This document shows, in pieces, positions 1 through 64,000 of a stretch of DNA of 64,000 nucleotides. The notes under the pieces were generated by a model. That model searched no databases and was not told the DNA's origin. It saw nothing but the letters and a program-made list of their open reading frames with translations. Source of the DNA: a virus; the IMG/VR virus record IMGVR_UViG_3300023174_000082, positions 52,951 to 116,950 of that record; one strand, 5' to 3'. Made by a program: the position numbers and the translations under genes. Each line of letters opens with the position of its first letter. Positions within the stretch are counted from its first letter, which is position 1.

Positions 1-207
1 CATTTGGCCCATGTCTCGAAACTCCATGATGATCATCCATTCAGGCATGTCTGCAATTGAACGAAATCCCATCTTGCATCGTGTGATACGATAGTCTACC
101 ATCTTGTCTTCAGAGATCAAATGATCAAAAAAACTTTTCATTCCGTTGACCCAGTCAAGGTCTGAGATGTCGCCTTCTTTGTCTGCCCAAATTGTGTATA
201 AATCCAT
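1..207 (-). CDS. Hypothetical protein, DUF6614-like (runs off the left edge)
   Basis: Not in the ORF track. Read manually from ATG at 207: MDLYTIWADKEGDISDLDWVNGMKSFFDHLISEDKMVDYRITRCKMGFRSIADMPEWMIIMEFRDMGQM, open to position 1. Starts 2 nt after the stop of 210..644. DUF6614 resemblance is from memory. Confidence 0.7.
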   Translation of the reverse strand, partial: MDLYTIWADKEGDISDLDWVNGMKSFFDHLISEDKMVDYRITRCKMGFRSIADMPEWMIIMEFRDMGQM

Positions 208-209
208 AG

Positions 210-644
210 TTACTCCAGTGGTCCTAGTATTTCAAATCCCGCCATGCTGGATTTGTATAAGTGTGCTTGCTCAAGATACAGGTATTGGAACCCTCGAGCC
301 TTGTAGATAGCACACTCTGCTTTCATTGTTTCAATTCCTAATCTCAACTTAGGATTGTTGTAGTTCCATGCAAATTGATCGCACAGTGCGTTATGATCAT
401 CATAGCGTTTGATTAACGAGAATGCAACCAATCGGTCATGGTCGTAGTACCCAATCACATCAGTCATTGGATCTGTATATCTGCTGTCAAATATGGGCAT
501 TACACTTGCAAAATGTTTGTATTTGCAATAGTCTCTATAGATAGAGTTTAGCTGTTTGATATCAGGGTTAAACAAGTACTCCCACTTTACACTTGGTGTA
601 TAGTTGGTTTGGCTAAGATCAATTCGTGCAAACTGATAGCTCAT
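210..644 (-). CDS. Stand-alone ATE_C-like (arginyl/leucyl-tRNA-protein transferase, GNAT fold) protein
   Basis: Motifs IYRDYCKYKH, GYYDHDRLVAFSLI and RLGIETMKAECAIYKARGFQYLYL..YK..FEIL parallel the C-terminal domain of ATE1/Bpt. ATGA overlap with the upstream gene. Confidence 0.6.
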   Translation of the reverse strand: MSYQFARIDLSQTNYTPSVKWEYLFNPDIKQLNSIYRDYCKYKHFASVMPIFDSRYTDPMTDVIGYYDHDRLVAFSLIKRYDDHNALCDQFAWNYNNPKLRLGIETMKAECAIYKARGFQYLYLEQAHLYKSSMAGFEILGPLE

Positions 645-1141
645 CGTGGATCCCGGCGATGTTGGAACAATCCAGTAAGATATTCTTCTGGCCAGTTGTG
701 ATAGAATCCCTTCTCAGCCATTGTTCGGGCCTTGGCATCAAGATCGCTGAGACTCTGCACCAACGCCAGTGCATATGTTCCTTGGTTCATACACACGCCG
801 TTGATCATTTCTACATCTGAGGGATGGTCTTCTAGTGCAAGAAGATCCTTGCGTAGTAAAAATTCTTTGTTGGCAATCTTCAAACTGTCACTGAACAATT
901 CATATGGCCATTCTACTGGATTGTATGCATAGATTACAACTTCCCATTTGCCCATACCCCAGTGTGCTTGATTTTTTAAATCAAAATAAGGATGCACACC
1001 CACTCGCACATCGTAGCTTTTTTTCATTCTTGCTGAGCGTGCGTATGGGCAAGGAGCCCAGCCTCCTAAAGCAGGATGTGGAACTTCCACAAAGTTCACA
1101 ATCCAGTTTTCAATATCTTGAGTAACTGTTTCTATATCCAT
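641..1141 (-). CDS. DUF1415-like protein
   Basis: N-terminal W..FVE.P..L.....CPYA motif and an LEDHP motif. TAATG overlap with the upstream frame. Confidence 0.55.
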   Translation of the reverse strand: MDIETVTQDIENWIVNFVEVPHPALGGWAPCPYARSARMKKSYDVRVGVHPYFDLKNQAHWGMGKWEVVIYAYNPVEWPYELFSDSLKIANKEFLLRKDLLALEDHPSDVEMINGVCMNQGTYALALVQSLSDLDAKARTMAEKGFYHNWPEEYLTGLFQHRRDPR

Positions 1142-1371
1142 TAGAAATACGGCAATTTTGTTTTGTTGGTCGTTTCCATGTTTTCTTCAGCAATCTTGCT
1201 AATCATTTTTCTTTCAGTGAAACTTAGTGCCAGCACCTGATCGTAGGTGAGTCCGCCGCGCATCAACCAAGCCAATCTTAAACTGTTTGATCTAATTGCG
1301 TTGGCCTCCTGATCAAGGCTGTCAATGTACTCGCCAATTTCCTCTACTGGGAGGATCAGGAGGCGGCTTCG
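1141..1371 (-). CDS. -1 frame extension of the tail assembly chaperone (gp51-like second part); alternatively a 40-aa ORF from ATG 1263
   Basis: Open frame RSRLLILPVEEIGEYIDSLDQEANAIRSNSLRLAWLMRGGLTYDQVLALSFTERKMISKIAEENMETTNKTKLPYF* starts at slippery T TTT TTC (1377-1371). It fills the gap, and its TAA overlaps the next ATG. Confidence 0.65.
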   Translation of the reverse strand, partial: RSRLLILPVEEIGEYIDSLDQEANAIRSNSLRLAWLMRGGLTYDQVLALSFTERKMISKIAEENMETTNKTKLPYF

Positions 1372-2201
1372 AAAAAATTTGTAAGATCCAGATTCAGTGC
1401 TTGATCATGTTCGTGATTGCATTCACTGCAGGTGAGATGCACAGGTTTGAGTTCTGTACGATTGCGCAATTCAACTGCGTGATCTCTAACAGCAACAAAA
1501 ATTTGACGATCGCAGTTTTGCAAAAATTCATCAATGTGCTCGGACTCTGACACAACAGACTGTGGTGTACGAATTGCTGAAATTGAGTACTTGAGAGCTC
1601 GCATGGTCAGCTGAGTCAACGTTTTCATCACTTCGGCTAGTTTTTGTAACTTGTCGTCTTCACTGAGTTCAGTATCCATGCTAATGTTGCGCATCATGCG
1701 TTGATTTTCAAATTGCTCAAGATTGATTTCGTTTTGTTTTTCATAACTCATTGGATGAAAATAAATTTCCAAATCTCCATAAGTCACTGTGGCAGAAAAG
1801 TCAGGCATGGTCAACTGATCCAGTGCATTGCGCAAGTCTAACGCAAAACTCTCAATGTGTTTGCAAGCAGGACAAGTGGTTTCAATTTCAAGCTCGTGAC
1901 CGTAGCTGGCAATACGAATAGCAACCAGGATAGAGTTTAAATCTGCCACAGGAGCATGCCAGGCATTTTTAATTGACGGCACACAACTGTGTATCACATT
2001 GACCACAGCTTGCCCGCTAAACAGTGCATCTGGCGTGCGATAGGTAATTTCGTCAATGGCTGTCATGGGATAAACAGGCAGCTCACCGTTTTGAGGCACG
2101 TCTAAGCTGCCTTCTGGCCAGTATTTGCCCTCGCTGGGCAACCGCAAGTAAATTGCTGGTTGTCTAAAAAATTGTCTAAGTGGATTGTGATTTTGGTTCA
2201 T
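1356..2201 (-). CDS. T4 gp26-like baseplate hub / tail assembly chaperone
   Basis: NPLRQFFRQP, LPS.G, PMTAIDE, RIASYG, two CxxC pairs (CPAC, CSEC) and a C-terminal NFF. Divergent from the tape measure gene. Confidence 0.75.
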   Translation of the reverse strand: MNQNHNPLRQFFRQPAIYLRLPSEGKYWPEGSLDVPQNGELPVYPMTAIDEITYRTPDALFSGQAVVNVIHSCVPSIKNAWHAPVADLNSILVAIRIASYGHELEIETTCPACKHIESFALDLRNALDQLTMPDFSATVTYGDLEIYFHPMSYEKQNEINLEQFENQRMMRNISMDTELSEDDKLQKLAEVMKTLTQLTMRALKYSISAIRTPQSVVSESEHIDEFLQNCDRQIFVAVRDHAVELRNRTELKPVHLTCSECNHEHDQALNLDLTNFFEAAS

Positions 2202-2210
2202 AGTGTACCC

Positions 2211-2231
2211 ATAAATATACTTCTACTTATA
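2211..2231. promoter_or_regulatory. Overlapping divergent late-promoter-like boxes
   Basis: ATAAATA at 2211-2217 (+, toward tape measure) and TATAAGTA at 2231-2224 (-, toward the gp26-like gene). Both resemble the T4 late TATAAATA box. Confidence 0.55.
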
Positions 2232-2242
2232 GGTGTTTTTCA

Positions 2243-5200
2243 ATGGCGGACGTAAATCAAGCATCACAAGAAATGGCTGAAGTCATAGCACAAGTGTCTG
2301 ACGACCTTAGACGTTTTGGGCGAGTTACCGAAGATACTCAAGCAGCACTGGCAGCTGGCAGTTTTCGCCGAGCAAAAGAACTTGACAAAGCCAGTGCGTT
2401 AACAGCAGGTGCGTTAGGAAATCTGGCAGGTGCAGGTCTAGCAGCCGGCAAAGCCATGTATGATGGCCAAAAAGGCGCCGCGGCATTTAACAGTTCACTT
2501 GACAGCATGAGCAAAGCAGTTACCGCAGCCGGTGCTGCGTTGACTTTCTTGGTTCCTGGCGGATTTTTAATCAAAGCTCTAATTGGCCTGGGCACAGCCG
2601 CAGTTGGCGCCAGTATTAAGATGACTCAAGCGGCCAACGACATGGCCGACAATTTGTTCTCAGCCAATAGCAAAATGGCCAAATCTGGCCTGGCAGCATC
2701 AGATGGCATGACTGGCATATTCCGCGACGCCAAGAAGCTTGGCCTGAGCATGAAAGAGTTGGGTGTATACACCAATGCAGTAGCAGCCAACAGCGCAGAA
2801 TTGGCCTTGTTCAAGGGCACAGCATTTGAAGGACGTAAAGCATTTGCTGACATTGGTGCGTCAATGAAGCCATTCCGCGCCAGCTTGGAAGGCGCAGGTA
2901 TCAGTCTTGAAGATCAAATTGCAGGCACTGCTGGCTATTTGAGATTGCAAACTCAAATAGGACAAAGTCAAAACAAAAGCACAACAGAACTAGCCAATGG
3001 TGCTAGAAAATATCTAGTTGAAATGGATGGACTCAGCAAGCTCACAGGCATGCAACGTGAGGAGATGGAAAAACAAATGGAAGCTGCTAGAAGCGAGCAG
3101 CGTTTCCGGGCCAAACTAGATGCCATGCGAGCATCTGGAGATGCCCGACAAATTGCTGCTGCTGATAAGATGGAAAGAGCCAACATTCTTATCAGCAAAC
3201 AAGCACCAGAGTTAGGACAAGCATTTAGAGATGCCAGTTCAGGTGTGCTCACAAGTGATGCAGCAGTTAAAGGGCTGATTGGCACACAAGGCAAGCTGTT
3301 ACAAGTGACTGATCAATTGGCAAATGGTCAAATTGACGAGTATCAAACGTTCAAACAGTTGGGTCAGGCTGCTGGACAGTTTGGTAAAGACATGAACTTT
3401 ACAGCTCAGCTGGGCTTGCTGAATGATTTCAGCATTGATTATGCGCAGGCAATGAAAATTGGTATTGCCACAACAAAAGACACTTCTGAACTGGCTGCGT
3501 TAATTGCAGAAGAACAAAAGAAACAAATGGGCTCGCAGAATGACGCCAACACCAAGGCCATGGCTGATCTCAGAGAAAAACAACGCAATCTCAATGAGAT
3601 GCTGGAAACTACAATAGCTAACCAGATGGGCACAGCTATATCAATGAGCAACGCTCTAGCCAATGCCACAACACCTATTGCCACGGCATTTGACAGACTT
3701 GCACCATTGATGGAAAAATTCATAATCCAAATGACAAAACTCACCGACTTCTTGGCAGAAAAACTGGGATATATTGTTAACAAGAGTATTGATGTAGTAG
3801 AAGCCACACAAAAAGACGGCATGGGCGGATTTTACAGATCTGGTGGCAGTGAATTAGTTGGGTCTGGTGTTGGTGCAGTAGCTGGTGGAGTAAAAGGCGC
3901 AGCCATGGGTGCGGCTCTAGGTAGTGTGGTGCCAGTGCTTGGCACAGCTATTGGTGCCGCCCTGGGCGGATTGGTTGGTGGTGTGGGTGGTTATTATGGG
4001 GGCAAGGTATTGGGTATGGGCGCTGATGCACTAGGTACCGCAGTAACTCCTCCTGGGCGTGCCGCCGGTGGTCCTGTCAGCAGACGAAATCCCTATATTG
4101 TGGGCGAGCGTGGCCCAGAACTCATGGTTCCTGAACAAGCAGGAAAAATTATCAACAATGACAAACTAAGCAAGATGTTTGAGTCCATGGCTTCTTCTGT
4201 ATCTTCAGGACAAGTTAGTGTTGATATGATATCTCAAGTGATGGGCAGCTCTGTAACTGTTGTAACCACAACCAATAGCGAACTGACTGACAATTTAAAA
4301 ACTACACAAAACGTTGGCAACACATATCAAGCAATACTGAAATCTGTTGACGAGCTAAATGACAAAACCAAAAAAACAACAGAGTCTGCAATTACAGCTC
4401 AACGAGAAACTCTAACAGACATACAACGCATTGAACGTTACACTGATCAAGACATGAAACGCACAAAAGAGTTTGTGGATTTTCATAAAAAATATCTTGA
4501 CAGTATCACCCAGATATTGGGTGAAAACTTAGAGCTATTGCAAGAACAATCAGAACAAAGTGGTTCTGCTGGTGCAGGCGGCGCTCCAGGCATGGGCGGA
4601 GGTACAGGACTGAAAATTCCAGCAGCGCCACCAGCCGGAGGCATGGGCGGAGGTACAGGGGTTAGGGCTGGCGGCGGCCAAGGCGTACAAGTTAAAAATC
4701 AAAACGATTTGTTGTCCATGGGTCTTAAATTTGATCCCAAACGTGATGTACAAGCAGAAGGTGCGGCAATCAGTCCCAAGTTAATTGAGCTGGCCAAGAA
4801 CGTTCAAAGTCTCATACCAGGATTTTCAGCATTCACAGGAATGAATGATCAGTACCACAACGAAAAGCATCCACGAAGCTTGCACGCCAAAGGTCAAGCC
4901 ATGGACTTTGTGCTAAACAAAAAGCCCACAAAAGAAGAAGGTGAAAGCATTGTTAGTTGGCTCAAACAGTCAGGAGCCAGTCTTGCCTTAGATGAATACA
5001 ACAACGCTAATCAGCACACAACAGGCGGCCACTTCCATGCAGAAATTCCTGCATTTGGCGACGGAGGCATGGTAGACAAAGCCACACTGGCGTTGATTGG
5101 TGAAAAAGGTCCAGAAGCTGTGATTCCCATGGACGGCAAAGAAATTCCACTGAATATATCCAAGCCAATTCCAATCAAGCTGGATCTCAAAGATGTATTT

Positions 5201-5695
5201 GCCGAAGGAGGCATTGGCCCAACATTTGGCGGCATGAACGAATACACTGGTTACAACATGGGCCACATGTCAACTGATTTGAGTGCAGTGAAAGAAATTG
5301 CTGCCAGCATGGGCGCCTTTGACAAAGCATCACAAACCATCACAGATCCAGCAACCTGGAAAGAAATTATAAATTCAGGCATTGCTATGAATTACGATCT
5401 TGGCATGGCCAAAATTGGTACTCAAATGGGAGACGGTATAGGACAAGAAATGGCACAACGTCTGAATGACATTGTGGCTGAAAATGGTGTGAGTCAAAAG
5501 GAAGCATTTGATATCATGCGAACAGAGTTTGTAGAAGCCATGAAAACAATCACAACAGAAATGTTCCAGAAAATGGCCAAAGAATCAGCCACACCAGAAA
5601 CAGATGCGCTGATTGCTGGCATTGATGCGCTAATTGCCAAGCAGAGTGAAGCCAACGACATCAGCAAGAAGATACTCCAGGTGAGTGCAAACTAA
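2243..5695 (+). CDS. Tape measure protein with glycine zipper and M15-like Zn-peptidase domain
   Basis: 1150 aa, Ala-rich and helical. Contains RAAGGPV..YIVGERGPEL and FGDGG..ALIGEKGPEAVIP tape-measure motifs, and SLHAKGQAMDF...GHFHAE (HxxxxxxD/HxH). Confidence 0.8.
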   Translation: MADVNQASQEMAEVIAQVSDDLRRFGRVTEDTQAALAAGSFRRAKELDKASALTAGALGNLAGAGLAAGKAMYDGQKGAAAFNSSLDSMSKAVTAAGAALTFLVPGGFLIKALIGLGTAAVGASIKMTQAANDMADNLFSANSKMAKSGLAASDGMTGIFRDAKKLGLSMKELGVYTNAVAANSAELALFKGTAFEGRKAFADIGASMKPFRASLEGAGISLEDQIAGTAGYLRLQTQIGQSQNKSTTELANGARKYLVEMDGLSKLTGMQREEMEKQMEAARSEQRFRAKLDAMRASGDARQIAAADKMERANILISKQAPELGQAFRDASSGVLTSDAAVKGLIGTQGKLLQVTDQLANGQIDEYQTFKQLGQAAGQFGKDMNFTAQLGLLNDFSIDYAQAMKIGIATTKDTSELAALIAEEQKKQMGSQNDANTKAMADLREKQRNLNEMLETTIANQMGTAISMSNALANATTPIATAFDRLAPLMEKFIIQMTKLTDFLAEKLGYIVNKSIDVVEATQKDGMGGFYRSGGSELVGSGVGAVAGGVKGAAMGAALGSVVPVLGTAIGAALGGLVGGVGGYYGGKVLGMGADALGTAVTPPGRAAGGPVSRRNPYIVGERGPELMVPEQAGKIINNDKLSKMFESMASSVSSGQVSVDMISQVMGSSVTVVTTTNSELTDNLKTTQNVGNTYQAILKSVDELNDKTKKTTESAITAQRETLTDIQRIERYTDQDMKRTKEFVDFHKKYLDSITQILGENLELLQEQSEQSGSAGAGGAPGMGGGTGLKIPAAPPAGGMGGGTGVRAGGGQGVQVKNQNDLLSMGLKFDPKRDVQAEGAAISPKLIELAKNVQSLIPGFSAFTGMNDQYHNEKHPRSLHAKGQAMDFVLNKKPTKEEGESIVSWLKQSGASLALDEYNNANQHTTGGHFHAEIPAFGDGGMVDKATLALIGEKGPEAVIPMDGKEIPLNISKPIPIKLDLKDVFAEGGIGPTFGGMNEYTGYNMGHMSTDLSAVKEIAASMGAFDKASQTITDPATWKEIINSGIAMNYDLGMAKIGTQMGDGIGQEMAQRLNDIVAENGVSQKEAFDIMRTEFVEAMKTITTEMFQKMAKESATPETDALIAGIDALIAKQSEANDISKKILQVSAN

Positions 5696-5698
5696 CGG

Positions 5699-5704
5699 TA
5701 AATA
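5699..5704 (+). promoter_or_regulatory. Late promoter TAAATA (portal)
   Basis: TAAATA 7 nt before ATG 5712; no SD. Confidence 0.6.
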
Positions 5705-5711
5705 AACAACC

Positions 5712-7481
5712 ATGGCAGAACCCAAACAACAAGGCTGGCGCAAATATTTCAAAGTTGCAGACACATCTGGAGTGATGAGTCCAATTTCTGGCAAAAATCA
5801 GTATGGACTACCCAACTACGGCAAAAACGACGGCACTGACTCGTTGATCAACGATTTTACCTTTAGAAATTATGCCAGTAGACTGCCTGAAGTGTATTCA
5901 GGTCACCCCAACAGAGTAGAGCGTTACAACCAGTATGAGAACATGGACATGGACTCAGAAATCAACGCCTGCTTGGACATTATTGCTGAGTTCTCCACAC
6001 AAATTAATCAATCAAACGCCACCCCGTTTGACATTCAATACAACGAAACACCCACAGACCACGAAGTTGACATCATTAAAAAACAACTGCAACAGTGGGT
6101 CAAGTTGAACAAGTTGGATCAGCGTATATTCAAACTGTTTCGCAACACCATCAAGTATGGCGATCAAGTGTTTGTGCGTGACCCAGAAACGTTTGAAATG
6201 TACTGGGTTGACATGACCAAAGTTGCTAGAGTTATTGTGAACGAGTCAGAAGGCAAACGCCCTGAACAGTATGTTATCCGTGACATCAATCCCAACTTCC
6301 AGAACATGACTGTGGCAGCAAAAACTACCACAGACTACATGACCAATCCTGTGACAGGCTCAATATCTGGCGCAGCCAACTACACCATGCCCAATGGTGG
6401 CTCTGGTGGCGGTGTAGGCAACAGTCGCTTTATGACTGCCATGAATGAAACATGTTTGGATGCCAAACATGTGGTACACATGAGTCTGAACGAAGGTTTA
6501 GACGTATTTTGGCCATTTGGGCGCAGTATACTAGAGCAAATTTACAAAGTATTCAAGCAGAAAGAACTGCTAGAAGATTCAATTTTAATTTATCGTGTGA
6601 GCCGTGCTCCGGAGCGTAGAATCTTTAAAATTGACGTGGGCAACATGCCCAGCCACTTGGCCATGGCGTTTGTGGAACGTGTTAAAAACGAAATGCATCA
6701 ACGACGAATCCCTACCATAACAGGTGGCGGAGCCAACATGATGGATTCGTCTTACAATCCACTTTCGATCAACGAAGACTACTTTTTCCCCCAGGGCCAA
6801 GACGGTCGTGGCTCATCAGTTGAGACATTGCCCGGCGGACAAAATCTAGGCGAAATTGACGATTTAAAGTATTTTAACAACAAAATGGCCCGTGGTTTGC
6901 GTGTGCCATCAAGCTATTTGCCCACTGGTCCAGACGACTCAGACCGTGCTTTTTCAGACGGAAAAGTAGGCACAGCCCTTATACAAGAGTACAGATTCAA
7001 TCAATATTGCGAGCGTTTGCAAGGGCATATTTCACAAAAACTAGACGATGAATTCAAGATGTTCCTCAAATGGCGCGGGTTTAACATAGACTCTGGCCTG
7101 TTTAGTTTGAAGTTTTCTCCACCTCAAAACTTTGCAAGTTACCGTCAAAGTGAGTTGGACAACACAAGAATACAAGCATTTACACAGTTAGAACAACTGC
7201 CTTACATGAGCAAGCGTTTTATGTTGGAACGTTTCTTGGGATTGACTGAAGACGAAATCAAAGAAAACGAAGAGCTGTGGCGTGAAGAACGTGATCAGCC
7301 CGAAATGCAAAGTTCAGGTGGCGCCGACTTACGTTCTGTGGGTATTACTCCGGGCGGCATGGAAACTGATATCAACACAGGCGAAGAAATTGGACAAATG
7401 CAACAACCTGGCGCAGGTGAAATGGTTGGCCCGGGTGCTGCTCCGGGTGCTGCCCCAGGCGGAACTCCAGGCGGAGTATAA
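5712..7481 (+). CDS. gp20: Portal vertex protein
   Basis: LLEDSILIYRVSRAPERRIFKIDVGNMP, EDYFFP, ETLPGGQNLGEIDDLKYF and L.VP.S are hallmark T4 gp20 motifs. Confidence 0.97.
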   Translation: MAEPKQQGWRKYFKVADTSGVMSPISGKNQYGLPNYGKNDGTDSLINDFTFRNYASRLPEVYSGHPNRVERYNQYENMDMDSEINACLDIIAEFSTQINQSNATPFDIQYNETPTDHEVDIIKKQLQQWVKLNKLDQRIFKLFRNTIKYGDQVFVRDPETFEMYWVDMTKVARVIVNESEGKRPEQYVIRDINPNFQNMTVAAKTTTDYMTNPVTGSISGAANYTMPNGGSGGGVGNSRFMTAMNETCLDAKHVVHMSLNEGLDVFWPFGRSILEQIYKVFKQKELLEDSILIYRVSRAPERRIFKIDVGNMPSHLAMAFVERVKNEMHQRRIPTITGGGANMMDSSYNPLSINEDYFFPQGQDGRGSSVETLPGGQNLGEIDDLKYFNNKMARGLRVPSSYLPTGPDDSDRAFSDGKVGTALIQEYRFNQYCERLQGHISQKLDDEFKMFLKWRGFNIDSGLFSLKFSPPQNFASYRQSELDNTRIQAFTQLEQLPYMSKRFMLERFLGLTEDEIKENEELWREERDQPEMQSSGGADLRSVGITPGGMETDINTGEEIGQMQQPGAGEMVGPGAAPGAAPGGTPGGV

Positions 7482-7484
7482 ATA
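7477..7484 (+). promoter_or_regulatory. Late promoter TATAAATA
   Basis: Perfect T4 late consensus overlapping the portal stop, 5 nt before ATG 7490. Confidence 0.7.
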
Positions 7485-7489
7485 TAAAC

Positions 7490-7708
7490 ATGCTCCTACA
7501 AGAATTTTGGAAAAAAGATCCTGAAGCCTATCAAGATCTATCGCAAGACAACAGTCAACCGCAACTGGGTGATCTGCGCAAAACTCGCTTGACATTAAGA
7601 CAGCTTAACAAGTTGAGAAAAATGAATGACGTCCGTGCATTCGAATACAAAGAAAAACTCAAACTAGTGCGACAACAGTACGCACCGCCTCCAGCCCCTG
7701 TGGCTTAA
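7490..7708 (+). CDS. Small conserved head-module protein
   Basis: 72 aa (RKTRLTLRQLNKLRK), located between portal and core genes. Confidence 0.75.
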   Translation: MLLQEFWKKDPEAYQDLSQDNSQPQLGDLRKTRLTLRQLNKLRKMNDVRAFEYKEKLKLVRQQYAPPPAPVA

Positions 7709-7800
7709 TTGGCATTTATCGCCATTTTGACTCCTTAAACAGCAGAGTTTTTGGTTGTTATGTAAATAACAGCACACTTTACCTATAGGAGTTTTCCCTT

Positions 7801-8658
7801 ATGAACAAATTTGAACAGTTGATCGAATACGTGATCAACGACGAAGACCAAAAAGCTCGCGAGCTTTTCCATGACATCGTAGTGGCCAAAAGCCGCGAAA
7901 TCTACGAAAATCTAATGCAAGAAGAGGCTGATGAAGACATCGACGAAGCAGCAGAAAAAGAAACTGATGACGAAGATCTTGACGAATCAGAAGAAATGGA
8001 TGAAAGCGCCATGGGCGGCGACGCCAGCGACGACTTGATTGATGAAATTGAAGCCGACGAAGAACAAGACATGAGCATGGAAGGCGAAGAGTCTGACTCT
8101 GAGTTTGACGACGAAGCTGAAGAAGCTGGTGACGATCTTACTCACGACATTGAAGACATGCACGACGAAGGCGGCAGCGATGAGCCTGCAACCAAAGATG
8201 ACGTTATGAATCTAGAAGACAAACTAGATGAGTTGATGGCTGAATTTGAAGGCTTGATGGGCGGCGACGACATGGGCGACGGCGATGATTTTGGTGGAGA
8301 CGAAGGCGGTGATGCCATTGAAATGGACGACACTGAAGAAATGATGCCTATGGCCGAAGCATTGACATTGAAGGCAGCACCAAAGCCAGTTACCACTGAA
8401 CAAGGTGACGGCAAAGCAGGTCCTGTAGCATTTAACTCAGGCGCAACTGGAATGGCCAGCAAGCCAGTACACACTGGTACCAGCATGGGTGGTGTGCATG
8501 ACAGTTCCGCATATCGCAACACAGTAAAAGAACTTGGCGTAACTCCTACACAAGATGCTGGAAAAAAAGCATTTAAATCAGCTGCTCCTGCTCCTGTAAA
8601 GAGCCAGGCCAGCGGTGTAAACACCAAGAGCCCACTTCCAAGTGGTCGTAAAGGTTAA
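7801..8658 (+). CDS. Acidic prohead core-like protein
   Basis: SD AGGAG and TAAATA at 7763. Very D/E-rich middle with many hydrophobic-x-E sites. Position matches T4 gp67/68. Confidence 0.65.
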   Translation: MNKFEQLIEYVINDEDQKARELFHDIVVAKSREIYENLMQEEADEDIDEAAEKETDDEDLDESEEMDESAMGGDASDDLIDEIEADEEQDMSMEGEESDSEFDDEAEEAGDDLTHDIEDMHDEGGSDEPATKDDVMNLEDKLDELMAEFEGLMGGDDMGDGDDFGGDEGGDAIEMDDTEEMMPMAEALTLKAAPKPVTTEQGDGKAGPVAFNSGATGMASKPVHTGTSMGGVHDSSAYRNTVKELGVTPTQDAGKKAFKSAAPAPVKSQASGVNTKSPLPSGRKG

Positions 8659-8662
8659 TTAG

Positions 8663-9301
8663 ATGTCATCTAGATACCTAAGAGAAGATCTTACTTTTAG
8701 CCAAGCCAACATCCAAGTTTTGGAAGAAGCTGATGTTGGTGGCAAAAAGCACCTCTATCTCAAAGGCATTTGTATTGAAGGCGACAAGCGCAATGCAAAT
8801 GAGCGTATCTATCCTCGACACGAAATTATCAAAGCAGTAGAAACCATCAACGAGCAGATCCGTAACGGTAACTCCGTTTTAGGTGAAGTGGACCATCCAG
8901 ACGATCTCAAGATTAACTTGGATCGTGTGTGCCACACAGTTGAAGGCATGTGGATGGACGGGCATGCTGGTTGCGGCAAATTGAAAATTCTACCAACCCC
9001 TATGGGTGAATTGATAAAGACTCTGTTGACATCTGGCGTGAAGCTGGGTGTTAGCAGTCGTGGTTCAGGAAATGTTGATGACAGAACAGGACATGTAAGT
9101 GACTTTGAAATTGTCACTATAGATGTGGTTGCCCAACCCAGTGCTCCTAATGCGTATCCTACAGCAATCTATGAAGGTCTCATGAATATGAGAAACGGTC
9201 ATAAGATCTTAGAGATAGCAAGAGAGTCTGGTCAGGACGACAAAGTGAAGAAGTATCTCGCAGGTGAGGTTAAACGCCTTATCCGAGAACTCAAAATCTA
9301 A
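8663..9301 (+). CDS. gp21: Prohead core protease
   Basis: N.N.RIY, LGEVDHP, LGVSSRGSG and D.VA.PSAPNAY. Confidence 0.96.
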   Translation: MSSRYLREDLTFSQANIQVLEEADVGGKKHLYLKGICIEGDKRNANERIYPRHEIIKAVETINEQIRNGNSVLGEVDHPDDLKINLDRVCHTVEGMWMDGHAGCGKLKILPTPMGELIKTLLTSGVKLGVSSRGSGNVDDRTGHVSDFEIVTIDVVAQPSAPNAYPTAIYEGLMNMRNGHKILEIARESGQDDKVKKYLAGEVKRLIRELKI

Positions 9302-9313
9302 GGAGAACCAGGC

Positions 9314-10408
9314 ATGTTTGATGCTATTAAACCATTGCTTGACAGCGGCTTGATCAACGAAGATGTTAGTAAAGAACTCAACGAAGCTTGGGAATCTAAA
9401 CTGACAGAAGCTCGTGAACTTGTACGTGCAGAACTTCGCGAGGAGTTTGCACAACGCTATGAGCATGACAAAACAGTGATGGTAGAAGCCCTAGATAAAA
9501 TGGTAACAGAAGGTCTTGCAGGAGAATTGGCCAATATTGCTGCTGAAAAGCAAGCATTGGCTGAAGACCGTGTGAAGTTTCAACACAAGATGAAAGAGTC
9601 AGCCACTAAGTTTAACAGCTTCTTGGTTACTAAACTTGCTGAAGAAATTTCTGAACTGCGTAAAGACCGTAAGATGCACACAGAAGGAGTTGCAAAACTT
9701 GAAAACTTCGTGGTGCATGCATTGGCAAAAGAAATTCAAGAATTTGCTGCTGACAAGCGTGATTTGGTTGAAACCAAAGTTCGCTTGGTAAGTGAAGCAC
9801 GTAACAAACTTGAAACTTTGAAAGCACGATTTGTTAAAGAAAGTGCCAACAAAATGAGCCAAGCTGTTAGCAAACATCTTAAGGCTGAATTGAATCAGTT
9901 ACAAGAAGACATCAAAGTTGCTCGCGAGAACAATTTTGGTCGTCGTATCTTTGAAGCATATGCTACCGAATTTGGTGCTACTCACTTGAATGAGAAAGCT
10001 GAAGTTCGTAAGTTGCATAACACAATTGCGCACAAAGACAAGAAATTGTCTGAGGCAATTAAACTCACCATGAAAGCAAAAGTCCTGGTTGAGAATAAAG
10101 AGCGCGAACTGCGTATGATTAAAGAATCCAATGAGCGTGACAGCACAATGGATGAATTGCTACGTCCCTTGAACAAGGAAAAGCAAGAAGTCATGCGTAA
10201 TTTGCTCGAAAGCGTCCAAACTAACCGTTTGAAAAACGCCTTCGAAAAGTATCTACCAGCAGTGTTGGAAGACCGCTCCGTGAAAGCCCACAAAGTGATC
10301 ACAGAAAACGTCACCGCAGTTACTGGTGATAAAACTGTTCCGAACCAGCAGTCCGCCCAAGAAGATCACAGCAATGTGATTGCACTCAAGCGCCTGGCAG
10401 GGCTTTAA
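9314..10408 (+). CDS. gp22: Prohead scaffold protein
   Basis: Coiled-coil and E/K-rich, RRIFEAY motif, located between protease and major capsid; SD AAGGAG. Confidence 0.88.
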   Translation: MFDAIKPLLDSGLINEDVSKELNEAWESKLTEARELVRAELREEFAQRYEHDKTVMVEALDKMVTEGLAGELANIAAEKQALAEDRVKFQHKMKESATKFNSFLVTKLAEEISELRKDRKMHTEGVAKLENFVVHALAKEIQEFAADKRDLVETKVRLVSEARNKLETLKARFVKESANKMSQAVSKHLKAELNQLQEDIKVARENNFGRRIFEAYATEFGATHLNEKAEVRKLHNTIAHKDKKLSEAIKLTMKAKVLVENKERELRMIKESNERDSTMDELLRPLNKEKQEVMRNLLESVQTNRLKNAFEKYLPAVLEDRSVKAHKVITENVTAVTGDKTVPNQQSAQEDHSNVIALKRLAGL

Positions 10409-10427
10409 AATTTTTTAGGAGACTTAA

Positions 10428-11624
10428 ATGTCACAAGAACTATTAGAAAGTCGTTGGGATGAGACCAAAGAGGCCCTGTTAGAAGGCCTCCAAGGCACCA
10501 AACGCAATAGCATGAAAGTTATTCTTGAGAATACTCGTCGCTATTTGAAAGAGAATGCTTCTTCTGGAAGTACTGTTTCTGGCAACATTGCCACACTTAA
10601 CCGTGTGATTCTGCCAGTTATCCGTCGTGTGATGCCAACTGTTATTGCTAACGAGTTGGTTGGTGTTCAGCCAATGACTGGCCCTGTTGGTCAAATCCAC
10701 ACCTTGCGTGTGCGATATGCTCAGAGCTTGACTGACAATTCTGCTGCTGCAACTTCTGTTACAGCCGGCCAAGAAGCATTGAGCCCATTCACAATTGCTA
10801 CAGCTTACTCTACTGTTCCACAAGGAACATCAACAGCTACAGCCTACACCGGCGGCTCAACAGCCAGCATGGAAGGTACTGGCGGTAAGCAAATCAGCGT
10901 TCAAATCTTGAAACAAGCTGTTGAAGCCAAGACCCGCAAGCTGCAAGCTCGTTGGACATTTGAATCTGCACAAGACGCACAAGCCATGCATGGTATTGAC
11001 GTTGAAGCAGAAATCATGGCTGCTCTAGCTCAAGAGATTACCGCTGAAATTGACCAAGAGATTCTTTTGAGCTTGCGCTCATTGGCATCTACTGAGTTCA
11101 CATACAACCAAGCTACCGTTTCGGGTACAGCTACATTCGTTGGTGACGAACACGCCGCTTTGGCAGTGTTGATCAACCGTGTTGCTAACTTGATCGCCCA
11201 ACGTACTCGTCGTGGCGCTGGTAACTACGCTGTTGTGTCTTCAGCTGCTCTGACAGTGTTGCAAAGTGCAACAACTTCAGCTTTTGCTCGTACCACAGAA
11301 GGCACCTTTGAAGCACCTACAAACACCAAGTTTGTTGGTACATTGAACGGCGCTATGCGTGTGTTCGTTGACAGTTATGCCAGCGATACAACTCCAGTTC
11401 TGGTTGGCTACAAAGGCTCTTCAGAAGCTGACGCTCCTGCATTCTACTGCCCATACATTCCTTTGATGAGCAGTGGTGTTGTGTTGGATCCAACAACCTT
11501 TGAACCAGTGGTGTCATTCATGACACGTTATGGTTACATTGAGTTGACCAACACTGCATCGTCATTCGGTAACGCCGGTGACTATGTGGGTGAGATCGCT
11601 GTATCTAACTTGTCATTCTCCTAA
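10428..11624 (+). CDS. gp23: Major capsid protein
   Basis: VGVQPMTGP, AKTRKLQARWT.E.AQD, EI..EID.EI, RRGAGN, FYCPYIPL and FMTRYG; SD AGGAG. Confidence 0.98.
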   Translation: MSQELLESRWDETKEALLEGLQGTKRNSMKVILENTRRYLKENASSGSTVSGNIATLNRVILPVIRRVMPTVIANELVGVQPMTGPVGQIHTLRVRYAQSLTDNSAAATSVTAGQEALSPFTIATAYSTVPQGTSTATAYTGGSTASMEGTGGKQISVQILKQAVEAKTRKLQARWTFESAQDAQAMHGIDVEAEIMAALAQEITAEIDQEILLSLRSLASTEFTYNQATVSGTATFVGDEHAALAVLINRVANLIAQRTRRGAGNYAVVSSAALTVLQSATTSAFARTTEGTFEAPTNTKFVGTLNGAMRVFVDSYASDTTPVLVGYKGSSEADAPAFYCPYIPLMSSGVVLDPTTFEPVVSFMTRYGYIELTNTASSFGNAGDYVGEIAVSNLSFS

Positions 11625-11654
11625 TCAGAGAACCAACCCAGGGATGGGAAGGAC

Positions 11655-11681
11655 AAAAAAAGCACCTTCGGGTGCTTTTTT
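11655..11681. terminator. Bidirectional rho-independent terminator
   Basis: AAAAAAA-GCACC-TTCG-GGTGC-TTTTTT (cUUCGg loop) between the convergent capsid and TPR-GT genes. Confidence 0.92.
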
Positions 11682-11687
11682 GTTGAC

Positions 11688-12836
11688 TTAAACTTTGAAC
11701 CAACCTAAGTATTGACTGACTTTTTTGGTAACTGCGGTCCAGTCATCAAAGTTTTCTTGTCTAAAAAGTCTAGCAGTCGAGTACCAAGGACTAGAATCTT
11801 GATTCAACAACCAACGCCAGTCCGTGCTGAATTTTTGTAGCATTATCCATGTGGGACGACCTAGTGATCCACTCAAGTGTGACACAGCAGTATCCACACC
11901 AATCACCACGTCCATGGCCATGATCAAGGCCGCAGTGTCTACAAAACTTTTAACGCTGCCAGGATAGGCTTGCACTCCTGCTTCAAGCAAGGCTGCTTCT
12001 TCTTCTGGATCAGCATCAACTTGCAAATTGATCCATTCGTATTGAGGATTAGATTTAATCATGTCTAGCATTACAGAGAACGGCACGCTCTTGTGTTGAT
12101 TGAGCCAGGAATCTCTGCGGCCGCTCCAACAAAAGCCCACACGCATGCGAGTTTTAGGACCCAGTATCTGCAACCACTCTTGCTGACGGCCTTGATCTAC
12201 ATTGAGATAGTTCACTGGCCTAGGCAAATTTTCCAACGTTACTCCAAGAATGCCTGGAATGCTCATGATAGGAATCCAATAATCAAACTCACCCATGTCG
12301 TCAGTGTATGTTCCTAACTGCTGAATGACGTCGCTAGATTGTAATAACGGAATCAATCCGTCAGTAACCTGAAGCTTGATTTTTGCTCCAGCCACATGCA
12401 AGTTGTACAAGAATCTGCAAAACTGAATGTTGTCTCCGTGGCCTTGTTCGCCTACTACAAGAATAGTTTTGTCTTTGAGATCTTCGCCACGCCAGCGAGG
12501 CTGTTGGTGTTTGGGTTCAGTTCCGGCAAGATGTTCGTATTGCCATCTTGATTCATAAGCTGGCCATCCATTGGTGTAATCGCCCATCAACAACAGTGCC
12601 ACCGCCAAATTGAACCTAGCAGTTACATTATTTGGATCAAGAAGAATTGCATGTTGCAAGAACGGAATGGCTCGCTGAGGATGGCCAATTTCTCGCATGA
12701 CATTGCCGTAGTTGTTGAATGCCGCAGCAGAATCCATGTCTTTGGCAAATGCCAATGCATAACATTGCAGGGCTTCACCGTATTGTCGGTCAGCTCGATG
12801 TTGGTTGCCTTGTGAAATTAAAAAATCAGTTTCCAT
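11688..12836 (-). CDS. TPR-repeat GT-B glycosyltransferase (GT9-like / FlmG-type architecture)
   Basis: N-terminal TPRs, then EQGHGDNIQF.RF, IPIMSIP, VGFCWSG and DVVIGVDTAVSHLSGSLGRPTW...WRW...SPWY. TAAATA at 12847-12842, 5 nt before the ATG. Confidence 0.85.
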   Translation of the reverse strand: METDFLISQGNQHRADRQYGEALQCYALAFAKDMDSAAAFNNYGNVMREIGHPQRAIPFLQHAILLDPNNVTARFNLAVALLLMGDYTNGWPAYESRWQYEHLAGTEPKHQQPRWRGEDLKDKTILVVGEQGHGDNIQFCRFLYNLHVAGAKIKLQVTDGLIPLLQSSDVIQQLGTYTDDMGEFDYWIPIMSIPGILGVTLENLPRPVNYLNVDQGRQQEWLQILGPKTRMRVGFCWSGRRDSWLNQHKSVPFSVMLDMIKSNPQYEWINLQVDADPEEEAALLEAGVQAYPGSVKSFVDTAALIMAMDVVIGVDTAVSHLSGSLGRPTWIMLQKFSTDWRWLLNQDSSPWYSTARLFRQENFDDWTAVTKKVSQYLGWFKV

Positions 12837-12878
12837 GGTACTATTTAATGGCTATATGAGTTGATTCTAACATTTCCA

Positions 12879-12972
12879 TAAATACTTGTCAACACAATAC
12901 GGTGTTTTATGCGGTTTAACCCGCCGCGTAGCGACTAGAACTCGCATCGGACTTCTGTAAGGAGAAACAAAA
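12879..12972 (+). promoter_or_regulatory. Late promoter plus structured 5' leader
   Basis: TAAATA at 12879. Stems TATGCGG/CCGCGTA, GCGA/TCGC and CGGTG/CATCG; CTTCT can pair with the SD AGGAG. Confidence 0.5.
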
Positions 12973-13758
12973 ATGGGACGTCCTCTTAAAATACAAAAAT
13001 CAAGCACTGGTTCAGGCAACGGCGGCGCAGCCGTTAGCGTCGACATTGGCTTTCCAAATTTTGGATCATTAACTGCCCCTGTGACCAACACAGGCGACAC
13101 ACTCAGTGCTACTGAATATCTTGGCGTGGTGGGTGGCGCAGCCCCTACTGATACACCAACTACAACCAATCCTAGAATTGACGTAATTGTGAACATTGCT
13201 GCACCTAGTGGATCTGGTATTGGTGTTGCCGCAGGATATATCATCCGTCAAAAAGGTTCACACAAATACCTAGTTGGTGATGCTACTGGCGTTAACGATG
13301 GCAGTTTTGTTGTTGGGCAAGCATATCAAATTTCCACAGTTGGCACAACCACTAACTGGACCGCAGCCGGTGCTCCTGCTAATTTTGGATTAGGCACAAT
13401 TTTCACAGCAACTTCTGTTGGGGGAGCTGGCAACGGCGCAGCATACTCGGTGGGTGTTTGTGTACTAGACGATGACACTACTCCAGCAGCTGGATTGATG
13501 GCTATCACATTTACAGTCACTGATTCTACTGCTACCACAATCTCCAAATTGACCAACAAGTTCTTGTTAGATTGGACTGGCGGTTCAACTTATGCGGCAG
13601 CAAGTGTTGTGGCTGACAAGCGTTATGCAACCAACTTCTTTACTGACGAAGGTACAGTTATCAAATCAGGTACTACTGCAACAGCAAACACAGGCACAGT
13701 ACAAAGCGGACAACAAAATCTGCTTGACTTGGCCATTGTTGACAACGTTACTTCTTAA
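12973..13758 (+). CDS. Putative virion structural protein (MGRPLKI family)
   Basis: Strong SD, late promoter, G/T/A-rich beta-type composition, YIIRQKG..KYLV motif. Confidence 0.65.
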   Translation: MGRPLKIQKSSTGSGNGGAAVSVDIGFPNFGSLTAPVTNTGDTLSATEYLGVVGGAAPTDTPTTTNPRIDVIVNIAAPSGSGIGVAAGYIIRQKGSHKYLVGDATGVNDGSFVVGQAYQISTVGTTTNWTAAGAPANFGLGTIFTATSVGGAGNGAAYSVGVCVLDDDTTPAAGLMAITFTVTDSTATTISKLTNKFLLDWTGGSTYAAASVVADKRYATNFFTDEGTVIKSGTTATANTGTVQSGQQNLLDLAIVDNVTS

Positions 13759-13775
13759 TTGATTTAACCCCTGAG

Positions 13776-13806
13776 TCCTCCTAGATAACTACTAGGAGGA
13801 TTTTTT
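13776..13806 (+). terminator. Terminator-like hairpin that also sequesters the next SD
   Basis: TCCTCCTAG-ATAACTA-CTAGGAGGA followed by TTTTTT and then ATG 13807. Confidence 0.7.
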
Positions 13807-14394
13807 ATGAGTTTTGGTTTTGTATTAGGCAACGGCGTTAGTCGATTAGAATTGAATTTGCAAACTCTCAAAGAGCTTGGTCCAACCTATGGATGCAATG
13901 CACTGCATCGAGAATTTGCACCCACTGTTTTGGTCAGCACAGACAAACCCATCAGTGAATCTATTCAACACAGTGGATATGCCAGTGAACACAGAATGTA
14001 TACTCGAAAACCCATACCGGGCTTAGGCGCACATAGAGTTCCAGATGATTATTTTGGATTCAGTTCAGGACCCATTGCAGTGGCTCTTGCGGCTATAGAT
14101 CAAAATCGTGCAGTGTATCTCATTGGATTTGATATGGGTCCCACAGCTGGGGACAGATTTAACAATGTGTATGCAGACACTGAATTTTACAAAAAAAGCT
14201 CTGCTCGCCCAACTTATACAGGAAATTGGGTCAAACAACTACAAAGAGTGTGCAAGGACTTTCCAGACGTTGGATTTTTCCGGGTAATGGGCAAAACCAC
14301 AGCGGCAATTTCTGAGTTACGGGGCATAAAAAATCTAGCTGCCATGCAAATGGAAGACTTTCAAAACCGCATAAATAACACAAAGGATCTTTAA
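13807..14394 (+). CDS. Maf/MptE-like (GT42 sialyltransferase-type fold) protein
   Basis: FVLGNGVSR, YGCNAL, L...D, SSG..A..LA and VYLIGFD, the pattern of DUF115/CstII-like proteins. Confidence 0.6.
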   Translation: MSFGFVLGNGVSRLELNLQTLKELGPTYGCNALHREFAPTVLVSTDKPISESIQHSGYASEHRMYTRKPIPGLGAHRVPDDYFGFSSGPIAVALAAIDQNRAVYLIGFDMGPTAGDRFNNVYADTEFYKKSSARPTYTGNWVKQLQRVCKDFPDVGFFRVMGKTTAAISELRGIKNLAAMQMEDFQNRINNTKDL

Positions 14395-15909
14395 ATGACT
14401 ACCTACAATCGTGTCGCAGGCAATTTGGTATTCCAATCTGTAGGAAATACCGACACAGTAACTTTTGAAGGCTTGACAGCCAATGCAGCCACGGTTGTGA
14501 TCAACGGTAACCTTTCAGTGACTGGAAACGCCGCACTTACAGGTAACATTTCAGGCGATAATATTTTCAACGGAACCACCAGTATTGCAATCCCTACTGC
14601 TAGTGGCAATGCAGTAATTTCAGTGGGTGGTGTATCCAATGTGGCAGTTTGGTCAACCACTGGTGTGGCTATTACCGGAACTGAATCTGTGACTGGTAAC
14701 GTCACAGGTGGCAACTTGCTCACAGCTGGCCAAGTGAGTGCTACAGGCAACGTCACTGGCGGAAATATGATTGCATCAAGCAATATTATTTTAAGTTATA
14801 CTTCGGGTGCAACCACAGATAGAATTCTGCGTTTTTCTGATGCCAATACCGCTATTACCACAGTCGGTGCTAACATTGGAGCAATTGAATGGTTTACGTC
14901 TGATTCGGCACCAGGAGCTAGAGTTACTGCTGCCATTAGAGCTGTGTACTCTGACTCTCTTGGCAATGCTAATATTTTAATTCAAACAGCCAATACCACA
15001 GCAGCCACTCGTATTGCTATCATTGGAGCATCTGGTAACGTGGGCGTGGCAAATACTGCGCCTTTGCATACTTTTGCAGTTAGTGGCACCATGTACGGGT
15101 CAAGTACTATGACCATAGTTGGTAACGTAGATGGTGGTAATTTGCGTACAGCCGGATTAATAACAGCAACAGGCAATGTAACCAGTGGTAATGTGGCCAC
15201 AGCTGGATTAATCTCTGCCACTGGCAACATCACTGGCGGTAATTTAATCAGCGTAAGTGCAATCGGCGCAGGAGCCGGCGGTGTTAGCACAACTGGTAAC
15301 GTTACAGGCGGTAACGTAGTCAGCCAGGGCATTATTACAGCAACTGGCAACATTACCAGCGGCAACGTGTTTATTGGTACTACTGCCAGTTTGACAGCCA
15401 ATGTTAATGCTGGAAATGCAGTGATCACAGCAAATGTGTCCAGCGCCAATCTCAGTGTTAGTACGCTGTTGACTGGTACAGGTATTGGTGTTCCAAATTA
15501 TGTAGTTCAATCTAGCGACGCTCCAATCTCGTCAGTAACTCCAGCTAACATTGGAACACTGACATTCACAGCAGTAGCCAACAATCGATATTACTTTGAA
15601 AGCTATATCACACTGGTACCAGACGGTTCAATGACTATTTCGCCCACTGTGAATTTTGCATCAGGCACTTGTAATTTTACAACTGAAACGCAAACAACCA
15701 CTACATCCGCATTTGCTACAGCCACAAAAACCACAAGTGATGACGTGGCAACTACCTATGCCAGTACCGGCACAACTGCTAGAACATTGAGAATATCGGG
15801 CACTTTCTTCAACACTGTAAACACCGCAGTGACCATGAGACTGCAAAATTCCACCGGTACAATGACCGCTAAAACAGGTTCTTACCTTATTTTCACCAAA
15901 GTTGCCTAA
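14395..15909 (+). CDS. Fibre-like virion protein with GNVTGGN repeats
   Basis: 504 aa with a central repeat region and a non-repetitive C-terminal beta domain; TAAATA at 14372. Confidence 0.7.
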   Translation: MTTYNRVAGNLVFQSVGNTDTVTFEGLTANAATVVINGNLSVTGNAALTGNISGDNIFNGTTSIAIPTASGNAVISVGGVSNVAVWSTTGVAITGTESVTGNVTGGNLLTAGQVSATGNVTGGNMIASSNIILSYTSGATTDRILRFSDANTAITTVGANIGAIEWFTSDSAPGARVTAAIRAVYSDSLGNANILIQTANTTAATRIAIIGASGNVGVANTAPLHTFAVSGTMYGSSTMTIVGNVDGGNLRTAGLITATGNVTSGNVATAGLISATGNITGGNLISVSAIGAGAGGVSTTGNVTGGNVVSQGIITATGNITSGNVFIGTTASLTANVNAGNAVITANVSSANLSVSTLLTGTGIGVPNYVVQSSDAPISSVTPANIGTLTFTAVANNRYYFESYITLVPDGSMTISPTVNFASGTCNFTTETQTTTTSAFATATKTTSDDVATTYASTGTTARTLRISGTFFNTVNTAVTMRLQNSTGTMTAKTGSYLIFTKVA

Positions 15910-15920
15910 AACGGTAAACT

Positions 15921-15950
15921 GGATCTTATGGTAAATACACCAGAGGATCC
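15921..15950 (+). promoter_or_regulatory. Hairpin with a late promoter box at its loop
   Basis: GGATCTTATGGT-AAATAC-ACCAGAGGATCC. TAAATA at 15932-37; GAGG lies in the 3' arm. Confidence 0.55.
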
Positions 15951-15959
15951 TGTAAACCT

Positions 15960-16661
15960 ATGGCACAACAAATAATTGACACCGGCGCCGCAGCCAATGA
16001 TGGCACGGGCGAGCCATTGCGTGACGCATTTACTGCTGTAAATGATAATTTTACAGAAATTTATGCCGCAGGTCCTGTTGGCAGCAATGTTGTTATTGCC
16101 AACAATGTAATTTCTGTCAACGGTCTTAATTCCAATTTGGTGCTAGCCGCTAATGGTATTGGAAACATCCAGGCCAATAGTTCCATTATGCCTTCAATTG
16201 ATTCTGTGTATGACATAGGATCTCCAACCAAACGAGTTGACACAGTTTATGCTTCGTATTTTGTGGGCAATGGCAGCTTACTTACAGGTATTGCTGGTGG
16301 GTCTGGCAACGGAACTGCCATTGCAAACGGCACGTCAAATGTGGCTGTTCGCAGCTCGGGAGGCAATGTCACAATTGGCATTGGCGGAACTGGCAATGTG
16401 GCTGTGTTTTACAACAACGGTCTTACTCTCAGCGGTAATTTACAAGCTGCAAATATTCTCAGCACTGGCTTGGTCAGTGCTTCGGGCAACGTCACTGGTG
16501 GCAATATCAGAGCTACTAGCAATATCTACATTGGTAATACTGTTTTTACCAGAACATTGACTGTGGGAACTAGAACCACTCCAGTGTCTGTGCCATTGGC
16601 CAGTAACAACAGTTTTAATGTTTTAACTCGCACCGGCAACGTGGTCGTGTATACCACATAA
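15960..16661 (+). CDS. Fibre/baseplate attachment protein with T4 gp9/gp10-like N-terminus
   Basis: QIIDTGAAANDGTGEPLRDAFTAVNDNFTEIY matches the gp9/gp10 DGTGD.LR..N.NF.E.Y motif, followed by fibre repeats. Confidence 0.75.
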   Translation: MAQQIIDTGAAANDGTGEPLRDAFTAVNDNFTEIYAAGPVGSNVVIANNVISVNGLNSNLVLAANGIGNIQANSSIMPSIDSVYDIGSPTKRVDTVYASYFVGNGSLLTGIAGGSGNGTAIANGTSNVAVRSSGGNVTIGIGGTGNVAVFYNNGLTLSGNLQAANILSTGLVSASGNVTGGNIRATSNIYIGNTVFTRTLTVGTRTTPVSVPLASNNSFNVLTRTGNVVVYTT

Positions 16662-16683
16662 ATAATAAAATTGGATTAAGATA

Positions 16684-19600
16684 ATGGCAAACAAGATTCC
16701 GTTAGTAGTAAACACAGGTAGCGCACAGATTCAAGAGCTGGCCAGTGGCGATAATTTGCTGTTGACCAACAATGATATTTTGGGTGTAGGCAGTATCACT
16801 GCTGCCAATAACATTGTTGCTAGTGGCAATATTTACGGTACGTATTTTATCGGTAACGGTTCACAGTTAACTGGGCTTGCCACTGGCAATTCCACTGCTA
16901 TTGAAAGTGGAACATCTAACGTTGCTGTTGTAAGTTCAGGCGGCAATGTCACTGTTGGTATTGCTGGCACCAGTAATGTGGTTGTGGTTGGAACCAACAC
17001 AGTCACAGTCAAAGCCAATATTCTTCCTGCTGCCAACGTAACCTACAGTCTTGGTAGCCCAACAGCACAGTTTAACGATCTTTATCTTTCCAACAGCACT
17101 ATTTTCCTAGGCAATGCCACAATCAGTGCTAACTCAACTGCTGTTATAATGACCAACGAAAGTGGTCAACAAACTGTAATTAGCGGCAGCGGAACCATTA
17201 CAAGTTATGGCAATGCCAATGTGGCATCTTATCTTGCCAGTGGCACAGACACCAGCAACATTATCACCACTGGTAATGTTCAGGGCACTTATATCTTAGG
17301 CAACGGTAGTCAGTTAACTGGCTTGCCTGCAACGTACGGCAACGCCAATGTAGCAGCCAACTTGGCTGCATTTGGTTCAAATCCAATTTTGACCACAGGC
17401 AACGTCACCGCTGGATATGTGTTTGGTAATGGTTCACAACTGACTGGTCTGCCTGCAACATACGGCAATTCAAACGTTGCTGCATATTTGCCAACCTACT
17501 CAGGCAACATTGGCGCACTCGTTGCTAATGGCAACATACAAGTTGTCAACGGTATCTTCATTGGTAACGGTGCTGGATTGACTGGGGTTGTGGCCAGCGG
17601 CAACGTTGGTGCAGCAAGTAAACTCACAAACGGCACAACAGAATTTAACATTCCTGTAGCCAACGGCAACGTGGTTGGTAACATTGGTGGCGTGACCAAC
17701 GTTTATACTTTTGCTTCAACGGGAATGAGTGTTGTTGGTAACGTAACAGCAAACTACTTTATTGGTAACGGTAGTCAGTTAACTGGATTACCTGCCAGCT
17801 ATGCAGATTCAAATGTTACAACATTACTGGCTGCATTTGGTTCAAACGCAATATCAACCACAGGCACAGTCACAGCAGGTAATGTCACTGGTGGTAATTT
17901 ATTAACAGGTGGACAAGTTGTTGCTACTGCCAATGTGTCAGGTGGTAACTTAAACACAGCAGGACAAGTAAGTGCCACTGGTAACATCACAGGCGGTAAT
18001 ATTACCACTGCTGGGGTGTTAAAAATATCAGGGTCATCAGCTTATATAGATGTAGCAGGTACAGGTTTCATTCAAAATGCTGGCATGGGCGAGATGCAAA
18101 TCAGTACAACTGCCAGCAGACCACTCATAATCAACACTAATGCTGGTGCTTATGGATGGAACTTTGGCATAACTGGTAATCTGACTGCACCTGGTGCAAT
18201 TTCTGCTGTGGGTAATGTAACTGGCAACTATATCATTGGTAATGGATCACAGCTGACAGGTTTGCCAGCAGGTTATGCTGATTCAAACGTGACCACATTG
18301 TTGGCAGCATTGGGTTCTAATGTTATCAGTGGCACAGGCAATATCACAACCACTGCTAACATTTCAGGTGGATACATTTTAGGTAATGGTAGTGCATTGA
18401 CAGGTTTGCCAGCAGGCTATGCAAACTCAGATGTTTCAACATACTTGGCCAGTGGAACCAATACATCAAACATCATTACTTCTGCCAATGTCAGCGGTGG
18501 TAATTTGTTGTCGTCAGGTCAGGTCAGCGTTGCTGGCAATGTTACTGCCAACAACATCAACACTACTCAAAGCGTGACTGGCACAGTGATCAGTGCTTCA
18601 GGCAACATCACAGGTGGTAATGTAAACACAGGCGGACAAGTTGTTGCCACAGCTAATGTGTCAGGTGGTAATTTGACCACAGCAGGACAAGTTGTAGCTA
18701 CAGGTAATATCACTTCAGCAGCCAATGTATCAGGTGGTAACATTACCACAGCCGGGTTGATCAGCGCAACTGCTAGTGTCTTGACAGGTGGAGTGATTGT
18801 TGCAACTGGTAACGTTACTGGTGGTAATTTAATAACCGGCGGCGTAGTCAGTGCATCTGGTAACCTTAGTGCAATTGGCAACGTAACTGGTGGCAATTTA
18901 ACCACAGCAGGATTGATTACTGCCACAGGTAACATTGACGGTGGAAACGTTCGTACCCAAGGTGTTGTTAGTGCCGCAGGTAATATTATTACCACAGGTT
19001 ACTTTGTGGGTAACTTTGCCGGTAACATCACTGGTAACTTAACTGTTCCTGGTTCAAACACACAAGTTCTTTACAATGCCAATGGCAATGCTGGCGCAGT
19101 AGCAGGATTTACATATAACACCGGCTCTAACACAATGACTGTGTTGGGAGTTGTATCTGCACAAGGCAATGTGATAGCTGGCAACGTGACCACAGTTGGT
19201 CAAGTCAGTGCCACAGGCAACGTGACTGGCAATTACTTTGTTGGTAATGGTGCATTGTTAACAGGTGTTGCAACAGGCACACCTACTCAAATTGTCAGCG
19301 GAACATCAAATGTTTCTATTGTAAGCTCTGGTGGCAACGTAGCAGTTGGCGTTGGCGGAACTGCCAATGTGGCAGTATATGCTGCAACTGGTGAATATGT
19401 TACAGGATTAATTTCAGCATCAGGCAACGTGTCTGGTGGTAATTTGAACACAGCAGGACAAGTAAGTGCTACTGGTAACGTTACTGGTGGTAACATAATA
19501 TTTGGTGCAGGTCAAATCACCGGTACAGGCAACATTGTTACCACAGGTAACTTAGTAACAGATCAGCTAGTGGTAACTGGCGCAGTAAGCCATCCAAGTT

Positions 19601-22600
19601 GGACCACAACTGGTATTGCCATACGATCAGTGGCCAGCACATACACAGACGCAAGCACACTGGCAGGAGGCACAGCCGCAAGCAATCACATTCACGTGTT
19701 GGCACAACCTACAATTGCTGGCGCTAACTTAACTCAAGTTACAACAGCCGCGGCCACCTTGTACATTGCAGCAGCGCCAGTGGCTGGTACCAACATGACA
19801 ATTACCAATCCATATGCATTGTATGTGGCAGCAGGTAATGTTGTAGCAGTGGCCAATATTTCTGGTGGCAATTTGCTAACAGGCGGATTGATATCTGCAA
19901 CTGGTAACATAAGTGGTGGCAACATCATGGGTGGTGCCAACGTTAATGCCACAACTCACACAGGTACCACAGTATCAGTGACCGGCAACGTAACTGGTGG
20001 CAACATCATGGGTGGTGCCAACGTTAATGCCACAACTCACACAGGTACCACAGTATCAGTAACTGCCAACGTAACTGGTGGCAATTTGACCACAGGTGGT
20101 CAAGTAAGTGCTACTGGTAACATCACTGGTGGCAATATTTTAGGTGGTGCAAACGTCAATGCCACATTATTCACAGGTACTACAGTCTCTGTTACCGGTA
20201 ACATCACAGGTGGCAATATATTGGGTGGTGCCAACGTCAACGCCACAACACATACAGGTACCACAGTATCAGTAACTGCCAACGTAACTGGCGGCAATTT
20301 GGTAACACTTGGTACCGCCAACGTAGCAAGCATAGTCACAAGCGGTACTGCAATTGTAACTGGTAACGTAACCGGTGGTAATTTGTTGACTGCTGGAGTA
20401 GTTTCTGCAACTGGTAACGTCACAGGTGGCAACATTGTTACCGCAGGCGCAGGCGGTAATATTACTGGTGCCAACGTTATCACAGCAACAACATTGAGTG
20501 CAACTGGTGTTGTTGTTGCAACAGGCAACGTCAGCGGTGGCAACTTGACCACAGTTGGTAATGTCAGTGCATCAGGTAACGTAGCTGGTAATTACATTTT
20601 GGGTAACGGTGCATTGCTGTCAGGCATTGCAGCTGGGACTCCTACAAAGATTGCCAATGGTACTACAGAAGCCAATATTGGTGTCACTGGTGGTAACGCC
20701 AACATTTCTGTTGGTGGTATTGCCAATGTGGCAGTGTTTGCCAATACTGGTGCGTTTGTAACTGGACTGATCAGTGCAACCGGCAACATAACTGGTGGCA
20801 ATTTGGTAACCATTGGAACTGGTAACATAGCCGCACTGGTAGTTTCTACCACAGCCGCTGTTACTGGCAACGTAACTGGTGGTAATTTACTAACTGCTGG
20901 ATTGATTTCTGCAACTGGTAACATAACCGGTGGCAATTTGAATGCTACTGGATTGAGTCTAAGTGGCAACGTTCAAAGTGCATTGACCAGTGCGGCAAAT
21001 ATCACAACCACTGCCAACATCAGCGGTGGATACTTATTAGGCAATGGTGCTCTGTTAACTGGCGTTGTGGCCACCAGCATTGGTACACTGCCAAGTTTGA
21101 GTGTAACTGGCAATACTGTAACTGGCAACTTAAATGCATTGGAACAAGTTAGTGCTGTGGGCAACATCACCGGTGGCAACATTTTGTTTGGCACATTCAA
21201 ATTACTTGGTACTGGTGAGGCACAAGTTGGTAATTTAACTGTTACCAATGGCCCAGGTACAGGTAACATTGTTGCTGGCAACATCATAAGTGCCACAGGT
21301 AACATATTAAGCGGCAGTAATATTATTGCAACTGCCAACGTCACTGGCGGCAATATCACTACTGCTGGATTGATTTCTGCAACTGGCAATATCACCGGCG
21401 GCAACATATTGGGCGGCGGAGTTGGTACTCAAATTAGCACAGGCGGAAATGTTAATGGCGCGATATTTAATGGTAATGTAGCATTTGGTACTGGCACAGT
21501 ATCAGGTACTGGCAATATCACCGGCGGCAATATTGCAGTATCAGGCGTGTTGTTATCTACTAACACTGTTTCAGCAACTGGCAATATCACCGGCGGCAAT
21601 ATTGGAACAGCTGGAAATATCACTACCACAAACACTGTTATAGCCGAAGATATCAGAGTTGGTACTGGTATTACTCGTGGTAATGTAAGTGCATATGGCA
21701 ATGTTACTGGTGGTAACTTGGCCACAGGTGGTATAGTAACTGCTACAGGCAATGTAACTGGTGGCAATTTGGCCACAGGTGGATTGATCAGTGCCGCAGC
21801 CAACGTCATTGGCGGTAATTTAATCACAGTTGGAACAGTCAATGGTACAACACTTAATATCACTGGTAATGCAGTTGTGGGTGGTGACTTGACTGTTGAT
21901 GGCAATGTTATCTACATTAACATCACAGACTTAAATGTTCAAGATCCAATTATTGGATTAGGCCGTGGTGCCAACAACACACCTCTAACAGTTAACGATG
22001 GCAAAGATCGTGGTGAACAACTTTGGTATTATACCACTGCTGAGAATTCAGCATTTATTGGTTATCAAAACGCCACAGGCAATTTAATTGCAGCCAGCAA
22101 CGTAAGCATTGCTAACGAAATTGTCACAGTCAACAGCTATGGTACATTTGTGGTTGGTGCGTTGGCAGCAGCATCTGTAACTGCAACTGCTACCATAGCA
22201 GCTGGCAATGTGACCACAGCAGGATTGATCAGTGCCGCAGGCAACGTTACAGGCGGCAATATTAGAACTGTTGGACAAGTTAGTGCCACAGGCAACATCA
22301 CTGGTGGCAATGTTGGTACTGGTATCTTAACAGCAACCACAGTCAGCGCAACAGCCAATATCACTGGTGGTAATATTCTTACTGGCGGAGCAATTAGTGC
22401 AACTGGTTTGATCAGTGCAACTGGTAACATTACTGGTGGAAACATTGACACTACAGGAACAATCAGTGCATCTGGACTGAATGTAACTGCCAACACAGCA
22501 ACTGGAAATTTAACCACAGCAGGCACAGTAAGTGCAACTGGTAACATCACTGGCGGTAACATCACTGGTGGTATTTTGTCAGCCACAGGCAATGTGGTTG

Positions 22601-24939
22601 GCGGAAATGTATCAACTGCAGGGTTGATTCTGGCAACTGGCAACATCACTGGTGGTAATTTGAATGCCGCAGGATTGAGCTTGAGTGGTAATGTTCAGAG
22701 TGCATTGAACTCTACTTCTAATGTCACAACCACAGGCAACATCAGCGCCAATTTCTACATCGGCAATGGCGCATTGTTAACTGGTGTGGTTGCCACTGGC
22801 ATTGGTACACTGGCCAGTTTGAGTGTGACTGGTAACGTTGATGGTGGAAATCTACGCACGGCAGGTTTAGTAACAGCCACAGGCAATGTTACAGGTGGCA
22901 ACTTGCTCACAGGCGGCACAATTACAGCCACAGGCAACATTTTTGGCGGCAATCTGCAAGGTGCATTGATTTCTGCCACAACAGCAATAACAGCAACTGG
23001 CAACGTTACCGGTGGAAACATTGTAACTGCTGGATTGATCACAGCCACAGGCAATATCATTTCTGCTGCTAACGTGTCAGGCGGCAATTTAGTTGCTACC
23101 ACTTTGGTACAAGGTGCTGGACTCAGTGCCACAGGCAACATTGATGGTGGTAACTTAACGGTTAGCGGTGCAGTAGTAGCCACCGCCAACGTGTCAGGCG
23201 GCAATTTGGTCACAGGCGGCCTGGCTGCAATTACTGGCAACGTAACTGGTGGCAATTTACGCACAGTTGGTTTGGTAACAGCAACTGGTAATGTCACTGG
23301 CGGCAATATCACAACAGCCGGCACAGTAAGTGCAACAGGCAATGTGACTGGTGGCAATATCAACGGTGGTATTGTTAGTGCAACAACCAATGTCACAGCA
23401 GGCGGCACAGTAAGTGCAACAGGCAATGTGACTGGTGGCAACATTGTCACAGGTGGATTGATCACTGCAACTGGTACTATCACTTCTGCTGCTAACGTAA
23501 CAGGTGGAAATATCACATCTGGTGGTGCTGTCAGCGCAGCTGGTAACATCACAGCCACAGCTAACATTGCAGGCGGCAATATTTCAACAGCTGGATTAAT
23601 TTTGGCAACAGGCAATATCACAGCTATAGCTAATATTGCAGGTGGAAATATTTCAACAGGCAATGCAATTGCAGGCGGCAGCATACTATCAAGTACCACT
23701 CTCAGTGCAGTGGGCAATGTGATTGGTGGCAATATCACTACTGGCGGACAAGTTAGTGCTACTGGTGCCATTACAGGCGCAAATATTTCTGGTACAAATT
23801 ACACAGGTACCACACTCAGTGTTACAGGCAACATTGATGGTGGAAACATCAGAACAGTTGGTCAACTTTCAGCAACAGGCAACATCACTGGTGCAAATGT
23901 CATAGCAACCACATTTATTGGTAACTTGCAAGGTAATATCTCTCTAGCAGGCAGTAATACTCAAGTATTGTTCAATGACGGCGGCATTGTTGGTGGCACT
24001 GCTGGTATGGTGTTTGACAAAACTACCAATGCACTCAGCATCACTGGCACGTTTGCCACAAACGGTGTGGCAGCAGACATCAACGTTGGCGGCAGAATTT
24101 CTGTAGCTGGCAATATTTTGACTGGCACTGGTAATATCAGTGGCGGTAACGTATTGAGCGGTGCTCAAATCAGCGGTATTGGAAATGTAACTGGTGGAAA
24201 CATTGTCACAGGCGGTTTGGTTACTGCAACAGGTACAATTACTGCAACTGCCAACGTTGCAGGTGGAAATATCACCACAGGCGGGCAAGTTGTTGCTACT
24301 GGAAACATCACTGGTGGAAACTTAATTACATCTGGAACAGGTGGAAACATAAGTGGTGCCAATGTTATTACTGGTACTACATTGAGTGCTACTGCCAACG
24401 TTGTTGGTGGCAACTTGACCACTGCTGGTTTAGTAACTGCTACAGGCAACATTAATACTGGTGCTGGCCTACTGGCCACAGGCAACGTTACAGGTGGCAA
24501 TGTCAACACTAGCGGCCTGGCATCTGTAACAGGCAACGTAATTGGTGGAAACATTAGCACTGCTGGCTTAATTACAGCCACAGGCAACGTTAACACAGCA
24601 GCAGGCGTGCTGGCCACAGGAAATATACGTGGCGGCAATGTAACCAGCGTTGCTCTAGTACAAGGTGTAACTCTAAGTGCCACAGGCAACGTGGTTGGTG
24701 GTAACGTGACTACAGCAGGGTTGATATCAGCAACTGGTAATATCACTAGCGGAAATGTCAATACCACAGGCTTGAGTCTAAGTGGAAATGTGGTCAGCGC
24801 AATCAATATGACTGCAAATATTACCACTACAGGCAATATTTCAGGTGGAAATATCTCAGCTACAGGTAACATAAATATTGCTGGACAGCGGGCAGCAACA
24901 GTAGCAGACGCAACAGCATTGGCAATAGCATTAGGATAA
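16684..24939 (+). CDS. Giant repetitive tail fibre-like protein (2751 aa)
   Basis: Many ~17-aa G-N-[VI]-T-G-G-N-x-x-T-x-G-x-[VI]-S-A-T units plus GNGSQLTGL units, with very few charged residues. TAAATA at 16659. Confidence 0.8.
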   Translation: MANKIPLVVNTGSAQIQELASGDNLLLTNNDILGVGSITAANNIVASGNIYGTYFIGNGSQLTGLATGNSTAIESGTSNVAVVSSGGNVTVGIAGTSNVVVVGTNTVTVKANILPAANVTYSLGSPTAQFNDLYLSNSTIFLGNATISANSTAVIMTNESGQQTVISGSGTITSYGNANVASYLASGTDTSNIITTGNVQGTYILGNGSQLTGLPATYGNANVAANLAAFGSNPILTTGNVTAGYVFGNGSQLTGLPATYGNSNVAAYLPTYSGNIGALVANGNIQVVNGIFIGNGAGLTGVVASGNVGAASKLTNGTTEFNIPVANGNVVGNIGGVTNVYTFASTGMSVVGNVTANYFIGNGSQLTGLPASYADSNVTTLLAAFGSNAISTTGTVTAGNVTGGNLLTGGQVVATANVSGGNLNTAGQVSATGNITGGNITTAGVLKISGSSAYIDVAGTGFIQNAGMGEMQISTTASRPLIINTNAGAYGWNFGITGNLTAPGAISAVGNVTGNYIIGNGSQLTGLPAGYADSNVTTLLAALGSNVISGTGNITTTANISGGYILGNGSALTGLPAGYANSDVSTYLASGTNTSNIITSANVSGGNLLSSGQVSVAGNVTANNINTTQSVTGTVISASGNITGGNVNTGGQVVATANVSGGNLTTAGQVVATGNITSAANVSGGNITTAGLISATASVLTGGVIVATGNVTGGNLITGGVVSASGNLSAIGNVTGGNLTTAGLITATGNIDGGNVRTQGVVSAAGNIITTGYFVGNFAGNITGNLTVPGSNTQVLYNANGNAGAVAGFTYNTGSNTMTVLGVVSAQGNVIAGNVTTVGQVSATGNVTGNYFVGNGALLTGVATGTPTQIVSGTSNVSIVSSGGNVAVGVGGTANVAVYAATGEYVTGLISASGNVSGGNLNTAGQVSATGNVTGGNIIFGAGQITGTGNIVTTGNLVTDQLVVTGAVSHPSWTTTGIAIRSVASTYTDASTLAGGTAASNHIHVLAQPTIAGANLTQVTTAAATLYIAAAPVAGTNMTITNPYALYVAAGNVVAVANISGGNLLTGGLISATGNISGGNIMGGANVNATTHTGTTVSVTGNVTGGNIMGGANVNATTHTGTTVSVTANVTGGNLTTGGQVSATGNITGGNILGGANVNATLFTGTTVSVTGNITGGNILGGANVNATTHTGTTVSVTANVTGGNLVTLGTANVASIVTSGTAIVTGNVTGGNLLTAGVVSATGNVTGGNIVTAGAGGNITGANVITATTLSATGVVVATGNVSGGNLTTVGNVSASGNVAGNYILGNGALLSGIAAGTPTKIANGTTEANIGVTGGNANISVGGIANVAVFANTGAFVTGLISATGNITGGNLVTIGTGNIAALVVSTTAAVTGNVTGGNLLTAGLISATGNITGGNLNATGLSLSGNVQSALTSAANITTTANISGGYLLGNGALLTGVVATSIGTLPSLSVTGNTVTGNLNALEQVSAVGNITGGNILFGTFKLLGTGEAQVGNLTVTNGPGTGNIVAGNIISATGNILSGSNIIATANVTGGNITTAGLISATGNITGGNILGGGVGTQISTGGNVNGAIFNGNVAFGTGTVSGTGNITGGNIAVSGVLLSTNTVSATGNITGGNIGTAGNITTTNTVIAEDIRVGTGITRGNVSAYGNVTGGNLATGGIVTATGNVTGGNLATGGLISAAANVIGGNLITVGTVNGTTLNITGNAVVGGDLTVDGNVIYINITDLNVQDPIIGLGRGANNTPLTVNDGKDRGEQLWYYTTAENSAFIGYQNATGNLIAASNVSIANEIVTVNSYGTFVVGALAAASVTATATIAAGNVTTAGLISAAGNVTGGNIRTVGQVSATGNITGGNVGTGILTATTVSATANITGGNILTGGAISATGLISATGNITGGNIDTTGTISASGLNVTANTATGNLTTAGTVSATGNITGGNITGGILSATGNVVGGNVSTAGLILATGNITGGNLNAAGLSLSGNVQSALNSTSNVTTTGNISANFYIGNGALLTGVVATGIGTLASLSVTGNVDGGNLRTAGLVTATGNVTGGNLLTGGTITATGNIFGGNLQGALISATTAITATGNVTGGNIVTAGLITATGNIISAANVSGGNLVATTLVQGAGLSATGNIDGGNLTVSGAVVATANVSGGNLVTGGLAAITGNVTGGNLRTVGLVTATGNVTGGNITTAGTVSATGNVTGGNINGGIVSATTNVTAGGTVSATGNVTGGNIVTGGLITATGTITSAANVTGGNITSGGAVSAAGNITATANIAGGNISTAGLILATGNITAIANIAGGNISTGNAIAGGSILSSTTLSAVGNVIGGNITTGGQVSATGAITGANISGTNYTGTTLSVTGNIDGGNIRTVGQLSATGNITGANVIATTFIGNLQGNISLAGSNTQVLFNDGGIVGGTAGMVFDKTTNALSITGTFATNGVAADINVGGRISVAGNILTGTGNISGGNVLSGAQISGIGNVTGGNIVTGGLVTATGTITATANVAGGNITTGGQVVATGNITGGNLITSGTGGNISGANVITGTTLSATANVVGGNLTTAGLVTATGNINTGAGLLATGNVTGGNVNTSGLASVTGNVIGGNISTAGLITATGNVNTAAGVLATGNIRGGNVTSVALVQGVTLSATGNVVGGNVTTAGLISATGNITSGNVNTTGLSLSGNVVSAINMTANITTTGNISGGNISATGNINIAGQRAATVADATALAIALG
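19914..20060 (+). repeat. Recent 81-bp-period tandem duplication inside the fibre gene
   Basis: 19914-19979 and 19995-20060 are identical (GGNIMGGANVNATTHTGTTVSV). Two further diverged copies extend to ~20290. Confidence 0.9.
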
Positions 24940-24942
24940 AAA

Positions 24943-25278
24943 ATGGCAAATACTTTTACAAGAAAACTCAGCAGACTAACAGGAGTCACAGCTACCACAG
25001 TTGGTGGTTATACTGTTCCTTCGGCAACTACCGCAGTTGTAGTTGGACTTTCTTTGACCAATGTCACTTCAAGTGCAATTGCAGCTAACGTATCAATTTT
25101 AGATAATGCGTCACAAACAACAAACTTAGCAGTAAATGCACCAATCTCAGCAGGTTCTAGTTTGGTTGTTGGTGGTGGCGATCAAAAAATTGTGTTGGTC
25201 ACAGGAGATCAACTGCAAGTTCAAAGCAGCGCAGCTACCAGTATTGACGTAGTAATGAGCATAATGGAAATCACATAA
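24943..25278 (+). CDS. Small fibre-associated virion protein
   Basis: 111 aa, MANTF..K start, ending in DVVMSIMEIT. Tightly coupled in the fibre operon. Confidence 0.7.
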   Translation: MANTFTRKLSRLTGVTATTVGGYTVPSATTAVVVGLSLTNVTSSAIAANVSILDNASQTTNLAVNAPISAGSSLVVGGGDQKIVLVTGDQLQVQSSAATSIDVVMSIMEIT

Positions 25279-28200
25279 TGAGTTACGTTGGCCTAAATCC
25301 GCAACAACAACTGCTGAATACCAGCACACAGACCTTTAGTGGTAATGCGGTAGCGTATCAGTTCACTTTGGGTCGAGCCGTTGCATCAGCGTCTGACTTG
25401 GACGTGATGATTGACCAAACTCTACAACGTCCATTCACTGACTACGAAGCTGAAAATGTAACATTGCTGTTTCAAACACCACCTCCTAGTGGTACCAACA
25501 ACATCACAGTTACCTATCGTGCAGGCGCACTTAACTCTTTAAATCTCACAGCCAACGCATTTGGCGCTGGCACAGTTGGCGCACCTAGTGTGTACTCAGT
25601 AGCAGCCAACAACACTGGTATATATTGGCCAAATGCTACCACAATGGTCATGACTGTGGCAGGTGGCAATCGTGCCACTTTCAGTAGCAATGTTGCATCA
25701 ACTAGCAATGTAACAGGTGCGTTGACTGTGGCAGGCGGAGTTGGCGTTACTGGTAATATCAACACTAGCGGAGCAGTAACCATTACCAACGCTACCAACA
25801 GTGGCAATGTAACTACTGGCGCATTGACTGTGGCCGGCGGAGCAGGTATTGTTGGTAACTTAAACATTGGCGGCGACATTACCTGTGTGGGAGATTTTAC
25901 AGTTAATGGAACATTCACTACCACTGGCACAGACAGTTTGGAAGTTAATGACCCATTCATCTTCTTGGCCAACGCCAACCCAGGTGACACATACGATTCG
26001 GGTGTAATCACACAGTATTTTGATGGCACCAACACACGCTATTCTGGATATTTCCGCGACATCACAGATTCCAAATACAAACTGTTTGGTAATCTAATCG
26101 TCAAACCAACCACAGTTGTAGACACAGCCAATGCCAGTTTCACATACAATGATTTGATTCTGGCCAATTTGAGTGCTACAGGCAACGTTAGTGGAACATA
26201 TATTTTGGGCAACGGTGCATTGCTGAGTGGCATCACAACTGATACCAACCAAATTTTCAATGGTACTAGTAGAGTTATCATTGCTTCGGCAGCTGGCAAT
26301 ATTGTTAATAACATTGCCGGAGTAACAATTGCCACTGTTTGGTCAGGTGGTCTTGTTGTAACTGGTGCTATTAGTGGATCATCTACACTTTTAGTAACTG
26401 GCAACGTTACAGGTGGTAACATAACCACAGCTGGACAAATTACTGGCACTGGTAACATAACTTCAGCAGCCAACGTATCTGCTGGTAATATTTTAACAGG
26501 CGGCATGTTCAGCGCCGCAGGTAACATTACTGGTGCAAACGTCAACACTGGCGGTTTGGTATTGGCCACCGGTAACATCACAGGTGGAAACATTAACACA
26601 GCTGGTCAAACCAGTGCTGGTGGTAACGTAACTGGTGGTAATATCAGAACTGCTGGATCAGTTTCAGCAGCCGGTGCGGTATACGGAGACAGTTTTAGTG
26701 CAGTCCTTGGCGTGAGTGCCGGTACAACTGTTGCGGCAACTACAGATATCACTGCTGGCGGCACAATCTCAGCAGTAGGAACTGTTACCGGCGATGGTGG
26801 TATAACATCTTCTGCAAACGTATCTGGTGGAAATGTACTATCTAGTGGTGCAGTCAGCGCAACAGGTAACGTTATTGCTGCCAACATTGTAGTATCAAAT
26901 AATATCTATGATGCCTCGGCAATGAATTTGTTGACTGGTGCTGGTAACATTACTCTAACTCCTGCTGCTGGTTCAAATGTACAAATAACATCCAATGCTA
27001 ACATTACTTCTACTACTATTTCAACATCTTCAACCACAGGTGCCTTACGTGTAGCAGGCGGTATTGGTATAGCTGGCAACAGTTATATTGGTGGTCTAGA
27101 AACTGTTACAGGTAATATTACTGGTGGTAATATTATTACAGCAGGAGCAGTATCAGCAACTGGCAATGTCAACGGCGGAAACGTAATTGCAACCACATTG
27201 GTTCAAGGTACTTCAGTTAGTGCCACTGGTAACGTAACTGGTGGTAACGTGTTAACTGGTGGAATTACCAGTGCAACAGGTAACATCACAGGCGGCAATA
27301 TCATCACAGGTGGCGCTATATCTGCAGGTGGTGCTGTTAGTGCCACAGGCAATGTAGTTGGTGGCAATGTCACTGCAACTACAGCAGTCACAGCAGGATC
27401 AGGCGGTGTTAGTGCAACAGGTAACGTTACAGGTGGTAATATTACCACAGCTGGTTTAATCACATCAACTGGTAACATAACATCAGCTGGCAACATTGCT
27501 GGCGGTAATATATTAGGCACCTTGTTGGTACAAGGATCAATTGTAAGCGCCACAGCCAACGTTTTGGCTGCAGGCAATATTTCAGCAGTTGGTACAGTAC
27601 TAGCATCTCAGTTGAGTTTGAGCGGTAACATTATCAGTGCAGTAGCAACCACAGGCAATATCACTGGCGCTAACGTCAATGCTACCCTTGCATTGAGTGC
27701 AGTTGGCAACATCACAGGCGGCAATATTAGCACTGCTGGTAACCTGGCAGCACCAACCGCAGCTCAAAATACCAACACCACACAAGTGGCAACAACAGAA
27801 TTTGTGATTGGTCAAGCCAGTTCAACTTCACCAGGTGCAGTTGGGTCAGCCGCAGTTGGAACAGGTACAACTTTTGCTAGAGCAGATCACACTCACTCAG
27901 GTGTTACAAACATCACTACCAGCAGCGGTTTGAGTACTAACACCAATGCTACTGGTGCAGTTTCAATTACCAATACTGGTGTAACATCAGCAGTAGCAGG
28001 CACTGGTGTGTCAGTAAGTGGTGCAACAGGTGCAGTAACATTTAGTATTGGTCAAGCAGTTGCAACCAATTCAGGAGTGACATTTGCTTCGTTGACTGTG
28101 GGCACAGGTAATGTTACTTTAGGTAACATTGTAAACGGTGGTACCAATGCTACAGGTAACATTGGTTCGGCTACAACATATTTCAACACTGGTTTCTTGA

Positions 28201-28592
28201 AAGCAACCACAGCACAATACGCTGACTTGGCAGAAAATTATGCAGCCGATGCTGCATATGAACCAGGTACTGTTTTGATTTTTGGCGGCAGTAACGAAGT
28301 CACAATATCAACCACAATAAGTGATCCTAAAGTGGCCGGAGTAGTTTCTACCAATCCGGCACACTTGATGAACAGTGTAATGGAAGCCGAGCACATTGTA
28401 GCAACAGCGTTAACTGGACGAGTTCCAACCAAAGTTATTGGACCTGTAAAGAAAGGCGACATGATGGTGTCAGCAATCAATGGTCGTGCGCAGGCCTGCG
28501 CAACACCAGCCATGGGCACAGTGATAGGCAAAGCATTGCAAGACTTTGATGGCGATCAAGGTACAATTGAAATTGTTGTAGGAAGATTATAA
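25278..28592 (+). CDS. Tail fibre/spike with C-terminal intramolecular chaperone (Peptidase_G2/IMC-like)
   Basis: GNVTGGN repeats; C-terminus YADLAENY...GVVSTNPAHLMN...ALTGRVP.KV.G...KGD...IGKAL. Confidence 0.8.
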   Translation: MSYVGLNPQQQLLNTSTQTFSGNAVAYQFTLGRAVASASDLDVMIDQTLQRPFTDYEAENVTLLFQTPPPSGTNNITVTYRAGALNSLNLTANAFGAGTVGAPSVYSVAANNTGIYWPNATTMVMTVAGGNRATFSSNVASTSNVTGALTVAGGVGVTGNINTSGAVTITNATNSGNVTTGALTVAGGAGIVGNLNIGGDITCVGDFTVNGTFTTTGTDSLEVNDPFIFLANANPGDTYDSGVITQYFDGTNTRYSGYFRDITDSKYKLFGNLIVKPTTVVDTANASFTYNDLILANLSATGNVSGTYILGNGALLSGITTDTNQIFNGTSRVIIASAAGNIVNNIAGVTIATVWSGGLVVTGAISGSSTLLVTGNVTGGNITTAGQITGTGNITSAANVSAGNILTGGMFSAAGNITGANVNTGGLVLATGNITGGNINTAGQTSAGGNVTGGNIRTAGSVSAAGAVYGDSFSAVLGVSAGTTVAATTDITAGGTISAVGTVTGDGGITSSANVSGGNVLSSGAVSATGNVIAANIVVSNNIYDASAMNLLTGAGNITLTPAAGSNVQITSNANITSTTISTSSTTGALRVAGGIGIAGNSYIGGLETVTGNITGGNIITAGAVSATGNVNGGNVIATTLVQGTSVSATGNVTGGNVLTGGITSATGNITGGNIITGGAISAGGAVSATGNVVGGNVTATTAVTAGSGGVSATGNVTGGNITTAGLITSTGNITSAGNIAGGNILGTLLVQGSIVSATANVLAAGNISAVGTVLASQLSLSGNIISAVATTGNITGANVNATLALSAVGNITGGNISTAGNLAAPTAAQNTNTTQVATTEFVIGQASSTSPGAVGSAAVGTGTTFARADHTHSGVTNITTSSGLSTNTNATGAVSITNTGVTSAVAGTGVSVSGATGAVTFSIGQAVATNSGVTFASLTVGTGNVTLGNIVNGGTNATGNIGSATTYFNTGFLKATTAQYADLAENYAADAAYEPGTVLIFGGSNEVTISTTISDPKVAGVVSTNPAHLMNSVMEAEHIVATALTGRVPTKVIGPVKKGDMMVSAINGRAQACATPAMGTVIGKALQDFDGDQGTIEIVVGRL

Positions 28593-28984
28593 TGGCTTAT
28601 GTAGGTTATTCACCTGTATTGGGACAATACCGTAAAATGGATACGTTGACTTTTAATGGAGTCACGCAGACATTCAACATCACTGTGGGTGGTGTGAGTT
28701 TTACTCCACCTACTGCTTATGCAATGTTGGTGGTATTAAACAATGTTCCATTGAATCCTGGTGTGGATTTTAGTGTGGCAGCTTCTACAATAAGTTTTTC
28801 TGTAGCACCTGTAAACAACACACCGTTCTTTGCGTTGTTGTTTGGTGATACACTATATACAGGCACGCCCAGCGATGCCACAGTGATCAACAGTAAAATA
28901 GCCACAGGCGCTGTGAGTTATGACAAGTTCAGTGCTAGTACACAAGCTAGACTAACTGCCGGACAAATTATATTTGGAGTTTAA
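28592..28984 (+). CDS. Small virion adaptor-like protein
   Basis: MAYVG..P..TFNG.TQTF resembles the N-terminus of 25278 (MSYVG..P..TFSG..YQF). TAATG coupling. Confidence 0.65.
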   Translation: MAYVGYSPVLGQYRKMDTLTFNGVTQTFNITVGGVSFTPPTAYAMLVVLNNVPLNPGVDFSVAASTISFSVAPVNNTPFFALLFGDTLYTGTPSDATVINSKIATGAVSYDKFSASTQARLTAGQIIFGV

Positions 28985-28987
28985 AAG

Positions 28988-31900
28988 ATGGCAAGAAAAA
29001 GATTATATGAGTATACGTTTACCCCAGGAACTGCTGGTTTAGGTACAGTAGCAGTTCCTAACCGGTATAACCTAGCAGACATTCTGGCCATCTACGACAC
29101 AACTTACAACGTTGCTATCTACAATTTTGCTGATCCTACATTGGGGGGCACAGTAAGCTGGGCTGCTGGAGTTACCGCTGCATTTCCTGCTGCGTATGCC
29201 GGTGTTACAACCATCACATTGGATTTAAACACCAGCTCATATCTCAGCACTGATAAGTTAGCAATTTATGTTGAAGATAGAGACTTACAAATTCAACCCT
29301 GGGACTATGGCATGGATGCCATTGGCCGTGAACGTGTTTCAAACCCAGAATCGTTGATTGACGCTGACTTTGAATATGGATTGCAAAACACCAAATGGGA
29401 AAACGTTTCAACCACAAACAACATTCCCAGTTTCTATGAAGACATTGGCGCAGATATTGTTTACAACACCAATGGTTATCTTACACTGTTGGCTGGTGAC
29501 GATGTAATCACATCCAACGTTGATACATCAATCAAATTGGAAAATCAAGGTACAGCACCTTGGGTTGCTGATGACTATGTGCTGATTACTAGCCAAACAC
29601 AAGGCAATACAACTCCGCTTGTGTCAACCTATACAACTGCTAATGTCAGCAGTTCAGCTGAACGCACATTTACTGTTGCCAGCACAACTGGAATGACTGC
29701 CGGAGATCTGGTGTTGATCATTGGCCGCCCAACCTCTGGTGGTACCACAACTGCTGTGGCTGCTATTACCAGCACTGCTACAACTACACTTAACGTTACC
29801 AGTGCATCTGGCGCTGGCATGGTTGATGGTGCCTACATCATTGTTCAAACTGATACTGCAAACGTTTATGAAGTGATGGCAATTACCAACGTAGCAACCA
29901 ACGCACTTACTGTGGTACGCCAGTCAAATCGATCAAACGGTGCTGGAGCTAACATTGCAATTGGTAACAATGCTTACACTGTGGCCACTCTTGAAATTGC
30001 TCAAGTTCAATCAGTCACTGACGGCACAACAATACAACTCAATCGTGGTTGGTATAACAGTACATCGGCAAATTCTTATGCAACTGGTACAGTAATGCAA
30101 CGTTTGAGTGGCAACGTAGAACTTTGTCAACACACTGTGATCAGTACTGCAATCAACGGAACACAAACAATCACACGTGGCCAATTTAATACCACAGCAC
30201 TTACTGCCGCAGGTGTTGGATCACCTATGATCCGTATGACTGGTATGTTTTATGCTACTGGTGCTAACACAATTCCACAAGTTGGTGTCAATCAAAGCGA
30301 CACTCCATTGGACGCTAATGAATATGTGAGCACACAAAATACCAACAACTCAAACACCGAAGGTGTGGGCCTAGTATTCCAAGCAAATACCAATAACTTT
30401 TTCTACTACCCACGTCGTAGTCCAAGTTTGGCACCTGGTTATCCACTCAATCAAACAGATACAATTATTCGTCAAGCATATCCGTATACTGGCGGCTCAA
30501 TGAACGTGTCAAGTATCACAAGTGACGGTGCAAACCCAAGCACAATTACTGTAACAACAACTTATGCTCACGGTCTTGTGCCAGGAACTCCTATTTTGAT
30601 GAATTTGAGTTCTGGTACCAATGCCGCTTATGCTGAAGGTTCATTTACTATTATTAGCGTGCCTAGCACAACTACATTTACCTACACTGCCAAAACTGGC
30701 GCCGCAGTCAGTGGCAGCATTGCTGGTCTTGCCTTTGTTCGAAGTAATGCAGCGTTCCTGCCAAGACCATTTGATGGCGGTGTGTTGATTGGTCCAGGAA
30801 CACCAACACGTGGCGCAAGCGCAATCCGTGTTACTAAAAAGTACTTCCGCTACCAGTCTGGTAAAGGTCTCTTGTTCTCCACTGGTACTGTGTTGGCGCC
30901 AACATTTGACGTTACCGCAGTGAGTGCTGATGGAACTGCCACCAACAGCAACATCACTATCACTGTTGACGTTGAACATGGACTTAATTCCGGAGCTACG
31001 TTAACGCTGTCAGGAGTGACTACCAGCGGGTACAATGCTTCAGGATATGTTGTAACATCAATCACAAGCGACACCAGTTTTGTTGTGCAAGCTCAAACAA
31101 CACTTGGCTCAACCACACCTGAACTGGGACAATCACCTAGAATCAACATCACTGGCTGGCACGGTGCTAGTATTCGTGCTGGTATGTTTGATGATCAAAA
31201 TGGATTGTTCTGGGAAAATAATGGTATCACAGTAAATGCAGTTCAACGCACCAGCACAAATCAGCTGGCTGGCTTTGTATCAGTTGGTGTGGGCAGTAAC
31301 TTAGTCACTGGTGACGGCAACTGCCGATTCCAAGACCAAATCAACAATGGTGACTTAGTTGTTATCAAAGGTATGAGCTACACAGTTACTAGTATCACTG
31401 ACAACAACCGCATGACCATTGTGCCACCATATCGCGGAGTCACAAATCAAACTCGTGTGAGAATGGCGTTGCGCACTGAAATTCGTGTACGACAAGCAGA
31501 CTTTAACGTTGATCCATTGGACGGCACAGGAGCATCAGGCTACACATTAGACGCAAGCAAAATGCAGATGTATGCCATGGAATATTCATGGTACGGTGCT
31601 GGTACTGTGGCTTGGATGCTTCGCGGACAAGATGGACGTTTTGTACATGCACATCGTAGACCCAACAACAATTTGAACAATGAAGCATACATGCGTTCTG
31701 GTAACTTGCCAGCTCGTTATGAAGCCATCAACGAAACACCTGTAGTAGGTTTGTCTGGAGCAATTGACAACAGTCAAACAACTATTACACTAACAGATGC
31801 CACAGATTATCCATCAGCAAGTGTTACATATCCTGTGTTTGTGATGATTGAAAGTGAAATTATCAAGTACTCGGGCAAAGCAGGCAATCAACTTACTGGT

Positions 31901-32947
31901 TGCACACGTGGTGCTACATTTACACAGTGGGCAGACGGACAAAGCCGCAGTTACACATCTAGTGCAGCCGCTGGCCATGCCAATAACACTGGTGTCATAT
32001 TGATTTCTAATACTTGTGTGCCACTGGTCAGCCACTGGGGTAGTGCAGTTATTATGGATGGTAGTTTTGATGGTGACGAAGGTTTTCAGTTTACTTACAA
32101 CCGTACCAACTATGGTTTGCCACCAAACATTGGTGATAAAGCAGTGGCTTTTGCTATGCGTCTAGCACCATCAGTGTCAAATGGTATTATTGGTGATCTT
32201 GGTGTGAGAGAACTTATCAATCGCTCTCAGTTGACATTAGCAAACTTGAACGTTCAGGTAACAGCAGGTCGTTATTTAATTGAAGGTATTTTGAATCCTT
32301 CAAACATTGATTCTGCCAATACTAGCTGGCAAGGTCTGAATAACTTGGGCGGTGGATTCCAACCTAGTTTTTCACAATTCTCAACTGCGCCACGTTACAC
32401 TTCTGAAGCAACAGGTGGTTTGACAAGTGCTCCATACAACACCACAGGTGGTATGACACGCTCAGGTGTTAAACTGACATTCAGTTCTGCGCAAACTTAT
32501 GCCAACTTGACACCTACAAACGTATCTAGCTCAGGTGCTAATGCTAAAATTACCGTGCAGTTGACAGCCGCAGGCACTACCTATTCAACCACAACCACAC
32601 AGATTACTGTTCAGCAAGCTGGCACAGGTTATGCTGTGGGAGATACAATTAAAATTCTTGGTAATACCTTAGGTGGAGCAACCACTGCAAACGACTTGAC
32701 AATGACCATTGCGGCTATTACAAGTGAACTGCAAGGTGGCGAACGTTTGTTTGCTATTCCAATTTCAACAACCAACTCAGGCGTGTTGGATTTGGGTTCT
32801 GTTAAACAAATTGGCACAAGCTCAATCCCAGGAACAGGAACTTTCCCCAATGGACCAGAAGTATTGGCTGTGCAGATCACTGCACTAACAACACAAGTGG
32901 CACCAGTGGGCGAAATTCAATTGCAGTTTGAAGAAAGTCAGGCTTAA
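28988..32947 (+). CDS. Large virion structural protein (1319 aa)
   Basis: T/G/S-rich. DAIGRERVSNPESLIDADFEYGLQ.TKWE, RPFDGGV, RYQSGKG, YSWYGAG and SHWGS motifs recall large myophage structural proteins. Confidence 0.7.
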   Translation: MARKRLYEYTFTPGTAGLGTVAVPNRYNLADILAIYDTTYNVAIYNFADPTLGGTVSWAAGVTAAFPAAYAGVTTITLDLNTSSYLSTDKLAIYVEDRDLQIQPWDYGMDAIGRERVSNPESLIDADFEYGLQNTKWENVSTTNNIPSFYEDIGADIVYNTNGYLTLLAGDDVITSNVDTSIKLENQGTAPWVADDYVLITSQTQGNTTPLVSTYTTANVSSSAERTFTVASTTGMTAGDLVLIIGRPTSGGTTTAVAAITSTATTTLNVTSASGAGMVDGAYIIVQTDTANVYEVMAITNVATNALTVVRQSNRSNGAGANIAIGNNAYTVATLEIAQVQSVTDGTTIQLNRGWYNSTSANSYATGTVMQRLSGNVELCQHTVISTAINGTQTITRGQFNTTALTAAGVGSPMIRMTGMFYATGANTIPQVGVNQSDTPLDANEYVSTQNTNNSNTEGVGLVFQANTNNFFYYPRRSPSLAPGYPLNQTDTIIRQAYPYTGGSMNVSSITSDGANPSTITVTTTYAHGLVPGTPILMNLSSGTNAAYAEGSFTIISVPSTTTFTYTAKTGAAVSGSIAGLAFVRSNAAFLPRPFDGGVLIGPGTPTRGASAIRVTKKYFRYQSGKGLLFSTGTVLAPTFDVTAVSADGTATNSNITITVDVEHGLNSGATLTLSGVTTSGYNASGYVVTSITSDTSFVVQAQTTLGSTTPELGQSPRINITGWHGASIRAGMFDDQNGLFWENNGITVNAVQRTSTNQLAGFVSVGVGSNLVTGDGNCRFQDQINNGDLVVIKGMSYTVTSITDNNRMTIVPPYRGVTNQTRVRMALRTEIRVRQADFNVDPLDGTGASGYTLDASKMQMYAMEYSWYGAGTVAWMLRGQDGRFVHAHRRPNNNLNNEAYMRSGNLPARYEAINETPVVGLSGAIDNSQTTITLTDATDYPSASVTYPVFVMIESEIIKYSGKAGNQLTGCTRGATFTQWADGQSRSYTSSAAAGHANNTGVILISNTCVPLVSHWGSAVIMDGSFDGDEGFQFTYNRTNYGLPPNIGDKAVAFAMRLAPSVSNGIIGDLGVRELINRSQLTLANLNVQVTAGRYLIEGILNPSNIDSANTSWQGLNNLGGGFQPSFSQFSTAPRYTSEATGGLTSAPYNTTGGMTRSGVKLTFSSAQTYANLTPTNVSSSGANAKITVQLTAAGTTYSTTTTQITVQQAGTGYAVGDTIKILGNTLGGATTANDLTMTIAAITSELQGGERLFAIPISTTNSGVLDLGSVKQIGTSSIPGTGTFPNGPEVLAVQITALTTQVAPVGEIQLQFEESQA

Positions 32948-33384
32948 TGTTCAGTGGCAAGATAGCGTTCAACAGTGTCTATCTTGTCCTGAATTGCTTC
33001 AATATTCACAGTTGACCACAAGCCTGGATGCATGGGTTTAGGCCAGGTACCTTTGTCTATCCAGGCATAGCCTAAATGTTCGTGATTTAGTGTGGGTTGA
33101 AATTCTTCAGCAACTACACATACCCAGGTGTGATATTCAAAGTTTAAATCTGCCGATGTGAATTTTTCCAAAGGCACCAAGCGTTGATAAACAGGAAAAC
33201 TTCCCAGTTCTTCAATGCATTCGCGTTCCATGCCACCCAGTAGAGTTTCGCCAGTTTCTACTTTGCCACCAGGCAATCCCCATGCACCAGGATGTTTTGA
33301 GTCGTTGCGTAACAAATAAAGATAACGTCCAGTGTTACTGGCCCTAAACCAAACACCTACGGCTTTTACAACACCAGTCTCCAT
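32944..33384 (-). CDS. Nudix hydrolase
   Basis: Nudix box GGKVETGETLLGGMERECIEELG. Start trimmed to ATG 33384. Confidence 0.88.
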   Translation of the reverse strand: METGVVKAVGVWFRASNTGRYLYLLRNDSKHPGAWGLPGGKVETGETLLGGMERECIEELGSFPVYQRLVPLEKFTSADLNFEYHTWVCVVAEEFQPTLNHEHLGYAWIDKGTWPKPMHPGLWSTVNIEAIQDKIDTVERYLATEH

Positions 33385-34763
33385 TGGCCTCCCGGATAGT
33401 AGCCTTGATAACTTTTCATCCATGCGTCACCAGTCCACACATACTGTTGGCTGGTAGTTATATTGGTCACATACTGCCCAGCAGGTTGACCGCTGGCTCT
33501 AAATGTAACGTGCCAATAATTGTTGGAGTATTCAATGATATCGTTGGCATCAGCAATAAGTGGTCTACCATTTGCACCAATCCAGGCTTCTGCTGGACCC
33601 GAGTTGTCACTGGAGCCTGTGCTTTCGGTAAGCAAATATCTTTGTCCTTCAAGCGCACTGTCCAATCCGTTTAATGGCCCACTTACCTGTGGGTTAATCA
33701 CAGCGTCAATTGCATCCATTGTGTTTTGCGGCACAGTATCAATGTCAATGTCGTACAGCACAAATCGATCATCATTTGGGTCAAGCGTGATAGTACCAAC
33801 AACCTCAGACCCATCGGGTTGTTCCAAATAGATTTGACTAATTCCAGGTCGTAAAACACCGTACGCATCAATAATTGCCGGCCACAACAAATTGCTACCG
33901 CTTGCAATAACTGTTGGTGCTAGGCTGCTGTTGCTGGGCTCATCTACAGAACTTGGTGGACGCAAAATTTGTATTTTGTTGCCAATCAACACTGTGGCAT
34001 AGTTGTAAGGAGTGATTACCTGTCTGGTGCCCAACAACAAATCATTGTTTGTTATGGCATCAACAGCATCACCTTGTGCATCAAACACACTGGCAATGAC
34101 CCTTTCTACCACACCTAATTTTTTAACTTTGGCTGGTGAACTGATCCAAATTGGCAATGTAAAACGCAACGTGCATATATCTATGGGATTCTCTGTGCCC
34201 ATGGGTATGGTGCGAGACGTCCATGTTGTACCGTCCAGTTCTACCACACTCAATGAAGTCCAATCAATGTAATTGTCTGTGCTTTGAATTTCCAAACTGG
34301 GATTGAACAGCGTTAAAATTTGCTCAAGCAATTGCAATTTTTGATTGGTGTTTGAAGTCCACAAGTCTAAATTTATAGTCAGCTTGTAAGGAACAGGCAT
34401 CAATCTTTCAATGGTAAATGCATTGCCTTGAGTGGTTTCGTAAGTTTCAGTGCCTGGGTCATAAGTGCGTTGACGCACAGAAATCTTACTCACATGATAA
34501 GGCTCTTGGATTCTAGGTCTATCGTAATCTAGTGCAGTGATGTAAAATGTCATCAACGGAGTAGATGGCAAACTGCTTGCAGAATTTTGCTGAAGAATAG
34601 TTTGTGCGTTTCTACTTGAATCTCCGTATCTCACAGGAACTCTAAGCAAGGCCGCATTTTCGCTGCCTTCTTCTCTGCCGTACTCAACTTGGAATCCTGA
34701 AAAGATTCTAGTGAATTGCAGTAAGAATCTGCGTATTTGTTCGTCGTAAAAAAATTGTTGCAT
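33366..34763 (-). CDS. gp15: Tail sheath stabiliser / tail terminator, gp15-like, with C-terminal extension
   Basis: FFYDEQIRRF...F, VPV.YG, MPVPY and QLLEQI..LFNP. Confidence 0.85.
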   Translation of the reverse strand: MQQFFYDEQIRRFLLQFTRIFSGFQVEYGREEGSENAALLRVPVRYGDSSRNAQTILQQNSASSLPSTPLMTFYITALDYDRPRIQEPYHVSKISVRQRTYDPGTETYETTQGNAFTIERLMPVPYKLTINLDLWTSNTNQKLQLLEQILTLFNPSLEIQSTDNYIDWTSLSVVELDGTTWTSRTIPMGTENPIDICTLRFTLPIWISSPAKVKKLGVVERVIASVFDAQGDAVDAITNNDLLLGTRQVITPYNYATVLIGNKIQILRPPSSVDEPSNSSLAPTVIASGSNLLWPAIIDAYGVLRPGISQIYLEQPDGSEVVGTITLDPNDDRFVLYDIDIDTVPQNTMDAIDAVINPQVSGPLNGLDSALEGQRYLLTESTGSSDNSGPAEAWIGANGRPLIADANDIIEYSNNYWHVTFRASGQPAGQYVTNITTSQQYVWTGDAWMKSYQGYYPGGQWRLVL

Positions 34764-34765
34764 TG

Positions 34766-36136
34766 TTAACTTGACTTTTGTCCAGGTTGTGTGCCAGGGA
34801 AAGGTTTAGCAGGTTTGTCGCCACCTTGATCACCATTGTCGGCCCGAGGTTTCAATATCTCGCTGAGACTTTGTCTACTTGGTATGTTACCCATGTCAGT
34901 AGTAGGCACAGTGTATGTATTGTTCACAAAGGTCGAGCGCAAAGTATCATTGGTAGGACCATTGTTAAGGTTTGTACGCACATTGCTTTCAATTTTGACC
35001 CAGCGGCGGCCATCATAGCGGAACAGTCGATTTGGTTGATAATCTAATCGCAAGGCATAATCTCCACTTACAGGATTGGTTGGAAAACTCACACCCGGAG
35101 TAACAGGCAAGCCATTTGGCGCCATGTCGTCGCCAGTGAGATAGCCCATAGTATAACCAAATGACTTTGGTGTGACATTCATGCCACCTTGTGTGCCATC
35201 CACAGTGACAGTGCTTTCGGAACCAAGGCTTGCTGGATTGGCAGGTTGACCATCTTGTGTGGGCTCAATATAAAATTTGGTTACGTCATACCCGCTCAAT
35301 GGAACTTCCACGTCAGCCTGTGTGAGTATGGCGTCGTTGATTTGTGTATCTTTGGTGCGAGTACCTTGCACATCACTGATGGTAGCAGGAGTGTAGGGTG
35401 CCCAAAATTCAGTGTTGGTTATTTCTGTGCCTGCTGGAGTATTTTTTTGAGCTTGATAATATACATCTCCATAGTTCACAATAGAACCCATGGGATAAAA
35501 ATCACCTGGATCCCAAATGTACTCAGCCACAAAAGGTTTGTCAGTGATTGATTTGTATTCTTGTTGATCGTTCAGTGGCGTGGCTTTCACACGCCACAAG
35601 TGTGGCAACCAAGTTTGTGAAAATCCCTCAGAAGCAAACGCCGCATCTTGTATCACATAGTATTTTGGAAATGCTTTTGGGATAGCAGGATTCAGCGGAT
35701 TGTAATCTTTTAAATTTGGAATCTCAAGCACATCGCCGTTCATGAGTTTACGACCAAATGTGTCAATCATGTCGTTGTAGTGGAACGTGATAAACAGCGT
35801 GTCGTTGTTCAAAAACAAGCCAAATTGTGTAAGGTCAAAATCAATGTCTTGTGTGTTGTACACACCGCGCATGACATAAACATCTGTGTCATACACTCTA
35901 TCTCTGTTTTCCAGCAACAGCAAGTCTTGAATGTTCAGTACACTTTGCGTTTCATAAACGGGTTGAGTGGCATCAGCATTGCCGCTGAATGCAGAATCTT
36001 GGCCGCCAGTTTCTGGCCCTAGATACTTGTGAACAAGGATATCCAATCCTCCCACAGTGTACATTTCACTGATGGTGCGGTCAAAAAATTGATAATCTTT
36101 GGTTCGGTTAGGGCGGTAGAGTGACAGGCGAGGCAT
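34766..36136 (-). CDS. gp14: Neck protein gp14-like with insertion
   Basis: IQDLLLLENRDR.Y, DLTQFGLFL..D.LFITFH and LGRK-like motif; adjacent to gp15. Start reassigned to MPRLSLYRP, 7 nt after TAAATA (36149-36144). Confidence 0.75.
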   Translation of the reverse strand: MPRLSLYRPNRTKDYQFFDRTISEMYTVGGLDILVHKYLGPETGGQDSAFSGNADATQPVYETQSVLNIQDLLLLENRDRVYDTDVYVMRGVYNTQDIDFDLTQFGLFLNNDTLFITFHYNDMIDTFGRKLMNGDVLEIPNLKDYNPLNPAIPKAFPKYYVIQDAAFASEGFSQTWLPHLWRVKATPLNDQQEYKSITDKPFVAEYIWDPGDFYPMGSIVNYGDVYYQAQKNTPAGTEITNTEFWAPYTPATISDVQGTRTKDTQINDAILTQADVEVPLSGYDVTKFYIEPTQDGQPANPASLGSESTVTVDGTQGGMNVTPKSFGYTMGYLTGDDMAPNGLPVTPGVSFPTNPVSGDYALRLDYQPNRLFRYDGRRWVKIESNVRTNLNNGPTNDTLRSTFVNNTYTVPTTDMGNIPSRQSLSEILKPRADNGDQGGDKPAKPFPGTQPGQKSS

Positions 36137-36157
36137 AGTTAAGTATTTATGGGCAGG

Positions 36158-36186
36158 TTGACCAATAATTCCCAACCTGTTATACT
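36158..36186 (+). promoter_or_regulatory. sigma70-type early promoter
   Basis: TTGACC-17 nt-TATACT, with ATG 36193 six nt downstream. Confidence 0.8.
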
Positions 36187-36192
36187 TTGGGC

Positions 36193-36450
36193 ATGAAAGT
36201 AGTTAAACTGGACCGTAGATTTCGCCAATTCAAACAGCACGGGCATGTGATTGCGGTGCGATGTGATAGTTGGCTGGGGGAAGGTGTTGCTCTTGAAAAA
36301 ATATGCAATGCTAAACTGGAAGGCCACGGCTACATGCCCGACAATGACTGGCATGCATATTTTGGCAAAGACAACGGCCGCCCCAACCGCCCATTCTGGA
36401 TTTCCTTCCGCAGGGAAGCAGATCTTACTTTAGTACTACTTTCTGCCTGA
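36193..36450 (+). CDS. Small early hypothetical protein
   Basis: MKVVKLDRRF..., directly after the sigma70 promoter. Confidence 0.7.
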   Translation: MKVVKLDRRFRQFKQHGHVIAVRCDSWLGEGVALEKICNAKLEGHGYMPDNDWHAYFGKDNGRPNRPFWISFRREADLTLVLLSA

Positions 36451-36479
36451 TTGACCAAATAATCAAAATCTGCTATAAT
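36451..36479 (+). promoter_or_regulatory. sigma70-type early promoter
   Basis: TTGACC-17 nt-TATAAT with an extended-like TGC before the -10 box. Confidence 0.85.
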
Positions 36480-36506
36480 ACACACTTGTTCACTACAGGA
36501 GCCCGT

Positions 36507-36794
36507 ATGCAAAAGGCAGCAAATTTTGTTGCAAAGTACTCTACTGCCAACAAGTCCAAAGCAGTGGTGCCTTATGACCTAATAAAAGCCACAGAAAAAT
36601 GGGTGGAGTACAGCCTGGACATTGTGGATATGAATCGTATTTTGATGCAGTCAGACTTTGACACCAAATGGCGGCTGATGGAGGCTCTTGATGTTGCAGA
36701 GCGCAAACGAAAGTACATGTACAACCACAAAAACTTTAAACTCAAACGTGCCACGCAATTGTTTGAACTCTGCCGAGATTTACCTGTAAAATAA
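36507..36794 (+). CDS. Small basic early hypothetical protein
   Basis: SD AGGAG at 36497, ATG 36507 (MQKAANF...). Confidence 0.7.
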   Translation: MQKAANFVAKYSTANKSKAVVPYDLIKATEKWVEYSLDIVDMNRILMQSDFDTKWRLMEALDVAERKRKYMYNHKNFKLKRATQLFELCRDLPVK

Positions 36795-36806
36795 GTAAGG
36801 ACACAT

Positions 36807-37943
36807 ATGAGCACCACATTCAAAATTAAACTGCTAAACCCTCGCAGTTCTGACACCAACATCTTGGGCATGGAGCCTACTTGGCAGATCCAGCCCACAG
36901 AGTATCGTACCAGTCGACTGAGCAAAGCATTCTCGTGGTACAACTATTTCTACGGCAAGAAAGATGCCCGGGATATGATTGTAAACTATCTTGAAGCACA
37001 TGACCGCAAGGCCGATGTGCGACTGCTCAAAGGCATTCCAGATTCAGCCATTCGCTTGACTACAGGTTGGCTGTGCCGAATGAGCATGGTGGGCTTGGAA
37101 CTGCATGCTGAGGAACAACTCAAATTGCAAAACCAACTGCGAGAAATATTGGACAGCAAGCAGAATGAAGTTGCGCCCGAAGCAGTAGTGGAAGACGCTA
37201 CACCAAGAATTACCATCCAAGACCGACTGCGCGAAAAAGCGGCTGAGTGTAACGGTGAATTGGAAGGCTTATTTGATGAATTCATGCTAAGTGGCGCCAA
37301 AATGACTGCTGACTTCAAACCTGTAGTAATCATGCGTGGATTGAACGTAGCACCACAACTGATCAGTCAAATTTCTGACAACTGGAAACGCAAGCTCTCA
37401 GAGTTTGAGCGTGTGGCAGAAGGCAAAGACCCTCAGTTGATCGAAGGCTACAGTTACCTTTCTAAAATACAACTGCGCAATGTGATCAAGTTTTGCGAAG
37501 CTGTGGTCAACGACTGCGGTGCTTATGTGCAGATCAAGAAAGTGGAACGCAAGCCACGCAAGGTCAAGGCAGTGCCACCAGAAAAACGTGCGGCCAAGTT
37601 CAAGATGCTGGCAGAGTTTGCAGAACTCAAACTCAAATCATTGCCAGCCGCAAGCCTTGTGGACAAAACAGAAGCCTGGTTGTATGACAGCAAAAAGCGC
37701 AAGCTCATCCACCTTGTGGCAGACAGCCACACACAGGCATTCACTGTAAAGAACAACTCAATTATTGGGTTTTCAACTGTGGATACAGTACAAAAAACTC
37801 TGCGCAAGCCAGCAGAACAGCTGAAGGGTATTACAGGTGCTGGCAAGCCGGCAGCTCGCAAGGCGTTCAAAGATATCAAAGCCACTGAAACTGCATGGAA
37901 TGCCCGTGGCACAGAGAACTTGATCATACTCAAGAGTTGGTAA
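36807..37943 (+). CDS. Conserved hypothetical myophage protein (basic C-terminus)
   Basis: 378 aa with SD AAGGA; WYNYFY and KRKL...KTLRKP...RGTEN motifs. Function not recognised. Confidence 0.75.
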   Translation: MSTTFKIKLLNPRSSDTNILGMEPTWQIQPTEYRTSRLSKAFSWYNYFYGKKDARDMIVNYLEAHDRKADVRLLKGIPDSAIRLTTGWLCRMSMVGLELHAEEQLKLQNQLREILDSKQNEVAPEAVVEDATPRITIQDRLREKAAECNGELEGLFDEFMLSGAKMTADFKPVVIMRGLNVAPQLISQISDNWKRKLSEFERVAEGKDPQLIEGYSYLSKIQLRNVIKFCEAVVNDCGAYVQIKKVERKPRKVKAVPPEKRAAKFKMLAEFAELKLKSLPAASLVDKTEAWLYDSKKRKLIHLVADSHTQAFTVKNNSIIGFSTVDTVQKTLRKPAEQLKGITGAGKPAARKAFKDIKATETAWNARGTENLIILKSW

Positions 37944-37964
37944 ATATAGGGACACGGAGTCCCT

Positions 37965-38732
37965 ATGGCAGAACAGCAAGACACACTATCTCAACTCAAG
38001 CAAAATCTCAATGAGTATGTACAGCTTCAGCTGGGCAGTCAAATCATTGATCTTGAACTAGATCCCGAACATTACGAAGCGGCATATCAAAAGACCATTG
38101 GCACCTATCGTCAACGTGCTAACAATGCCTATGAAGAAAGCTACAGCTTCATGTACTTGGTCAAGGACGAAAACATCTACCAACTGCCGCAAGAAGTTGT
38201 AAGTGTGCGCCAAATATTCCGTAGAACATTTGGTGATGCAACTGGCCCATACGCAAGTAATTTTGATCCGTTTAGTCAAGCCAGCTTGAATGTGTATCTG
38301 ATGAACTTTAACGTGGCTGGTGGCTTGGCCACGTATGACTTTTACAGTCAGTACGTTGAGTTGGCTGCCAGAATGTTTGGCGGCTACATGAATTACACAT
38401 GGAATCCTGTAACTAAAAAACTGCAATTGATCCGTGATCCCAAAGGTACCGGCGAAGCTGTGTTGTTGTGGACTTACAACTTGAAACCAGAAATCAATTT
38501 GCTCAGCGACTATCAAATTCAACAATGGATCCGTGACTACATGGTTGCCAACTGCAAAATGATCATTGGTGAAGCCCGTGAGAAGTTTGGTCAGATAGCT
38601 GGCCCACAGGGCGGTGGTACCCTAAATGGCACTGCCATGAAAGCCGAAGCGCAAACCCAAATGGATGCTCTTCTTGAACAACTCAAAATGTATGTGGACG
38701 GCAGTCAGCCGTTGACTTGGGTAATTGGATAA
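37965..38732 (+). CDS. gp13: Neck protein gp13-like
   Basis: LG...IDLELD, Y.LP.EV..V and G.AR.KF..I.GP.GG..LNG. TAAATA at 37941. Confidence 0.85.
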   Translation: MAEQQDTLSQLKQNLNEYVQLQLGSQIIDLELDPEHYEAAYQKTIGTYRQRANNAYEESYSFMYLVKDENIYQLPQEVVSVRQIFRRTFGDATGPYASNFDPFSQASLNVYLMNFNVAGGLATYDFYSQYVELAARMFGGYMNYTWNPVTKKLQLIRDPKGTGEAVLLWTYNLKPEINLLSDYQIQQWIRDYMVANCKMIIGEAREKFGQIAGPQGGGTLNGTAMKAEAQTQMDALLEQLKMYVDGSQPLTWVIG

Positions 38733-38761
38733 TTGACACAAACATAAATCCCTGCTATAAT
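38733..38761 (+). promoter_or_regulatory. sigma70 consensus promoter
   Basis: TTGACA-17 nt-TATAAT, with ATG 5 nt downstream and no SD. Confidence 0.9.
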
Positions 38762-38766
38762 GTAGC

Positions 38767-39288
38767 ATGGACTTAATGATCGATCTTGAGGGCTTGGGAA
38801 CAGGCCCTGACACCACTATTCTTACCATTGCCGCCCAAGCGTTTGATCCGTTTGGCTCTGGCTATTACGAGCAATCATTCTATGCTAGGGTTACACTGGA
38901 AAGCCAGGAAACCCGTAGCATACAGCAAGGCACCATAGAGTGGTGGTCCACACAACCTGCGGTGGTTCGTGATGAAGCATTTGCTGAAGATGGCCGTATA
39001 CCCTTGGATGAGGCGCTTGATGGCTTGGGCCGACTAATTTGGCACTCCAAACGAATCTGGGCACAAGGTCCAACATACGACATGAACATCCTGGAGCATG
39101 CCTACAAGAGTTACAACAAACCCTTGCCCTGGCAGTACTATATGGTACGTGACAGTCGTACAGTGTTCTCGTTGTGGCCCGACCAGCCCATTCCGCCTAC
39201 CAGTCACCATGCACTAGAAGACTGCCGCCGACAAATAGGCATGCTACAAAACACACTCAAGCATCTTAGAGTTCAAGACCTAAAGTAA
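38767..39288 (+). CDS. DEDDh 3'-5' exonuclease (Rv2179c-like)
   Basis: LMIDLE, WAQG..YD..IL, RDSRT and HHALED. Confidence 0.88.
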   Translation: MDLMIDLEGLGTGPDTTILTIAAQAFDPFGSGYYEQSFYARVTLESQETRSIQQGTIEWWSTQPAVVRDEAFAEDGRIPLDEALDGLGRLIWHSKRIWAQGPTYDMNILEHAYKSYNKPLPWQYYMVRDSRTVFSLWPDQPIPPTSHHALEDCRRQIGMLQNTLKHLRVQDLK

Positions 39289-39293
39289 TTGGC

Positions 39294-40370
39294 ATGACAC
39301 ACGTAATTACATTTGACTTTGGTGGTAAATTCAGTCCTGTTTCGTATCAAAAACTTTTGACTGATATTGCTACCGCGGCCAACACAAGTAAAGACGTTGT
39401 TGTGCTGGGCTGTAGAGAAGAAGATTGCAACCCTTCTGAAAATTACGTTCAAACGCTAGAACTACAAAAGTACATACATGATCTTGGCATGAAATTTTGT
39501 GTTCTGTTCAATCATTACACTCAGTACACCAATGAACACATGCCAGGTATTGATGTTGGCTATGTTGATTTCATGTTGTTGAAAACAATTTATCATGCAC
39601 CTGCTCCACTGCCCAGGCAAGGAAATCGCATTTTATTTTTGATGGGTAAACCCAACAGACTACACCGAGCCCCTCTGTTGTACAAATTTTATGAACACAA
39701 TCAACTTGATCGTCTAAGTTGGTCACTGTTTGTGCCCAAACCAATTGAAGATCAAGTGAGAAATCTGATTCCCACTGCAAGTAATCAACAATGGCAAGAT
39801 TTTTTAGCATTACAGCGCAGTCCAGATGGAGTGGTACCTTTACTAAGTGGCGACAGTATTCACATCTGTAATTATTTTTGTTATGATGCAACTGTATTTG
39901 CAGATGCCAACATGAGTTTGATCAGTGAAAGTATGTTTGAACAACACACTTTAACGTCGGCCCGTGCCACAGAAAAAACCTATAAAACAATCAACAATCG
40001 ACATCCTTTTGTGATTGCTGGTCCTGTAGGTACATTGGCAAGACTTCAATCGTTAGGATACAAAACTTTTGAAAATTATTTGCCTTGCCCGGACTATGAT
40101 CAAGAAATTGATGTTGACAAACGGCTAGAACAAATTTACAAAAACACTCTGGCATTGCATGAATTGGTTACAACTGATCCAAAAATTCTTGCAGATGATG
40201 TAGAACATAATTATACTGTGAATCAGCAACGTTACCAGCAAGAACTTGATTGTGTGTCTGCCATGCTAACAAAGTATGGCTATTGTGGATTGCCCATTGA
40301 TGTTCTTATGATGCATGATCAAATAGCACCAAATGCATTGACAGAGAAATTTATACAGATCAACAAATGA
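39294..40370 (+). CDS. Putative GT-B glycosyltransferase-like protein (GT10-like TEK motif)
   Basis: HR..L, SLISES, ATEKTYK...HPFVIAG...L..LGYKTF...YD. Paralog of 57282..58274. Confidence 0.5.
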   Translation: MTHVITFDFGGKFSPVSYQKLLTDIATAANTSKDVVVLGCREEDCNPSENYVQTLELQKYIHDLGMKFCVLFNHYTQYTNEHMPGIDVGYVDFMLLKTIYHAPAPLPRQGNRILFLMGKPNRLHRAPLLYKFYEHNQLDRLSWSLFVPKPIEDQVRNLIPTASNQQWQDFLALQRSPDGVVPLLSGDSIHICNYFCYDATVFADANMSLISESMFEQHTLTSARATEKTYKTINNRHPFVIAGPVGTLARLQSLGYKTFENYLPCPDYDQEIDVDKRLEQIYKNTLALHELVTTDPKILADDVEHNYTVNQQRYQQELDCVSAMLTKYGYCGLPIDVLMMHDQIAPNALTEKFIQINK

Positions 40371-41455
40371 CCAAATCTAATTTCATGTGCAAAGCACCTT
40401 GGGTTAGCGTAGCGTTCCAACCCAGTGGCCAAGCTGGGCCGTGCTGTGTTTATGAATTGAACTGTCTTAAACCAGTGGGTGATCCTATTGCGGATACATT
40501 TAAACAAGAACGTGCAGATTTTTTAACAGGCACTGTGCCACCAGGATGTAAAAAATGTCATTACAGTTTTTTGGAAACTGGGAAAAGCTATGCAAACACA
40601 TTTGATCAGTACTATACTGACTTTGACAAAGTTCACGTACAAGAAATAAATGTCAAATCAAACAACATTTGCAATTTGGCCTGCAGGAGTTGTGGACCGC
40701 ACTTTAGTTCCAAGTGGGAAGAAGAATTTGCTCCGTTGATAAAAATAACCAAAGACAACACAGTATCAGAAAAACTAAAGTTATTAAACATAACCAAACT
40801 CAGAAGGATAGTGATAGCCGGCGGCGAACCCACACTAACTCAAGAACATGTTGATTTATTGCAAACTCTAGTGGATATAGGGCACACCAATGTTGAAATA
40901 CGCATTTCAATTAATCTTACAAATTTAAAATACAAACAAACAGACTTGGTATCTTTGTGGAAAAAATTTCCCAACTTACTTTTACAACTCAGCATTGATG
41001 CTGTAGAAGACCGCGCCTCAAACATACGGTCCGGCACTGACTGGGAGTTAGTAAGCGCCAATCTCAAAACTGTCATTGACAGCGGAATATCATACTATGT
41101 CAATGTAACAGTAAGTGCATTGAACATTTGGTTTCTTGAAGAAACATTACTGCATTTGAAAAATACTTACAATATTAAAAACGTTAATTTTACACCGCTG
41201 ATTGGTCCAGAAGAACTAAGCATACAGGTAATTCCAGACCAATATCGGGCTCAGTTAGATCAAATGCTTACTCGTTGTGAAAACATGGGCTACACCCTTA
41301 AACAAGTTAAAGCATTTTTTCATAGCAATCACAGACCAGATTTGTGGACAAAATTTTTAATATACAACCTCATGTTAGATCAAACAAGGAACGAAAGTTT
41401 TTTTAAAACTTTGCCTATAAAAAACGATCTAATAAGTCAGTGGCTTGCCCTTTAA
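40367..41455 (+). CDS. Radical SAM enzyme with N-terminal twitch/SPASM domain
   Basis: C.APW...PCC...C..C, then CNLACRSC...SSKW, GGEP and SID...IR.GTDW. Confidence 0.9.
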   Translation: MTKSNFMCKAPWVSVAFQPSGQAGPCCVYELNCLKPVGDPIADTFKQERADFLTGTVPPGCKKCHYSFLETGKSYANTFDQYYTDFDKVHVQEINVKSNNICNLACRSCGPHFSSKWEEEFAPLIKITKDNTVSEKLKLLNITKLRRIVIAGGEPTLTQEHVDLLQTLVDIGHTNVEIRISINLTNLKYKQTDLVSLWKKFPNLLLQLSIDAVEDRASNIRSGTDWELVSANLKTVIDSGISYYVNVTVSALNIWFLEETLLHLKNTYNIKNVNFTPLIGPEELSIQVIPDQYRAQLDQMLTRCENMGYTLKQVKAFFHSNHRPDLWTKFLIYNLMLDQTRNESFFKTLPIKNDLISQWLAL

Positions 41456-41467
41456 CAGGAAAAATAT

Positions 41468-42118
41468 ATGATCATTGGTATATGTGGATTCATTGGGTCT
41501 GGTAAAGACACCATTGCTGATTATTTGGTAAATTTACATCACTTTCGTAGAGAAAGTTTTGCAAGTACTTTGAAAGATGCTGTGGCTCAAGTGTTTGGAT
41601 GGGACAGAACCTTGTTAGAAGGACGTACAAAACAAGCCCGAGAATGGCGCGAGCGTGTGGATCCATGGTGGGCAGATCGCCTGGGTATGCCCACACTAAC
41701 ACCACGCTGGATCTTGCAATACTGGGGTACAGAAGTATGCAGAGCAGGATTTCACGATGACATTTGGATTGCCAGCTTGGAAAACAAACTGCGCCACAGC
41801 CAGGATGATGTTGTGATTTCAGACTGCCGTTTTCCCAACGAAATTCTAGCCATTAAGAACGCTGGCGGACGTGTGATTCGTGTAGTGCGCGGACCCGAGC
41901 CTGCTTGGTACAATGCGGCTGTAAGTGTTAATCGTGGTGCCAATGGCAATTCAACATGGGCATTGAGTCGAAATAAGTTAGAAAAACTTAAAATTCATGC
42001 AAGCGAAACTGCATGGGTAGGCACTGATTTTGATGCTGTGTTAGACAATAACGGTACACTGGATGACCTGTATCAGCAGGTCAAGAGTCTGGTTCAAGAT
42101 CCCCAGGCTTCCATGTAG
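41468..42118 (+). CDS. gp1: Deoxynucleoside monophosphate kinase
   Basis: IIGICGFIGSGKDT, FA..LK, PR..LQ..GTE, SDCRFPNE and HASE. Confidence 0.92.
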   Translation: MIIGICGFIGSGKDTIADYLVNLHHFRRESFASTLKDAVAQVFGWDRTLLEGRTKQAREWRERVDPWWADRLGMPTLTPRWILQYWGTEVCRAGFHDDIWIASLENKLRHSQDDVVISDCRFPNEILAIKNAGGRVIRVVRGPEPAWYNAAVSVNRGANGNSTWALSRNKLEKLKIHASETAWVGTDFDAVLDNNGTLDDLYQQVKSLVQDPQASM

Positions 42119-42425
42119 AATCTGTACGTTTTAAATCTGCCACACAATTCAAACACACAGTCTTTAGATTACGAAGCTCACAGTTATTGAGGTTACTATC
42201 CACATGGTATACCAACAACTGACTGTGATGTCTGGCCTTAAACCCACATCGATCACATGTGGGTTTTTTCTTATATCCACTTGATTGCCAGCGCGGCACT
42301 GGTGCTTTGATTTTGCGATTTTTCTTTATGCAAGTTTCGCAACGACTGCGATAGTATATCTTGCCATCTCTATAACAGTTTACAGCTCGAGGCCGTTGAT
42401 TACATGCCGGACATACAGGTCTCAT
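42081..42425 (-). CDS. HNH-like endonuclease / zinc-finger protein
   Basis: CPAC, C..C, CDRCG...YHVDSNLNN...NL..VCLNC. TAAATA 4 nt upstream of the ATG. Confidence 0.7.
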   Translation of the reverse strand: MRPVCPACNQRPRAVNCYRDGKIYYRSRCETCIKKNRKIKAPVPRWQSSGYKKKPTCDRCGFKARHHSQLLVYHVDSNLNNCELRNLKTVCLNCVADLKRTDSTWKPGDLEPDS

Positions 42426-42520
42426 GTGGTATTTATGCTCAAACCTTACGGTAAGGGCAGTCTACGACACCGTTTTTTGAATATACCCATAAATATCTAC
42501 AACTTGAAAAGGAACCCACC

Positions 42521-45500
42521 ATGGCTCTAGTATCCCCAGGCGTAGAAGTAACAGTAATTGACGAAAGTCAATATATCCCTTCAGCCGTTAACACCGTACC
42601 GTATTTTCTCATTGCCACTGCACAAAACAAAGTGTCCGGCGATGGAGTAACTGTTGCTGCTGGCACAACTGCTGCCAACGCCAACAAGACTTATTTAATC
42701 ACCAGTCAACGAGATTTGGTGGCCACTTTTGGTGTGCCATTCTTTTATTCTACCACAACTGGAACTCCTATCAACGGTTACGAACTCAACGAATATGGCT
42801 TGCTTGCCGCTTATTCAGCACTAGGCGTCACAAATCGTGCCTACATACAACGTTGCGACATTGACTTAACTGAACTTACTGCTAGTTTGACTCGTCCAGT
42901 GGGCGAACCAGCTGACGGTACCTACTGGTTGGATACATCAACTTCAGTTTGGGGCATCCAAGAGTGGAATGAAACCACCAATGTTTTCACTGTTAATGCA
43001 CCAATTCAAATTATCAGCACAGATGACGTTGTTGATGCCGCAGGCGGAGACTATGCACCGTTGCCATCAATTGGCAGCGTTGGTGACTATGCAGTGATTG
43101 CATTTGCACAGTTTATACCTGGTTACTATAAAAATAGTCTTAATCTTTGGGTGCAAATTGGAACTGACGAGTGGAAAACTTCCTGGGCAACAGTGTCAGG
43201 CACAGCAAGTCCTGCCACACTAACTGTTGGTGCGCAAATGTACATTAATGACACTTTGATCACAGTTGGTGCTACCAATACTGTTGCTGGACTTGCAACA
43301 GTTATTAACGCTGCAAGCATAACTGGTGTAACAGCAGCCGCAGTAAGTGGTAAGTTACAAATTTATGCGGATTCTACTGCTACCAATGACGGATCTACTG
43401 GCTCAGGTGGTATTGTGTCAATTGAAGCTGGTCCAACCAGCGGAGTAGCATTATTGGCAGCATTAGGCATTGATGCTCAAGATTATTACGCACCCACATA
43501 CTTTGTGGGCTATAGTTATCAATCTCCACGTTGGAGAACCACTGATACAACTCCGCGTCCAACTGGATCCGTATGGAACAACATCAGCTCAGCCAACAAT
43601 GGCATGAGTCTGAAAGTGCAAAAATACAGCACAACGTTGGCAACCTGGGTAAGTCAAGTCAGTAACGTTTATGAGTCTGACCGAGCTGCTAACTATGCAT
43701 TAGATCCATCAGGTGGCGGCAAAAATATTCCAGTGGGAAGCACTTATGTGCTTACTCAAGCTGTAGCTTCTGCTTCAGGATTCCCTCAATTTAACTTTGA
43801 AATTTTTGAAAGAATTGCACTTGGTGCCACTGTTGTTACAGGCAGCACCACACCAACATCATTCACTGTTGGCAATGCGTTTGTAATAGCTGGAACTGAA
43901 GCTGGTAGTTCTACTACTACCAACACAGGAACTGCAACCATTGGTGGTACTGGAACTGTAGCTGATTTTGTTGCAGCGGTTAGTGCTGCCAATGTACCTT
44001 ATGTATCTGCCAGTGTTAATTCTGCTGGTAACATTGTGTTTACACACAGTCAAGGCGGCAGCATAGCATTGTCAAACACAGTTGGGTCTCCAGTGATTGC
44101 AGCTGGATTTACCGCAGCCACACCAAAATGTCGTGTAAACAAAACAAACGTGGCTTTCTTGGACATGAGCAACTGGGTCACAGCTGATTTGTTTACCTAT
44201 ACAGCCAGCGACACAGCGCCAGACGTTGATCCAGATGACGGACGTTTGTGGTACTACAGCACTCCAAGTCAAGTTGATATCATGATTCAAAACAATGGTG
44301 AGTGGGCTGGATATCAAAACGTTACCAATGATGTTCGTGGCTACGACTTGTCAAACACCAATGCAAGCGGTCCTATTGTGGCTGCCACTGCACCAACAAC
44401 ACAAAATGATGCTGCTGAGTCACCGTTGGAATATGGCGATTTATGGATTGACTCAAGCGATCTTGAAAACTATCCAATGATTTATCGTTGGGAATCAGTA
44501 AACAACGTTGATCAGTGGGTATCAGTTGACACTACTGACCAAGTAACAGAAAATGGTATATACTTTGCCGATGCTCGTTGGGCCACAAATGGCACTACAG
44601 ATCCCATAAGCGATCCGTTCCCAACCATTGAATCATTGTTGCAATCTAACTATTTAGACTTGGATGCTCCAGATCCAGCACTGTATCCACAAGGCATGTT
44701 GTTGTGGAACACTCGTCGATCAGGTTATAATGTCAAGAGCTACCAAAGCGACTACTTTAATGCTACAGACTTCCCTGATGACACATTGCCTTCTGTAAAG
44801 AGCACCTGGTTAACAGCCAGTGGCAACAAAGACACTGGTGCAATGTGGGCTGGACGTCAAGCACAACGCAAGATGGTTGTGGCTGCAATGAAGTCAGGTA
44901 TTGATACCAGTGCTGCTGCAAGAGAAGAACAGAATGGATTCAACTTGATTGCTGCTACAGCATATCCTGAGTTGACACCAAACATGATTGCACTCAGCAA
45001 CGAGCGCAACAACACATTGTTTGTGGTTGGTGATACTCCAATGCGTCTTGGACCAGATGGCAACAGTTTGGTTAGCTGGGCTACCAACAATCTTGGACTT
45101 GGATTAGATACCGAAGATGGGTTGACATCAACCAGCAACTATGCCGCTAACTTCTACCCAAGCTGCCAGACTAGCGACCTCAGCGGAAACACTGTGGTTA
45201 GTGCGCCAAGTCACATGATGATGCGTACAATTCTTCGCAGTGATGCTGTGAGCTATCCATGGTTGGCACCGGCAGGTACACGCCGTGGTGTTGTTGACAA
45301 TGCTGTGGCCATTGGTTATATCAATGCCGCAACTGGTGAATTTGAACAACTCAGCGTTGGACAAGCTGTACGTGACATCCTGTATGAGCGTAACATCAAC
45401 CCAATCACCTTTATTCCAGGTGTGGGTATTACCAACTTTGGTAACAAGACTTCGACCACTGTTACTACAGCATTGGATCGTATCAACGTTGCACGACTGG

Positions 45501-45796
45501 TATGTTTCTTGCGTGGACGTCTTGAAGAAATTGGTAAACTGTATTTGTTTGAGCCTAATGACGAAATCACACGCAATGAAATCACCAACACTTGCAACAG
45601 TTTGATGATTGACTTGATTGCTAAACGTGCGATCTATGACTACTTGGTGGTGTGCGACTTGAGTAACAACACTCCTGCTCGTATTGATCGCAATGAGTTG
45701 TGGGTTGATATTGCCATAGAACCAGTGAAAGCAGTGGAGTTTATCTACATTCCATTGCGTATTAAGAACACTGGTGAAATCGCTGCTGGAGGCTAA
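42521..45796 (+). CDS. gp18: Tail sheath protein with large insertion domains
   Basis: LVSPGVEVTVIDES, PWLAPAG.RRG, LY...INPI, LDRINVARL, FEPND and P.KAVEFIYI. TAAATA at 42490. Confidence 0.95.
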   Translation: MALVSPGVEVTVIDESQYIPSAVNTVPYFLIATAQNKVSGDGVTVAAGTTAANANKTYLITSQRDLVATFGVPFFYSTTTGTPINGYELNEYGLLAAYSALGVTNRAYIQRCDIDLTELTASLTRPVGEPADGTYWLDTSTSVWGIQEWNETTNVFTVNAPIQIISTDDVVDAAGGDYAPLPSIGSVGDYAVIAFAQFIPGYYKNSLNLWVQIGTDEWKTSWATVSGTASPATLTVGAQMYINDTLITVGATNTVAGLATVINAASITGVTAAAVSGKLQIYADSTATNDGSTGSGGIVSIEAGPTSGVALLAALGIDAQDYYAPTYFVGYSYQSPRWRTTDTTPRPTGSVWNNISSANNGMSLKVQKYSTTLATWVSQVSNVYESDRAANYALDPSGGGKNIPVGSTYVLTQAVASASGFPQFNFEIFERIALGATVVTGSTTPTSFTVGNAFVIAGTEAGSSTTTNTGTATIGGTGTVADFVAAVSAANVPYVSASVNSAGNIVFTHSQGGSIALSNTVGSPVIAAGFTAATPKCRVNKTNVAFLDMSNWVTADLFTYTASDTAPDVDPDDGRLWYYSTPSQVDIMIQNNGEWAGYQNVTNDVRGYDLSNTNASGPIVAATAPTTQNDAAESPLEYGDLWIDSSDLENYPMIYRWESVNNVDQWVSVDTTDQVTENGIYFADARWATNGTTDPISDPFPTIESLLQSNYLDLDAPDPALYPQGMLLWNTRRSGYNVKSYQSDYFNATDFPDDTLPSVKSTWLTASGNKDTGAMWAGRQAQRKMVVAAMKSGIDTSAAAREEQNGFNLIAATAYPELTPNMIALSNERNNTLFVVGDTPMRLGPDGNSLVSWATNNLGLGLDTEDGLTSTSNYAANFYPSCQTSDLSGNTVVSAPSHMMMRTILRSDAVSYPWLAPAGTRRGVVDNAVAIGYINAATGEFEQLSVGQAVRDILYERNINPITFIPGVGITNFGNKTSTTVTTALDRINVARLVCFLRGRLEEIGKLYLFEPNDEITRNEITNTCNSLMIDLIAKRAIYDYLVVCDLSNNTPARIDRNELWVDIAIEPVKAVEFIYIPLRIKNTGEIAAGG

Positions 45797-45803
45797 ACCA
45801 AAT

Positions 45804-45841
45804 TGGGGGCGGTTTTAATCCGCCTCCATTCCAGGTAAATA
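45804..45841 (+). promoter_or_regulatory. GC hairpin followed by late promoter
   Basis: TGGGGGCGG-TTTTAAT-CCGCCTCCA after the sheath stop, without a long U-tract. TAAATA at 45836-41. Confidence 0.55.
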
Positions 45842-45863
45842 ACAATATAGGAGATTACTACAA

Positions 45864-46496
45864 ATGGCAGTTTCATCACTACAGAGAATGACAGTACCAC
45901 TGGCAAGCGACCAAAGCTCGAACAGTCAGGGTCTGTTGATGCCCAAACTCAAATATCGCTTTAGAGTGTTTTTTGAGAATTTTGGTGTTTCAAAACCAAC
46001 TACAGAACTTACAAAGCAAGTGGTCAGCGCCACACGTCCAAACGTAACTTTTGAAGAAATTACAGTTCCAATTTACAACTCAACATTGAAACTGGCTGGC
46101 AAGCACACTTGGGCTGATATCACAATTTCAATGCGTGACGATGCATCAGGACAAATTTCACGTTTGATTGGCGAGCAACTTCAGAAACAAATGGACTTCT
46201 TGGAAATGGCTTCTGCTGCTTCTGGTATTGACTACAAGTTCTTGACAAAGATTCAAGTGCTAGACGGCGGCAACGGCGCAACAGAACTCAACGTTCTTGA
46301 AACATGGGAGTTGTATGGTTGCTACCTTAAGGGTGCCAACTACGGTGACTTGAACTATGGCACCAACGAAGCAGCCACAATTGAATTGAGCATTGCTTAC
46401 GATAACGCCAACCAGACACCTGAAGGCTCAGGCGTTGGCAGCCCAATTGGACGCACAATTAACGATGTTATAACCGGCGCTGGTCAAGGCGCATAA
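45864..46496 (+). CDS. gp19: Tail tube protein
   Basis: PKLKYRFRV, AGK.TW..I.I..RDD, W.LYGC......G.L.Y and I.YD. Follows sheath; SD AGGAG. Confidence 0.9.
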   Translation: MAVSSLQRMTVPLASDQSSNSQGLLMPKLKYRFRVFFENFGVSKPTTELTKQVVSATRPNVTFEEITVPIYNSTLKLAGKHTWADITISMRDDASGQISRLIGEQLQKQMDFLEMASAASGIDYKFLTKIQVLDGGNGATELNVLETWELYGCYLKGANYGDLNYGTNEAATIELSIAYDNANQTPEGSGVGSPIGRTINDVITGAGQGA

Positions 46497-46505
46497 GGAT
46501 AACGT

Positions 46506-47690
46506 ATGGCCAACGGTGGCGGCCCTTTTGGCATTGGTAATGAAATCCTTCAAGGATTTATTGGCAACAATACCTTGCGTGACTACACTCACGCAAGTAG
46601 AACCTTTACCACAAACAGTTACGAACTTAAACCTCGGTTTAAGTTCTTGTTCCACGTTAGTTTTACCATCAACACAGATGCTATTCCTTATTTGAGATCA
46701 GCAGGCGTATTTGGAAATCAAGAGCGCACTGATCTCAGTCTCTTGGTCAAAACAGCCGAACTGCCAAAATACAAAATGGCCACTGAGACGCTGAATCAAT
46801 ACAATCGCAAAAGAATAATTCAAACCAAAATTGATTACCAGCCAGTGACTCTCACCTTTCATGACGATGGTGGAGACAATGCTCGCAAGTTGTGGTACTA
46901 TTACTATTCCTACTACTACAAAGATCCAACTCAACAGTATTTGGCCGCATCTGCTACCAACGGCAACAATGGTACAGTAAACAATCAAACCACTGGATCA
47001 AGTCTTAACACCAGAGACATCTATTCTGATACCATTCAAAATCGCAACGGCTGGGGATATTCAGGTGAAAGCTGGCTGGATGGCACTGGTCAAGGCACCG
47101 GCGGCGGCAAGCCTCCTTTCTTTAGAGATATTCGAATCTACGGCTTGGATCAGCGCAAATTTGCCGAGTATGTGTTAATCAACCCTGTAATATCAAACTG
47201 GAATCATGATACCTATAACTACACTGAAGGTGGTGGCATCATGGAAAATACCATGACTATTGACTACGAAACTGTAAAATACTATGATGGCGCAGTTGGT
47301 AGCAGTAGACCAGACGTTAACGTACAAGGATTTGCTGATCGCAGTCACTATGACACCACAGTCAGTCCAATTGCTCGCCCTGGCGGCAATCGTACAATTT
47401 TTGGTCAAGGTGGCTTGTTGAATGCAGGCACCGGTATCATTGATGATTTGCAAAAAGGCACAGTGGGTGGATTAATCGGAGCAGCACAAAAAGCCATGCG
47501 TACATATCAAACTTTTGGCGGCAACAAAGGCCCTGGCCTGGCATCAGTAGTAAAAAGCGAAGCCACTGCACTTGGAACTCAATTGTTGTTGGGCGGAGTG
47601 GCAGATGCCACACGAGCAGTGATGAACCGCCCTACTGGTGTGTTTATTCCTACTCCAAAAACATCTCCGACAACTCCTAATGGAACATAA
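46506..47690 (+). CDS. Tube-fold baseplate / tail-tube initiator (gp48/gp54-like)
   Basis: PRFKFLFHV, LVKTAELP, Y.PVTLTFHDD and MTIDYE, a second tube-like domain. Confidence 0.65.
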   Translation: MANGGGPFGIGNEILQGFIGNNTLRDYTHASRTFTTNSYELKPRFKFLFHVSFTINTDAIPYLRSAGVFGNQERTDLSLLVKTAELPKYKMATETLNQYNRKRIIQTKIDYQPVTLTFHDDGGDNARKLWYYYYSYYYKDPTQQYLAASATNGNNGTVNNQTTGSSLNTRDIYSDTIQNRNGWGYSGESWLDGTGQGTGGGKPPFFRDIRIYGLDQRKFAEYVLINPVISNWNHDTYNYTEGGGIMENTMTIDYETVKYYDGAVGSSRPDVNVQGFADRSHYDTTVSPIARPGGNRTIFGQGGLLNAGTGIIDDLQKGTVGGLIGAAQKAMRTYQTFGGNKGPGLASVVKSEATALGTQLLLGGVADATRAVMNRPTGVFIPTPKTSPTTPNGT

Positions 47691-47693
47691 CAC

Positions 47694-48053
47694 ATGAGCA
47701 CAATAAACGCTGTTAACCCTAACATTGATGCAACTGTAAGAGTTTTTGATAACTTTTACAAATTTGAAGTCAACGTGCCAGCTGCTGAATATGATGTGGT
47801 CTACAGCTATTTCTTAAAAGAAATGGGCAACAAAAATGCAGCTGGAAATTTTACATCAAGTTTGTTTCAAGTTGCTTCAAGTACTAATATTCCGGCCTTG
47901 ACATTGCTAAAAGAGTTTCAAGGCACCAATGGAATAAATCTAAATGCCAGCTTGGCCTACTACCTCAATCAAATACGCAGCCGTGCCACACTGCTGGGTG
48001 TGGGTGTGGCGGTGGTACCAAACGCATACGTGGCCAGAAACGTATTGCAATGA
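47694..48053 (+). CDS. Hypothetical protein
   Basis: 119 aa, coupled within the tail operon. Confidence 0.7.
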   Translation: MSTINAVNPNIDATVRVFDNFYKFEVNVPAAEYDVVYSYFLKEMGNKNAAGNFTSSLFQVASSTNIPALTLLKEFQGTNGINLNASLAYYLNQIRSRATLLGVGVAVVPNAYVARNVLQ

Positions 48054-48481
48054 GTCGCTGGGCCCAAGGTCAATACGTAGTTCAAAATCCTGCCAAATAC
48101 GTGGGCAAGGGTACACCTAGATTTCGTTCTGGATGGGAACACAGCTTTATGAGATTTTGCGACAGCAACGATCACATATTGCAATGGGCCAGCGAAAGCA
48201 TAGCCATACCATATCGCCATCCGCTCACAGGCAAAATGACCCAATACATACCTGATTTTCTGATTACCTATCGCAATAGAGACAACACTGTGCGAGCAGA
48301 GTTGATTGAAATCAAGCCCAAAAAGCAAAGTGTAGTAGAATCAAAAATGAGCAGTAGAGATCGAGCAGTGGTAGCAATCAACTATGCCAAATGGGACGCT
48401 GCAACCAAATGGGCCAGACGCAATGGTATGACATTTCGCGTTATCACTGAAAATGACATGTTTCATAACGGTCGTCCGTAA
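48050..48481 (+). CDS. gp4: Head completion nuclease (TnsA-like PD-(D/E)xK)
   Basis: NP.KY.G, RS.WE..FM..CD, W.SE, Y.PDF, IEIKP, N.AKW.AA and F.VITE. Confidence 0.9.
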   Translation: MSRWAQGQYVVQNPAKYVGKGTPRFRSGWEHSFMRFCDSNDHILQWASESIAIPYRHPLTGKMTQYIPDFLITYRNRDNTVRAELIEIKPKKQSVVESKMSSRDRAVVAINYAKWDAATKWARRNGMTFRVITENDMFHNGRP

Positions 48482-48496
48482 GTCCATAAATATGGC

Positions 48497-48982
48497 ATGA
48501 CACGAAAACTAGAAGAACTCTTCGATTTACCCCTCTCTGACAAAGAAATAGACTTGGCTGTTCCTGCCTTAGAGGAAAATCGCAACACCATTGTTGCGTT
48601 AGATCAAGCCATTGACAAAATAGATGCTGCCTTGCCGGCTGTGCGAGGCTTGGAATCTACTGATCAAGAAATGGACGAGCTTGCTGGACTAGCCACTTCC
48701 AGTTACCGAGACCTAATGGATCTTGGCATGCAGGTAGACAGTCGATTTGCCAGCGAAATATTTGGTGTGGCATCAAACATGCTGGGGCATGCAATCACAG
48801 CCAAAACTGCCAAGCTGGACAAAAAACTCAAGATGATCGATTTGCAAATGAAAAAAGCACGACTAGATCAGCAACAACCTGAAGAAAAACAGCCACAGCA
48901 AGGCCAAGGTCATGTGCTCAGTCGCAATGAGTTGTTGGACAGAATTATTGGTGCCAAGAACCAAAAAGCACAAAATGAATAA
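48497..48982 (+). CDS. gp16: Terminase small subunit-like
   Basis: KLEELFDL, LMDLG..V..R....IF.VA and SRNELL helical pattern. TAAATA 4 nt before the ATG. Confidence 0.65.
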   Translation: MTRKLEELFDLPLSDKEIDLAVPALEENRNTIVALDQAIDKIDAALPAVRGLESTDQEMDELAGLATSSYRDLMDLGMQVDSRFASEIFGVASNMLGHAITAKTAKLDKKLKMIDLQMKKARLDQQQPEEKQPQQGQGHVLSRNELLDRIIGAKNQKAQNE

Positions 48983-49002
48983 ATATATCACAGGAACCTG
49001 AC

Positions 49003-49611
49003 ATGAAACCATTTGCCAAATATCTAGCAGAAAGCGAACGCACATACGACTATCGTATCAAAATGTGCGGGCGCATTCCAGACGATCTTGTGCGTCAACT
49101 CAAATCAAAACTGGATCAATTTGATCCAACCAAATTGGGCGACGTCAAGACCACTCCTATTCAAAAGATCCTCACAGACTTTCCAAACAATCAGAATGAC
49201 GCTGTGACAATGTTTGATGTGAGTTTCAAGTATCCTGCTATTGAGCCGCAGATCAAACAACTGTTTCAAATGCTAGGCGGCGACCCTAATCTTATTGTGA
49301 TGCAGACTCAAGCTCACGTTGATGGCCTGGTTGATGAAGCAGACAAGATTGAAGCTGAAAACAAAAACTTGTTGGCTGATACAGACTATCCAGCACCTGA
49401 TGCTGCTCAGCGAGCACTTAGCAAAGACTACTCAACTGGTCCATACGATCATGCTGTGTTGAAAAATGCTTACCGCAGTGATTTTACTATTGCAGGTGGC
49501 AAAACACCACCTGCTAAAACCACTAACCAACTTCCCCAGGGCAACAAAAGCCCTATGACCAATATCAAACGTCAACCCAAGCCTGCAACCGGCGCCAACC
49601 CAAGAGGATAA
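49003..49611 (+). CDS. Putative internal head protein
   Basis: N-terminus MKPFAKYLAE resembles the T4 capsid-targeting sequence. TAAATA at 48980. Confidence 0.6.
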   Translation: MKPFAKYLAESERTYDYRIKMCGRIPDDLVRQLKSKLDQFDPTKLGDVKTTPIQKILTDFPNNQNDAVTMFDVSFKYPAIEPQIKQLFQMLGGDPNLIVMQTQAHVDGLVDEADKIEAENKNLLADTDYPAPDAAQRALSKDYSTGPYDHAVLKNAYRSDFTIAGGKTPPAKTTNQLPQGNKSPMTNIKRQPKPATGANPRG

Positions 49612-49616
49612 TCAAA

Positions 49617-51689
49617 ATGACATTTTTTTACGACTTAAACAAAAAGCTGGATTCCATTCGTGAGAAGCCAGAGACCACACACAAGCAATTGAACGAGCGC
49701 GACGAAGGCAAGCCAGGCAAGAATTTTGCTAAGATTGCCAAAGACGCCAGTGAGCGTTATGGCAGCAAGGCTGCTGGTGAGCGTGTGGCTGGTGCTGTGC
49801 GTAACAAATTAAAAGCACAAGGCAAGTTGGAAGAAGAAGGTATGAGCCGTGCGGCCAAGGGTTATGAAAAGTATGGCAAGCAAGGTATGGAAGCATTGGC
49901 CAAAGCTGGACGTGAAGGCAAGGCATTAGATCCTGTTCGCAAAAAATACGACAAGTATGACGAAGGCGCTACTGGTGCTGCTGTTGGTGGCGGATTAGGA
50001 GCATTGGCTGCTGGACCGCTGGGTGGCGCTGCTGGTGCTGCTCTTGGTCACTATGCTGAAAAAGGCATGGACACTGAAAAAACTGCCAAAGAAAGCATGG
50101 GCGACATGGCCAAGAAAGTTGGCGGTATGGCCAAGAAAGTTGGCGGCGCTGTGTTGAACAAACTGGGCCACGGCGACGATGCTGACATGATGCGTGACTT
50201 GCAACGCAAGATGGGTGTGCCACAAACTGGTATGAAGCCAGGCGCAGAACCAAATCCCAAACAAGTTAAAGAAAAAATGTCACCTGCCAAGGCCAAGAGC
50301 TTTGCTGCACTTGCCGAACCTAAAGACAAAATTACTTTTGCCGACAAGATTGCCGGCGCCAAAAAAGAAGTTGACGAAATGCTAGGTGACGTAGCAGCTG
50401 AAGCCATGAAAGGCGCACTCAGCGGTGGCCAAAAGAAGTTAGACAAAAACAACAACGGCAAACTAGACGCCAATGACTTTGCTATGTTGCGCAAAGGTGC
50501 CAAGCAAAAAACTACTGAAGAAGATGATGACAATCCGTTTACATCATGGAAAAAGCCACGTGCTGATCGACCAAAGGTTGGATCCATCGAACGCGGTCAC
50601 AAGCACGACATTGAACACACTGCCACAGGCCGTAAAGTAACTCGCAGAGTTGATGATCAAGGCCATTCAGTAGGTGCAGATGACGCCAGTGATGCTGAAC
50701 CACAAAAGCGCGGTCGCGGAAGACCATCAGGAACTGGCAGCAAAATGGGTGCCAAAGGACCTTCGGGTCGTTCAAAGTTGATGACCAAAGAAAACGACGT
50801 TGAGCCAGGTGAAAATCAAAGCGGCGACTTAAAAGCCGCAATGGCATTGTTGAAAAAAGCTGGTTACAAAATCAGCAAGTCTGACAGCAAGCCCGAAAGC
50901 AATAATGACTCTGCACCAAAGAAAAAATCTTCTGGTAGCAAACCTGATTTTGCCGATGTTGATGGCGATGGCGACAAAAAAGAATCCATGAAAAAGGCCG
51001 CCAAAGAAAAAGGATCTTCAGAAGACAAGCCTAAAAAAGTCAAGGAAGAAGGCGGAACCGGAACACCAACAGCGTCTAGTGGATTTGGGTTTGGCAAAGG
51101 CATCTACGATTCATTGAATCGTGATCTAGAAGCCATGATTGCTGAGTCAATGAGCATCAACATGAGCGACTCCACAGAAGGCGGCAAGAGCTTGACTATT
51201 ACCGCTACAGATGAAGATGCACTTAAATTAGGCATGCTGTTGAAAAACGCAGGTCTTGGCGGTGGTGGAGAAGAAGGCAGCTACATGGGCGGCAAAACTT
51301 TTTGCCCAACCTGCGGCAGCGGCGACTGCGGATGTGGCGACATTGAAAAAGAGATTGATGAAAATGCGCCTGATTGGCCCACAGACGAAGAAGGCACAGA
51401 AGATGCCATGATGTACAGTGGCGGTCTAAACGGTCCCAAGTCAACTGGTCAATCAACTGTACCAGTATTGGCCAGTCAAGAAAATCGTCAACACACCTAC
51501 GAAGCAGAGTTACAACGCATGCGTGACATTGCCGGTATCCGAGAAGCCAAGAAGCCTGATTTTTTAGACGTTGACAAAGATGGCAACAAGAAAGAACCTT
51601 TCAAGAAAGCTGTTGATGACAAAGAAGAAAAAAAAGTTGAAGAAAGTATTTTTGCTTTAACAAATTCGTGGAAAGCCTACAAGGGGTAA
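49617..51689 (+). CDS. Putative internal head polyprotein (low complexity, modular)
   Basis: K/E/G-rich with many hydrophobic-x-E sites, three DxDxDG-type loops, a glycine zipper and a CPTCG..DCGC cluster. Confidence 0.65.
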   Translation: MTFFYDLNKKLDSIREKPETTHKQLNERDEGKPGKNFAKIAKDASERYGSKAAGERVAGAVRNKLKAQGKLEEEGMSRAAKGYEKYGKQGMEALAKAGREGKALDPVRKKYDKYDEGATGAAVGGGLGALAAGPLGGAAGAALGHYAEKGMDTEKTAKESMGDMAKKVGGMAKKVGGAVLNKLGHGDDADMMRDLQRKMGVPQTGMKPGAEPNPKQVKEKMSPAKAKSFAALAEPKDKITFADKIAGAKKEVDEMLGDVAAEAMKGALSGGQKKLDKNNNGKLDANDFAMLRKGAKQKTTEEDDDNPFTSWKKPRADRPKVGSIERGHKHDIEHTATGRKVTRRVDDQGHSVGADDASDAEPQKRGRGRPSGTGSKMGAKGPSGRSKLMTKENDVEPGENQSGDLKAAMALLKKAGYKISKSDSKPESNNDSAPKKKSSGSKPDFADVDGDGDKKESMKKAAKEKGSSEDKPKKVKEEGGTGTPTASSGFGFGKGIYDSLNRDLEAMIAESMSINMSDSTEGGKSLTITATDEDALKLGMLLKNAGLGGGGEEGSYMGGKTFCPTCGSGDCGCGDIEKEIDENAPDWPTDEEGTEDAMMYSGGLNGPKSTGQSTVPVLASQENRQHTYEAELQRMRDIAGIREAKKPDFLDVDKDGNKKEPFKKAVDDKEEKKVEESIFALTNSWKAYKG

Positions 51690-51693
51690 TAAC

Positions 51694-51864
51694 ATGGTAT
51701 ACAAACCTTATAACGAAAACTTGAACACGCCCACACAGCAGAACCCTCACAGTCCTGCTACCAGTGGGTACAAGCAACAACCAGTGGAAATTCCTGGAGT
51801 GTTGCATCAAACACGTGAGTTGTTTCAACCTGTGGTGATTCAACCCAATCAGGATAGCAAATAA
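51694..51864 (+). CDS. Small hypothetical protein (56 aa, absent from ORF track)
   Basis: MVYKPYNENLNTPTQQNPHSP...QDSK*; fills the gap and has a TAATG overlap with the next gene. Confidence 0.65.
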   Translation: MVYKPYNENLNTPTQQNPHSPATSGYKQQPVEIPGVLHQTRELFQPVVIQPNQDSK

Positions 51865-52157
51865 TGGCTATTCAAGTAATCAAAGACACAGCAGGTAATG
51901 TGTTGTGGACAACAGACAAAGCGCAAATCAATTCTGAAAGCACTAATGTTACCTATCAAGTGTTCGCTACTGCTCTGGGCACTGCTAATGCTGTAGGTAA
52001 TCTATATGCAAATGCAGTAAGTGTACCCAACGGAACCACTCAAGAAATTTATGTAGGTGCAGGCAACTATTTGACCTTGACCGGTAACAATTTTACTGCT
52101 CTTGCATTGGGCACAGCAAGTTCTGCGCAATCTGGAGTGATTGGTGGCGGCAGCTAA
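51864..52157 (+). CDS. Small putative virion protein
   Basis: 97 aa, T/G/A/N-rich; coupled start. Confidence 0.7.
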   Translation: MAIQVIKDTAGNVLWTTDKAQINSESTNVTYQVFATALGTANAVGNLYANAVSVPNGTTQEIYVGAGNYLTLTGNNFTALALGTASSAQSGVIGGGS

Positions 52158-52159
52158 TA

Positions 52160-52531
52160 ATGAGAGCAACTGAGTTCATTGCTGAAGACACAGTTGGCAA
52201 GATTAGCAAACGCAATCAAAATGCCACTGTGGGTCTAAACAAGTTTCGCGACCAAAAATTCGCTGACCGGGTGTATGAACTCAACCGAATCATGATGGCT
52301 GTGGCCTCAACTGATGGCACATTTGTTCCTGATGTTGATGGCGAGTCGTGGTCGGGACGCAATAACGTGGCTGCACCATACACAAAAGAAGAACAACAAA
52401 TGCTTCAAAAAGCCTACCAAGCAATAGGCAGTCATCACGAAGATATAAACCACGGCGACTTAAACTCACAAGAGCATCCAGCAATTAATACGACCAGTGT
52501 AGTCAACGCATTCAAAGGATATCCTCGATGA
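52160..52531 (+). CDS. Putative internal protein (CTS-like start)
   Basis: Starts MRATEFIAE, ends FKGYPR. Paralog of the next gene. Confidence 0.7.
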   Translation: MRATEFIAEDTVGKISKRNQNATVGLNKFRDQKFADRVYELNRIMMAVASTDGTFVPDVDGESWSGRNNVAAPYTKEEQQMLQKAYQAIGSHHEDINHGDLNSQEHPAINTTSVVNAFKGYPR

Positions 52532-52914
52532 GAGCACGAGAATTCATCACAGAACAAGCAACGCTGCCACCTGAGCAAGCAGATCCCATGAACCATGTGT
52601 TTGTATTGCCTGGCGTGAGCTCTAGCGATCCGTATCAAATATATCGACTGGGTGTGGCAATAGCCCGTGCCCGAAGTGACGCCGGAACAGATGGCCTTAC
52701 TGACAAGTTACCTGCCTGGAGTACATCAGCAGCATTTGGCGAAGACGCAGTGATTGCTGGGTTCAATGCCAATGTTGCTCCAGCTATTGATCATGCATTG
52801 AAAATGGCCGGGTTGCCTGTTAAAAAAGTACAAATAAGCACTCCCAACAGCCTAGAGCCTAGTTTAGTAAATCGCATTAGTCCTGTAACAGCATTTGCTG
52901 GCTACCCACGCTAA
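52528..52914 (+). CDS. Putative internal protein (CTS-like start)
   Basis: Starts MRAREFITE, has Y..YR.G.A.A, ends FAGYPR. Confidence 0.7.
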   Translation: MRAREFITEQATLPPEQADPMNHVFVLPGVSSSDPYQIYRLGVAIARARSDAGTDGLTDKLPAWSTSAAFGEDAVIAGFNANVAPAIDHALKMAGLPVKKVQISTPNSLEPSLVNRISPVTAFAGYPR

Positions 52915-52950
52915 TTGTTTTTTTGCTAAATAATTCAACTTAGAATTATT

Positions 52951-53229
52951 ATGGCTAACTCACCACCACCATACGACAACATTACAGGCATTAGCCGTGC
53001 TGTAATGAAAGACAACGCACAAGTAACATTAACCAACTACAATGGCAATGCTCGTCCAGGCGAGTTAGTAGTTGACCAAAGCACTGATCAAGTGTATATT
53101 GGCAACAGTTCGGGTGCGTTGACACAGATTGCAGCAGGCATTGGCAACGGTGGATCCAGTGGATTGCCTGCAGGCTTCTATCAAATGGCATACAATCCAA
53201 CCACTGGTGAGATTGTTTACTACACTTAA
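52951..53229 (+). CDS. Small hypothetical virion-type protein
   Basis: 92 aa with NARPGELVVD..VYIG; TAAATA at 52927. Confidence 0.7.
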   Translation: MANSPPPYDNITGISRAVMKDNAQVTLTNYNGNARPGELVVDQSTDQVYIGNSSGALTQIAAGIGNGGSSGLPAGFYQMAYNPTTGEIVYYT

Positions 53230-53236
53230 TATTAAT

Positions 53237-53674
53237 ATGAAAAAACTCTTCTTACTCTTGCTGATCGTGCCAGTATTGGCCCTAGCACAACCCCGACAAC
53301 GACCAGGTGTGACCTATGACGCTGTGATCACCAGAGTCATAGATGGTGACACAGTGGCTTTCCAAGCAGACTTTTTGCCTGCACCACTCAGGAAAGAACT
53401 CAGTATCAGAGTGTTTGGTGTGGACACGCCAGAAAAAGGATTCCGTGCTCAATGCCCTAGTGAAGCACAGCGTGGCGAAGCAGCCTCAGCCTTTACCAAA
53501 TCAGCCGTTGCTCAGGCTTCACAACGACAGATTGTACTCATGGACTGGGACAAGTATGGTGGCCGTGTGCTAGGAGATGTCTTGTTAAACGGACAAAGTC
53601 TACGTCAAATGCTTATTGCCAACGGGTTTGCCCGAGAATACTACGGCGAAGCCAAAACTTCTTGGTGCAACTAA
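53237..53674 (+). CDS. Thermonuclease (SNase) with Sec signal peptide
   Basis: MKKLFLLLLIVPVLALA signal, then RVIDGDT, IRVFGVDTPE, DKYGGRVLG and L...GFA. Start reassigned to ATG 53237. Confidence 0.9.
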   Translation: MKKLFLLLLIVPVLALAQPRQRPGVTYDAVITRVIDGDTVAFQADFLPAPLRKELSIRVFGVDTPEKGFRAQCPSEAQRGEAASAFTKSAVAQASQRQIVLMDWDKYGGRVLGDVLLNGQSLRQMLIANGFAREYYGEAKTSWCN

Positions 53675-53692
53675 AACGCCCGTAAATACGGG

Positions 53693-54841
53693 ATGACAAA
53701 TTTTTATTGTGCGGCCCCCTGGCGAGGCTTGCATATCAATCCCCGAGGTGATGTAAAAACCTGCTGTGCTGGCAATCCCAACATGCTGGGCAACCTCAAT
53801 ACCCAAACCATTGAACAAATCCTCAACAGCAATCTCATGGCAGAGATACGCACCAGTTTAGCCCAAGGCAAACCGCATGAGTATTGCTCTAATTGTGTGC
53901 GAGCTGAACGTTTTGGTGCAGACTCAGAACGTAAATGGCACAATGATGTCAATCCTGACTTTGACTATGCTCAAGCCGGAGACCAGTATCACTATCCTGT
54001 GATTGTGGATGTGCGGTGGAATACCACATGCAACTTGAGTTGCAATTACTGCGGCGAAGCATGCAGTTCAAAATGGGCCAGCCTCAAAGGCATTCCGTTC
54101 AAGTCAGGTGCCCGGCCCTATTATGATTCAGTATGTGACTTTATTGAACAGCACTATGAACACATACACGAAGTAGCATTGGTGGGCGGTGAACCTTTGC
54201 TACTGCCAGAAAACAACAGACTGTTAGACGTCATACCCAAAGATGCTATTGTCACACTGATCACAAACTTGAATGTGGATCTAGAATCCAACAAGATATT
54301 TCAAAAGCTGTCAACTCGTAACCGGGTAGGTTGGTCAATGAGTTTTGATAATACTGGTGAGCGAGTGGAGTATGTGCGTCATGGTGCCAGTTGGGCATTG
54401 ATCAAAGAAAATCTTTCAAAAATCAAAAACCTGATGACCACACAAGGACAGTGGGGAGGCATTCATGCTGTGTACAACATCTACAATGCCACACGCATTT
54501 GTGAACTGCGGCAGTTTGCTGAAGAGACAAAAACCACAGTGCTGTGGCAAAACTTGTTTCAGCCCGAATACCTTGATCCGTTCTTGCATGGCGCAGGTGT
54601 TGCACGAGAAGCCATAGCAGAAATTGAAAGATTCTATGCAATGAACATTGCTACCGCTGCTGAACGGCAATTCTTTGATAATTCTTTGGCCACTTATCAA
54701 AACAGACTGTCAATTGACAAAGTTAGCAAAATTGACGCGACGTTCTGGAGACACATTCACGACAATGAAACCAAGTACCATCCAGACAAAGCTGGAGAGT
54801 TTCAACGCTTATGGCCGGAGTTGGCATTCTTATGCAGATAA
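53693..54841 (+). CDS. Radical SAM enzyme with N-terminal twitch/SPASM domain
   Basis: CAAPW...TCC...CSNC, CNLSCNYC..CSSKW, GGEP and YVR.GASW. TAAATA inside a CCCGTA/TACGGG palindrome, 4 nt before the ATG. Confidence 0.9.
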   Translation: MTNFYCAAPWRGLHINPRGDVKTCCAGNPNMLGNLNTQTIEQILNSNLMAEIRTSLAQGKPHEYCSNCVRAERFGADSERKWHNDVNPDFDYAQAGDQYHYPVIVDVRWNTTCNLSCNYCGEACSSKWASLKGIPFKSGARPYYDSVCDFIEQHYEHIHEVALVGGEPLLLPENNRLLDVIPKDAIVTLITNLNVDLESNKIFQKLSTRNRVGWSMSFDNTGERVEYVRHGASWALIKENLSKIKNLMTTQGQWGGIHAVYNIYNATRICELRQFAEETKTTVLWQNLFQPEYLDPFLHGAGVAREAIAEIERFYAMNIATAAERQFFDNSLATYQNRLSIDKVSKIDATFWRHIHDNETKYHPDKAGEFQRLWPELAFLCR

Positions 54842-55386
54842 TACCAGTTGACCAAGATTGTAATTTGTTTGCAGTAACGGATTTGATACCTCAATCTCTA
54901 GTGGATAAAATTTTAAAAACTGATTGGTTAAGTTTGACACACACGTTAACAGAAGGCAATAGATTATTACGGAGACAGGTGCATAACAATCAATTATCAT
55001 GGATTAACGAATGGCATAACTGTATCCATCAAGCATGGGAAAATATTGTTAAGGAGACTGGGTGCCATCATTTGAATTATGCCGACACTGGATTTTGGAT
55101 AGATCAGGAAACATATACATGCCCCATTCACACTGATGGAGAGTTACCAGGGTCGATGCAAATGTATTGGATTGGCGCAGATAGAAATATTGGTACTACT
55201 TGGTATCATTACAAAGATCAAAACTTGATTAGATATTGTTTTGAATTTCGGCCCAACACTGGATATATCATGATCAATAAACCTGCAGACAATGGCTACA
55301 GAAAATTGCAATGGCATGGCATGTTGACACCAGTACCTAACAATTCTTTTAGATTGAGTTCATATTCATGGTTGACAAACAAATGA
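54832..55386 (+). CDS. 2OG-Fe(II) oxygenase
   Basis: HTD...WHG...RLS (HxD...H...RxS). SD GGAG before ATG 54832. Confidence 0.75.
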   Translation: MQIIPVDQDCNLFAVTDLIPQSLVDKILKTDWLSLTHTLTEGNRLLRRQVHNNQLSWINEWHNCIHQAWENIVKETGCHHLNYADTGFWIDQETYTCPIHTDGELPGSMQMYWIGADRNIGTTWYHYKDQNLIRYCFEFRPNTGYIMINKPADNGYRKLQWHGMLTPVPNNSFRLSSYSWLTNK

Positions 55387-56522
55387 TAACCAAAAGTCCT
55401 ACATTTTGTCCAGCGCCTTGGACCAGTCTCAACATTGATCAAACTGGCAGAGTTATGCCTTGTTTTCACACTGGATACGAATTAGGCAATATCAAACACA
55501 TACCAATTCAACAAGTTCTAATAGATAAACCGCTGCAAGATTTACGACAAACAATGGCTCGTGGCGAATGGCATGATGCATGTGCATGGTGCAAGCGACT
55601 TGAAGAAACTACAGGAACCAGCGGAAGAACAGTGAGACATGCAGATTCAAATACGTTGGCGGCTATTGACAATGATTTAGATTTTTTCAAACTAGAACAT
55701 CTAGTAGTCAATTGGAGCAATCTTTGCAACTTAACTTGTGTATATTGCAATCCAGAAACATCAACAGCTTGGCAAAGCGTTAAACGTATACCCATTAATC
55801 ATGTCAAAAACGAACACGAAGATCTAATAGAACTGGCTCGTACTCAAGGGCACAACATACAAGGACTAAGTCTTGGTGGCGGCGAGCCGCTGTTGCAAAA
55901 AGGTCTTGACAAATTTTTAAATTATATCAACCCTGACAAAGTGCGAGTGATGGTCACAACCAATCTCAGTGTGGAGCTATCTACCAACCCCATATATCAA
56001 ATGCTTAAAAACTGGCCCAGCGTAGACTGGATGATTAGTTTTGACAACGCTGATAAAGAAAAATTTGAATATGTAAGAGATGGCGCCAGTTGGGAACAGT
56101 TTGTGAAAAATTTGCGGCAGATGAAAAAAGACAATCAACATGTGTTGGCCCACCCAGCGTACTCGATCTACTGTGCATTGGATCTTGAAGAATACTACGA
56201 TTTTTGTGACCAGGAAAATTTATCAATTTTTTGGTGCGAACTCAATCATCCAGAAGACTTAGACATGCGCAGGCAACCCATGGCATTGAGACAGTTAGCA
56301 ATAGATGAAATTGACCGGGTAGTTGCAAAATACAAACACCATCAACACATGGCTGTGGATGCATTGGAACGATATCGATTGACACTGCAAAACAACAGCT
56401 ATCTTCCAAACAATCATCATAAAATTGATGTGTTGATTTTCCATCAAACTGTTGAAACACAGTTAAAAAAATCTACACGTTTTGTTGACTTATGGCCAAC
56501 AATTGTTAATACACTATCATGA
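55383..56522 (+). CDS. Radical SAM enzyme with N-terminal twitch/SPASM domain
   Basis: CPAPW...PC...CAWC, CNLTCVYC..STAW, GGEP and YVRDGASW. ATGA-coupled start. Confidence 0.9.
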   Translation: MITKSPTFCPAPWTSLNIDQTGRVMPCFHTGYELGNIKHIPIQQVLIDKPLQDLRQTMARGEWHDACAWCKRLEETTGTSGRTVRHADSNTLAAIDNDLDFFKLEHLVVNWSNLCNLTCVYCNPETSTAWQSVKRIPINHVKNEHEDLIELARTQGHNIQGLSLGGGEPLLQKGLDKFLNYINPDKVRVMVTTNLSVELSTNPIYQMLKNWPSVDWMISFDNADKEKFEYVRDGASWEQFVKNLRQMKKDNQHVLAHPAYSIYCALDLEEYYDFCDQENLSIFWCELNHPEDLDMRRQPMALRQLAIDEIDRVVAKYKHHQHMAVDALERYRLTLQNNSYLPNNHHKIDVLIFHQTVETQLKKSTRFVDLWPTIVNTLS

Positions 56523-57316
56523 AAACTCAAATTAATCATCCAAGACCTTACCATGCAGGGATTCACATAGCAGACCAATGCTTGGATTGGATGCCAACTG
56601 ACACAAAAGATCATTATGATAATCTGATAAAAAATCCCAAACATCAAGAGTATTTTCAAACTATGGGCTGGGACAAACCAGGCGCTATCACCTACAAACT
56701 AAACAGTGAAGGGTTTAGGTGCGAAGAGTTTGATGACTCGCCGTGTGTTGTGGCTCTGGGCTGTAGTTATACCATGGGCATTGGATTGCCTGTGGAGTGT
56801 TTGTGGCCTAGCTTGGTAGGACAAGCATTGAATTTAAAAGTGTTTAATTTAGCATGGGGTGGTTACTCAGCTGATAGTTGTTTTAGAATAGCCAGGTACT
56901 GGATACCTAAACTCAATGCCAAAGTGGTTTGTATGCTCGCTCCACCGCAGGCCAGAATTGAATTGATTACCAGTGAAAAGTGTAGAGATACTGGTAGAAC
57001 ATTCACTGACGTTTTTATGCCAGAAAGTCGCAGTCAATACTATAATCCCGCAGATGTGTATCTCAACACATGGTTCATGCAAGAAGAAAATCATATCATT
57101 AACAAAGAAAAAAATGTATTTGCTATACAGCAAATTTCTACCAATGCCGGTGCTAAATTTTGTATTGTAGATACTGACACTACAATGACAAGGTCAAGAG
57201 AAGAAATAGGATATGCAAGAGATCACATGCATGGGGGTCCACAAATACATCGTGAAATCGCTGGTAATATGTTGGCACAGTATGAGCAAAATCAAATTAA
57301 TATATCATCCCAATGA
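56519..57316 (+). CDS. SGNH/GDSL-like protein
   Basis: ALGCSYTMG...WP..V...NLA.GG.S and a C-terminal D..H (RDHMH). Confidence 0.55.
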   Translation: MKTQINHPRPYHAGIHIADQCLDWMPTDTKDHYDNLIKNPKHQEYFQTMGWDKPGAITYKLNSEGFRCEEFDDSPCVVALGCSYTMGIGLPVECLWPSLVGQALNLKVFNLAWGGYSADSCFRIARYWIPKLNAKVVCMLAPPQARIELITSEKCRDTGRTFTDVFMPESRSQYYNPADVYLNTWFMQEENHIINKEKNVFAIQQISTNAGAKFCIVDTDTTMTRSREEIGYARDHMHGGPQIHREIAGNMLAQYEQNQINISSQ

Positions 57317-58274
57317 GTTTGTAAACTTTACTCATGGTTGCATTCGGCCCTTGATAGATCCGCATTTTGAGTTAGTACCTTACTCAAATGATGTGTTCTA
57401 TTCGCCTGCGGATTGTGCGGTGCTGACCAGCCATGTTAGTGTGTTAGAAAAAAGTCCTAGATGGTGGCAACCTTTTGTCAACAGCGGTTTTAAGATGATT
57501 GTGGACCATCTTTGGGACAGCGATGTCGATACACCTAGCATGATCAAAGATGGGCGATTGACATTGAGAAATGGCAATTGGTTATGGTACAGAGAAAGTT
57601 TGTATTACACTGCTGTGGGGTATAATGAGTATCAGCCCAATAGAAACTATCGTCATAGTTTTTTCATGTCAATGAATAAACAAAGAGAACACAAAGATCT
57701 AACATTGCAAACATTGTCTCCGGTGCTCGATCAAGCATTATGGAGTTATGTAGCACGCGGCCATTTGTTGCCCGGCGACTGCGATCATAACAATCCTAAC
57801 AATCCTGTGTATTGGCTTTACTACATGAATCCAGACTGGTATGACTCGTGTTGTTTTAGTGTGGTGGTAGAAAGTTACATGCGAACCAATGCCTGGATCA
57901 ACAGTCCACAGGTGCCGTGTTACAAAACTGAAGTCAGTGAAAAAATATTCAAACCCATGGCTTACTATCATCCGTTCATTGTGTTTGGATCTTTTGAAAC
58001 ACTAAAGTATTTGCATCGAGAAGGATTTGAAACATTTAACAACCTTTGGGACGAAAGTTATGACAACATTGCCAATGATGAACAACGGCATGCTCAAGTT
58101 ACCAAAGTTGTTGTAGATTCAGTACGCCAATATTGGCCGCATCAATTTGCAATTGATAGAGTTACAGAACAAAAGTTGCAACACAATCGTAATAGATTTT
58201 TCAACCAACAATTGGTACAACAACGATTTGTAAATGAAATCATTAGAGACATTGAAAATTTTGTAAACTCATGA
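57282..58274 (+). CDS. Putative GT-B glycosyltransferase-like protein (GT10-like SEK motif)
   Basis: FSVVVES...SEKIFKP...HPFIVFG...L..L..GFETF...DESYD. Start reassigned to MSKIKL. Confidence 0.5.
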   Translation: MSKIKLIYHPNEFVNFTHGCIRPLIDPHFELVPYSNDVFYSPADCAVLTSHVSVLEKSPRWWQPFVNSGFKMIVDHLWDSDVDTPSMIKDGRLTLRNGNWLWYRESLYYTAVGYNEYQPNRNYRHSFFMSMNKQREHKDLTLQTLSPVLDQALWSYVARGHLLPGDCDHNNPNNPVYWLYYMNPDWYDSCCFSVVVESYMRTNAWINSPQVPCYKTEVSEKIFKPMAYYHPFIVFGSFETLKYLHREGFETFNNLWDESYDNIANDEQRHAQVTKVVVDSVRQYWPHQFAIDRVTEQKLQHNRNRFFNQQLVQQRFVNEIIRDIENFVNS

Positions 58275-58876
58275 AACATGTGTATATTTGTGGCGATAGT
58301 TTTTGTGTGCCAGATCCAGAGTATGGACCATGTTGGGTAGATCTGTTGGCAAACAAATATCACATTGTTAATCAATCATGCGTGAGTGCTACCAATCTTA
58401 TAATTGCCATGCAAGTGGACACAGCCATTGCAGCGCAGGCCGACTTTGTGATTGTGCAAGGAACCAGTTGTACTCGTAGTCAAACACGCTACCAAGATCG
58501 AATAGTTCCTTATAGTTTTCTCACAGCAAGCACAACAACCACACCGTTTGATCAGCGTAAGTTAGAATTAATCAAACACTATTACACAGAATTTTTTGAT
58601 CTTGATCTTGCTATATACCAAAATCAATGCATTATTGAAAACACTCTACAAAAATTAATGGACAGCAACATACCTTTCTTGTTTGATCAAGGAGGTTTTG
58701 AGCATTCAAAGTTTGGAAACTTTGGCAAGGTGTATTTTGCAAAATTTGAGCACTACCGCAGTCAAGTAAATCTGTGGGATCATGGCAATACTGCACTGTA
58801 CAGACCCTACTATCATATAACTGATCCAAACATACATAAGTCTGTAGCAGAATATTATATCAAGGAAATACAATGA
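58271..58876 (+). CDS. SGNH-like protein
   Basis: ICGDSF...W..LL...N.S...A.N..I and a C-terminal H. Confidence 0.5.
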   Translation: MKHVYICGDSFCVPDPEYGPCWVDLLANKYHIVNQSCVSATNLIIAMQVDTAIAAQADFVIVQGTSCTRSQTRYQDRIVPYSFLTASTTTTPFDQRKLELIKHYYTEFFDLDLAIYQNQCIIENTLQKLMDSNIPFLFDQGGFEHSKFGNFGKVYFAKFEHYRSQVNLWDHGNTALYRPYYHITDPNIHKSVAEYYIKEIQ

Positions 58877-59829
58877 AAAAAGTTTTAGTTTGTGGTGCCG
58901 GGGGATTTATTGGCACACACCTAGTAAGAAGTTTAAGGGCTCAAGGGCACTATGTGATTGGTGCTGATCTAAGATACCCAGAATTTGGGCCGCATGAATG
59001 CCACGAATTTTACCAGTATGATTTAAGGAATCAACGTCGAGTGACCAGTTTGATTACAAATGAAATAGATGAGATATATCAGTTAGCAGCAGACATGGGC
59101 GGTGCAGGATACATTTTTTCCGGGGCCAACGATGCTGAAATCTTACACAACAGTGCCTTGATCAATCTCAACATTCTGCATGAGATGACTTTTAAACGCT
59201 GTAAAAAGATTTTTTATAGTTCTAGTGCTTGTATATATCCTGCACACAATCAGGTTGATCCCAACAACCCCAACTGTGAAGAAGCCAGTGCATATCCAGC
59301 CAATCCAGACAGTGAGTATGGGTGGGAAAAATTGTTTAGTGAACATCTCTACGCCAGCTTTGCTCGCAATCACGGATTTGACGTTAGAATAGCTAGACTG
59401 CATAATGTGTTTGGTCCTGACAGCGCCTGGCAAGGTGGCAGAGAAAAAGCACCAGCGGCATTGTGTCGCAAAGTTGCTGAAAGTGAAAATGGCATTGTTG
59501 AAGTATGGGGCCCGGGCACACAAACTCGCAGTTTTTTATGGATTGAAGAATGCATCGAAGGCATACATCGGCTGATGGCCAGCAGTCATACCCAACCTGT
59601 AAACATTGGCAGTGATCGAATGATATCAATCAATGACTTGGTAAACTTGATAGCCACTGTGGTCAACAAACCAGTCGCAATACAAAACATACCTGGACCA
59701 CTAGGAGTAATGGGGCGCAACAGTGACAACACCTTGATTGAGTCGGTGCTGGGGTGGAAACCACAAGATCGTTTGGAGCATGGCATAACCCAATTGTATC
59801 TATGGATACAACAACAACGCAATAAGTAA
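58873..59829 (+). CDS. NAD-dependent epimerase, GDP-mannose 3,5-epimerase-like
   Basis: GAGGFIG, QLAADMGGAGYI, SSACIYP, YGWEK, REKAPAALCRK and WG.G.QTRSF. Confidence 0.9.
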   Translation: MKKVLVCGAGGFIGTHLVRSLRAQGHYVIGADLRYPEFGPHECHEFYQYDLRNQRRVTSLITNEIDEIYQLAADMGGAGYIFSGANDAEILHNSALINLNILHEMTFKRCKKIFYSSSACIYPAHNQVDPNNPNCEEASAYPANPDSEYGWEKLFSEHLYASFARNHGFDVRIARLHNVFGPDSAWQGGREKAPAALCRKVAESENGIVEVWGPGTQTRSFLWIEECIEGIHRLMASSHTQPVNIGSDRMISINDLVNLIATVVNKPVAIQNIPGPLGVMGRNSDNTLIESVLGWKPQDRLEHGITQLYLWIQQQRNK

Positions 59830-59833
59830 TTGT

Positions 59834-61420
59834 ATGATTGGAATGAAATCAAATAATCTAGAAACAGTGCTGGTCAAAGCACCACATAGGGTTGAAACAT
59901 ACACTGAACAAGAACTCACGGAGTTTGCGCTGTGTGCAGATCCTGTCACAGGACCGCTGTATTTCATGGATAACTTTTTCTTTATCCAGCATCCCACACG
60001 CGGCAAGATGTTGTATCATCCTTTTGACTATCAAAAGCGACTGATCCATACCTATCACAACTATAGATATTCAATATCCTTGATGCCTCGACAAACAGGC
60101 AAGTCCACATCAGCTGCTGGATACCTGCTGTGGTATGCAATGTTTGTGCCAGATTCCACAATTCTCATTGCCGCACACAAATACACAGGCGCACAAGAGA
60201 TCATGCAACGTATAAGATATGCTTATGAGTTGTGCCCCAATCACATACGAGCAGGTGCTACCTCTTACAACAAAGGGTCAGTGGAGTTTGAAAACGGATC
60301 GCGTATTGTCAGTCAAACCACAACAGAAACAACCGGCCGGGGTATGTCAATATCCTTGCTGTACGCTGACGAATTTGCGTTTGTGCGACCCACAATTGCC
60401 AAAGAGTTTTGGACTTCAATTTCGCCTACTTTGGCCACTGGTGGTAAAGCAATTATCACAAGCACTCCCAACTCGGACGAGGACCAGTTTGCGTTCTTGT
60501 GGAAAGGTGCAAACAAAACAGAAGATGAACATGGCAACACCACAGAACTAGGTATCAACGGATTCCGTGCCTTTCGCAGTTTCTGGCGCGAGCACCCTGA
60601 TCGTGGAGATCAATGGGGTGCAGAACAACTGGCTCAGCTGGGCGAAGAACGTTTTCGCAGAGAAATGGATTGCGAATTTGTTATCAATGACGAAACACTA
60701 ATAGCACCTATCAAGCTGATGGATCTTGAAGGAACAGAACCCATGCACAGAACTGGACAGGTGCGCTGGTACAAGACTCCCACTAAAGATGGCATGTATG
60801 TGGTAGCACTAGATCCCAGCTTGGGCACAGGTGGCGATCCTGCTGCCATACAAGTATTTGATGCTAGAACTACAGATCAGATTGCTGAATGGCGCCACAA
60901 CAAAACTGACATTCCCACACAAATTAGAATTCTTGCAGATATTATAAAAGAACTGCATGGGGTAGTGAAAGACGAAAAAAGCATTTACTATTCAGTAGAA
61001 AACAACACCATTGGTGAAGCGGCCCTGATCAGTATTGCTGAATACGGTGAAGAAAATATTCCAGGATATTTTTTAAGCGACAATTCAGTAACAGGCACAA
61101 CAGGTCGACGATTCCGCAAGGGCTTTAACACCACAAACAAAAGCAAAATAACAGCCTGCAACAAGTTCAAAATTCTAGTGGAATCTGGGCGTATGAAAAT
61201 TAACTCAAGACCCCTGGTTAGTGAACTCAAAACGTTTGTGGCCATGGGCACCAGTTATGCTGCCAAGCCGGGCGAAACAGACGATTTGGTCATGGCCAGT
61301 CTGCTGGCTGTACGAATGCTGTTAATGCTACAAACTTACCACGCAGACCTGGACACACACCTAAAAGACCACGGAGATATGATTATTGAACCGTTTCCAT
61401 TCATATCAATGATGCGCTAA
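59834..61420 (+). CDS. gp17: Terminase large subunit
   Basis: PRQTGKS (Walker A), YADEFAF (Walker B), ITSTPN, LDPS.G.GGD and DDLVMA. Confidence 0.97.
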   Translation: MIGMKSNNLETVLVKAPHRVETYTEQELTEFALCADPVTGPLYFMDNFFFIQHPTRGKMLYHPFDYQKRLIHTYHNYRYSISLMPRQTGKSTSAAGYLLWYAMFVPDSTILIAAHKYTGAQEIMQRIRYAYELCPNHIRAGATSYNKGSVEFENGSRIVSQTTTETTGRGMSISLLYADEFAFVRPTIAKEFWTSISPTLATGGKAIITSTPNSDEDQFAFLWKGANKTEDEHGNTTELGINGFRAFRSFWREHPDRGDQWGAEQLAQLGEERFRREMDCEFVINDETLIAPIKLMDLEGTEPMHRTGQVRWYKTPTKDGMYVVALDPSLGTGGDPAAIQVFDARTTDQIAEWRHNKTDIPTQIRILADIIKELHGVVKDEKSIYYSVENNTIGEAALISIAEYGEENIPGYFLSDNSVTGTTGRRFRKGFNTTNKSKITACNKFKILVESGRMKINSRPLVSELKTFVAMGTSYAAKPGETDDLVMASLLAVRMLLMLQTYHADLDTHLKDHGDMIIEPFPFISMMR

Positions 61421-61430
61421 ATACACTACT

Positions 61431-63917
61431 ATGGCACAAGAAATCCAAATTGGCAATGATCTGTATGATCTGTTAAACACTCGTAATTTTGATGTGGATA
61501 TCACTGACGAGCGTGGGCAAGCAGCTGATCCTGCTGACGGCAAAGTTTTTAAGTTTAATTGGGTATCATCTAACGGCAACAACTACGGAACCGCAGTGAT
61601 TGTGGCCGGAGAAGACAACGAGCTCATGCTGTTTTATGGAGACAACCTTGGAAAAGGCATGGCGCCCGAAGACAAGGATGAATGGTTTGGGTTTATGAAA
61701 GAACTCAAAGACTTCAGCACTCGCCACAACTTTTATACGTTTAGCCCAAAAAACATCAATGCTCTCAAGCACACAATGACTGGCATGGCCGCCATCAAAG
61801 AAGGCCTATTTGAAGGCTACTATGGCACACGCCGTATCAGCTACATGGGCGAGCAAACTGACGCTAGACTGGTAATCAAACACAATCGCATGATTGGCAA
61901 AAACGACAAACGTTATCGTTACGTAGAAAGTTTGTTTATCGAAACTGCGGACGGTGAACGGTTCAAATTACCATTTGTCAAATTGGTTGGCGGCCGAGCC
62001 ATGTTAGAACATGTGCGCCAAGGCGGCAGACCCTACGATATTCGTGGACAACACATCACAGAAACTGTTAGTGAGATGGCAGTGCTGTCAAGATTCCGTA
62101 GAGCACAGCAAGGTCGCATGTTTGAAGGTGTCACACAGCAACTGGTTGAAAGCGCCAACCAATACTACGAAGCCTTACAAAGCAATTTAAAACACCTGGC
62201 CACTGGTCGCGGGTACACACATTATTTTGAATCTTGGACACCAGCAGACATTGGCGAACAAGAATCACTGGTAGAAGATCTACGCACCATGTTCATTGAA
62301 CAAACACTGGACACAAGAATTGAACAGGCCTTACCTACTTTGGCCAAAATACAACAACGAGGAACCGCTATGAAAGAAGCACAAATTTTTGAAAACTGGG
62401 TAAACGGTATCATGGAAGGCACCTGGGCATTGCCAGACACTCCAGAAGCACAGGAAAAACTCAATCAACTCATGACTGGAGAACTTATTGTTGGTCCAGA
62501 TGCCACCAACGCTACAGAACTGCTGTATGATGTGATAGGCGATGATCAATTGTTTGACATCCTTAATGACTTGGCTGAACGTAATCCGAGAGCTAACATT
62601 TGGGACGACTCAGATGTTCAAGCTAGATTGGCTGAATTAGGAATTCAAACACCACAGAGCTCCGAAGCTGAACCTGCTGATGTTGCACAAGACACTGCTC
62701 CTGAACAAACTGTAGCGGAGGCAATTCCGGCTGCTGGAGTAGATCCCAAAGCAACTCAACAGTATGCTCAACAAATTGTGCAGGCCTTGCAACAAGCAAC
62801 CGGTGCAACTGTAAAAGATTTTCCAAATCAAGACGGCACTGTTAAAATAGTAATAAACCCAGATCCTAACGACCGTACATATCCACCATCACGTGGATAT
62901 ATAGTTCCAACTGGTAATGACGGTGCAACAATGCAAAATATTACCAAAGCAATCAATCCATACTATAATACATTTAGACAAAAAGGTTGGAGATTTGATC
63001 AACCTGTAGGCGGTGCATTTACAATTGGTATTCCAACACAACAAGATGTGGCAGAAGATCAATTGGACGAGTTTGATATTGATGCACTAAATCAGTTGGC
63101 TAGTCATCCAGGAATTGGTGTAGCTGCAAGTGCTGGCGGTGCCGCACTTGGCGGATTAATTGGCAAAGGTATCGAAAAAACTGCAAACTATTTCCAAAAG
63201 AAAAAGCAAGACAAAGCATACGATAATATAAAAAAACAACAAGGTATGGCAGAAAACGCAGAACTAAACACCATGCTCAAATACGCTGGCGTGCCTGTAA
63301 AAGAAAGTGTGTTGACAGATTCAACTGGTCACACCATGGATCACATCATCAAACGTTTCACCAAAGAAGTTGCTAACTTTAAAGAAAACGGCGATTTGGA
63401 TGATGATCTCTATCATGCACTGTACGACTACTACTTTGATGACATGCCATATGGCACCAAAAAAGCCAGAGATGGTGATCCGTATGAGTGGGTGTCTGAT
63501 CGATTTTATGCTGATTTAGGATTAAGCGAAGGTTGGAAGGGCGAACTTGCTGGCGGAACATTAGGCGGTGTTGGCGGAACAGTTGCTGGATCTGCATTGG
63601 GCGCACTAGCAGGTGGACCAGTTGGTGCAGCGATAGGTGGTGTAGTAGGTGGCGCCGCAGGCGGCACAGGCGGTGCCATGCTAGGTCGCGAAATGACCAA
63701 AGAAAGCACTTGCAATCAAACTATGGAGGGCGAGTATTGCCCAGAACACGGCCTAGCCGAATGTGGCATGTATGAAATGGGCACAGTAGCTGGTAGCGTA
63801 GCACCAGTGATTGGGGAAGCACCACAGGACGCAATCAACTACAATGGCGCTGTTACAGGCAGCTACTACGAGTCAGACGAATTGGCAAGAATAAAAACAT
63901 TAGCTTTGCTCAAATGA
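61431..63917 (+). CDS. Large modular protein, putative internal head polyprotein
   Basis: Globular N-terminal half; C-terminal half made of segments bounded by x-x-E sites, with glycine zippers, a C..CPEHG...C motif and a terminal ELARIK.LA helix. TAAATA 7 nt before the ATG. Confidence 0.7.
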   Translation: MAQEIQIGNDLYDLLNTRNFDVDITDERGQAADPADGKVFKFNWVSSNGNNYGTAVIVAGEDNELMLFYGDNLGKGMAPEDKDEWFGFMKELKDFSTRHNFYTFSPKNINALKHTMTGMAAIKEGLFEGYYGTRRISYMGEQTDARLVIKHNRMIGKNDKRYRYVESLFIETADGERFKLPFVKLVGGRAMLEHVRQGGRPYDIRGQHITETVSEMAVLSRFRRAQQGRMFEGVTQQLVESANQYYEALQSNLKHLATGRGYTHYFESWTPADIGEQESLVEDLRTMFIEQTLDTRIEQALPTLAKIQQRGTAMKEAQIFENWVNGIMEGTWALPDTPEAQEKLNQLMTGELIVGPDATNATELLYDVIGDDQLFDILNDLAERNPRANIWDDSDVQARLAELGIQTPQSSEAEPADVAQDTAPEQTVAEAIPAAGVDPKATQQYAQQIVQALQQATGATVKDFPNQDGTVKIVINPDPNDRTYPPSRGYIVPTGNDGATMQNITKAINPYYNTFRQKGWRFDQPVGGAFTIGIPTQQDVAEDQLDEFDIDALNQLASHPGIGVAASAGGAALGGLIGKGIEKTANYFQKKKQDKAYDNIKKQQGMAENAELNTMLKYAGVPVKESVLTDSTGHTMDHIIKRFTKEVANFKENGDLDDDLYHALYDYYFDDMPYGTKKARDGDPYEWVSDRFYADLGLSEGWKGELAGGTLGGVGGTVAGSALGALAGGPVGAAIGGVVGGAAGGTGGAMLGREMTKESTCNQTMEGEYCPEHGLAECGMYEMGTVAGSVAPVIGEAPQDAINYNGAVTGSYYESDELARIKTLALLK

Positions 63918-63957
63918 TATAAATACACTTGACACCAAGGCAAATAGCGCATATACT
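63918..63957 (+). promoter_or_regulatory. Tandem late (TATAAATA) and sigma70 (TTGACA-17-TATACT) promoters
   Basis: TATAAATA at 63918-25, TTGACA at 63929-34, TATACT at 63952-57. Confidence 0.8.
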
Positions 63958-63978
63958 ACATGGTGTATGCGCTTTTTT
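63946..63978 (+). terminator. Rho-independent terminator overlapping the -10 box
   Basis: AGCGCATATAC/GTGTATGCGCT stem followed by a T-tract. Confidence 0.75.
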
Positions 63979-64000
63979 GTTTGTGCGTCACAGGCAACAA

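Follow-up and report, generated by a model that had tools for sequence, protein, structure and literature searches.

A truncated ATE_C/Bpt-like GNAT protein in a phage gene cassette and its possible role in amide formation on small amines

The window, i.e. the whole 64-kb stretch of jumbo-phage DNA analysed here, carries near its start a chain of minus-strand genes that runs from a T4_baseplate hub gene through a -1-frame open reading frame (ORF) to a 166-aa gene, a 144-aa gene and a DUF6614 gene, and the cassette lies in a tail and baseplate operon. The first gene in the chain (1356..2201, minus strand) encodes a 281-aa baseplate-hub/T4_baseplate protein (Pfam PF12322, E 5.4e-15; PHROG phrog_150 'baseplate hub', E 4e-18). 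Upstream of it, the best-matching sigma-70-like promoter candidate (TTGAAA-18-TATATT, 10/12; 2214..2243, minus strand; 12194-12165 in the numbering of locus L002), a consensus match only, may mark where the transcription unit begins, and the T4 late-promoter motif TATAAATA was not found in L002. An 87-codon stop-to-stop frame (1141..1404, minus strand), which shares the last 49 nt of the hub gene and is read in the -1 frame with respect to it, corresponds to what the original prediction called the tail chaperone frame. It has a conserved C-terminal peptide (...MRGGLTY...ETT.KT.LPYF) and is a separate 73-aa ORF in distant relatives; in the window it may be entered by frameshifting from the hub gene.

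This frame ends in a TAATG (1139-1143, minus strand) that also contains the ATG of the 166-aa gene (641..1141, minus strand; a DUF1415/DUF6875-like protein and the constant partner of the 144-aa gene). In the same way, an ATGA at 641-644 of this strand holds both the stop of the 166-aa gene and the ATG of the 144-aa gene (210..644, minus strand; a truncated ATE_C/Bpt-like GNAT), and a 2-nt gap (bases 208-209) separates the 144-aa gene from the next ATG at 207, which belongs to the DUF6614 gene (1..207, minus strand; the first 69 of 111 codons, the gene running 129 nt past the window start). All three junctions are in the sequence as first described, and from this spacing the 166-aa, 144-aa and DUF6614 genes of the phage cassette appear to be translationally coupled. 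The chain is longer than three genes and extends beyond the window into a gene for a 179-aa PNP_UDP_1 nucleosidase of the MTA/SAH type and then into a 350-aa gene; by coordinates, 4-nt overlaps are present between the DUF6614 and nucleosidase genes and between the nucleosidase and 350-aa genes. A PDB sequence search with the 350-aa protein gave nothing useful (best E 0.31). No tRNA genes were found in the 64-kb window, and radical SAM genes are present near the cassette in the window's contig and in locus L087.

The whole 111-aa product of the third gene is a DUF6614 protein (PF20319; E 1.4e-20, 73.8 bits against a cut-off of 25), and the 69-aa part inside the window alone gave 40.3 bits; the label DUF6614-like given to it at the outset is hence borne out. 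PDB sequences gave nothing useful for DUF6614. Among cellular genomes the family was found in 6 of 301 Pseudomonadota genomes, flanked by unrelated ORFs in all six loci, and the cassette profiles had no match in these loci.

For the 144-aa protein the sole Pfam match at E<=1 was ATE_C (PF04377), with 16.3 bits and E 0.015, under the curated cut-off of 25. Fourteen of 24 family members matched ATE_C at E<=0.01, with no other Pfam family matched, and a 139-aa relative reached 33.1 bits, over the cut-off of 25; the ATE_C feature is present at the level of the family and not by the curated cut-off for the single sequence. Moreover, hhalign aligned the profile of the 144-aa family with 11 true Bpt proteins (93% probability, E 3.5e-7, 108 columns) with YK placed on YK, and the best five PDB sequence matches of the family profile were all ATE1. 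The single 144-aa sequence gave nothing useful against PDB sequences (best E 1.6), and NCBIfam had no match for the 144-aa, 166-aa and DUF6614 proteins. The Pfam family, hhalign and PDB matches agree with the proposed homology to the ATE_C/Bpt GNAT domain and, as judged from these comparisons, the 144-aa protein is a genuine though truncated member of this lineage. The motifs from which the homology was originally proposed all exist, but some of the spacings were wrong: after Y36 and Y39, the step from Y39 to H44 is five residues instead of four, LVAFS corresponds to residues 72-76, LG (102-103) and C111 are separated by seven residues, not six, and YLYL (121-124) and YK (130-131) by five, not three.

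Tyr130 is present in 24/24 rows of the family alignment and Lys131 in 22/24, aligned to the invariant YK of Bpt. By alignment they correspond to Y303 and K304 of KlAte1, which according to the available text of PMC9351520 are both essential, the Y303F and K304A variants being inactive. Glu110 (21/24 rows) is the counterpart of KlAte1 E277 in the Arg pocket and Trp93 (23/24 rows) that of W260; that is, the Glu is missing in three of the 24 relatives and the Lys in two. With respect to the side-chain pocket, KlAte1 S273 corresponds to T106 (S/T in 20/24), while the variable position C88 is aligned with S255, and L122 with Y289. These KlAte1/Bpt equivalences were derived here from the PDB-match alignment combined with the available text of PMC9351520. 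Since true Bpt carry Q, E or T at the Glu110 position (alignment A5), Glu110 alone does not name the amino acid.

Neither the 144-aa protein of the window nor 10 relatives matched ATE_N. The protein begins at the strand that follows ATE_N in long forms (alignment A3), and the hhalign match of the family is restricted to Bpt columns 116-238, so the predicted lack of ATE_N is confirmed both by Pfam and by hhalign coverage. Also absent from the short family is the basic alpha-3 tRNA-binding helix, which binds the 3' part of the tRNA: in alignment A3 the short family lacks 8-10 residues at the place of the K/R-rich segments of P0213, P0214 and P0216, and the predicted structure of the 144-aa protein has a beta hairpin in place of the helix. 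The median pI is 5.7 (acidic) for the short family versus 8.3 for true Bpt. Because the basic helix is deleted and the proteins are acidic, tRNA use by the short family is uncertain.

The 166-aa protein has invariant residues that include Cys31-Pro32, Asp105-His106-Pro107, Glu111 and Arg162 (alignment A2). It had been described as DUF1415-like, and the automatic names of its Atlas neighbour clusters, a lead only, do include DUF1415 (17%) next to DUF6875 (23%), but Pfam gave no match to DUF1415 (PF07209) and only a sub-threshold one to DUF6875 (PF21780; 17.2 bits, under the cut-off of 24.5, residues 8-47 only). DUF6875 was matched by 13 of 20 relatives of the 166-aa protein at E<=0.05 (best 0.0011), and a search for DUF1415 in the open-access literature found nothing relevant. 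The AF2 model of the protein has a pLDDT of 94.3. With this model as query, Foldseek retrieved no PDB structure at E<=0.001, only weak rows for IF3-C/Alba, methyltransferase and AglA, and by this comparison the protein has no solved structural relative. The suggestion that a partner completes the missing ATE_N fails for the 166-aa protein, which as a split-off ATE_N was rejected by profile comparison (hhalign probability 0.3% versus Bpt and 0.2% versus long phage forms). A complex prediction for the 144-aa and 166-aa proteins, run without controls, scored 0.00 against a mark of 0.32 and speaks neither for nor against binding.

Relatives of the 144-aa ORF at E<=0.001 comprise 2915 clusters at 90% identity, with no name beyond 'hypothetical protein' among 120 matches listed; the protein had no match in 50,697 GenBank phage records. 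In neighbourhood counts drawn from a collected set of 162 loci, 78 of the 80 close loci had the 166-aa gene and 77 of them had DUF6614, and in the loci with distinct 144-aa sequences (n=99) the corresponding numbers were 95 and 88. Given the 2915 relatives and the recurring gene order in the close loci, the 144-aa ORF is more than a chance ORF, and the three genes do recur together, also in phages where the genes around them are different, which is the synteny that the original prediction proposed to look for. Two loci (L090/L091) have the 144-aa gene without the 166-aa and DUF6614 genes, and in two others (L167 and L169) 166-aa-like genes are located beside full-length Bpt-like forms. Longer phage relatives (225-270 aa) aligned with Bpt over 185 columns, N-terminal part included. 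P0128 and P0181 as locus queries returned no viral loci. In the open-access literature we found no description of phage ATE_C-like genes or of the 166-aa/144-aa/DUF6614 cassette, and nothing relevant for phage arginyltransferase/Bpt or for ATE_C in phage.

An additional gene, for a 323-409-aa AGAT-family amidinotransferase, is inserted between the cassette genes in 22 of the 99 loci. Its profile (alignment A6) matched AGAT (1.5e-22), SxtG (3.8e-20), HsvA (5.8e-19) and StrB1 (4.9e-14); all 12 rows have H220, D222, H355 and C356, and the conserved Cys (GGxHC), His and Asp are presumably the catalytic residues. In one lineage the cassette has a 230-aa protein, possibly ATP-grasp-like (an Atlas lead only), and the profile of this family gave nothing useful against PDB sequences. 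The amidinotransferase in the relatives' block points to a small modified amine rather than to tagging for destruction. This small-molecule reading rests on the relatives, because the window's contig (34% complete by CheckV) has no amidinotransferase, AdoMet decarboxylase (speD) or spermidine synthase (speE); ClpS was likewise not found on it. The MTA/SAH-type nucleosidase in the window's operon was counted in favour of the small-molecule lean. Our preferred reading, which we put forward as tentative, is that the cassette is an amide-forming guanidino small-molecule or amine-modification system and not one for N-degron tagging.

According to the original prediction, the GNAT would instead move Arg or Leu from tRNA to the N-terminal Asp/Glu of host or phage proteins, with the 166-aa and DUF6614 proteins replacing ATE_N and with ClpS/ClpAP degrading the tagged proteins. 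By every test the closest sequence relatives are indeed the protein-modifying ATE1/Bpt, the catalytic dyad Tyr-Lys is retained together with the Glu of the pocket, the constant 166-aa partner could provide an acceptor lobe, and some jumbo phages encode ClpS (available text of PMC7824862). However, the acidic-N-terminus pocket of KlAte1 is located in ATE_N (as far as described in the available text of PMC9351520), i.e. in the part that is absent here, and profile comparison linked the 166-aa protein neither with ATE_N nor with the N-terminal region of the long forms. Nor does the GNAT have the basic tRNA helix, ClpS is not on the window's contig, and such tagging has no role for the amidinotransferase inside the cassette. 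We consider tagging of this kind unlikely; taken as a whole, the original interpretation is partly supported.

In several other phages the 144-aa/166-aa pair adjoins nrdA/nrdB, MazG and glutaredoxin genes. This location, and the radical SAM genes mentioned above, would fit a Mom-like GNAT that uses aminoacyl-tRNA to acylate a phage DNA base or a nucleotide precursor, with the partners, among them the amidinotransferase of the relatives, maturing a hypermodified base that blocks host nucleases. There is a phage GNAT precedent, in which glycine from Gly-tRNA is placed onto adenine in dsDNA (available text of PMC13219725), and phage Mu Mom is alike in being a phage GNAT that uses the amino acid of a charged tRNA outside the ribosome, as far as the available description goes, the donor in our case being a proposed one. 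In contrast, Mom belongs to a different GNAT branch without sequence relation to the 144-aa protein, for which ATE_C is the sole Pfam match, and it works without partners, with a cleft that is positively charged, whereas the cassette proteins are acidic and, by pI, include no positively charged DNA-binding candidate. Moreover, Foldseek listed no PDB or BFVD match that is described as Mom, and the cassette of the window belongs to a tail and baseplate operon. We consider base or nucleotide modification improbable.

The Foldseek search with the model of the 144-aa protein was led by tRNA-dependent GNATs, namely MprF/aa-PG synthases, ATE1 and Sba18/Sbb17, and the best matches include 6lv0 (E 3.9e-6), 4v35, 5vrv and 9wqy. 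The structural comparison suggested with the original prediction accordingly had a mixed outcome, in its favour as regards the top matches, but the acetyl-CoA GNAT VipF and Eis-type acetyl-CoA GNATs were interleaved with ATE1 and scored equally well. An acyl-CoA-dependent N-acyltransferase, or a non-catalytic GNAT scaffold that serves structure or regulation, perhaps when the tail or baseplate is assembled, would agree with this interleaving, with the lost helix and acidity of the family and with the location of the cassette directly after the baseplate hub gene in the window and most close relatives, yet the Tyr-Lys (22-24 of 24) and pocket Glu (21 of 24) that are typical of tRNA-dependent transferases are conserved, none of the 24 members matched an acetyltransferase Pfam family at E<=0.01 and the pair is also found away from tail genes, and we regard such a role as having little probability.

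Returning to the preferred reading of an amide-forming, amine-modifying cassette, the 144-aa gene would encode the catalytic core, a GNAT domain, of an aminoacyl transferase of the Bpt/ATE_C type, from which three parts have disappeared: the ATE_N lobe that binds the acceptor, the basic tRNA-binding helix and the C-terminal extension. The protein would act within a coupled cassette together with the 166-aa protein, DUF6614 and, in approximately one fifth of the related loci, an L-arginine-dependent amidinotransferase. What can be read from the sequences, namely homology, truncation, conservation of the catalytic residues and linkage of the genes, is the firm part of this proposal. As to the donor, acceptor and product of the GNAT reaction, we infer that an amide bond would be made from an activated amino acid, most likely aminoacyl-tRNA, and that the cassette would build or decorate a small cationic amine (polyamine-like, or a guanidino compound derived from an amino acid) or else an amine carried by a larger molecule. 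The logic has precedents in amidinotransferase-plus-amide-ligase pathways (phevamine), where HsvA and amide ligases make amidinospermidine conjugates (available text of PMC6187163), and in the tRNA-dependent amide synthases Sba18/Sbb17 and PacB.

The window protein shares with Bpt and ATE1 a homologous GNAT (ATE_C) core in which the Tyr-Lys dyad, the Trp and the aminoacyl-pocket Glu are aligned. It differs from them in size (144 aa versus approximately 240 for Bpt or 500 for ATE1), in having no ATE_N lobe, Cys cluster, basic alpha-3 helix or C-terminal extension, in a loop before YK that is six residues shorter, in being acidic and in being encoded in a phage cassette with unrelated partners. 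The tRNA-dependent GNAT amide synthases (MprF/aa-PG synthases, FemX, Sba18/Sbb17 and PacB) are the best structural matches and resemble the proposed system in their single-amine acceptor logic, and they have an equivalent of the catalytic Lys (available text of PMC9351520). Unlike the single-lobed 144-aa protein, with which they have no detectable sequence similarity, they have tandem GNAT lobes and a basic tRNA-binding helix; a basic helix for the tRNA 3' end is used by ATE1, FemX and the PG synthases and is deleted in the short family. The hsv (phevamine) pathway is similar in that the relatives' cassette has an HsvA/AGAT-family amidinotransferase, an amide former and possibly an ATP-grasp-like protein; it differs in that the amide former here is a Bpt-like GNAT and not an ATP-grasp protein, that the window has no amidinotransferase and that the carrier is a phage, not a plant pathogen.

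To our knowledge, all aminoacyl-tRNA transferases known from the ATE1/Bpt line have two lobes and modify proteins in N-degron pathways, and in the present data a one-lobe version is common among uncultured phages. If active, the 144-aa protein would define the minimal catalytic unit of this line and would represent a new way for phages to draw on charged tRNA. The recurring amidinotransferase turns this into a concrete, testable chemical hypothesis and provides candidate enzymes for guanidino-amide compounds. It is conceivable, if rather doubtful, that an abundant but unannotated group of jumbo and T4-like phages carries a tRNA-dependent cassette in which a minimal GNAT derived from Bpt, a DUF1415/DUF6875-like partner with a new fold, DUF6614 and, in many cases, an arginine-dependent amidinotransferase make an aminoacylated, amidinated polyamine-like compound, or such an adduct on DNA. 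Finally, if the wider reading of the cassette is true, it would constitute a viral pathway that feeds charged tRNA into secondary metabolism.

The IMG/VR virus record comprises 116,950 bases, of which the window covers bases 52951-116950, and is 34% complete according to CheckV. Its portal protein is nearest to those of jumbo myoviruses (Sinorhizobium phage Phosso, 58% identity; Agrobacterium phage Atu_ph07, 48.5%; Pseudomonas phage PA5oct, 48.2%), and contigs with close relatives of the 144-aa gene reach up to 364 kb. On the minus strand, the 281-aa T4_baseplate (hub) gene (1356-2201; PF12322, E 5.4e-15) is followed by an 87-codon frame (1141-1404), which lies in -1 relative to the hub gene and overlaps its last 49 nt, and by the genes for the 166-aa protein (641-1141), the 144-aa GNAT protein (210-644) and a third protein with only its start inside the window (1-207). 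With the upstream DNA of the same contig (L002) the third gene encodes 111 aa and is a genuine DUF6614 family member (73.8 bits). Two more 4-nt overlaps extend the chain from the DUF6614 gene to a 179-aa PNP_UDP_1 MTA/SAH-type nucleosidase (L002 9287-9826, minus strand; NCBIfam matches all under cut-off) and on to a 350-aa protein with neither family nor PDB match (L002 8238-9290, minus strand); among 80 close loci these two genes are present in 23 and five, respectively. The best promoter-like site immediately precedes the hub gene, while the 350-aa gene is immediately followed by the best terminator-like hairpin, so that, judged from these patterns only, one transcription unit from the hub gene through the 350-aa gene is plausible.

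The -1 frame ends in a conserved peptide, W.MRGGLTY...ETT.KT.LPYF, and its overlap with the hub gene holds the A/T-rich run AAATTTTTTCG (coding strand, about 1370-1380). Corresponding stretches are L084 3208-3498, L167 1932-2153 and L169 4563-4784. Since in distant relatives the same peptide forms a 73-aa ORF that stands alone and has a separate start, the version in the window may be made by frameshifting, internal start, or both. A 1150-aa tape-measure-like protein (2243-5695, plus strand) contains …HPRSLHAKGQAMDF… and then …GGHFHAE…, a stretch resembling an LAS/M15-type metallopeptidase motif, which would suggest a cell-wall hydrolase domain within the tape measure. A pair of neighbouring radical SAM genes, of which one has a SPASM domain, and after them a SegE-type GIY-YIG homing endonuclease gene are located 2.1-4.5 kb before the window start (L002 5452-7307 and 7342-7770, plus strand); a radical SAM gene is also present upstream of the cassette in the related locus L087. 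Further ORFs upstream of the operon (L002 2686-5459 and 939-1835, plus strand) resemble by eye an Mre11/Rad50 pair (337 and 587 aa), and a 298-aa ORF in this region has no Pfam match.

Across the 80 close loci the 166-aa gene was present in 78, the DUF6614 gene in 77 and the hub gene in 73; the corresponding numbers for 82 loci retrieved with two divergent queries were 78, 74 and 67, and of 99 loci that each have a different 144-aa sequence, 95 contain the 166-aa gene and 88 the DUF6614 gene. These counts are lower bounds because loci cut by contig ends were included. Both the linkage and the junctions in the window (TAATG, ATGA and a 2-nt gap) agree with the original prediction, the latter exactly. 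The 166-aa and GNAT genes are also found together in another genomic setting: the gene order in L083 is nrdB, 166-aa-like gene, GNAT gene, 343-aa gene, MazG, glutaredoxin and PhoH, and L086-L089 have a similar setting, while in L167 and L169 the 166-aa-like genes adjoin full-length Bpt-like forms. L090 and L091 depart from this pattern, with a 221-aa protein as the only gene product encoded after the GNAT; no 166-aa homologue was found in the 28-kb record behind L090. In L166, a 2.5-kb contig in a MAG, a full-length Bpt-like gene of phage type is flanked by DUF6614 and amidinotransferase genes on the opposite strand, and phage contigs are probably among the members of the MAG bins to which L166, L167 and L169 belong.

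In many relatives 1.1-kb "insertions" amid the cassette genes encode a 323-409-aa protein, the profile of which matches L-arginine:glycine amidinotransferase (E 1.5e-22), SxtG, HsvA and StrB1, with invariant His, Asp and GGxHC Cys columns. Of the 99 loci, 22 carry this gene, placed before or after the GNAT gene or in both positions; L156 is an example of the last, with two diverged paralogues (2775-4004 and 4444-5415), one on each side. No such gene was found in the searched part of the window's contig. A 230-aa protein also intervenes in the nrdB-linked lineage, and its sole lead is ATP-grasp-like Atlas neighbours (score 0.91, few shared features).

The 144-aa protein has 2915 relatives at E≤0.001 (90%-identity clusters); among the matches listed (120) identity is 82-90% and source names, where given, are only "hypothetical protein". 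No match was detected in 50,697 GenBank phage records, and 1.84 billion representatives, searched exhaustively, yielded 133 matches, the weaker of which are 183-268-aa proteins similar in their C-terminal part. Ten longer matches (183-260 aa) were scanned: nine match ATE_C at E≤0.01, with six of these exceeding the cut-off (49.2 bits at best), whereas ATE_N is matched by none. Taken alone, the window protein matches Pfam ATE_C at E 0.015 (16.3 bits, under the cut-off of 25) and no PDB sequence; 14 of 24 aligned short-family members match ATE_C and no other family, one 139-aa member with 33.1 bits, and the five best PDB sequences for the family profile are ATE1 chains (E 0.026-0.085). For comparison, 11 true Bpt genes were drawn from genomes of Pseudomonadota and Bacteroidia; against these the short family aligned with 93% probability (E 3.5e-7, 108 columns) and the longer phage family with 98.2% (E 2.8e-14, 185 columns, extending into the N-terminal part). 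The homology to ATE/Bpt originally predicted is borne out at the family level; the motifs quoted in its favour are present, but three of the spacings given differ from the actual ones, each by one residue or two.

AF2 gives a confident model of the 144-aa protein (pLDDT 94.2), for which the best PDB fold matches are tRNA-dependent GNATs (MprF/aa-PG synthases, KlAte1, ScATE1, human ATE1 and Sba18/Sbb17), interleaved at similar E-values (4e-6 to 1e-4) with VipF and other acetyltransferases; in BFVD a single close match was found, to an uncharacterised protein from a phage not in culture (56% identity). Residues were mapped by residue-by-residue PDB alignment and the KlAte1 structure paper (PMC9351520), the PDB chain numbering being the paper's plus 4 (S255, W260, S273, E277 and Y289 all fit). 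According to that paper, Glu277 and Ser273 belong to the Arg pocket, E277A/K being nearly or fully inactive, Trp260 is a conserved aromatic near the active site with suggested tRNA-Arg binding, and Y303F and K304A are inactive, the Lys being equivalent to FemX K305. The window protein has Glu110 for Glu277 (kept in 21/24 short rows and 18/18 rows of a mixed short/long alignment), Thr106 for Ser273 (S/T in 20/24), Trp93 for Trp260 (23/24) and, from the alignment with true Bpt, Tyr130-Lys131 for Tyr303-Lys304 (24/24 and 22/24). Since true Bpt vary at the position of Glu110 (Q, E or T), this residue is not sufficient to identify the amino acid transferred.

Compared with KlAte1, the window protein lacks the whole ATE_N lobe, which forms the acidic-N-terminus pocket and bears the Cys4 site (PMC9351520). 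The short forms also lack the C-terminal extension that the long forms retain as GFEWWTG.EWS, and the basic alpha-3 helix, to which the 3' end of the tRNA binds. In place of this helix the alignment shows an 8-10-residue gap and the model a beta hairpin. The short forms are acidic, with a median pI of 5.7 in contrast to 8.3 for true Bpt. The 166-aa protein is unrelated to ATE_N. Its Cys31-Pro32, Asp105-His106-Pro107, Glu111, Asn119, Gln129 and Arg162 are strongly conserved, its model is confident (pLDDT 94.3) but resembles no PDB fold at E≤0.001, Pfam gives only a weak DUF6875 match, and its Atlas neighbour clusters are auto-named DUF1415 (a lead only). Cellular DUF6614 was found in six of 301 genomes searched, each time alone amid housekeeping genes.

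Both the homology and the retention of catalytic residues speak in favour of an active enzyme that transfers acyl or aminoacyl groups. The donor would most likely be aminoacyl-tRNA since all detectable relatives use one, although the loss of the basic helix and the acidity of the protein make this uncertain. As a pathway we tentatively favour, at somewhat less than even odds, small-molecule or amine decoration, because an arginine-dependent amidinotransferase, which would make guanidino groups on amines, recurs in the cassettes. It co-occurs with an amide-forming enzyme and, in one lineage, a possible ATP-grasp protein, and the nucleosidase in the window's own operon counts in the same direction. 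Transfer to DNA or a nucleotide is improbable yet a live rival, since phage Mu Mom is a phage GNAT using Gly-tRNA on DNA (PMC13219725). An equally small chance is given to a non-tRNA or non-catalytic role. The N-degron tagging originally predicted is no likelier and gains no support from the anatomy: an acidic protein N-terminus is an unlikely acceptor, as the pocket is gone and the partner is no replacement by homology. The remaining odds are not assigned to any reading.

No publication on the phage cassette was found in the open-access literature. The 144-aa protein represents a new, truncated form within an enzyme type already known, and the phage cassette to which it belongs is likewise new, and abundant. 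For amine or small-molecule decoration the closest logic would be that of the hsv pathway, in which HsvA amidinates spermidine and ligases then attach Val and Phe (PMC6187163).
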